In this document: positions 1-14,787 of the stretch, in pieces | How the letters are laid out: every line of letters starts with the position of its first letter | Position numbering within the stretch: the stretch's first letter is position 1 | Assembly: GCA_044356455.1 (NCBI GenBank) | Contig: JBIKWF010000109.1 | Location: 1-14,787 of the forward strand | DNA length: 14,787 nt | Direction: 5' to 3' | From: Bdellovibrionota bacterium | Lineage (GTDB): Bacteria; Bdellovibrionota_C; UBA2361; JBGSMV01 | Program-made: the position numbers and the translations under genes | Notes under the pieces: generated by a model | The model's database searches: none | Told to the model about the DNA's origin: nothing | What the model saw: the letters and a program-made list of their open reading frames with translations, nothing else

Positions 1-100
1 GTTCGGCTCTGCTCTTCATGCACCTGCCCTCCTTCTCGGCAGGGCTCTTCTCTCAAAAAAACTCCCCACTCTCTACCTGAGCGCGGGAGGACGGATACCA

Positions 101-892
101 ATGATACGAGAGAACTGTTGGTTAGCAGCAATAAAATTCATTGTATTGGCCATGCTCTCTTTGGGGTTACTGAATACCACTAGCTCTCATGCTGAAGATG
201 GCCCAACAGAAGAGTCTCTGGAGATCGGGCGCCAGCTCGGCGCACTAATGGAGCACCTACTATCAGGCGGGGGCAAGGAGACCGAGCCAGCGGCGGAACC
301 TACTACTCCTCCAGCCCCATTCGCGACAGCGACACCGGGGCCATATAGGGGAGACTGCCCGGAAGGCCAATACTTGCTTTGGAATGGGATTTGTATCGGA
401 AAGAATCGACCACTTCGTCCGAACCACCCGCGCGACTTTGAATTCAAAGTTTGCTTCAAGTTTCGTGGTTCATTGTTTTGTGCTCCTGGTTACCTTGAGT
501 GCGTGACGACCGCGGATGGCAAAAAGACCTGCACCCTTAAAGTAATCACGCCTCCTTTCATTCCGAATGTAGAATGCCACTTTTCCGAAAGTCCGGATGG
601 AGGCACTGACGTTCATTGCACGCACCCAGGTCAATATCAGCCTCTTGAAAGAAAAGTTACGCCAGGACACATCACTTACCCTGGAGACGGAAAAGGGTGC
701 TTCACCCGCCAGGGTGAGCGCACACCTAATTGCTTCGAGCCGGATGATATAAAGAAAATTCCGTTCGCTCCTGAGCTGCTCCCTAAGCTGCCCGGCTATC
801 CAATTGGAGAACCGGGGTATGCGATGCCAAATCCGGAGTCTTCTACTGCCAAGCATAGCAGTGCGTCAGCTCCTGAAACGGTCCAGTGGTAA
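101..892 (+). CDS. Secreted Cys/Pro-rich hypothetical protein (263 aa)
   Basis: GGAGG at 86-90 before the ATG. Signal-peptide-like N-terminus (KFIVLAMLSLGLL...SSHA|ED), Pro/Thr linker, and 10 Cys in the predicted mature part. No family recognised. Confidence 0.75.
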   Translation: MIRENCWLAAIKFIVLAMLSLGLLNTTSSHAEDGPTEESLEIGRQLGALMEHLLSGGGKETEPAAEPTTPPAPFATATPGPYRGDCPEGQYLLWNGICIGKNRPLRPNHPRDFEFKVCFKFRGSLFCAPGYLECVTTADGKKTCTLKVITPPFIPNVECHFSESPDGGTDVHCTHPGQYQPLERKVTPGHITYPGDGKGCFTRQGERTPNCFEPDDIKKIPFAPELLPKLPGYPIGEPGYAMPNPESSTAKHSSASAPETVQW

Positions 893-893
893 A

Positions 894-1046
894 CAGCAAA
901 CTGGTACACCCCAACTTTTTCCACGTCGGTTTTGGAGCGACTCTCGGTCGCATCCTGAACAAATTCAACATGATAGCCTGGCGGAATATGCCGCAGAGTT
1001 AATCTGGGTCTTACTCGAAAACTTGGGGTGTACCAGCTTCTGCACC
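894..1046. mobile_element. 153-bp MITE/REPIN-like element, family A, copy 1
   Basis: Matches 6221-6373 and 6976-7128 except at 969 (C vs A) and 1014 (C vs T). Inverted repeats CTGGTACACCCCAACTTTT (901-919) and AAAACTTGGGGTGTACCAG (1018-1036) pair at 18/19. Internal hairpins GCGAC-N5-GTCGC (937-951) and GCGG-N6-CCGC (981-994). The repeat is seen directly; mobility is inferred. Confidence 0.85.
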
Positions 1047-2005
1047 ACCGTTTCGGGGTCCACTAGTGACCGCACCTTGATCAACATTTCGATTGCAAGC
1101 TCAGGTTCTAATAACTCTGATTTTGAGAATTCCACAACCGCAGCAGCAAAATCATCCATGTTAGGAATTTGCTGCCTCGTAACCTCATTGAGGAGGCCTC
1201 GGAAGACTTCAACACTGTGCGGTTCTGGTTTAACCTGTGAACTGCTTTCGATTTCGGTTAACAACCTCACTAGCTCTGTGTAAATTAGACTTGCAACTTT
1301 GCATTTCCCACCGATGTTAGAAAGGTTGCGAGCAAGTGTAGAGTAAGCGATGAGTTGATCGTTGGGATTAGTAAGGCGTGCGGCCAGATCAGTTCCGGCA
1401 ATCACCAGTGCGATTTGGTCCTGGCTGCGAAGTGACTGCTTGCTCTCAAACGCATTCACAAGATTTCCCCAGCTTGTTTGGACATCTTGGCTCGGCAGAT
1501 CAACACCGAAGTCCTCCAACACTTGGCTCGTGGTGCGAGTTTGGTAAATGCCGAGAGCGCCATTAAGTCTTTTGATGCCCCTGACAAGCGAGAGCACTGA
1601 CGCTACTCCCCCGGAAACTACTGTTGCTATACTGGTAGTGAATAGAACGGCGAAGCCGCTCATTCCGAGAAGCATATTATGTCCGCCCGACGCAATTCCC
1701 CAGTCTGCAAGATTACTTCCCCCTACAAAGCAGGCCCATCCCAAGCCAGCAGCCGATGCCGCGACGAGTGGCGACGTAGCAATCGACGCTAACCCAGAGA
1801 GCATTTCCTTCGTTCTTGTTCGTTGGAGGTCGCTAAAGCGGTCGGGAACCGAGAGAAGCGAAGCTTTCTTCTCGACCGCACCTGACGGGTCATCATGAGG
1901 GCATGATGGAAATGTTGCGGTGACTAGTGACGGTAGAGGTGCTGGCGCGTCGCCTAGCGCTTTGGCCCAGCCCCTAGCTTCTGGTCGGTGAGTTTCGGTA
2001 AGCAT
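965..2005 (-). CDS. Hypothetical membrane-associated protein (346 aa) whose C-terminus is encoded by element A1
   Basis: Long ORF with two Gly/Ala-rich hydrophobic segments (LASIATSPLVAASAAGLGWACFVGG; LLGMSGFAVLFTTSIATVVSGGVASVLSLV). The last ~26 codons and the stop lie inside 894-1046. Confidence 0.7.
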   Translation of the reverse strand: MLTETHRPEARGWAKALGDAPAPLPSLVTATFPSCPHDDPSGAVEKKASLLSVPDRFSDLQRTRTKEMLSGLASIATSPLVAASAAGLGWACFVGGSNLADWGIASGGHNMLLGMSGFAVLFTTSIATVVSGGVASVLSLVRGIKRLNGALGIYQTRTTSQVLEDFGVDLPSQDVQTSWGNLVNAFESKQSLRSQDQIALVIAGTDLAARLTNPNDQLIAYSTLARNLSNIGGKCKVASLIYTELVRLLTEIESSSQVKPEPHSVEVFRGLLNEVTRQQIPNMDDFAAAVVEFSKSELLEPELAIEMLIKVRSLVDPETVVQKLVHPKFSSKTQINSAAYSARLSC

Positions 2006-2103
2006 ATGTAGGTTATGCTTACGGCGTAAAGTCTACGCGCTTCTGCTCACTTCCCCTCTAAGCTCAAGAAAATGTTACCGAGGAGCGTCCAGAGGGAGCA
2101 CCT

Positions 2104-2227
2104 TAGGATACCCATTGTCCCCTATGTCTGGACTCGAGTTCCAGCTATTTGATTGGTGATTCCAAATTGTTAGCAGCACCGAAGGAATCTCAGGTAACTC
2201 TCGTGGTTACTAAGATTGGGTGTCCCA
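2104..2227. repeat. Family B inverted-terminus element, copy 1 (124 bp, degenerate left end)
   Basis: TAGGATACCCA (2104-2114, 2 mismatches to TGGGACACCCA) and TGGGTGTCCCA (2217-2227), with a 102-bp interior, the same spacing as B3. Confidence 0.6.
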
Positions 2228-2245
2228 CAGGGCAATTCTCAAGTG

Positions 2246-2272
2246 ACGCGGAGGACGCAGGGTACGCGGAGG
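2246..2272 (+). repeat. Imperfect 9-bp tandem repeat x3
   Basis: ACGCGGAGG ACGCAGGGT ACGCGGAGG. A related 9-bp-periodic motif occurs inverted at 3863-3880. Confidence 0.6.
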
Positions 2273-2480
2273 GTGAGTTTTTCAGAGGCTCCTTAGGAGA
2301 GCTGCGTAAGCAATCTAACTACTCCTCGTTCCCTTTCATTGCTGGAGCTCAGCAGCCTCCCCCTGGTTTCCAAGAGTGTTGCTCATTAGGTGCCGAATCT
2401 TCAGCCACTTACCAGAAAAGACGACATTTTAAAGGTAGGGTAAGGACTGCCCTGCGTAAGACCAGGCACTGGACGCCGCT

Positions 2481-3809
2481 ATGCCGTTAACGATCGGATC
2501 TAACATCAGCGCTCTGCAAACCCAGCGTGGCTTGAATCAAGCCAGCACGGCGCTGTCCCGTGCGCTGAATCGCCTTGCGTCCGGCTCCCGAATTACCACC
2601 GCCTCTGATGATGCTGCCGGGCTCTCTGTTGCCGACCAGCTTCGCAATAAGGGCCGTCTTTACGATACAGCGCTTCGTAACATCAATGACGGGATATCTG
2701 TGCTTAGCATTATCTCCGATACCCTTGGCAATCAGAAGTCTTTGGTGCAGCGCATGATTGAGCTGGCCGAACAATCGGCGAATGGGACCTTTTCGAGCGC
2801 TCAGCGTGATACCCTGAGCGCTGAGTACCGGCAACTTATGCAGGAATTCGGTCGGCTCGGCGACTCAACGTTCTTTAATGGTCGCAGTCTCATGCTTGGG
2901 GGCAGAGGAAGCAGTAATCCAGCATCGCTCCTCTTGCAGCTTGGGATCGATGGCGGGGCGGCGTCTCGGCTTGGGATCTCACTTGCCGACACCGGAACCC
3001 TGAGCGGCGTAATTGCCGAGTACAGCGCGCTAGGATCGGCCAGCTCGGTGGTAACTGGTGCAGAATACGAATCGTTTGATGCATTAATGGATGCGGTCCA
3101 AAATAAAGCAGTAAATCTCACTGTCAAGGACAGTCAGGGAGTGGATCGCGATATCGTGCTCGCATTCAGATACCAGTATTCGAATGGAACGTACGAGGCA
3201 GTGGTGTTTCAACGGCGTGTAGACATTGGAGACCCTGGCTATGAGCACATTTTGGAGCAGGCTTTAAGCAGCGATCCTGATAGCTGGTATGCAATGTCAG
3301 GAGTAGCGGTATCAGTTAACTCGGCGACTGGCATAGCGAGTGGTACTGGAACCATTTCGGTTAACCTAAACTTCGCCAATGGAACTGCTACTGGCGCGCT
3401 GTCGGTAGATTTGCGTGGCCTGCGATTTCTCTCTCCTATTAGTGCCCCACCACCAGTCGGAACAACCGACCGCACAAGCAACGATGGGATAACCAGTATC
3501 GAGTTTACCGGCGTTGAGAATGTGAGTCGTAGCCGAGCAGCCTTGGATATTTTGCGCAACCGACTCGACCAACTTTCTCTATTTCAAGGGAATATCGGAG
3601 CTAACCAGAGTCGCTTAACGGCGGCGCTTGAGGTGGCTAGAGCTTCAGGCGAGAATACTAAGGGAGCGGAATCCCGCATCCGCGACACCGATGTCGCTTC
3701 GGACTCCGCGATTCTTGTCGCGAGTCAAATTCGCCAATCGGTAGCAACTTCGGTTCTTGCCCAGGCCAATCAGCAAACACAATTAGCGCTCAGCCTGCTG
3801 CGCTTTTAA
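2481..3809 (+). CDS. fliC: Flagellin (442 aa)
   Basis: Flagellin N-terminal motifs (IGSNISAL, RLASGSRITTASDDAAGL, RNINDGIS, QRMIELAEQSANGT, FNG) and C-terminal motifs (IGANQSRL, AESRIRDTDVA, SVLAQANQ...LSLL) around a variable central region. Confidence 0.96.
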   Translation: MPLTIGSNISALQTQRGLNQASTALSRALNRLASGSRITTASDDAAGLSVADQLRNKGRLYDTALRNINDGISVLSIISDTLGNQKSLVQRMIELAEQSANGTFSSAQRDTLSAEYRQLMQEFGRLGDSTFFNGRSLMLGGRGSSNPASLLLQLGIDGGAASRLGISLADTGTLSGVIAEYSALGSASSVVTGAEYESFDALMDAVQNKAVNLTVKDSQGVDRDIVLAFRYQYSNGTYEAVVFQRRVDIGDPGYEHILEQALSSDPDSWYAMSGVAVSVNSATGIASGTGTISVNLNFANGTATGALSVDLRGLRFLSPISAPPPVGTTDRTSNDGITSIEFTGVENVSRSRAALDILRNRLDQLSLFQGNIGANQSRLTAALEVARASGENTKGAESRIRDTDVASDSAILVASQIRQSVATSVLAQANQQTQLALSLLRF

Positions 3810-3901
3810 TGTGAAAATATCGAACTCTTCCTCAGGAAGACCTGAAAAACTTTCTTTTTGAACTCCGTGTTCCCCGTGGTGAATTTCTTCATGTTCACAC
3901 T

Positions 3902-4028
3902 TGGGACACCCACTTTTTGTTCATTGAGGGCCCGCGAGCTCGAAACCTTTTCACTAACCATTCGAAATGATGAGCCATAGCATCGAATTGCTACCTTGTG
4001 CGTGATCGTGGAGTCATTGGGTGTCCCA
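3902..4028. repeat. Family B inverted-terminus element, copy 2 (127 bp)
   Basis: Perfect 11-bp inverted termini TGGGACACCCA (3902-3912) and TGGGTGTCCCA (4018-4028). 105-bp interior. CAGGGGG occurs twice at the right end. Confidence 0.75.
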
Positions 4029-4066
4029 GGGGGAAACCTTCAGGGGGAGCTCACTAGGGGAGCGGC

Positions 4067-6211
4067 TCATTTCTTCTCGCGTTCCCAGCCTTCTGTGCTG
4101 CTCCGCATGATACGCGTGGTGGAATACATAAGGTGCTCCCATGCGTTCGGGCTACCTTCAGCACGGTAATGTTCTTCCATTTCCCCGAAGGCGGCCATCG
4201 CTTCGGTTCCATAACGTCGCAGCAAAGCCTCAAAGTGTTGAATGAAGTTTGAGGGTAATCCTCGCATTCCAAATTTGAATGCATCAACGAGTTTTGGGAG
4301 TAGTTCTGCAGAAGGCTGAGCTTCAGCCTCCGCAAGAAGTTTTATGCAGCCGTGAATTCCCGAGCGCTGCAGTTCAAGTTCTTCTGGTTTTGTGGGAGAC
4401 CAATAAACAAGCTCATTAAGCGCGGTCGCGACCCAACTCGAATCCCCTTGCACCTTCGTGGGCAGGTTTGAAAGTCTATCCATGCAGAAGGCAATCTGTT
4501 CCGGTGACCGGCCAGCTTCTGTGAGACGGCGAAGAGACGGATGGAGAAGCTCGTTCTCACAATCGAGCATTTCAGTTGCCCGCAAACGAATTGTTTGCCG
4601 CGGTTCAGTTTGAGCTCCCATTAGTCCAAGCGCTGTTTCTAAAAGCGCATCCACTCCAGTCTGATCAAGGGCCGCAAAAACCATCTTCGCTGAGCGCTCA
4701 TAGATAAAGGGGCTTAAGCCGGGACCCACCACGGTATTTGGCGGCAGCTCCTCCGCGCCCCAGAGCCGCAGCACCTCAGCAAAGTCTTCAGTCATGTAGT
4801 CTGACTTGTCGTGACAAAGAATCGCTTCGACCGCCTGGGGGCCCATTGCAGCGAGCGCCACTACTGCGCCGCGCCGATGTGACTTATCGGCGTCAAAGAG
4901 GTCCAAAATTATCTTGTCAGGTGCACCCTGGTGACGGTCGTAGAGCATTGCCGCCTTCAGAAACACTTCACGGGGGAGGTCACCTACGTACGCGGCTCGA
5001 CCGGAAACGTCTCGAATTGCTGGTAGCGCTTGATTGGCTTGGTGAACGAATTCACGGTCCTCGAGCCCGCCTATTTTCCCAATCGTTCCGACGCAAACGG
5101 ACTGCACGCGCTGCCTAGGGGCTGGAATGACATTGGGAGGCAGGGAATCCGAAAAAGAACAGTTCGTCCACGGGTATTGCGGAAGCCTCGCGGGAGCGTC
5201 TCCTATCTTGAGAAGGAACGGCCTTTCGTGCCGAACCATACTACCGAGAGCTACGCGATCGTCCCGGGTCTGTACAAAGGGCTTGAGCCCGAAACGTTCT
5301 CCAAGCGCCAAAAGAACTTCCTCTGAACGTTCGATACCCAAGCCATTGGCTCCGCGAAAGCAGCGCATCTCTCCAAGAGGCGTTACCAGCGACACCTCGT
5401 GCAAAGTCGAATAGGCAAAGTGAAAACGCAGAAGGGGAGCACTTCCTGCGGCCACCCGCGCTCCATATTTCTCTACGGGCGCGAAGAGCTCAAAATCGTC
5501 GCCATCTTTTCCTCCCGAGCTTGGAAGTCTGCATTCTTTGGTCAAGAAGCGGTACAACGCTTCGCTGAGAGCGTGGCAGTCTGACAATGTAGTTCTAAGA
5601 GTTTGAGCATTTGCAGGTTCTTCTTTGCGCAGGAGTGCCGCGCCAATACCGGGGGGCAGCACATAGGTAAGTGCGTTCCCAAGGTCGCGCGCGGTAGCCC
5701 ACGCGATTCTCTCGCGCGCGAGAAGTACATTCTGATGAAAGACTTCTACCTCAGTAGCATCGTTTGGGAATGCGGCGCGGTAGTCTGCTAATTTAGGGTT
5801 GTCGCCAATCTTTTCTTCAATCGTGATTATATTTTGGCGGCGAAGCTCTCTGTCGTCTTGAGTGAGTCCATCGCGAAAGTAAGGATCCTGCGTGAGCGAG
5901 GTAAGGTGTTCAAAGAGATGCCGAGGTGAAAATCGTTCAGGCAGCTCTGTCATCGCTCGTGCAAAGAGTGCTCTCACGAGTTCGTCTGTTGAGGGTGGGA
6001 GCGTGCCCTTGGCTCCAAGCGCACGTGCGCGCGCCACCGCGGAGTCTGGTGCGGATAGCGGAACATCTAGGGAATTTTCAAGCCCCGGTTGTTTGGAAGC
6101 AGTAGAATGCACACCTGCTATTATGCTGGGTTTAGGTAACTTCGTCTCACAGGCAGGAACTCGGCAACTCTCCGGAATGCCTCGAGTTACCAACTGCGTT
6201 TGGAGGCTCAT
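4067..6211 (-). CDS. Large hypothetical protein (714 aa)
   Basis: 2.1-kb uninterrupted ORF. Pro/Ser-rich N-terminus and a helical-looking C-terminal third with one HEAT-like stretch (RRGAVVALAAMGPQAVEAIL). No family recognised. Confidence 0.8.
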   Translation of the reverse strand: MSLQTQLVTRGIPESCRVPACETKLPKPSIIAGVHSTASKQPGLENSLDVPLSAPDSAVARARALGAKGTLPPSTDELVRALFARAMTELPERFSPRHLFEHLTSLTQDPYFRDGLTQDDRELRRQNIITIEEKIGDNPKLADYRAAFPNDATEVEVFHQNVLLARERIAWATARDLGNALTYVLPPGIGAALLRKEEPANAQTLRTTLSDCHALSEALYRFLTKECRLPSSGGKDGDDFELFAPVEKYGARVAAGSAPLLRFHFAYSTLHEVSLVTPLGEMRCFRGANGLGIERSEEVLLALGERFGLKPFVQTRDDRVALGSMVRHERPFLLKIGDAPARLPQYPWTNCSFSDSLPPNVIPAPRQRVQSVCVGTIGKIGGLEDREFVHQANQALPAIRDVSGRAAYVGDLPREVFLKAAMLYDRHQGAPDKIILDLFDADKSHRRGAVVALAAMGPQAVEAILCHDKSDYMTEDFAEVLRLWGAEELPPNTVVGPGLSPFIYERSAKMVFAALDQTGVDALLETALGLMGAQTEPRQTIRLRATEMLDCENELLHPSLRRLTEAGRSPEQIAFCMDRLSNLPTKVQGDSSWVATALNELVYWSPTKPEELELQRSGIHGCIKLLAEAEAQPSAELLPKLVDAFKFGMRGLPSNFIQHFEALLRRYGTEAMAAFGEMEEHYRAEGSPNAWEHLMYSTTRIMRSSTEGWEREKK

Positions 6212-6220
6212 AAGCTACTT

Positions 6221-6373
6221 CAGCAAACTGGTACACCCCAACTTTTTCCACGTCGGTTTTGGAGCGACTCTCGGTCGCATCCTGAACAAATTCAAAATGA
6301 TAGCCTGGCGGAATATGCCGCAGAGTTAATCTGGGTCTTATTCGAAAACTTGGGGTGTACCAGCTTCTGCACC
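6221..6373. mobile_element. 153-bp family A element, copy 2
   Basis: Identical by eye to 6976-7128 and in the same orientation as the other copies. Begins 9 nt upstream of the ATG of the 714-aa gene. Confidence 0.85.
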
Positions 6374-6400
6374 GGCCGGCTCCAAGACAAGGACCCTGAT

Positions 6401-6847
6401 CTAAAGCGGAATCTGACGCGTATCAAAAAATGAGGCATTAAAGAGTCTCACCCAAACCACAAACACAGAGAGCGCAGCCAAACCGCTCGAAATAACAACC
6501 CGAGTTGTCCGGCTTTTAACTTTCAAAAGGTAGGGTAAAGGAGCCAAACATAGGGCCGCAACTAGTAGGTACAGGGCGCTGTCTGATGCAATCCAGTTGA
6601 AGAAGTCGTTAACTTCTGATGTCAACCGCCCGCAGCCGCTGTAGCAAATCTGAGGCCCCGAGCCGTTGGGCGTGAAATATTCATACCTTCTATCTCTTTG
6701 GAGCTCGCGTTGAAGAGCGAGCATCAAGAAACAACAAATCAGGTAAACGGCCTGCCACAATAGGACAAACGCAAGCCAGAGGAAGGGTTCTAGTGAGAAT
6801 AATGAAAACTTCGACCGAGCCGGCATCGAGACATTAGAATCTACCAT
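6401..6847 (-). CDS. Small membrane protein with about 3 TM segments (148 aa)
   Basis: SD-like AAAGGGG shortly before the ATG. Three hydrophobic segments and a loop containing CYSGC. Flanked by elements A2 and A3. Confidence 0.7.
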   Translation of the reverse strand: MVDSNVSMPARSKFSLFSLEPFLWLAFVLLWQAVYLICCFLMLALQRELQRDRRYEYFTPNGSGPQICYSGCGRLTSEVNDFFNWIASDSALYLLVAALCLAPLPYLLKVKSRTTRVVISSGLAALSVFVVWVRLFNASFFDTRQIPL

Positions 6848-6975
6848 TACTCAGACCCCTTTCAGATAAGTTTCAGGTGTGCTTTTTGTTGTTATGGAGA
6901 AAACGAATAAGTAGGACGCCTGATTCGGACACCCAAGATTTCAGACGTGCCAAATTTCGAAATATCGATTTCCTA

Positions 6976-7128
6976 CAGCAAACTGGTACACCCCAACTTT
7001 TTCCACGTCGGTTTTGGAGCGACTCTCGGTCGCATCCTGAACAAATTCAAAATGATAGCCTGGCGGAATATGCCGCAGAGTTAATCTGGGTCTTATTCGA
7101 AAACTTGGGGTGTACCAGCTTCTGCACC
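6976..7128. mobile_element. 153-bp family A element, copy 3
   Basis: Identical by eye to copy 2, with the same inverted termini and internal hairpins. Confidence 0.85.
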
Positions 7129-7212
7129 AGTTATTTAGGCGTGAGCCTTTTCTAACGAAGTGACTTCTGTCCGATGAAAGCGCGAGGCATATCCGTCCGC
7201 TATCGCGAATAT

Positions 7213-7995
7213 TTATAGCCTCTCCCACAACAGTTCGAACAGAGCGCACATCGTCTGGTAGTACTGGGGTTGGGTGATCTCAACTGCCATCTGGCTGCCC
7301 TCAGCATAGTTGGTTAGAAAAACGGAATCGCGGGCTAGGATGACGTCCGTTTGGAGCGCCGCCTCGCGTGGGACCTCCTTTATCTCGTGATTCGGATTTC
7401 GAATTCGGCGGCGATACCAGTCGAGTCGTGGTCCGGAAACGGCGATATCTCGAATACGCGGTTTTGTGCGAGCCGTCTGCTCAAGAAACTTGAGTACGAT
7501 AGCCCCAACGGCACCAGAGGTAGCACTCTCGGGATCCCAGAATGATCTAAAATCTCCGCTGCAGAGGACGTCCGAGAGCATCACGAGTGCGCCCTTGCCG
7601 GATTCTGCGGTGCGGATTCGAAGGTTACCCACTTGCAGGTGCGACCGTCTTTGGATCTTGGGGAGCTCCTCGCTCAGAAGCGTGGCGGCCAGCGCGACGT
7701 GGGCAGCTCGTTGCTCCGCCTCTCGCCTCAGTGACTCAACAATCAGGCCCGGATCCGCAGGGACATAGGTCACAATCTTCGTGCTCTGATCTCGGTGCAC
7801 TAGTCCGCGCTGCTCGAGATTAGTCAGTGATGAATAGACCGTAGAGCGCTTGATCTCTAGGCGGCGTGCGAGGACACCACCCGACGTTGGGCCTGTGGTC
7901 ATAAGATCCGCGAGGACGGTGCCCTCGGTGGTCGGGATCCCACACCGTTCCAGAAGGTTCACGATAGGTGGATGTTGTCGATCTTTCATCGGCAT
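7213..7995 (-). CDS. TrmB-family winged-HTH transcriptional regulator (260 aa)
   Basis: N-terminal pattern GxTxxExxV...GPTSGGVLARRLEIKRSTVYSSLTNLEQRGLV...Y.P.DP, a coiled linker, and a C-terminal effector-like domain ending FELLWE, as in TrmB-like regulators. Confidence 0.88.
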   Translation of the reverse strand: MPMKDRQHPPIVNLLERCGIPTTEGTVLADLMTTGPTSGGVLARRLEIKRSTVYSSLTNLEQRGLVHRDQSTKIVTYVPADPGLIVESLRREAEQRAAHVALAATLLSEELPKIQRRSHLQVGNLRIRTAESGKGALVMLSDVLCSGDFRSFWDPESATSGAVGAIVLKFLEQTARTKPRIRDIAVSGPRLDWYRRRIRNPNHEIKEVPREAALQTDVILARDSVFLTNYAEGSQMAVEITQPQYYQTMCALFELLWERL

Positions 7996-8040
7996 TTCTA
8001 TATCACATAATCTACTATAATTAATATAGAATTTATGATT
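7996..8040. promoter_or_regulatory. AT-rich divergent promoter/operator candidate
   Basis: TATAAT at 8016-8021 on +, and inverted repeat TTCTATAT (7996-8003) / ATATAGAA (8024-8031), between two divergent GC-rich genes. Confidence 0.5.
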
Positions 8041-8128
8041 TCTAGCTCATTCGACGAACTTATTTCAGCGGATATTGGAGACTCTCTTCACGACCCGCAC
8101 TGAAGCGAGGTCTTTAAAGAGGAGTGAT

Positions 8129-9058
8129 ATGGAAGCAAATACGGCAGTTCAATCAGGGAGCCTCGCGAATCTTTCTGCACCAGTCACAGCACCGCCAGTG
8201 CCGCGGATCGACCCCAACACGGGCTATCCGCTCGAGTCGCGTCTCTGGGTGCTTGGGGGGAGCGATCTCGAAATGAAGGTAATCGCCGGGCTGCTGCGGC
8301 TCGCAGGCGAGCGCTTTGTACAGCCGCGTAAAGAATGGGGCAACCACTCCTTTGATCCATCGGATCTCGGGATCGAAATGGTTGCGCGCGAATCCTCGTA
8401 TCACGGAGGGTTGGATCGCCGAAAGGAGCACCTTCCACGTGAGGGTCTTCCGAGGCTCTACGTCTTCGTTGAGTGTTCGCCTGGCAAAGGTTGGGAAGAC
8501 ACTAATCCAGTAGTTCTCGACCACCATGGCGAGCAATCTCAGTGGCCAGCCGCGGTACTACAGGTGCTGAAGAAGCTCGACTTGCAGATATCTGAACCGA
8601 CTCGGCGCTTCATCGAGCTGGTCGCGGCGAACGATGTCGCTCATATCGAGGGCATGCGGGCTCTTGGAGCCTCGATCGAGGAAATAGGAAGAATTCGAGC
8701 TCTCGATCGTGAGGCCCAGGGCATCGGTATTGAGCACGAGCGCGAAGCGGAGCGCGCCATCGGCAATCGTGTGCAGAAGGATCGACTCACCATTGTGTCT
8801 ATGGAGCATTCCAAGACCGCAACCGTAACAGATCGGCTCTATGGAAGTTACGACCAGCTCCTGGTCCGCTCAGGCGACGGCGAGGCAAACTTTTTCGGCG
8901 ATGGCAAACTCTGTGCGGAACTTCAGAAAAGATTCGGCGGCTGGTCAGGCGGTAGTGGTCTCGGCGTGCCAAGTCAGACGGCGTATTGGGGCATGTCAAA
9001 CGCCGGCGATAATGTTCAGAGTTTTATCGAAGAGCACCTTATGAATGGGGCTTCATGA
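8129..9058 (+). CDS. DHH-motif phosphoesterase, NrN-like (309 aa from ATG 8129)
   Basis: GAGGAG at 8119-8124 favours ATG 8129 over TTG 8075. Ordered motifs LGGSDLEM, FVE, LDHH, LQV, LVAAND, GMRALGAS.EEI..IR..DR.AQG and DRLY..YDQLLV match my recollection of the Bacteroides fragilis type III-B CRISPR-associated NrN. Confidence 0.75.
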   Translation: MEANTAVQSGSLANLSAPVTAPPVPRIDPNTGYPLESRLWVLGGSDLEMKVIAGLLRLAGERFVQPRKEWGNHSFDPSDLGIEMVARESSYHGGLDRRKEHLPREGLPRLYVFVECSPGKGWEDTNPVVLDHHGEQSQWPAAVLQVLKKLDLQISEPTRRFIELVAANDVAHIEGMRALGASIEEIGRIRALDREAQGIGIEHEREAERAIGNRVQKDRLTIVSMEHSKTATVTDRLYGSYDQLLVRSGDGEANFFGDGKLCAELQKRFGGWSGGSGLGVPSQTAYWGMSNAGDNVQSFIEEHLMNGAS

Positions 9059-9102
9059 GCGGCAGCGAAGATGTGACACGCTAGTGTATTGTTACCCGGG
9101 GC

Positions 9103-9139
9103 CTTGGCGCTTAACAGGAGTGAGCACCAAGCCTTGTTT
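9103..9139 (+). terminator. Possible intrinsic terminator of the DHH gene
   Basis: Imperfect stem CTTGGCGCTTA / TGAGCACCAAG followed by CCTTGTTT, about 45 nt after the stop. The U-tract is weak. Confidence 0.35.
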
Positions 9140-9278
9140 CAGGCCGCATTCGCTTCTGCTTGGGGCGCGCTTAGCGCTCATGCCGCTTCCACAAGGCGCC
9201 GAAAACCCTTGCCATTAACCTCGGCGAATCCGCGGGTAGCTGTGAGTAAGTAAATCAATCGTCCTGAGTATCTCCGGA

Positions 9279-9720
9279 GGGATAGGAGGGTAAGAGCTGA
9301 ATGAGTTTCAAACTGTTTGAAGTGGGCTGGTAGCGTAGCGACGGTCGTTCGCCGTGGTGGGCTGAAATGAGGGATGTGCCCTGGTTTCGGCTCTGCCTGG
9401 TGACCGACAGGCGAGCGATTTGGGATTTTTGGCGTTGTTTTTCGGTGTGTCGAGTGATTGCGGGAACACGGGTTACGCTGCCTGGGGAGTCAAGCGAAGT
9501 CGTCAGTGATGGAGAGTTTCTCTAAAGAGAGCGGTCCACGTTCTATGAAGGTTTCAAGCACCTCATCGCGCAGCACGCCGTAAGTCGGCTGAAACCAATC
9601 TTCCCAGGCCCGCGGGAGGTCATCCCGTCCGTGGCATACAATCCGGTACAGCGGCGACTCTTCCGGTTGCCTTCGGCGGTAGTGTTGGAGCTTCGCCTGC
9701 TACCAGCCCGCCTCCAAACC
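9279..9720 (-). mobile_element. Internally deleted IS91/ISCR-like element remnant (limits approximate)
   Basis: Contains a transposase fragment at 9490-9699. Downstream on the minus strand is CTCCTATCCC (9288-9279), resembling the TTCCTATACCC-type oriIS end of ISCR elements as recalled. Confidence 0.6.
9490..9699 (-). pseudogene. IS91-family (Y2/HUH) transposase fragment
   Basis: Manual translation: QAKLQHYRRRQPEESPLYRIVCHGRDDLPRAWEDWFQPTYGVLRDEVLETF-IERGPLSLEKLSITDDFA*. The first part resembles the N-terminus before the IS91 Zn-binding domain; IERGPLSLEKL resembles the (Y)xxRxPxSLExL segment of the Y2 domain. An in-frame TAG at 9702-9700 follows a GGAGG, and there is no start codon. Confidence 0.7.
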
Positions 9721-9805
9721 CTCCTAGGACGTCCTGTGACACACTCCTAGTCGAGGGCCGCTTAAAATGCTAGTTCTTTCGAGTTATTCTTCGGGGAATG
9801 TTCCT

Positions 9806-10858
9806 ATGAAATCATTCTGGTACTCAGCCCTCTTCCTGCTCACCCTGCTGTCTGCGAGCACTGCTTCCGCAGCACCCGTCAAGCTCACGGTTGGTTTCAT
9901 CGCGGCGCTCAGTGGCTCCGCTCAAAGTTACGGGGAGGCAGCTCGCAATGGCTTTGAAATGGCGCTCCGTGAAGTTAGAGACGTTGACGTTGGAGACGGC
10001 GCAATTCATGTGATCTACGAGGATGATCAATTCACTCCTGCAAAAACTGTCTCTAGTTTTAACAAACTCGCCAACCTTGATTCAATTGACGTAGCAGTAT
10101 GCGTAGGCTCAGCCACCTGCAATGCTATCGCTCCACTAGCTCAGTCGCGCGCCATTCCTTTGTTCGGGTGGGCCAGCGATAGAAACGTATCGCTTGGGCG
10201 CTCCATGGTGATGCGTACCTATCCGAGTGGTGAGAACGAAGGAAAACGAGCTGTCGAAGAAGCTCTCAGCAAGAACTTCTCAAAAATCGGCATGATCACC
10301 ACTATCCACGATTATCCTCAATCTTGGCGGGCTGGCGCACTAGAGACTCTTAAGCCTGAAAATTTGGCCTTTGAAACTCAGGTCATGCCTGACCTTAAAG
10401 ACTTTAGGTCTCTTTTGCTTAAAGCGCGCAGCCGTGGCGCTCAAGATTTATTGCTCTGTACACTTCCCGGTCAAGCGGGGCTAATCGCAAAGCAAGCTCT
10501 TGAGTTGGGAATAAAACCAAAAATTGGTGGCTGCGAGTTTCTATCGGATAAAAACGAACTCGCCCTTTCTGGCGGAGCTCTCAAGGGCGGCTGGTTCATC
10601 ACCGTTCAAGTCGCTCAAGCTTTTCGTGCGAACTACCTTGCTCAGTATAAGAATGACAATGCCATTTCTGGTGCAGTGGTTCACTACGATTTGGGAAAGC
10701 TATTACTCAAGGTGGCCGGAAAAGTTACCCGCCAAGAGTTAATTTCTGCGCTATTAAATCTGCGCCAGCATGAGAGCGCGGCTGGAACCGTGCTACTCAA
10801 GAACATCGAAGAGGATCGTTACTTTGAATATCCTCTCGTAGCTCAGATGATAGGGTAA
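9806..10858 (+). CDS. ABC-type periplasmic substrate-binding protein, LivJ/LivK-like
   Basis: Signal peptide from ATG 9806 (MKSFWYSALFLLTLLSASTASA|AP) with GGGGA upstream. Motifs VGFIAALSG..QSYGE..RNG.EMA, IYEDDQ..P, DFRSLLLK, and F...Y...Y. Confidence 0.9.
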   Translation: MKSFWYSALFLLTLLSASTASAAPVKLTVGFIAALSGSAQSYGEAARNGFEMALREVRDVDVGDGAIHVIYEDDQFTPAKTVSSFNKLANLDSIDVAVCVGSATCNAIAPLAQSRAIPLFGWASDRNVSLGRSMVMRTYPSGENEGKRAVEEALSKNFSKIGMITTIHDYPQSWRAGALETLKPENLAFETQVMPDLKDFRSLLLKARSRGAQDLLLCTLPGQAGLIAKQALELGIKPKIGGCEFLSDKNELALSGGALKGGWFITVQVAQAFRANYLAQYKNDNAISGAVVHYDLGKLLLKVAGKVTRQELISALLNLRQHESAAGTVLLKNIEEDRYFEYPLVAQMIG

Positions 10859-10861
10859 CGC

Positions 10862-12118
10862 GTGAATATTCTTTGGATAGCCTTTGTCTGGCCTGAGCCT
10901 GACTCCTCAGCAGCAGGCACTCGAACCCAGCAGCTGCTTCTCACGCTGCAAAAGCAAGGCTATCCCGTAACAGTGCTTTCCCCCTGCCAGGACAACAAGT
11001 ACCGGACAGCGCTCGAGCAGCAGGGTTTTCGCTGTTATCAATGCCCCCCTAATGACGCGCGATTTGATTCATTGCTCAAAGAGATTAATCCTCAGGTGGT
11101 CTTCTTCGACCGCTTTATGGTCGAAGAGCAATTCTCTTGGCGGGTTAAAGAGCACTGCCCAGAGGCCCTGCGTGTCTTAGACACTATCGATCTGCACTTT
11201 CTGCGGCGCGCTCGCCAACGCGCCTCTGAGCGGGGTGAAAGCGTTCAGAATCTTTGCGACTCCGAGAAGCACTCGACTGACACGCTGCGCGAGCTTTCTG
11301 CCATCTATCGCTCTGACCTTTCTCTCATTATTTCTTCTAGCGAGCTTCAACTCCTTCGCCACGAGTTCCAGATTCCGGAGTCTCTCCTTACCCTTTGCGC
11401 CATGTCCCGCGCGAAGCTTGAGAACTATCCAACTTTTGAAAATCGCAAAAACTGCGTAGCAATTGGAAATTTTAACCATCCTCCCAATAGAGATAGCGTT
11501 GAATTTCTAAGAGAGGATCTCTGGCCACGCATTAAAGGAATTTTGATTGAACGCGGAGTCTCGGCTCCCGAACTTCATATTTACGGCTCATACGCCAGCT
11601 CAGAGGTCTTAAAGCTTGATTCCTCAGCGACGGGTTTTCGAATTAAGGGATACACACCAGACGCGGCTCAAACTCTAAGCAACTACCGGGTCAATTTAGC
11701 CCCTCTGCGTTTCGGAGCGGGAGTAAAAGGAAAAATTCTCGACGGCTGGGCGGGCGGCACACCTAGCGCCGCAACCCACCTTGCAGCCGAGGGTATGACG
11801 ATGTGCAAGGAGGGCAGATCACTATTTGGCGGAATTTTAGAGGACTCCGCCGAGCACTTTGTGCAGCGCGCCGCGGATCTTTACTCTGACCAAGTCCTTT
11901 GGGAGAAGTCACAAACTGCTGGATTCGAAATACTAGAGGGCTGTTTTAACCCTCTGCGCAATGAGAACCTCTTCATCGAAGTACTTAAAGCCTCGTATGC
12001 GATGCGTCATGAGCGGCGCCTTCAGAACACCATCGGCGCCATGCTATGGTATCAAGGTAATCGAAGTACGGAATACTTTTCGCGCTGGATAGAGGAGAAG
12101 AACAAAGCCAACGCTTAG
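10862..12118 (+). CDS. GT-B fold glycosyltransferase, GT4 family (418 aa)
   Basis: Motifs WPEPDSSAAG.R, VFFDRFMVEEQFSWRV, LDTIDLHFLR, IGNFNHPPN.D, RVNLAPLRFGAGVKGKI, and STEYFSRWIEEKN. GTG start 3 nt after the upstream stop, suggesting an operon. Confidence 0.92.
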   Translation: MNILWIAFVWPEPDSSAAGTRTQQLLLTLQKQGYPVTVLSPCQDNKYRTALEQQGFRCYQCPPNDARFDSLLKEINPQVVFFDRFMVEEQFSWRVKEHCPEALRVLDTIDLHFLRRARQRASERGESVQNLCDSEKHSTDTLRELSAIYRSDLSLIISSSELQLLRHEFQIPESLLTLCAMSRAKLENYPTFENRKNCVAIGNFNHPPNRDSVEFLREDLWPRIKGILIERGVSAPELHIYGSYASSEVLKLDSSATGFRIKGYTPDAAQTLSNYRVNLAPLRFGAGVKGKILDGWAGGTPSAATHLAAEGMTMCKEGRSLFGGILEDSAEHFVQRAADLYSDQVLWEKSQTAGFEILEGCFNPLRNENLFIEVLKASYAMRHERRLQNTIGAMLWYQGNRSTEYFSRWIEEKNKANA

Positions 12119-12157
12119 GCCTCCTTCCAGGGGGGAGTGCCGCAGCGAATTCGCCCA

Positions 12158-12781
12158 TCAGCGCGCCGAATATTCGTCAAGTACCCTGGATAAGCTCGAA
12201 ATGGCGTAGACAGGCAGGCAGAGCATATCAGTTTCAATTTCCTTCGTTCCCTCCCCAGTGACCACGCGCTGCTTAACCTTACTTACAAAACTCTTTCGCT
12301 CGGAGAGATCAAACCGTACCACAACTTTCGCGCCTTTCGCGGCCACATACTGCCAAAGCGAGCGCATCTTTCCAGTAGCTCCGGATTTGACTTCTACTGG
12401 GTAGATGCGCCCTTTCTCGGCGATCAAAAAATCAATCTCGGCCGCGCCCTCTTTGCCTCCTCGCAACCAATAATAGAGCTCTGTCAGCTCAGTATCTCCT
12501 CTCCTAAATACCAAATGCTGCGCAATAAACTGCTCAGCCAGGAAGCCCTTGGTGAGTAGCTCCTCTGCTGGGAGCTTAAAAAGCTCCTCCCACTCCAACC
12601 CGGTTGCTGCGTTATAAAGACCAACATCTAAGAAGTATAGTTTCATCGTGCTTGGGTCCGCGCAGGCCTTCAATGGCAAACCTGAAGCCTTATTATTACT
12701 GGCTGCGTACACCACACTCGCTCTCGCCAAGACCGCGATAGCTTCTCTCACTCGACTAGAATGGGCGCCTGAAAAACTTAT
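12158..12781 (-). pseudogene. 5'-truncated AAA_14/DUF4143 ATP-binding protein (C-terminal half only)
   Basis: Motifs KLYFLDVGL, GFLAEQFIAQHL, LYYW, AEIDFLI and YPVEVKSG (DUF4143 with PD-(D/E)xK-like end). No Walker A/B. The nominal TTG start (12793) and first codons fall inside the left end of element B3. Confidence 0.82.
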
Positions 12782-12905
12782 TGGGACACCCAATTTCTAT
12801 AGCCGAGAGTGAGGGCTGAAGTTCCCCTTAAGCGGCTAACGGCCTGAAATAAATAGTCGCCCTGCTTCGGCCTGAATTAGGCAACGGGAAAGAATGGGTG
12901 TCCCA
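12782..12905. repeat. Family B inverted-terminus element, copy 3 (124 bp)
   Basis: TGGGACACCCA (12782-12792) and TGGGTGTCCCA (12895-12905), with a 102-bp interior. Confidence 0.75.
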
Positions 12906-12936
12906 GGGGGCTTCCCAGGGGGCTTCCCAGGGGGCT
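12901..12936 (+). repeat. Perfect 12-bp tandem repeat x3 (TCCCAGGGGGCT)
   Basis: Units at 12901-12912, 12913-12924 and 12925-12936. The first overlaps the right terminus of B3. Confidence 0.92.
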
Positions 12937-12945
12937 CGATGTCAA

Positions 12946-13929
12946 TTACCGAATCGCCCTCTTGTAGCTCTGCCCTTCCGTAAGGGAGACCTCCCCCTTC
13001 TTTGCAACCAAGAAGTCAACGTCGGTAATAGTCGACGAAACGGAGTGGTCATTTACCGAAGGAGAAGTCACCTCGAAATGAAGATAGGATGCGAGTGGCC
13101 CTTGGCTAGGCGCTACCGCACCGATAGGAGTTCCCGCTTCAACTTTCTGGCCTAGGCTTACACGATTCGCTCCCGTAGTGATGTAATAATATCTATCTAT
13201 AGTTCCATCAGCGTTCTCAATATAGAGATGAGCGATGTCGTCGCCTGGGTCATCGAGTTGAACGTCGCTGCCCATAGTGCCGGCAGTAAAATCCACGATA
13301 GTGCCCGAACGAGCGGCGAGAACTGTGGTTCCAACCGGGGCCTGGAAGCGGAAACTTGCGTCACTGCCGCCACTTGGCTTGTACAGCAGCTTTGTTGCCC
13401 CAAGGAGCTGAAGAGGTAGCAGGAACCTTCCCGTAGGCTCTGCGTTTTGCTTCCCCCAGTCCCAGCTAAACGAATAATTATACTCCCAATCAAACCAGCC
13501 TATGAGTTGGCTGTAGGTGCTAATGTAAAGCCTCTGGCAAGGCGCGAGCACGTAGGATGGTTCGGGAAACGTGCCTTCCTTGTAGGGAACCATATTCTTC
13601 GCTTCTACCTCAAACGAGGCAGTAACGCTGGAGAACTGCTCATTTTCGAAGTAGAAGCGCACGGAGTTACCATCATCAATTTTCTCCGCGACCACGCATA
13701 CTCCGCCATGACATTTTCGTTTAACTCGATCGCTGTTTCCCGCGAGAGCTGAGAGAACGGAGAGCACGGCGTCTGCATTACTGTTACTGGAGGCGTTCTG
13801 AGAAAAACAAGGTCCACGGCCTTCGACTTCCGAGGGCCTTGCACCGTTCATGGTAGCGCAGCCTGTCGTCAGTGCGGTGGCTGTGAGAAGAATGAGTGCC
13901 TTTTTTATACGACTAGCGAGATGCAGCAT
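12946..13929 (-). CDS. Lipoprotein with a degenerate M23/LytM peptidase domain
   Basis: Lipobox-like RIKKALILLTATALTTG|C. M23 pattern F.APVGT.VLAARSGTIV, LYIENADGT..RY, VSLGQKVEAGTPIG, LHFEV. Start is ATG 13929 or 13944. Confidence 0.82.
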   Translation of the reverse strand: MLHLASRIKKALILLTATALTTGCATMNGARPSEVEGRGPCFSQNASSNSNADAVLSVLSALAGNSDRVKRKCHGGVCVVAEKIDDGNSVRFYFENEQFSSVTASFEVEAKNMVPYKEGTFPEPSYVLAPCQRLYISTYSQLIGWFDWEYNYSFSWDWGKQNAEPTGRFLLPLQLLGATKLLYKPSGGSDASFRFQAPVGTTVLAARSGTIVDFTAGTMGSDVQLDDPGDDIAHLYIENADGTIDRYYYITTGANRVSLGQKVEAGTPIGAVAPSQGPLASYLHFEVTSPSVNDHSVSSTITDVDFLVAKKGEVSLTEGQSYKRAIR

Positions 13930-14068
13930 ATGCCTCCAAAGCATCTAGATCGCTCCAGTGATCGGCGGAAAGGGCACATTTCTTTAGTAGATCTAGCCCG
14001 TCATGCCCACGGGCCCCAAGGCTGAAATTTGCTGCGGCCGCACCCTTACGCTCAGCTAATTCGGGTCG

Positions 14069-14787
14069 TTATACTTTATTGAGGGCCTCTGCCACTGCCG
14101 GACTAAATTGTTTCCAATGGTGGATACGATCATATACCAACATATCGCAGTGAACGACGTGAGTACCAAACGCCTTACGAATATGCTGCACGATCTGTCC
14201 TAGCTCTTGGGGAGTGCGGCAGTGCAGATTAACGCTTAAATCATACGCCCCATGCGCCGTACCTGCGTAATAAACTTCGGGGACTCCACGAAACGCGGCC
14301 TGCAGGGCTTGGAGAGTGAGCCCCGGTCGAAGCCTAAAAAGCAAATGATAGCCAGTGAAGCCAAGCCGCTGGTAATCGACGCCGACACCAAAACTTATAA
14401 TAACCTTCCGCTCGATCAGATGCTGCATGCGGCGACTAACCGTTTGCCTAGAGCAGTCGAGCTTCGCCGCAAGTGAAACAATAGTGGCACGCGGATCATC
14501 AGCAAGCGCCTTAAGAAGTCTAATATCAAGTGGGCTCGGATCTTGCCGTTCATAAGTTAATGGCAGCGGCGAACTTCGCCGGGCAAGTATGGCTGCAAAA
14601 GACCCATCATCGCGAAATTTTAACTTGGGCAATTGATTGAAATTTGGCAGCAAGTGCGTGAATTCAAGGTCGTCAACTTCTGCGTAAGTAACGTACTCCT
14701 GGACCTGATTCTTCAAGCGACTAAATAGATCAGGAAGAATCGCGCTCATCGGCAAGCGCTCGTGAACCTCAACAATTACCTGAGTAT
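14069..14787 (-). CDS. Lrp/AsnC-family regulator, probably tandem-domain; 5' end outside the window
   Basis: LDIRLLKALADDPRATIVSLAAKLDCSRQTVSRRMQHLIERKVI HTH, VDYQRLG, and G.YDL RAM domain. The frame stays open from 14755 to the window edge (TQVIVEVHER), and more than 80 aa precede the HTH. Confidence 0.88.
   Translation of the reverse strand, partial: TQVIVEVHERLPMSAILPDLFSRLKNQVQEYVTYAEVDDLEFTHLLPNFNQLPKLKFRDDGSFAAILARRSSPLPLTYERQDPSPLDIRLLKALADDPRATIVSLAAKLDCSRQTVSRRMQHLIERKVIISFGVGVDYQRLGFTGYHLLFRLRPGLTLQALQAAFRGVPEVYYAGTAHGAYDLSVNLHCRTPQELGQIVQHIRKAFGTHVVHCDMLVYDRIHHWKQFSPAVAEALNKV

Follow-up and report, generated by a model that had tools for sequence, protein, structure and literature searches.

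Six short elements in the genome of a Bdellovibrionota bacterium are gene-less terminal inverted repeat (TIR) doublets of TIRtrons (Di Nocera 2013), and they belong to two unrelated families rather than to one. The explanation that best accounts for them, and that we consider probable, is that they are the gene-less doublets of two Y1 elements whose enzymes cut in trans about 8 nt outside the repeats and join the ends to unrelated DNA. The elements lie within 894-12,936 of the window, by which we mean the whole stretch analysed (positions 1-14,787 of contig JBIKWF010000109.1, assembly GCA_044356455.1).

The window contains 11 exact TGGKACACCC sites against 0.02 expected, a number reached in none of 200 shuffles, which confirms the shared motif noted in a previous sequence-only reading. 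These sites include five complete pairs (902-1035, 3902-4028, 6229-6362, 6984-7117 and 12782-12905), and a sixth element (2104-2227, B1) has one degenerate end and the opposite polarity. That reading had treated all six as one kind of element with common ends; they are real, but a model built from family B alone fails to detect family A, so a single element family was rejected. The span of 124-134 bp that it gave for all six likewise holds in the window but is partly coincidence, because A-type pairs elsewhere in the genome measure 37-136 bp. The elements and their neighbours are:

894-1046, plus strand: family A copy 1 (A1), a 153-nt unit with motifs TGGTACACCCC...GGGGTGTACCA at 902-1035
965-2005, minus strand: 346-aa orphan ORF truncated by A1, its reading frame ending inside A1
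2097-2235, minus strand: family B element B1, 122 bp from motif to motif (2105-2226), IHF-like core 69 nt from the right end
2236-2295, plus strand: right half of a palindromic MITE, cut off 6-8 nt outside the B1 motif
2481-3809, plus strand: flagellin-family gene (protein domain scan), with MITE halves on both sides
3829-3893, plus strand: second palindromic repeat, left part only, interrupted 8 nt outside the B2 motif
3894-4036, plus strand: family B element B2, 125 bp from motif to motif (3903-4027), 88% identical to a copy on contig C112
4067-6211, minus strand: 714-aa orphan ORF between B2 and A2, matched only by itself in a homologue search
6221-6373, plus strand: family A copy 2 (A2), from sequence identity among A copies
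6401-6847, minus strand: 148-aa hydrophobic ORF between A2 and A3, at single-copy depth in the contigs examined
6976-7128, plus strand: family A copy 3 (A3), from sequence identity among A copies
7213-7995, minus strand: gene for a TrmB-like HTH regulator, its end 85 nt from A3
12158-12773, minus strand: DUF4143 ORF, the C-terminal half of an AAA_14+DUF4143 gene, cut just outside the B3 left motif
12774-12913, plus strand: family B element B3, 122 bp from motif to motif (12783-12904), IHF-like core 8/9
12946-13944, minus strand: M23 peptidase gene, ending just beyond B3

The three 153-bp copies of family A are 98-99% identical over 153-156 nt, and the 8 nt to the left and 11 nt to the right of the A1 motifs are common to 3/3 copies; the order across A1-A3 rests on one assembly, as the lake metagenome contigs, one run of which (X1) may be the source sample, are interrupted at every A copy. 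B3 is followed by a 12-nt tandem stutter that reaches 12936. A genome-wide model search returned 36 matches at E<0.01 and none in the reversed genome; its first model was seeded with A copies too, which makes its family A matches circular, and family B has 33 matches in the genome. Elements cluster: 22 of the 36 lie no more than 5 kb from another, whereas 2000 simulations gave 2.6 such elements on average and never more than 12. Placement at gene 3' ends, claimed from the window, is true of 5/6 elements there but was rejected genome-wide, where 24 full elements show mixed flanking gene ends (5'/3' 9, 3'/5' 6, 5'/5' 5 and 3'/3' 4, with heuristic gene calls that miss some small genes).

In family B the spacing is 110-125 bp, mostly 119-122, and inward-facing pairs less than 400 bp apart all measure 113-127 bp (15/15), with no outward pairs. 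In 20/22 copies an IHF-like core sits 68-70 nt away from the right end, at exactly 69 nt in 16, and as a sequence match only it reaches at least 7/9 of the IHF consensus in 18/22 copies compared to 0.4% of 3586 other positions. The linkers diverge freely, and median pairwise identity among copies is 45%. The genome's best NCBIfam matches to ihfA and ihfB were found, with scores below the curated cut-offs. Element interiors are mostly unstructured as single-stranded DNA (fold z of -2 or lower in 2/25), and Rfam gave no RNA family match for the elements. Large length changes were about one helical turn in 3/5 cases (-12, -11 and +10, the last in family A) and not in two (-8 and +3), and the length variant of the related family described below is -8. 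Helical quantisation of length was set aside as a weak, suggestive pattern; periodicity in B interiors peaked at 12-13 nt and not at 10.5.

A scan of 12 window proteins revealed no Y1 transposase or integrase, in agreement with the sequence-only reading that no cognate enzyme is encoded there. The window also holds an IS91-like fragment. Elsewhere the genome has Y1/HUH genes, with HuH and YxxxNP motifs, flanked by the elements' inverted repeat; these putative partners are 320-340 aa long, and the match between element ends and gene ends supports a trans-acting Y1 enzyme, as had been proposed. The family A end matches the ends of long class-2 Y1/HUH genes on contigs C29, C88 and C179. An A-type end precedes all three genes, which are without 3' ends in the assembly, and the A end shares 19-20 identical nt with the one that lies upstream of the C29 gene. 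In relatives, a TGGT[AG]C..CC.AC-like end is present in 21/44 5' arms (chance 1.2%) and 12/42 3' arms (chance 2.6%) of this gene family.

The family B end is that of a multicopy Y1 gene that we assign, from its motifs, to the TnpA-Y1 subclass 2.3 type. This gene is known only as ten parts, all at or near contig ends, with no complete copy assembled; GGACACCCA / TGGGTGTCC stand on 5/5 assembled 5' parts and 5/5 3' parts, and at both ends in 13/38 relative loci, some of which overlap. The genome's own fragments carry NHLH and YIDLNP motifs, a full relative is 324 aa long and core insertions were found. In summary, the partner shows NH[LY]H and Y[IV]DLNP motifs, is about 325 aa long with two core insertions, and is present in several copies per genome; subclass 2.3 is described as having NHYH, YVDLNP, ~325 aa and long core insertions (PMC6006769). 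Matches of the protein to Pfam Y1_Tnp and NF047646 are both below cut-off. Autonomous 3' arms of the gene have no core at the mini-element position, so simple deletion of the autonomous element does not account for the minis.

Element ends coincide with rearrangement breakpoints, and the altered gene ends that the sequence-only reading had reported proved genuine. The 346-aa ORF cut at A1 is 48% identical to a 399-aa homologue up to residue 321 and lacks ~84 C-terminal residues. The DUF4143 ORF corresponds to the C-terminal ~205 aa of ~460-aa AAA_14+DUF4143 proteins, and no close N-terminal half was found in the assembly. The MITE cut at B1 is of an abundant palindromic type, and its other half is absent from the far side of B1. 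The flagellin gene is flanked by the same (left) end type of both B1 and B2, and its segment (2288-3813) is 87% identical to a copy on contig C169.

Junctions lie 8, 8, 6-8, 7 (or 1), 10, 11, ~6 and 3 nt outside TGG, mostly 6-11; the offset is not fixed (3-11 nt), and 6/14 junction alignments gave no information. Beyond nt 9 in the relatives' family (106 pairs), and beyond nt 11 in family A (12 pairs), sister ends are no more alike than expected by chance; the noisy family B profile (25 pairs) showed no clean boundary. Some autonomous ends, identical inside, diverge from the first 1-2 nt outside. Target duplications of at least 6 nt were seen in 1/25 elements, compared to 3.4% by chance, which is no excess. 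In empty-site tests the interrupted sequence continued across the element in 0/6 cases and the other half was missing in 6/6. The lack of target duplication together with the missing partner half fits end-joining with adjacent deletion. Gene order at the panC locus is conserved in a same-genus genome, and the window's gene order was not found around the glycosyltransferase in three relatives. Contigs of two sets of four lake metagenome runs (five distinct), in which rare variants are dropped, contained no excision or reordering joint at any element.

Beyond this genome, the same-genus genome lacks the exact pattern, as do 97 of 101 genomes. The full B architecture had 0 matches in GTDB contigs and 0 in JGI metagenomes, and it was present at none of the 2 loci found with a relaxed pattern or the 6 found in a viral scan. 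A similar ~120-bp family occurs in five related genomes, with 16/25 pairs at 112-121 bp and an IHF-like site 39-41 nt from one end in 12/18. Paired GGGACACCCA yielded 116 loci across many phyla, 3 of which contain a 2.3-type gene; most of the loci are irregular clusters of TIRs, and lengths do not peak at 121-122 among the matches listed. A loose TGGTRC pattern matched 30/101 genomes; many of its matches fell in one conserved coding stretch that we take to be cytochrome oxidase, and these were set aside.

Under the explanation we favour, each family's Y1 enzyme would cut in trans about 8 nt outside each repeat, and joining of the cut ends to unrelated DNA would account both for the truncated neighbours and for the patchwork make-up of the island. 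Host IHF may bend the ~122-bp element so that both ends meet on the enzyme, and this need could be why length and core are conserved. One end attacking nearby DNA would delete or rearrange the flank, and repeated local events may build array-like clusters. A segment lying between two elements may now and then be mobilised, though not in the form of precise, oriented cassettes, and the elements likely reshuffle the gene island instead of serving as borders of integron-like cassettes. A further proposal, which we advance only tentatively and think rather unlikely, is that TIR-type Y1/HUH enzymes transpose double-stranded DNA through an IHF-folded ~122-bp synapse, with cuts ~8 nt outside and pairs of minis capturing or moving the DNA between them. 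An IHF-bent double-stranded substrate fits awkwardly with the behaviour of TnpA-REP, a characterised relative that cut DNA only in single-stranded form (PMC3333891). If true, the proposal would mean that enzymes held to act on single-stranded hairpins alone drive a pathway that shuffles genes. TIRYT and subclass-2.3 Y1 enzymes are widespread yet little studied, and this genome offers defined enzyme-substrate pairs, a predicted host factor at a fixed position and a predicted cut zone; whether HUH enzymes act on bent double-stranded ends, and whether they trim or rearrange gene islands, can now be tested.

The same elements could be ordinary selfish minis, inserted cleanly by the same Y1 enzymes and surviving in dispensable regions, with truncations made later by host recombination or other transposons. 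Such a history would suit the clustering in regions that look accessory and contain TA genes, orphans and MITEs, the single copies next to conserved genes (panC, for example) whose order is kept, and the MITE and IS91 debris in the window. We nevertheless consider it unlikely, given that breakpoints fall repeatedly 3-11 nt from a motif, which is unexpected for unrelated deletions, and that the partner half is on the far side at 0/6 junctions. The sequence-only reading had instead proposed a cassette-like gene-capture array, in its strictest form a dedicated system in which elements are recombination sites bounding intact modules, with a Y1 enzyme cutting these out, closing them into circles and inserting them again. 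Six elements in 12 kb, seven model matches within about 20 kb of contig C211, functionally unrelated neighbouring genes, a flagellin paralogue between two B ends and a gene order not shared by the three relatives are all compatible with it. The array is not supported, and we hold the dedicated system improbable, because gene orientation is mixed genome-wide, three neighbours are fragments, elements of two families matching different enzymes alternate, the genome holds no second copy of any window module bounded by elements and no excision joints were seen in the lake metagenome contigs.

The conserved core and spacing, despite a median identity of 45%, might alternatively reflect domesticated host sites, IHF-cored doublets kept for nucleoid folding, transcription or mRNA stability and no longer mobile, in the manner of E. 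coli BIME-1, where two inverted REPs enclose an IHF site (PMC2817692, PMC3333891). Against this stand the absence of the exact pattern from the same-genus genome and 97/101 genomes, the lack of bias toward gene 3' ends, and the near-identical A copies and 88% identical B pair, which point to recent copying; the chance that it is correct seems slight. A link to the genome's integron integrase, encoded on contig C92, with the repeats serving as unusual attC-like sites, is barely credible: an own-attC model (three seeds, which a distant attC could escape) finds nothing in the window (best E 1.4), 0/36 elements are within 5 kb of an attC model match and the sole R-box-like pair of the window is inside a gene.

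In integron cassette arrays, repeats alternate with unrelated genes. Unlike such arrays, the island here has no attC found, no common orientation, truncated cargo and no tyrosine recombinase link; an integron cassette array or CALIN was rejected for want of attC under the same three-seed model and of co-oriented intact cassettes. Correia elements originate from a DDE transposon and produce TA duplications, whereas here there is no target duplication, the partner is Y1/HUH and flanks are lost rather than preserved, and a classical (DDE) MITE was rejected on the grounds of duplication and flanks. Correia/NEMIS MITEs are short, with terminal inverted repeats and an internal IHF site suggested to aid transposition (PMC2229807, PMC10969869), and the elements here are similarly short, with inverted ends and a predicted internal IHF site. 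IS200/IS605 elements have a short TnpA with YxxxQ and subterminal hairpins (PMC6006769); they were rejected because the partners here are 320-340 aa with YxxxNP and inverted ends.

Closer parallels lie among Y1-associated repeats. As in BIME-1, RIB and REPINs, two inverted Y1-associated repeats enclose a linker, which holds an IHF site there and an IHF-like sequence here, and the elements are gene-less and would be served in trans (PMC2817692, PMC3333891). They differ from REP, REPIN and BIME-1 sequences as described there in having no GT[AG]G foot and no REP hairpins, with TGG[GT]ACACCC ends and 11-19-nt motifs instead, and further in their mostly unstructured interiors and in numbering about 33 divergent copies, not hundreds. 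In their description of the subclass, Quentin et al. 2018 (PMC6006769) assign no REP-like flanks to 2.3 and tie TIRs mainly to 2.1; the 2.3-type genes here, by contrast, carry GGACAYCC inverted ends and have a dispersed gene-less family. TIRtrons/TIRYT are described as Y1 genes flanked by TIRs, with TIR repeats dispersed as dimers or clusters and a GGGGWSAS consensus; the authors name assays of TIR binding and cleavage by the enzyme as work to come (PMC3733652). The present elements share the TIR-flanked Y1 genes and the gene-less copies dispersed as dimers or clusters, and their end motifs match that consensus at 7/8 for B (TGGGACAC) and 6/8 for A (TGGTACAC), although the TGGT[AG]C end of family A departs from it. 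The suggestion that this is an undescribed kind of system is not supported, TIR-flanked Y1 genes with dimeric TIR repeats having been published already. Fixed ~122-bp spacing, an IHF-like core, junction offsets and flank loss are not among the features given in the account of TIRtrons in PMC3733652, and the new part is the fixed spacing of family B with a predicted IHF site held in position while the linkers drift.

The window contains 11 sites matching TGGKACACCC where 0.02 are expected, a number reached by none of 200 shuffled sequences, so the paired motif first noticed from the sequence alone is commoner than chance predicts. The sites form five complete inward-facing pairs and one pair with a degenerate end (2104-2227), bounding six short elements without genes. 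Three of these make up family A, whose copies are 98-99% identical.

Family A copies in the window
894-1046, family A element, 153-nt unit
6221-6373, family A element, 153-nt unit
6976-7128, family A element, 153-nt unit

The other three, family B, are divergent. Family A goes undetected by a model made from 21 copies of B, so A and B are two families. Positions 1-98 recur without a mismatch at the ends of C146 and C93, two contigs of the same assembly, and the window therefore starts inside an unresolved repeat. A fragment of an IS91-family (Y2 HUH) transposase lies at 9242-9720 on the minus strand; 9547-9698 matches a relative's ORF bearing Pfam Zn_Tnp_IS91, and contig C198 shares 96% identity with 9242-9536.

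Across the 4.7-Mb assembly (216 contigs, the window being C100), an iterated model gave 36 matches at E<0.01, comprising 33 B copies and the 3 A copies that had been seeded into it, and zero in the reversed genome. All 15 inward TGGGACACCCA pairs (at most one mismatch, no more than 400 bp apart) are spaced at 113-127 bp, and no outward pairs occur within 400 bp genome-wide. Both ends can be recognised in 22 B copies, which measure 122 (8 copies), 121 (6), 120 (2), 119 (2), 125, 114, 111 and 110 bp from motif to motif, whereas A-type spacing is unconstrained (37-136 bp, 11 pairs). The elements are clustered, 22 of 36 having another within 5 kb; 2000 random placements in intergenic DNA average 2.6. 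A mixed cluster on contig C23 holds doublets, or inward-facing ends with no gene between, of 300 bp with C84-type ends (1467-1765 and 5710-6009) and of 93-94 bp with A-type ends (2423-2515 and 5513-5606).

A Pfam search of the genome returned three weak matches to Y1 (HUH tyrosine) transposases, and further Y1 genes were found using these as queries. Upstream of the Y1 gene on contig C29, TGGTACACCCCAACTTTTT is identical to the family A left end; near-identical A-type ends occur on C88 and C179. The A-type partners, a long YxxxNP family, are present in 91 of the 101 genomes searched and carry an A-like end on 21/44 5' arms and 12/42 3' arms (chance, 1.2% and 2.6%). A second Y1 gene (NHLH, YIDLNP), located through unpaired B sites close to contig ends, was assembled as five 5' and five 3' parts, which share 92-100% identity with the query proteins and each bear the B motif. 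Genes of this type occur in 20/101 genomes, with the motif at both ends in 13 of 38 relative loci among the matches listed, some of which overlap. The proposal of a trans-acting Y1 enzyme whose gene has the same ends elsewhere in the genome is supported for both families. In motifs, length and insertions the B partner fits TnpA-Y1 subclass 2.3 of Quentin et al. (PMC6006769). The five 3' parts of the 2.3-type gene (C17, C181, C147, C110 and C64) have coding tails that share 85-96% identity as far as the stop codon, followed by 160-187-nt stop-to-TIR (terminal inverted repeat) arms that align no better than shuffles and have no match elsewhere in the genome; either the arms were replaced or genes were homogenised between old copies. 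An abundant repeat, CTACATGTTGTGGTGGC...GGGACAGCCC (~70 GGGACAGCCC sites), also lies within the 5' arms of the 2.3-type copies on C118, C150 and C189.

Between their ends, B copies have a median identity of only ~45%, yet in 20/22 the distance from CTAAC-N3-YTGAAA to the right end is 68-70 nt (exactly 69 in 16). The IHF consensus applied was the standard string, which co-occurs with IHF in 24 papers, relaxed here to permit either A or G in sixth place. When the best-scoring of three neighbouring positions is taken, at least 7/9 of this consensus is matched on the opposite strand of the core in 18/22 copies; of 3586 other positions, 0.4% reach that level. The genome's best matches to ihfA and ihfB both score under the curated cut-offs. 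In family A, a match of 7/9 lies close to the middle on the opposite strand and may be due to chance. Folding of element interiors with ends removed gave z better than -2 in just 2/25, and an Rfam search of the window gave no match.

Flank homology ends 8 nt outside TGG at the B2 left end and in a C19 case with 100% identity, 6-8 nt outside at B1, and elsewhere 7 (or 1), 10, 11, ~6 and 3 nt outside the motif (14 alignments, 6 of them uninformative). Sister ends cease to be alike beyond chance after 9 nt in the relatives' family and after 11 nt in family A, and the profile of family B is noisy; some autonomous ends, identical inside, differ immediately outside the motif. We found no target duplication at the elements, and interrupted sequence resumed across an element in 0/6 tests. 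Three of the neighbouring genes are fragmentary: at A1 the 346-aa ORF and at B3 the DUF4143 half, both in line with the altered gene ends noted earlier, and on C211 a periplasmic-binding-protein half. A flagellin segment, an 87% paralogue of a C169 gene, lies between two half-repeats cut at B ends. At C19:85174-85307, a Y1 element has its 5' end, together with 8 outer bases, fused into the first codons of its own gene; the junction is exact and 133 nt are duplicated in tandem. Next to TIRs at window 12905-12936 and at loci L053, L077, L222 and L304, the end or the bases just outside it recur as tandem stutters, which look as if an end had been re-joined next to itself. At L336 (G073:C40:4000-16000, another assembly), two 180-182-bp doublets enclose a 112-bp doublet whose inner end is degraded and outer end new, a nesting that suggests growth by gain of a new end.

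The elements had been read as a cassette-like array lacking attC sites, placed as a rule at 3' gene ends. No attC was found here: a model of the genome's own attC (3 seeds) has no match in the window, and none of the 36 elements has a match within 5 kb. The 3'-end rule does not hold, the four flanking gene-end arrangements being mixed genome-wide (9, 6, 5 and 4 of 24 elements). Nor were excision joints seen in lake-metagenome contigs (five distinct runs, four of them aligned to the window and four to the C211 cluster); contigs from a single run span B1, B2, B3 and three C211 elements, and contigs break at every A copy. We regard a cassette machine as unlikely. The genome does have a complete integron at C92:118-1062, with three attC-like sites upstream of intI, and additional attC-like matches on C24 and C172.

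In the stretches compared around the glycosyltransferase of a same-genus genome and two other relatives no other window gene was found. Order is conserved around panC, but the site at which the present genome has an element lacks a 562-aa gene that the relative carries. The exact paired pattern occurs in 4/101 genomes, including this one, and searches of GTDB contigs and of JGI metagenomes did not find the full B architecture. In another family, five genomes, picked since they had matches, have their own doublets with GGTACACCCTAC ends (11/25 pairs at 119-121 bp, 5/25 at 112-114 bp); in 12/18 an IHF-like site sits 39-41 nt away from one end. Y1 genes of that family are flanked by matching ends. 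These doublets escape the B model, so the likeness in size may be convergent.

The elements share ends with two Y1 genes, B keeps both its spacing and its core fixed, and junctions fall just outside the motif, with no duplication and with flanks lost. We infer that each Y1 enzyme would recognise its own end type, IHF would bend the short element so that both ends meet, and the tyrosine would cut ~8 nt outside the motif, the end then being joined to unrelated DNA; one-ended or intramolecular events would remove the flank, and their local repetition would build clusters. Taken as a whole, we regard this mechanism as rather probable. The main difficulty is that TnpA-REP, a characterised relative, cleaved single-stranded DNA only, according to the portions of PMC3333891 available; IHF may therefore act ahead of strand opening, or the core may have a different role.

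The suggestion of an undescribed kind of system is not sustained, since Y1 genes flanked by TIRs, and TIR dimers, are already published (PMC3733652, available portions). In the literature covered (text of mainly open-access papers), neither TIR doublets of fixed length with an IHF core nor TIRs beside genes of subclass 2.3 are described. IHF sites lying between inverted ends are already known in BIME-1 and Correia elements (PMC2817692, PMC3333891, PMC2229807 and PMC10969869).

What the first reader, a model, noticed from the sequence alone, without database searches (positions are those of the whole stretch)
2104..12905. Family B: fixed 11-bp ends and near-fixed length, but different interiors
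Seen: interiors of 102, 105 and 102 bp show no similarity to each other by eye, while the ends are conserved. Each end is itself a mini-palindrome (TGGG-ACA-CCCA). Ordinary MITE copies share their interior, as family A does. Inference: selection acts on end sequence and spacing only. This could reflect a two-site protein-binding or synaptic geometry, or captured ~100-bp inserts that might act as guides or a record of foreign DNA.
Basis: partly seen in the sequence, partly recalled or inferred. Interest (0 to 1): 0.78.

Follow-up and report, generated by a model that had tools for sequence, protein, structure and literature searches.

The report
Mini-transposons with central IHF-like site
The three repeats are gene-less miniature copies of a little-studied tyrosine-transposase element, and their near-constant length is best explained by a conserved binding site for the DNA-bending protein IHF placed exactly midway between the two ends, not by captured foreign DNA.

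Summary
The repeats are real. In this genome 19 of 24 inverted GGACACCCA pairs have gaps of 99-105 bp. The interiors are not unrelated. Each window copy has gap-free or near gap-free homologues elsewhere in the genome at 54-87% identity. A 13-bp motif resembling the IHF consensus sits at the exact midpoint, with arms of about 45 and 44 bp. The same end word flanks a multi-copy HUH/Y1 transposase gene with TnpA-Y1 subclass 2.3 signatures, here and in relatives. Family B is therefore most likely its gene-less, MITE-like derivative. The captured-insert or guide idea is not (no credible phage, plasmid or Rfam match), and the mini-palindrome is not conserved. The scan had already tied this end word to subclass 2.3 on other DNA (e1-1159272, e1-1498706). 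The addition here is the fixed-position IHF-like site, also seen in two unrelated genomes. It suggests these 'single-strand' enzymes pair their ends on IHF-bent double-stranded DNA. Binding and mobility are inferred, not shown.

The parts
2104..2227 (+). Family B element 1 (core ends GGATACCCA 2106-2114 and TGGGTGTCC 2217-2225; 102-bp interior; subfamily 1). Lies between divergent genes, upstream of a flagellin gene
2160..2173 (+). Central IHF-like site of element 1 (7 of 9 matches to WATCAANNNNTTR; arms 45 and 44 bp)
3902..4028 (-). Family B element 2 (cores 3904-3912 and 4018-4026; 105-bp interior; subfamily 2). 87% identical to G000:C112:37627 apart from a 5-bp insertion in one arm
3954..3967 (-). 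Central IHF-like site of element 2, displaced 5 bp by the insertion
12782..12905 (-). Family B element 3 (cores 12784-12792 and 12895-12903; 102-bp interior; subfamily 1). 69-72% identical, without gaps, to three copies on other contigs
12836..12849 (-). Central IHF-like site of element 3 (7 of 9 matches; arms 45 and 44 bp)
12901..12936 (+). Three tandem copies of a 12-bp unit directly outside the end of element 3; the unit includes the first three bases of the end word (reiterated tip)
   Evidence: (D2)
6927..6935 (+). Solo GGACACCCA end word, 40 bp before family A copy 3
894..1046 (+). Family A copy 1, a sister element: GGTACACCCCAA-type ends, IHF-like site at 963-976
6221..6373 (+). Family A copy 2 (IHF-like site at 6290-6303)
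6976..7128 (+). Family A copy 3 (IHF-like site at 7045-7058)

Best explanation
Family B elements are gene-less, about 120-bp miniature derivatives of a TIR-flanked HUH/Y1 transposase element (TnpA-Y1 subclass 2.3-like; TIRtron-like). SHOWN: the anatomy is end word, about 45 bp, a 13-bp IHF-like site, about 44 bp, inverted end word; interiors are diverged copies; the same end word brackets the transposase gene; gene plus ends have duplicated as a unit in one relative. INFERRED: the transposase, supplied in trans, binds the two GGACACCCA words as sequence motifs rather than as hairpins. INFERRED: because 100 bp of duplex DNA is too stiff to loop unaided, host IHF binds the midpoint and bends it so the two ends meet; only copies that keep both words, the IHF site and the arm lengths are copied further, so point mutations fill the arms while insertions and deletions are purged. 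INFERRED, weaker: cutting and joining happen at or up to about 12 bp outside the word, without a target duplication, sometimes leaving a reiterated tip.
For: Spacing peak. Unguided stacking of 24 interiors gives one 13-column peak at offset 45, 10.3 bits against 2.44 +/- 0.24 (maximum 2.85) in 20 shuffles. One representative of each of 11 clusters scores 6.45 of 9 on the E. coli IHF consensus at offsets 43-47, against 4.74 +/- 0.28 (maximum 5.73 of 2000 shuffles) and 4.18-5.27 at 14 other offset windows. The genome has IHF-alpha-like and IHF-beta-like genes as best matches, below curated cut-offs. An unrelated IS5-type MITE family of the same size carries the same motif near its centre. Five 5' halves and five 3' halves of the HUH gene end at contig breaks, each with an inward-facing end word. 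In 21 homologue loci of the order, 15 have the word (up to one mismatch) within 320 bp upstream and 12 of 18 downstream, against 1 of 19 control windows. Two copies in G025 are about 100% identical in the gene and diverge at the words. Of 8 genomes with pairs, 7 are among the 22 of 91 with the gene; 5 of 5 distant genomes with several pairs have a match to it, one only partial. Fold model of a homologue: pLDDT 91, best match E. coli TnpA-REP 4ER8, E 1.4e-3, probability 1.00. Fixed-position IHF-like sites recur in G092 (arms 28/48) and G094 (48-49/48-49). No target duplication above chance.
Against: No binding, cutting or movement was observed; no empty site in four runs' contigs or in the one congener with any DNA match. 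Matches to the E. coli consensus are imperfect (5-8 of 9) and the conserved form ends in TTAG, so another protein could read it; the 43-47 window was chosen after seeing the stack. Four of 24 elements lack a clear central site. Thirteen pairs from order-level relatives show no consistent central site and gaps of 85-108. In GTDB, 86 of 133 matches are nested clusters and the 47 simple ones spread over 88-115. The interiors do not resemble the DNA inside the ends of the transposase element, so they are not simple internal deletions. Eight singletons cannot be linked to any other copy. No intact full-length gene is assembled in this genome.
Confidence: 0.72

Rival explanations
1. De novo assembly: the HUH enzyme lays its end word on either side of an IHF-bent stretch of host DNA, so new elements arise with new interiors and are then copied into small subfamilies.
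For: Eight singletons and three subfamilies share no arm similarity at z>4. The five 3' halves of the HUH gene are 86-96% identical over the last 300 coding bases, yet their 160-187-bp spacers to the end word are 40-46% identical, the shuffled level, and unique in the genome. G092 elements of identical length are only 47-54% alike. Polarised tip reiterations show the end region is copied: 5 of 99 sites against 7 of 5000 random positions.
Against: Identities run continuously from 87% down to background, as plain divergence predicts. The G025 duplicates kept their 3' spacer (95%). Old copies with gene conversion of the coding part, or collapsed assembly, can explain the unrelated spacers; G013's nine copies are only 57-83% identical.
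Confidence: 0.13
2. Domesticated chromosome-architecture or regulatory sites, like E. coli IHF-binding BIMEs: no longer mobile, kept by selection on the host.
For: 24 of 24 lie outside ORFs of 150 aa or more. BIMEs bind IHF (review passages). Subclass 2.3 copies within a genome average only 74.8% identity.
Against: No exact pair in the congener G034 (91% complete). No preferred gene context: 13 tandem, 5 divergent, 3 convergent, 3 unassigned. Subfamily members cluster locally (four on C211 within 13 kb), as expected of local hopping.
Confidence: 0.1
3. Captured foreign inserts acting as guides or a record of infection.
For: Near-fixed length; some interiors are unique.
Against: 16 of 24 interiors are diverged copies of one another and a fixed central motif runs through them. 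No phage match for elements 2 and 3 and only E 0.9 matches for element 1; no plasmid match for element 2; no Rfam match. Elements are dispersed, not arrayed.
Confidence: 0.02
4. MITE of a classical DDE transposase (for example the resident IS5 type) that happens to share the word.
For: An IS5-type MITE of the same size with the same central motif is abundant here, and parts of it lie beside elements 1 and 2.
Against: Arms are unrelated to the IS5-type MITE (mean z -0.42, maximum 2.94 of 240 comparisons); adjacency is not enriched (2 of 48 flanks against 18 of 300 random); no target duplication; the word brackets HUH genes.
Confidence: 0.03

Closest known systems
TIRtron / TIRYT and their TIR repeat families (Di Nocera et al. 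2013, PMC3733652; section 16 and passages read)
   Same: HUH/Y1 gene flanked by inverted repeats unrelated to GTAG REPs; gene-less TIR singles, dimers and clusters; the GGGGWSAS consensus resembles (T/N)GGGACAC.
   Different: The text read describes no fixed dimer length and no IHF site; most TIRYTs are subclass 2.1 with an HTH tail according to Quentin et al., while this partner has subclass 2.3 signatures.
TnpA-Y1 subclass 2.3 (Quentin et al. 2018, PMC6006769; abstract, background, sections 11 and 15 part 1, passages)
   Same: About 325 aa, NHxH, WE, Y(V/I)DLNP and TS motifs, several copies per genome.
   Different: That paper reports no identifiable REP-like structures beside the gene; here a 9-bp inverted word brackets it and a miniature derivative exists.
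REPINs (Bertels and Rainey 2011, PMC3116915; passages) and E. coli BIMEs/RIBs that bind IHF (cited in PMC3184786, PMC3479197; the primary paper was not held)
   Same: Two inverted RAYT-associated ends at a preferred distance with a less conserved spacer whose length matters; IHF binding in some BIMEs.
   Different: REPIN spacers form hairpins and REPs are 20-40-bp palindromes with a GTAG tag; family B has no tag, no conserved palindrome and no interior hairpin.
Bacterial MITEs with IHF sites: Neisseria Correia 155-bp element, Coxiella QMITE1 (PMC2229807, PMC5896051; passages)
   Same: Short gene-less element with inverted ends and an internal IHF site proposed to aid transposition.
   Different: Those have longer TIRs, target duplications and conserved interiors; family B has 9-bp ends, no duplication, a HUH partner, and keeps only ends, site and arm length.

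Membership tests
TIRtron/TIRYT TIR repeat family | Same repeat flanks a HUH/Y1 gene in inverted orientation | tested here: met
   in G000 shown on separate 5' and 3' halves
TIRtron/TIRYT TIR repeat family | Repeat unrelated to GTAG REPs and also found as gene-less singles, dimers, clusters | tested here: met
   99 sites, 17 exact inverted pairs within 300 bp; no GTAG in the flank profile
TIRtron/TIRYT TIR repeat family | GGGGWSAS consensus (most, not all, TIRs) | tested here: inconclusive
   Last six positions fit; the two bases before the core are mostly T then G/A
TnpA-Y1 subclass 2.3 (partner protein) | About 325 aa; NHYH-type HUH, WE, YVDLNP, TS motifs | tested here: met
   17 homologues of 316-355 aa: NHxH 16, WEGRF 17, Y(V/I)DLNP 17, TS 15; G000 halves carry NHLH, WEGRF, YIDLNP, TS
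TnpA-Y1 subclass 2.3 (partner protein) | Placement by the authors' subclass profiles or tree | not tested
   Profiles not available; NF047646 matched below cut-off
HUH/Y1 fold | IS200/RAYT core fold | tested here: met
   Model of homologue L010 matches 4ER8 and IS200-family structures at the top ranks, E just above 0.001
REPIN | Inverted doublet at a preferred spacing, intergenic, RAYT-like gene in the genome | tested here: met
REPIN | Ends are palindromic REPs with a GTAG-type tag | tested here: not met
REPIN | Spacer folds into a hairpin | tested here: not met
   Folding z from -3.6 to +1.8 over 24 elements; +0.8, +1.8, -0.5 for the window copies
Classical (DDE) MITE | Short, gene-less, inverted ends, multi-copy | tested here: met
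Classical (DDE) MITE | Target-site duplication | tested here: not met
   Longest flank repeats match the mismatched-pair null; no empty site available
IHF-binding element | WATCAANNNNTTR-like site | tested here: met
   consensus from PMC5896051
IHF-binding element | IHF binds and bends it | not testable with these tools
   needs a binding assay
CRISPR-like or integron-like capture array | Arrayed repeats with unique foreign inserts | tested here: not met

The most novel reading that the evidence does not exclude
Subclass 2.3 HUH enzymes work on IHF-bent double-stranded DNA and can create new mobile units by writing their end word on both sides of a host IHF site at a fixed distance, so interiors (and the 3' spacers of the transposase gene) are captured host DNA rather than decayed copies of one ancestor.
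Probability: 0.13. Interest if true: 0.82.

Novelty: new variant of a known kind. Interest (0 to 1): 0.48.

Why it matters
HUH/Y1 transposases that have been studied bind hairpins in single-stranded DNA. TIR-flanked members are widespread but, in the papers found, untested. A 120-bp natural minimal substrate that keeps only two 9-bp words, a midpoint IHF-like site and two arm lengths predicts recognition and pairing of ends on duplex DNA with host help, and makes that directly testable in vitro. It also shows three differently ended miniature families in one genome carrying the same IHF-like site. If IHF does not bind, this falls back to an ordinary new TIR-dimer family.

Tried and rejected
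Foreign origin: blastn of the three interiors against 50,697 phage records and of element 2 against 72,556 plasmids gave nothing credible; elements 1 and 3 were not searched against plasmids. Rfam: none. Conserved RNA or ssDNA hairpin: not supported (ends were set to the consensus word for all elements in that folding). Target duplications: none above chance. Preferential insertion beside IS5-type MITEs, suggested by eye in this window: not enriched. Derivation from IS5-type MITE arms: no. Empty sites: none in four runs' contigs; relatives too distant. Expression: no RNA holder listed, which is no evidence either way. Independent check of the motif at sigma-54-like promoters: 6 of 36 upstream against 3 of 36 downstream, inconclusive (promoter pattern recalled). 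Pfam found no family for the partial partner protein and PDB sequence search none for a homologue. The Boccard and Prentki RIB paper was not held. Literature searches found two works using TIRYT and none, by title, abstract or passages read, describing a fixed-length IHF-centred TIR dimer of a Y1 element; supplements and figures of PMC3733652 and PMC6006769 were not seen and may list these repeats. Rows dropped: the working set of 24 elements is the pairs with gaps 88-110 out of 48 pairs found with up to two mismatches; 86 nested of 133 GTDB matches were set aside before the motif test; L100 is from a different genome than G094 and is not counted.
Full report
OBSERVATION. The window is contig C100 of a 4.70-Mb, 216-contig genome held by lake-water metagenomes. 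Inverted pairs peak sharply: 14 of 17 exact pairs and 19 of 24 one-mismatch pairs within 300 bp have gaps of 99-105, against 0.004 expected. I used as working set the 24 pairs with gaps 88-110 among 48 found with up to two mismatches; 20 of them measure 99-102. All 24 lie outside ORFs of 150 aa or more. Profile searches added about seven decayed copies.

INTERIORS. With ends and central motif masked, 36 of 276 pairs align at z>4, giving subfamilies of 8, 6 and 2 and 8 singletons. Element 2 is 87% identical to a copy on C112 and differs by a 5-bp insertion, which explains its 105 bp. Element 3 is 69-72% identical without gaps to three copies; element 1 is 54-60% identical to six members of the same subfamily. 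Keeping exactly 102 bp at such divergence argues for selection on length. Interiors do not fold better than shuffles as a group and match no phage, plasmid or Rfam entry credibly.

CENTRAL SITE. Stacking the interiors without any prior motif gave a single 13-column peak at offset 45 (10.3 bits; null 2.44 +/- 0.24, 20 shuffles), consensus about WTTCAR-N4-TTAG. With this derived form, 19 of 24 elements score at least 7 of 9 at offsets 44-47 and element 2 does so at 51; that count is circular. The independent test used the E. coli IHF consensus WATCAANNNNTTR (quoted in PMC5896051) on one member per cluster: 6.45 of 9, above all 2000 shuffles and all 14 other windows; the window was chosen after seeing the stack. 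The site is at the midpoint: 45 + 13 + 44. Two shortened copies lost 10-12 bp, about one helical turn, from the same arm. The genome encodes best matches to both IHF subunits. An IS5-type MITE family with unrelated arms and the same length carries the motif near its centre, as does family A; the IS5 label comes from earlier scan notes and was not tested.

PARTNER. Solo words led to a HUH gene present as five 5' and five 3' halves at contig ends, each with an inward-facing word. Its motifs and the length of full homologues fit TnpA-Y1 subclass 2.3 of Quentin et al.; a model of one homologue matches TnpA-REP best. Across the order the word brackets the gene (15 of 21 upstream, 12 of 18 downstream, 1 of 19 controls; three more have a GGACAGGC variant upstream). 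Two G025 copies share gene and spacers up to the words, so the unit has moved whole. Family A's end word likewise precedes a different HUH gene on C29 and C88. Kin are not independent, so these counts are descriptive.

GENERALITY. Central IHF-like hits were modestly enriched (13 against 3.4 +/- 1.8). Within single genomes, fixed geometry recurs: G092 has three distinct 89-bp interiors, 47-54% alike, two scored at arms 28/48 and the third showing the motif there by eye; G094 has 109-111-bp interiors with a central site in 4 of 6 examined. Thirteen pairs from order-level relatives do not show it.

ENDS. No target duplication is detectable. Family A copies share 9 and 12 bp outside their words, then diverge, whereas G025 copies diverge at the word. 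Short tandem repeats abut the word on its outer side and end inside it: 5 of 99 sites here against 0 in shifted and mirror controls, and 73 of 545 in GTDB loci, where controls are 37 of 525 and 31 because of clusters; the two commonest end points are +8 (clusters) and +3. Element 3 shows this at 12901-12936.

MECHANISM. Most likely (0.72) the transposase acts in trans on the two words while IHF bends the midpoint to bring them together, so that only words, site and arm lengths are under selection. The anatomy and linkage are shown; binding, bending and movement are inferred. The main open alternative (0.13) is de novo assembly on host DNA, prompted by the unrelated 3' spacers behind 86-96% identical coding ends; age with gene conversion is the simpler account.

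COMPARISON AND VERDICT. It works like a REPIN/BIME or an IHF-carrying MITE, fails the REPIN tests of tag, palindrome and hairpin, fails the target-duplication test of classical MITEs, and meets the TIRtron definition. TIR dimers and IHF sites in MITEs and BIMEs are each in print; my searches did not find the combination, and supplements were not seen. Earlier scan notes, read after my own analysis, had tied the word and the reiterated tips to subclass 2.3 on other DNA. New variant of a known kind; interest 0.48.

Noticed in passing
window 894-1046, 6221-6373, 6976-7128: Family A: three 97-99% identical copies within 6.2 kb; this interior was found in no other pair in the genome. Its end word precedes a second kind of HUH gene on G000:C29 and C88; no target duplication by eye.
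   Followed up: partly
G000:C17, C64, C110, C147, C181 (3' halves of the HUH gene): Coding ends 86-96% identical but the 160-187-bp spacers to the end word are unrelated and unique. Unexplained: gene conversion or replacement.
   Followed up: partly
upstream of HUH genes: L004, L008, L011, L012, L017, L018, L024, L025, L026: Motif GCAACTTY-N13-CGAW; all 10 hits had spacing 13 when 9-17 was allowed. In G013 the word sits 61-62 bp before the start in 8 of 9 copies with a TAAA...CCGATA motif. Both resemble sigma-28-type promoters (recalled).
   Followed up: partly
G000:C140:3288-4593 and C84:30091-31065 region (L005, L006): Two complete copies of another HUH element bounded by inverted GGTGCCACCCAC words, with conserved spacers.
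   Followed up: partly
G000, 88 pairs CTCTGAAAA..TTTTCAGAG; partial copies at window 2238-2298 and 3829-3900: IS5-type MITE family, 45 of 88 with gaps 101-102, carrying an IHF-like site at 50-51/38.
   Followed up: partly
G000:C189, C150, C118 upstream of the HUH gene; C33: A further miniature family (TGTCCCGTA-type ends, gap 81 in 33 of 41) is inserted, whole or in part, between the left word and the gene.
   Followed up: no
window 2481-3809: Flagellin gene (Pfam N and C domains); contigs in other runs show variant alleles or paralogues at 2549-2927.
   Followed up: no
window 2424-2443 and 6519-6538: Two similar 20-bp stretches ending AAAGGTAGGGTAA, one 40 bp upstream of the flagellin start (D9); possible promoter.
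   Followed up: no
window 9502-9698: Multi-copy sequence with raised depth and loose ends in all four runs, also matching three contigs of G034; probably a fragment of a mobile element.
   Followed up: no
window 12158-12793: Partial DUF4143 (AAA ATPase C-terminal) ORF that starts at element 3, apparently truncated at its 5' side.
   Followed up: no
G091:C2 (L072, L087-L089, L206): Dozens of arrays of the word at a 20-bp period, in both orientations.
   Followed up: no

Follow-up and report, generated by a model that had tools for sequence, protein, structure and literature searches.

Gene layout at the locus

The window, that is the whole stretch of 14,787 nucleotides under analysis, contains an NrN-family phosphodiesterase gene placed head-to-head with a TrmB-family regulator gene and followed by a remnant of an IS91-family element and a gene for a periplasmic binding protein (Table 1). 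A previous reading of the sequence alone had described an NrN-like frame and a TrmB-type gene facing each other across an AT-rich gap of 133 bp, with no cas gene, corA or CRISPR array in the window. Both frames and the gap were confirmed, and profile searches together with a repeat scan of the window agree on the latter point. The AT content of the gap is 64%, reaching 77% in the 60 bp nearest to TrmB, as compared to 47.5% for the genome. No sigma-70 consensus promoter was found in the gap and no Rfam family in the window, and NrN is preceded by its own ribosome-binding site. The contig is chromosomal and carries a flagellin gene; the window also has many repeats and orphan genes.

Table 1. 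Features of the TrmB–NrN locus (positions within the window).
Feature	Position	Strand	Basis and remarks
TrmB-family regulator gene	7213..7995	-	260 aa; Pfam PF01978, Foldseek TrmBL2 5bpd and same-order orthologue tree
Candidate autoregulatory TrmB operator, imperfect palindrome TGTCG-N9-CGGCA	7976..7994		Counterparts in orthologue leaders
Divergent intergenic region, 133 bp	7996..8128		From sequence; AT-rich toward TrmB; ribosome-binding site GAGGAG 8119-8124
NrN-family DHH/DHHA1-type phosphodiesterase gene	8129..9058	+	309 aa; PADLOC, PDB, Foldseek, tree
IS91-family element remnant (transposase 5' fragment)	9242..9717	-	Between NrN and the binding-protein gene
LivJ-type periplasmic binding-protein gene	9767..10858	+	Pfam PF13458, E 1.5e-34

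The host genome (G000) comprises 4.70 Mb in 216 contigs and is 93.3% complete; the named relatives of its RecA, at 82-83%, carry the labels Deltaproteobacteria or Oligoflexia bacterium. Contigs from other lake metagenome runs cross the TrmB–NrN junction without differences (X3, 7574-8289; X2, 7983-8232), so the head-to-head layout is not an assembly artefact. No coding differences in NrN are listed in four other runs, and a form in which TrmB and the binding-protein gene are joined without NrN was not found in any run examined.

The phosphodiesterase belongs to the NrN family

The assignment to NrN was borne out by PADLOC profiles (C3a116, E 2e-40; DHH_CorA, E 3e-25), by a PDB sequence search that returned the solved NrN chains 9lq9, 9lqa and 9lqc and no others (E 1.6e-21 to 2e-20), and by structure comparison. 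Foldseek placed NrN structures at ranks 1–4 for the AlphaFold model (pLDDT 88.6; E 5e-20 to 7e-18), the next match following at E 7e-8, and generic NrnA-type folds scored far lower. No Pfam or NCBIfam family matches the protein. A generic NrnA or RecJ identity is ruled out by the missing Pfam DHH match, by the PDB sequence search and by NrN outscoring generic DHH proteins in Foldseek. Thus, as judged from sequence and model, the gene encodes a true member of the NrN family and not a generic NrnA.

All motifs are intact (GGxDxEM 43-49, E115, DHH 131-133, AAND 166-169, DRxAQG 193-198 and D235-R236). An alignment comprising 25 rows of CRISPR type and 82 others shows that the window protein keeps D46, E48, E115, D131-H133, N168-D169, R190, D193-R194, Q197, E204 and D235, and, with the exception of L68, A72 and L116, every position that is invariant in the 25 CRISPR-type rows. 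Residues D46, E48, D131-H133 and D169 match positions mutated in NrN structures or assays (E21A and D119A according to PDB titles); the assay mutants given in the consulted part of PMC10600005 are D85/H86/H87. In addition, the CRISPR-free branch of the family, to which the window protein belongs (see below), has conserved residues of its own (H227-S228-K229, C262, W272 and G279), which may mean another substrate. The window protein further carries a variable insert at residues 73-110 and an N-terminal extension of about 35 residues, which is of low confidence or disordered in the model, is absent from most relatives and resembles no other protein of the host genome.

Type III CRISPR partners were not found in the host genome

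A search of the 93%-complete genome for RAMP, Cas1, Cmr2, Cas10 palm and mCpol families gave no match, all of them being found in control genomes. Likewise, neither cas10 nor a CRISPR-type corA turned up. Two CorA matches elsewhere in the genome look housekeeping, one of them matching PADLOC CorA at E 8e-4, and no corA is adjacent or fused to NrN in the window. A simple repeat scan yielded four candidates of three to four repeats each, which are REP-like and with which no cas genes were found. Profile searches detected no SAM-AMP synthase in this genome, and the ring-nuclease and lyase seed families gave no match either. NrN is present as a single copy, and two separate Pfam-DHH proteins are encoded elsewhere. 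As no type III genes were found in this genome, the suggestion that NrN serves as a remote off-switch for such a system is unlikely.

NrN was probably acquired from a Patescibacteria-like donor

Protein searches recovered 679 representatives related to NrN at E <= 0.001, and a scan of species genomes returned 79 loci, with 91 stretches confirmed. The best genome matches were labelled Patescibacteria, followed by gut Alphaproteobacteria. RAMP genes are absent in 47 of the best 50 and present in 18 of the remaining 30 records, ratios that describe the branch of the window protein and not NrN at large, since the scan patterns were built on close relatives; 48 of the best 50 matches come from genomes of 0.6-1.9 Mb. 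The gene is rare: besides the centre, it occurs in four of 400 evenly sampled Patescibacteria genomes, and among 124 genomes of the host phylum it is found in the window's own only.

Identity of the window protein reaches 45-55% to its best CRISPR-free relatives, 55% being the maximum, as compared to 27-40% to CRISPR-linked NrN. Phylogenetic analysis nests it within a clade of 12 rows, which come from genomes of Patescibacteria and from metagenome contigs (SH-aLRT 100 in a tree of 47 of the 110 rows; FastTree 1.00 with all 110), and from this nesting we infer a transfer from a Patescibacteria-like donor. FastTree makes the protein sister to L008, an NrN that also faces a TrmB gene (0.93). This sisterhood was not recovered by IQ-TREE, in which L087 and L088 are the protein's companions (90); owing to this disagreement we claim no specific donor arrangement. 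An AU test of grouping the window protein with CRISPR-type NrNs (p 1e-7) was set aside, as the CRISPR rows do not form one clade in the free tree. None of 50,697 phage records matched the window protein, and a single-protein viral scan was also empty. One viral locus, from a jumbo phage, carries a distant NrN relative, and plasmid matches are likewise distant.

TrmB is a resident regulator that met NrN independently

The regulator matches Pfam PF01978 over residues 15-82 (E 2e-10), and its model matches TrmBL2 (5bpd, E 2.7e-12) as well as TrmB in Foldseek. The fold consists of a winged helix-turn-helix, a long helix and a PLD-like C-terminal domain, putatively for effector binding. A word-index search with the protein recovered itself alone. 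Its nearest relatives are four proteins of the same order (L165–L168; 28-35% identity, SH-aLRT 99), and on this phylogenetic basis it is a resident paralogue of the host lineage. These orthologues occur in genomes without NrN, and none has NrN as its divergent partner: two face GNAT-like proteins, one a binding protein and one an unknown protein. The other TrmB genes of the host genome all face a LivJ-type binding-protein gene (four of four), at 113-156 bp.

Divergent TrmB–NrN pairs do recur elsewhere, in Patescibacteria genomes and metagenomes, with a different TrmB clade. In five of 29 Patescibacteria-type genomes, the NrN run is delimited by a divergent TrmB gene no more than 3.5 kb away, as compared to 0.09 expected from TrmB density; for 21 of the 29, the upstream sequence extends over 2.5 kb or more. 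The distance was picked after inspection, and related genomes are not independent. Further cases were met in metagenomes (L097, L098, L102/L103) and at one locus of the even sample (L185). All NrN-facing TrmBs of Patescibacteria fall into one clade of ten rows (support 97-99). Members of this clade also face cassettes without NrN (L226, a second copy in L008, and L202), as in L226, where the partners are a SAM-AMP lyase (E 5e-17, PDB 9gad) and Crn4 (E 3e-13), and often a distance of 0.7-5.7 kb, occupied by other genes, separates them from NrN. The window TrmB stands outside this clade, and forcing it in was rejected (p-AU 2.7e-6, the group having been named after inspection of the first tree). 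Co-transfer of TrmB and NrN is ruled out by the trees, which place TrmB with the host order and NrN in the Patescibacteria branch. With a resident TrmB and an NrN present in one of 124 phylum genomes, the pair is thus of independent origin: on phylogenetic grounds it is real but convergent, and not an inherited two-gene module.

An imperfect palindrome overlaps the annotated start of TrmB. Alignment with the orthologues indicates that the true start may be GTG 7962, which would place the palindrome in the leader. Similar palindromes lie 47-54 bases before a conserved glycine codon in all five orthologues, that is at the usual place for autoregulation, which makes the element a candidate TrmB operator, presumably different from the archaeal TGM motif. 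The palindrome was first seen by eye and counted afterwards: scores of at least 8.7 of 10 were obtained for 11 of 20 TrmB leaders of the host lineage vs one of 50 others, a count that is partly circular, as the consensus was taken from the same leaders. A de novo Gibbs search found nothing above shuffles in the host leaders. The NrN start is 135 bp from the palindrome, the spacing at which TrmB paralogues face their partner genes. Palindrome and spacing together make control of NrN by TrmB plausible; sensing of SAM-AMP by TrmB is unsupported.

The surroundings of NrN bear on how it arrived. Within the IS91 remnant, positions 9242-9536 are 96% identical to contig C198, positions 9526-9690 are 45% identical to a host open reading frame matching PF14319 (Zn_Tnp_IS91) and PF04986, and inverted arms of 19 bp lie at 9316-9334 and 9699-9717. 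NrN and this remnant part TrmB from the binding-protein gene, which is possibly its original divergent partner; the encoded protein and the partner of the TrmB orthologue L166 are not reciprocal best matches, and a split of an ancestral pair by NrN is only plausible. The simplest history compatible with the sequences would be that NrN was inserted behind the promoter of a resident TrmB.

Some CRISPR-free NrN genes keep company with signal-destroying families

At 55 of the 79 genome loci, both local cas or corA genes and genomic RAMPs are absent. Eight of these 55 have a family that destroys type III signals beside or fused to NrN, and 47 have none. In L016 and L017, NrN carries a fused Crn4 (Unk01). 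L011 has, by NrN, a gene resembling STIV B116/AcrIII-1 according to the Atlas (0.92), for which neither Pfam nor the PDB gave a match. SAM-AMP-lyase-like genes are found immediately upstream of NrN in L053, L057, L062, L078 and L081, the one in L053 matching solved lyases weakly (E 0.004). Further cases come from metagenomes, with two Csx3 genes in L088, Csx20 in L097 and another AcrIII-1-like gene in L090, and among 38 long protein matches scanned there were three fusions to Csx3, one to Csx20 and one to Crn4. Away from NrN loci, Crn4 occurs in nine, the lyase family in two and AcrIII-1 in one of 401 Patescibacteria genomes.

Proposed function and competing explanations

NrN has been known only within CorA-type CRISPR immunity, and why that defence needs the destruction of SAM-AMP is unexplained. 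A wide branch without CRISPR, carried by host-dependent bacteria and mixing with ring-nuclease and SAM-AMP-lyase families, would mean one of two things: that victims have their immune signalling disturbed by cellular parasites and predators, or that there are SAM-AMP-like molecules beyond CRISPR. Both meanings would be new, and the single-domain window protein makes them directly testable.

Our tentative preference, which we consider possible rather than probable, is that the CRISPR-free branch acts as counter-defence, directed at the SAM-AMP-type signals that a host or prey cell produces. Among the three roles named in the sequence-only reading, that of an anti-defence gene is the best supported, though indirectly. 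At the present locus, NrN would be an active metal-dependent phosphodiesterase (an activity predicted from its residues) from a Patescibacteria-like donor, inserted beside the IS91 remnant, where it would come first behind the divergent promoter of the resident TrmB. TrmB would bind the palindrome at its own start in response to a ligand and gate NrN transcription, as its paralogues probably do for binding-protein genes. In what is the least certain step, NrN would split SAM-AMP or a close adenylated relative into SAM and AMP. The SAM-AMP would stem from a type III CRISPR system of the host or prey cell, and NrN would act either after export into the victim or by serving as sink for the metabolites taken from that cell. 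As a result, the victim would not trigger CorA-type membrane damage or dormancy, and SAM and AMP would be recovered as by-product. That NrN met a TrmB a second time, independently, hints that the timing of expression, that is at host or prey contact, matters.

As described in the part of PMC10600005 consulted, the B. fragilis enzyme cleaves SAM-AMP but neither pApA nor cA2-6, and immunity in that system requires NrN; hence, an extra NrN need not inhibit immunity. Delivery is the weak step of the counter-defence reading, and the data bearing on it are hints. The host genome has two SctV-like genes and one SctN-like gene beyond flagellar FlhA and FliI, all below curated cut-offs, one of the SctV-like genes adjoining Tad-like pilus genes. 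Several NrNs of gut Alphaproteobacteria have basic C-terminal tails not present in CRISPR NrNs, and the window protein has its N-terminal extension. For Patescibacteria, the part of PMC10633639 consulted describes a type IV secretion system that is essential and through which proteins may be exported.

The main rival is nucleotide salvage or RNA-end housekeeping, which strikes us as somewhat unlikely. NrN, frequently in company with a nucleotidyltransferase, would draw on host or prey for dinucleotides, adenylated cofactors or damaged RNA ends and recycle them, and TrmB would regulate it as a nutrient-uptake gene along with the binding protein. This would agree with the solute-binding partners of the TrmB paralogues, with DHH/DHHA1 relatives that are nanoRNases or pApA/PAP phosphatases, and with the general absence of nucleotide synthesis in Patescibacteria stated in the portion of PMC10633639 consulted. 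Moreover, NrN faces a PolyA_pol-type nucleotidyltransferase in seven loci, and another nucleotidyltransferase family is near it in nine and fused to it in P0008, pairings that point to RNA or nucleotide metabolism. However, the rare and patchy occurrence of NrN, the two Pfam-DHH proteins that the host genome already holds and the inactivity of the B. fragilis enzyme on pApA stand against salvage, which would not lead one to expect the fusions with three families of ring nucleases either.

It is improbable that NrN is a passenger, put into the TrmB intergenic region by IS91-linked recombination, with no selected role and a Patescibacteria-like layout that arose by chance. The adjoining remnant, the single occurrence in the phylum, the differing divergent partners of TrmB among four relatives and the abundance of repeats and orphan genes in the window would all fit. 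Against this, frame and catalytic residues are intact, codon use is typical of the genome (63rd percentile), identity to any relative is at most 55%, the gene has its own ribosome-binding site and the four other runs list no coding difference, which suggests long residence.

We regard as very doubtful a dedicated sense-and-degrade module, as had been proposed initially, in which the PLD-like domain of TrmB binds SAM-AMP or a related nucleotide and induces NrN. Its attraction lies in the recurrence of the divergent pairing, which has arisen with two different TrmB clades, and in a regulator with a ligand-binding-type domain and a candidate operator. Yet the Patescibacteria clade also heads NrN-free cassettes and is often separated from NrN, the orthologues of the window TrmB sit in NrN-free genomes, and no SAM-AMP synthase was found in the host. 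With TrmB belonging to the host order, its orthologues never facing NrN and NrN being a lone import, the module is not supported. Finally, it is highly improbable that NrN switches off, from a distance, a CorA-type III CRISPR locus that the assembly lacks, since, even though CRISPR loci often remain unassembled and the genome is in 216 contigs, the searched type III families and CRISPR-type CorA were not found and the protein is closer to CRISPR-free than to CRISPR-linked NrN.

The counter-defence reading would suggest that bacteria which live on others may put the immune signals of their victims out of action. In its widest form, which we consider unlikely, parasitic or predatory bacteria (Patescibacteria, small-genome gut Alphaproteobacteria and the window's host with its additional type III export genes) would use TrmB-gated, phage-like genes against type III messengers, with NrN and lyase directed at SAM-AMP and Crn4, Csx3, Csx20 and AcrIII-1 at cyclic oligoadenylates; the window would hold the transferred SAM-AMP arm, brought under a TrmB of the new lineage and provided with a signal for export at the N-terminus, as an anti-CRISPR enzyme that one cell deploys against another.

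Comparison with known systems

The open-access literature searched yielded no report of a CRISPR-free NrN branch in host-dependent bacteria or of its link to TrmB (the paper on 9lq9 may discuss orphan NrN), and the consulted parts of PMC13294483 and PMC13622651 hold nothing on such a branch. Neither a paper joining a ring nuclease with Patescibacteria nor one joining TrmB with CPR bacteria was met. Among the matches listed, no paper linked SAM-AMP to Patescibacteria, Saccharibacteria, Bdellovibrio or epibionts.

The window NrN shares family and fold with the enzyme of the CorA–NrN CRISPR system (Foldseek E 5e-20, TM 0.63-0.65 by query, ~27% identity), including all metal-binding and DHH residues. 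It differs in that corA, cas10 and cmr are found neither near it nor in its genome, and from CRISPR NrN also in its mostly CRISPR-free branch, the extra conserved residues, the insert and the N-terminal extension. NrnA, DhhP, GdpP and PggH share the fold of the superfamily (Foldseek E 7e-8 to 1e-3), but at 10-15% identity and TM 0.3-0.47, and the window NrN gives no Pfam DHH match. Like AcrIII-1, Crn4b and the SAM-AMP lyase AcrIIIB4, it belongs to a messenger-degrading family found away from a CRISPR locus, and CRISPR-free NrN co-occurs or fuses with these families. Unlike them, it is chromosomal in a cellular organism rather than carried by a phage or plasmid, and a DHH hydrolase rather than a lyase or ring nuclease. 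Phage-borne lyases and Crn4 have been proposed as anti-CRISPRs, AcrIIIB4 having been tested in vitro only (bioRxiv 10.1101/2025.04.28.651013; PMC12830947).

The regulator resembles TrmB and TrmBL2 (PDB 3qph, 5bpd) in its winged helix-turn-helix, long helix and PLD-like C-terminal domain and, at about 260 aa, TrmBL2 in length. It differs in belonging to a bacterial multi-paralogue family with 15-17% identity to them and in having no counterpart of the additional C-terminal portion found in the TrmB chain of 335 residues. As compared to the TrmB-headed cassette of Patescibacteria defined in this analysis, the window NrN falls into the same branch, whereas the window TrmB lies outside its clade. 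The parts of the locus are known families, and what the locus contributes is the transfer of NrN into a large-genome lineage and its independent capture by a native TrmB.

Partners of NrN and TrmB at other loci

NrN and a PolyA_pol/CCA-type nucleotidyltransferase form a conserved divergent pair in Patescibacteria (L037, L044, L045, L047, L050, L054 and L069), and the NrNs paired in this way constitute a separate clade. These genes are candidates for a synthase-hydrolase or RNA-repair pair. Further NrNs are fused to a C-terminal KH domain in proteins of ~900 aa from Patescibacteria-type genomes (L014, L015, L029, L104-L107), to reverse transcriptase-Cas1 within CRISPR loci (L027, L163), or are located beside or fused to a second, unannotated DHH-like family with the C-terminal signature GWGG...GSPQG (L091, L092, P0016, P0013).

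An NrN was also detected in a phage record, in which no RAMP was found (see table). No cas genes were found in the 5.2 kb examined around the TrmB gene of L226, which lies opposite homologues of families destroying type III CRISPR messengers, and no RAMP was found in its source genome.

Coordinates of features in the window and at compared loci
Feature	Location	Remark
TrmB opposite SAM-AMP lyase and Crn4 homologues	L226:3574-4427	Patescibacteria
NrN of divergent sequence	L083:7755-8603	complete phage record, 235 kb
Rfam DUF805b RNA motif	L103:7929-7963	immediately upstream of NrN, TrmB-headed cassette
Second DHH-like family with NrN	L091:1034-3416	
Fusion of NrN with reverse transcriptase-Cas1	L027:5050-7881	
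156-bp repeat element, three copies	window 891-1046, 6218-6373, 6973-7128	intergenic
REP-like repeats, short, GGGTGTCCCA type	window 2236-2300, 3860-4040	
ORFs without family match, four	window 101-892, 965-2005, 4067-6211, 6401-6847	
DUF4143 ORF, 211 aa	window 12158-12793	
SctV-like and SctN-like genes, non-flagellar	G000 C7:16973-18826, C184:9609-11777, C112:41886-43190	L250, L252, L254

Repeats and further genes in the window and its genome

The 156-bp copies share 97-100% identity and are bounded by 22-bp terminal inverted repeats, and the element, which is MITE-like, recurs with different flanks in contigs from other lake metagenome runs; blastn found no fourth copy in G000, the genome containing the window. 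The REP-like repeats have many copies genome-wide.

Two of the four ORFs lacking a family match possess long, Pro/Ser/Thr-rich N-termini, as does the window NrN, and the four could possibly encode secreted proteins. The DUF4143 ORF resembles the C-terminal half of proteins with an AAA-DUF4143 architecture, and the DNA upstream of it has related stretches on other contigs. Elsewhere in G000, one SctV-like gene adjoins Tad-like pilus genes; together with these neighbours, the SctV-like/SctN-like set is reminiscent of the contact-dependent killing machines of predatory bacteria.
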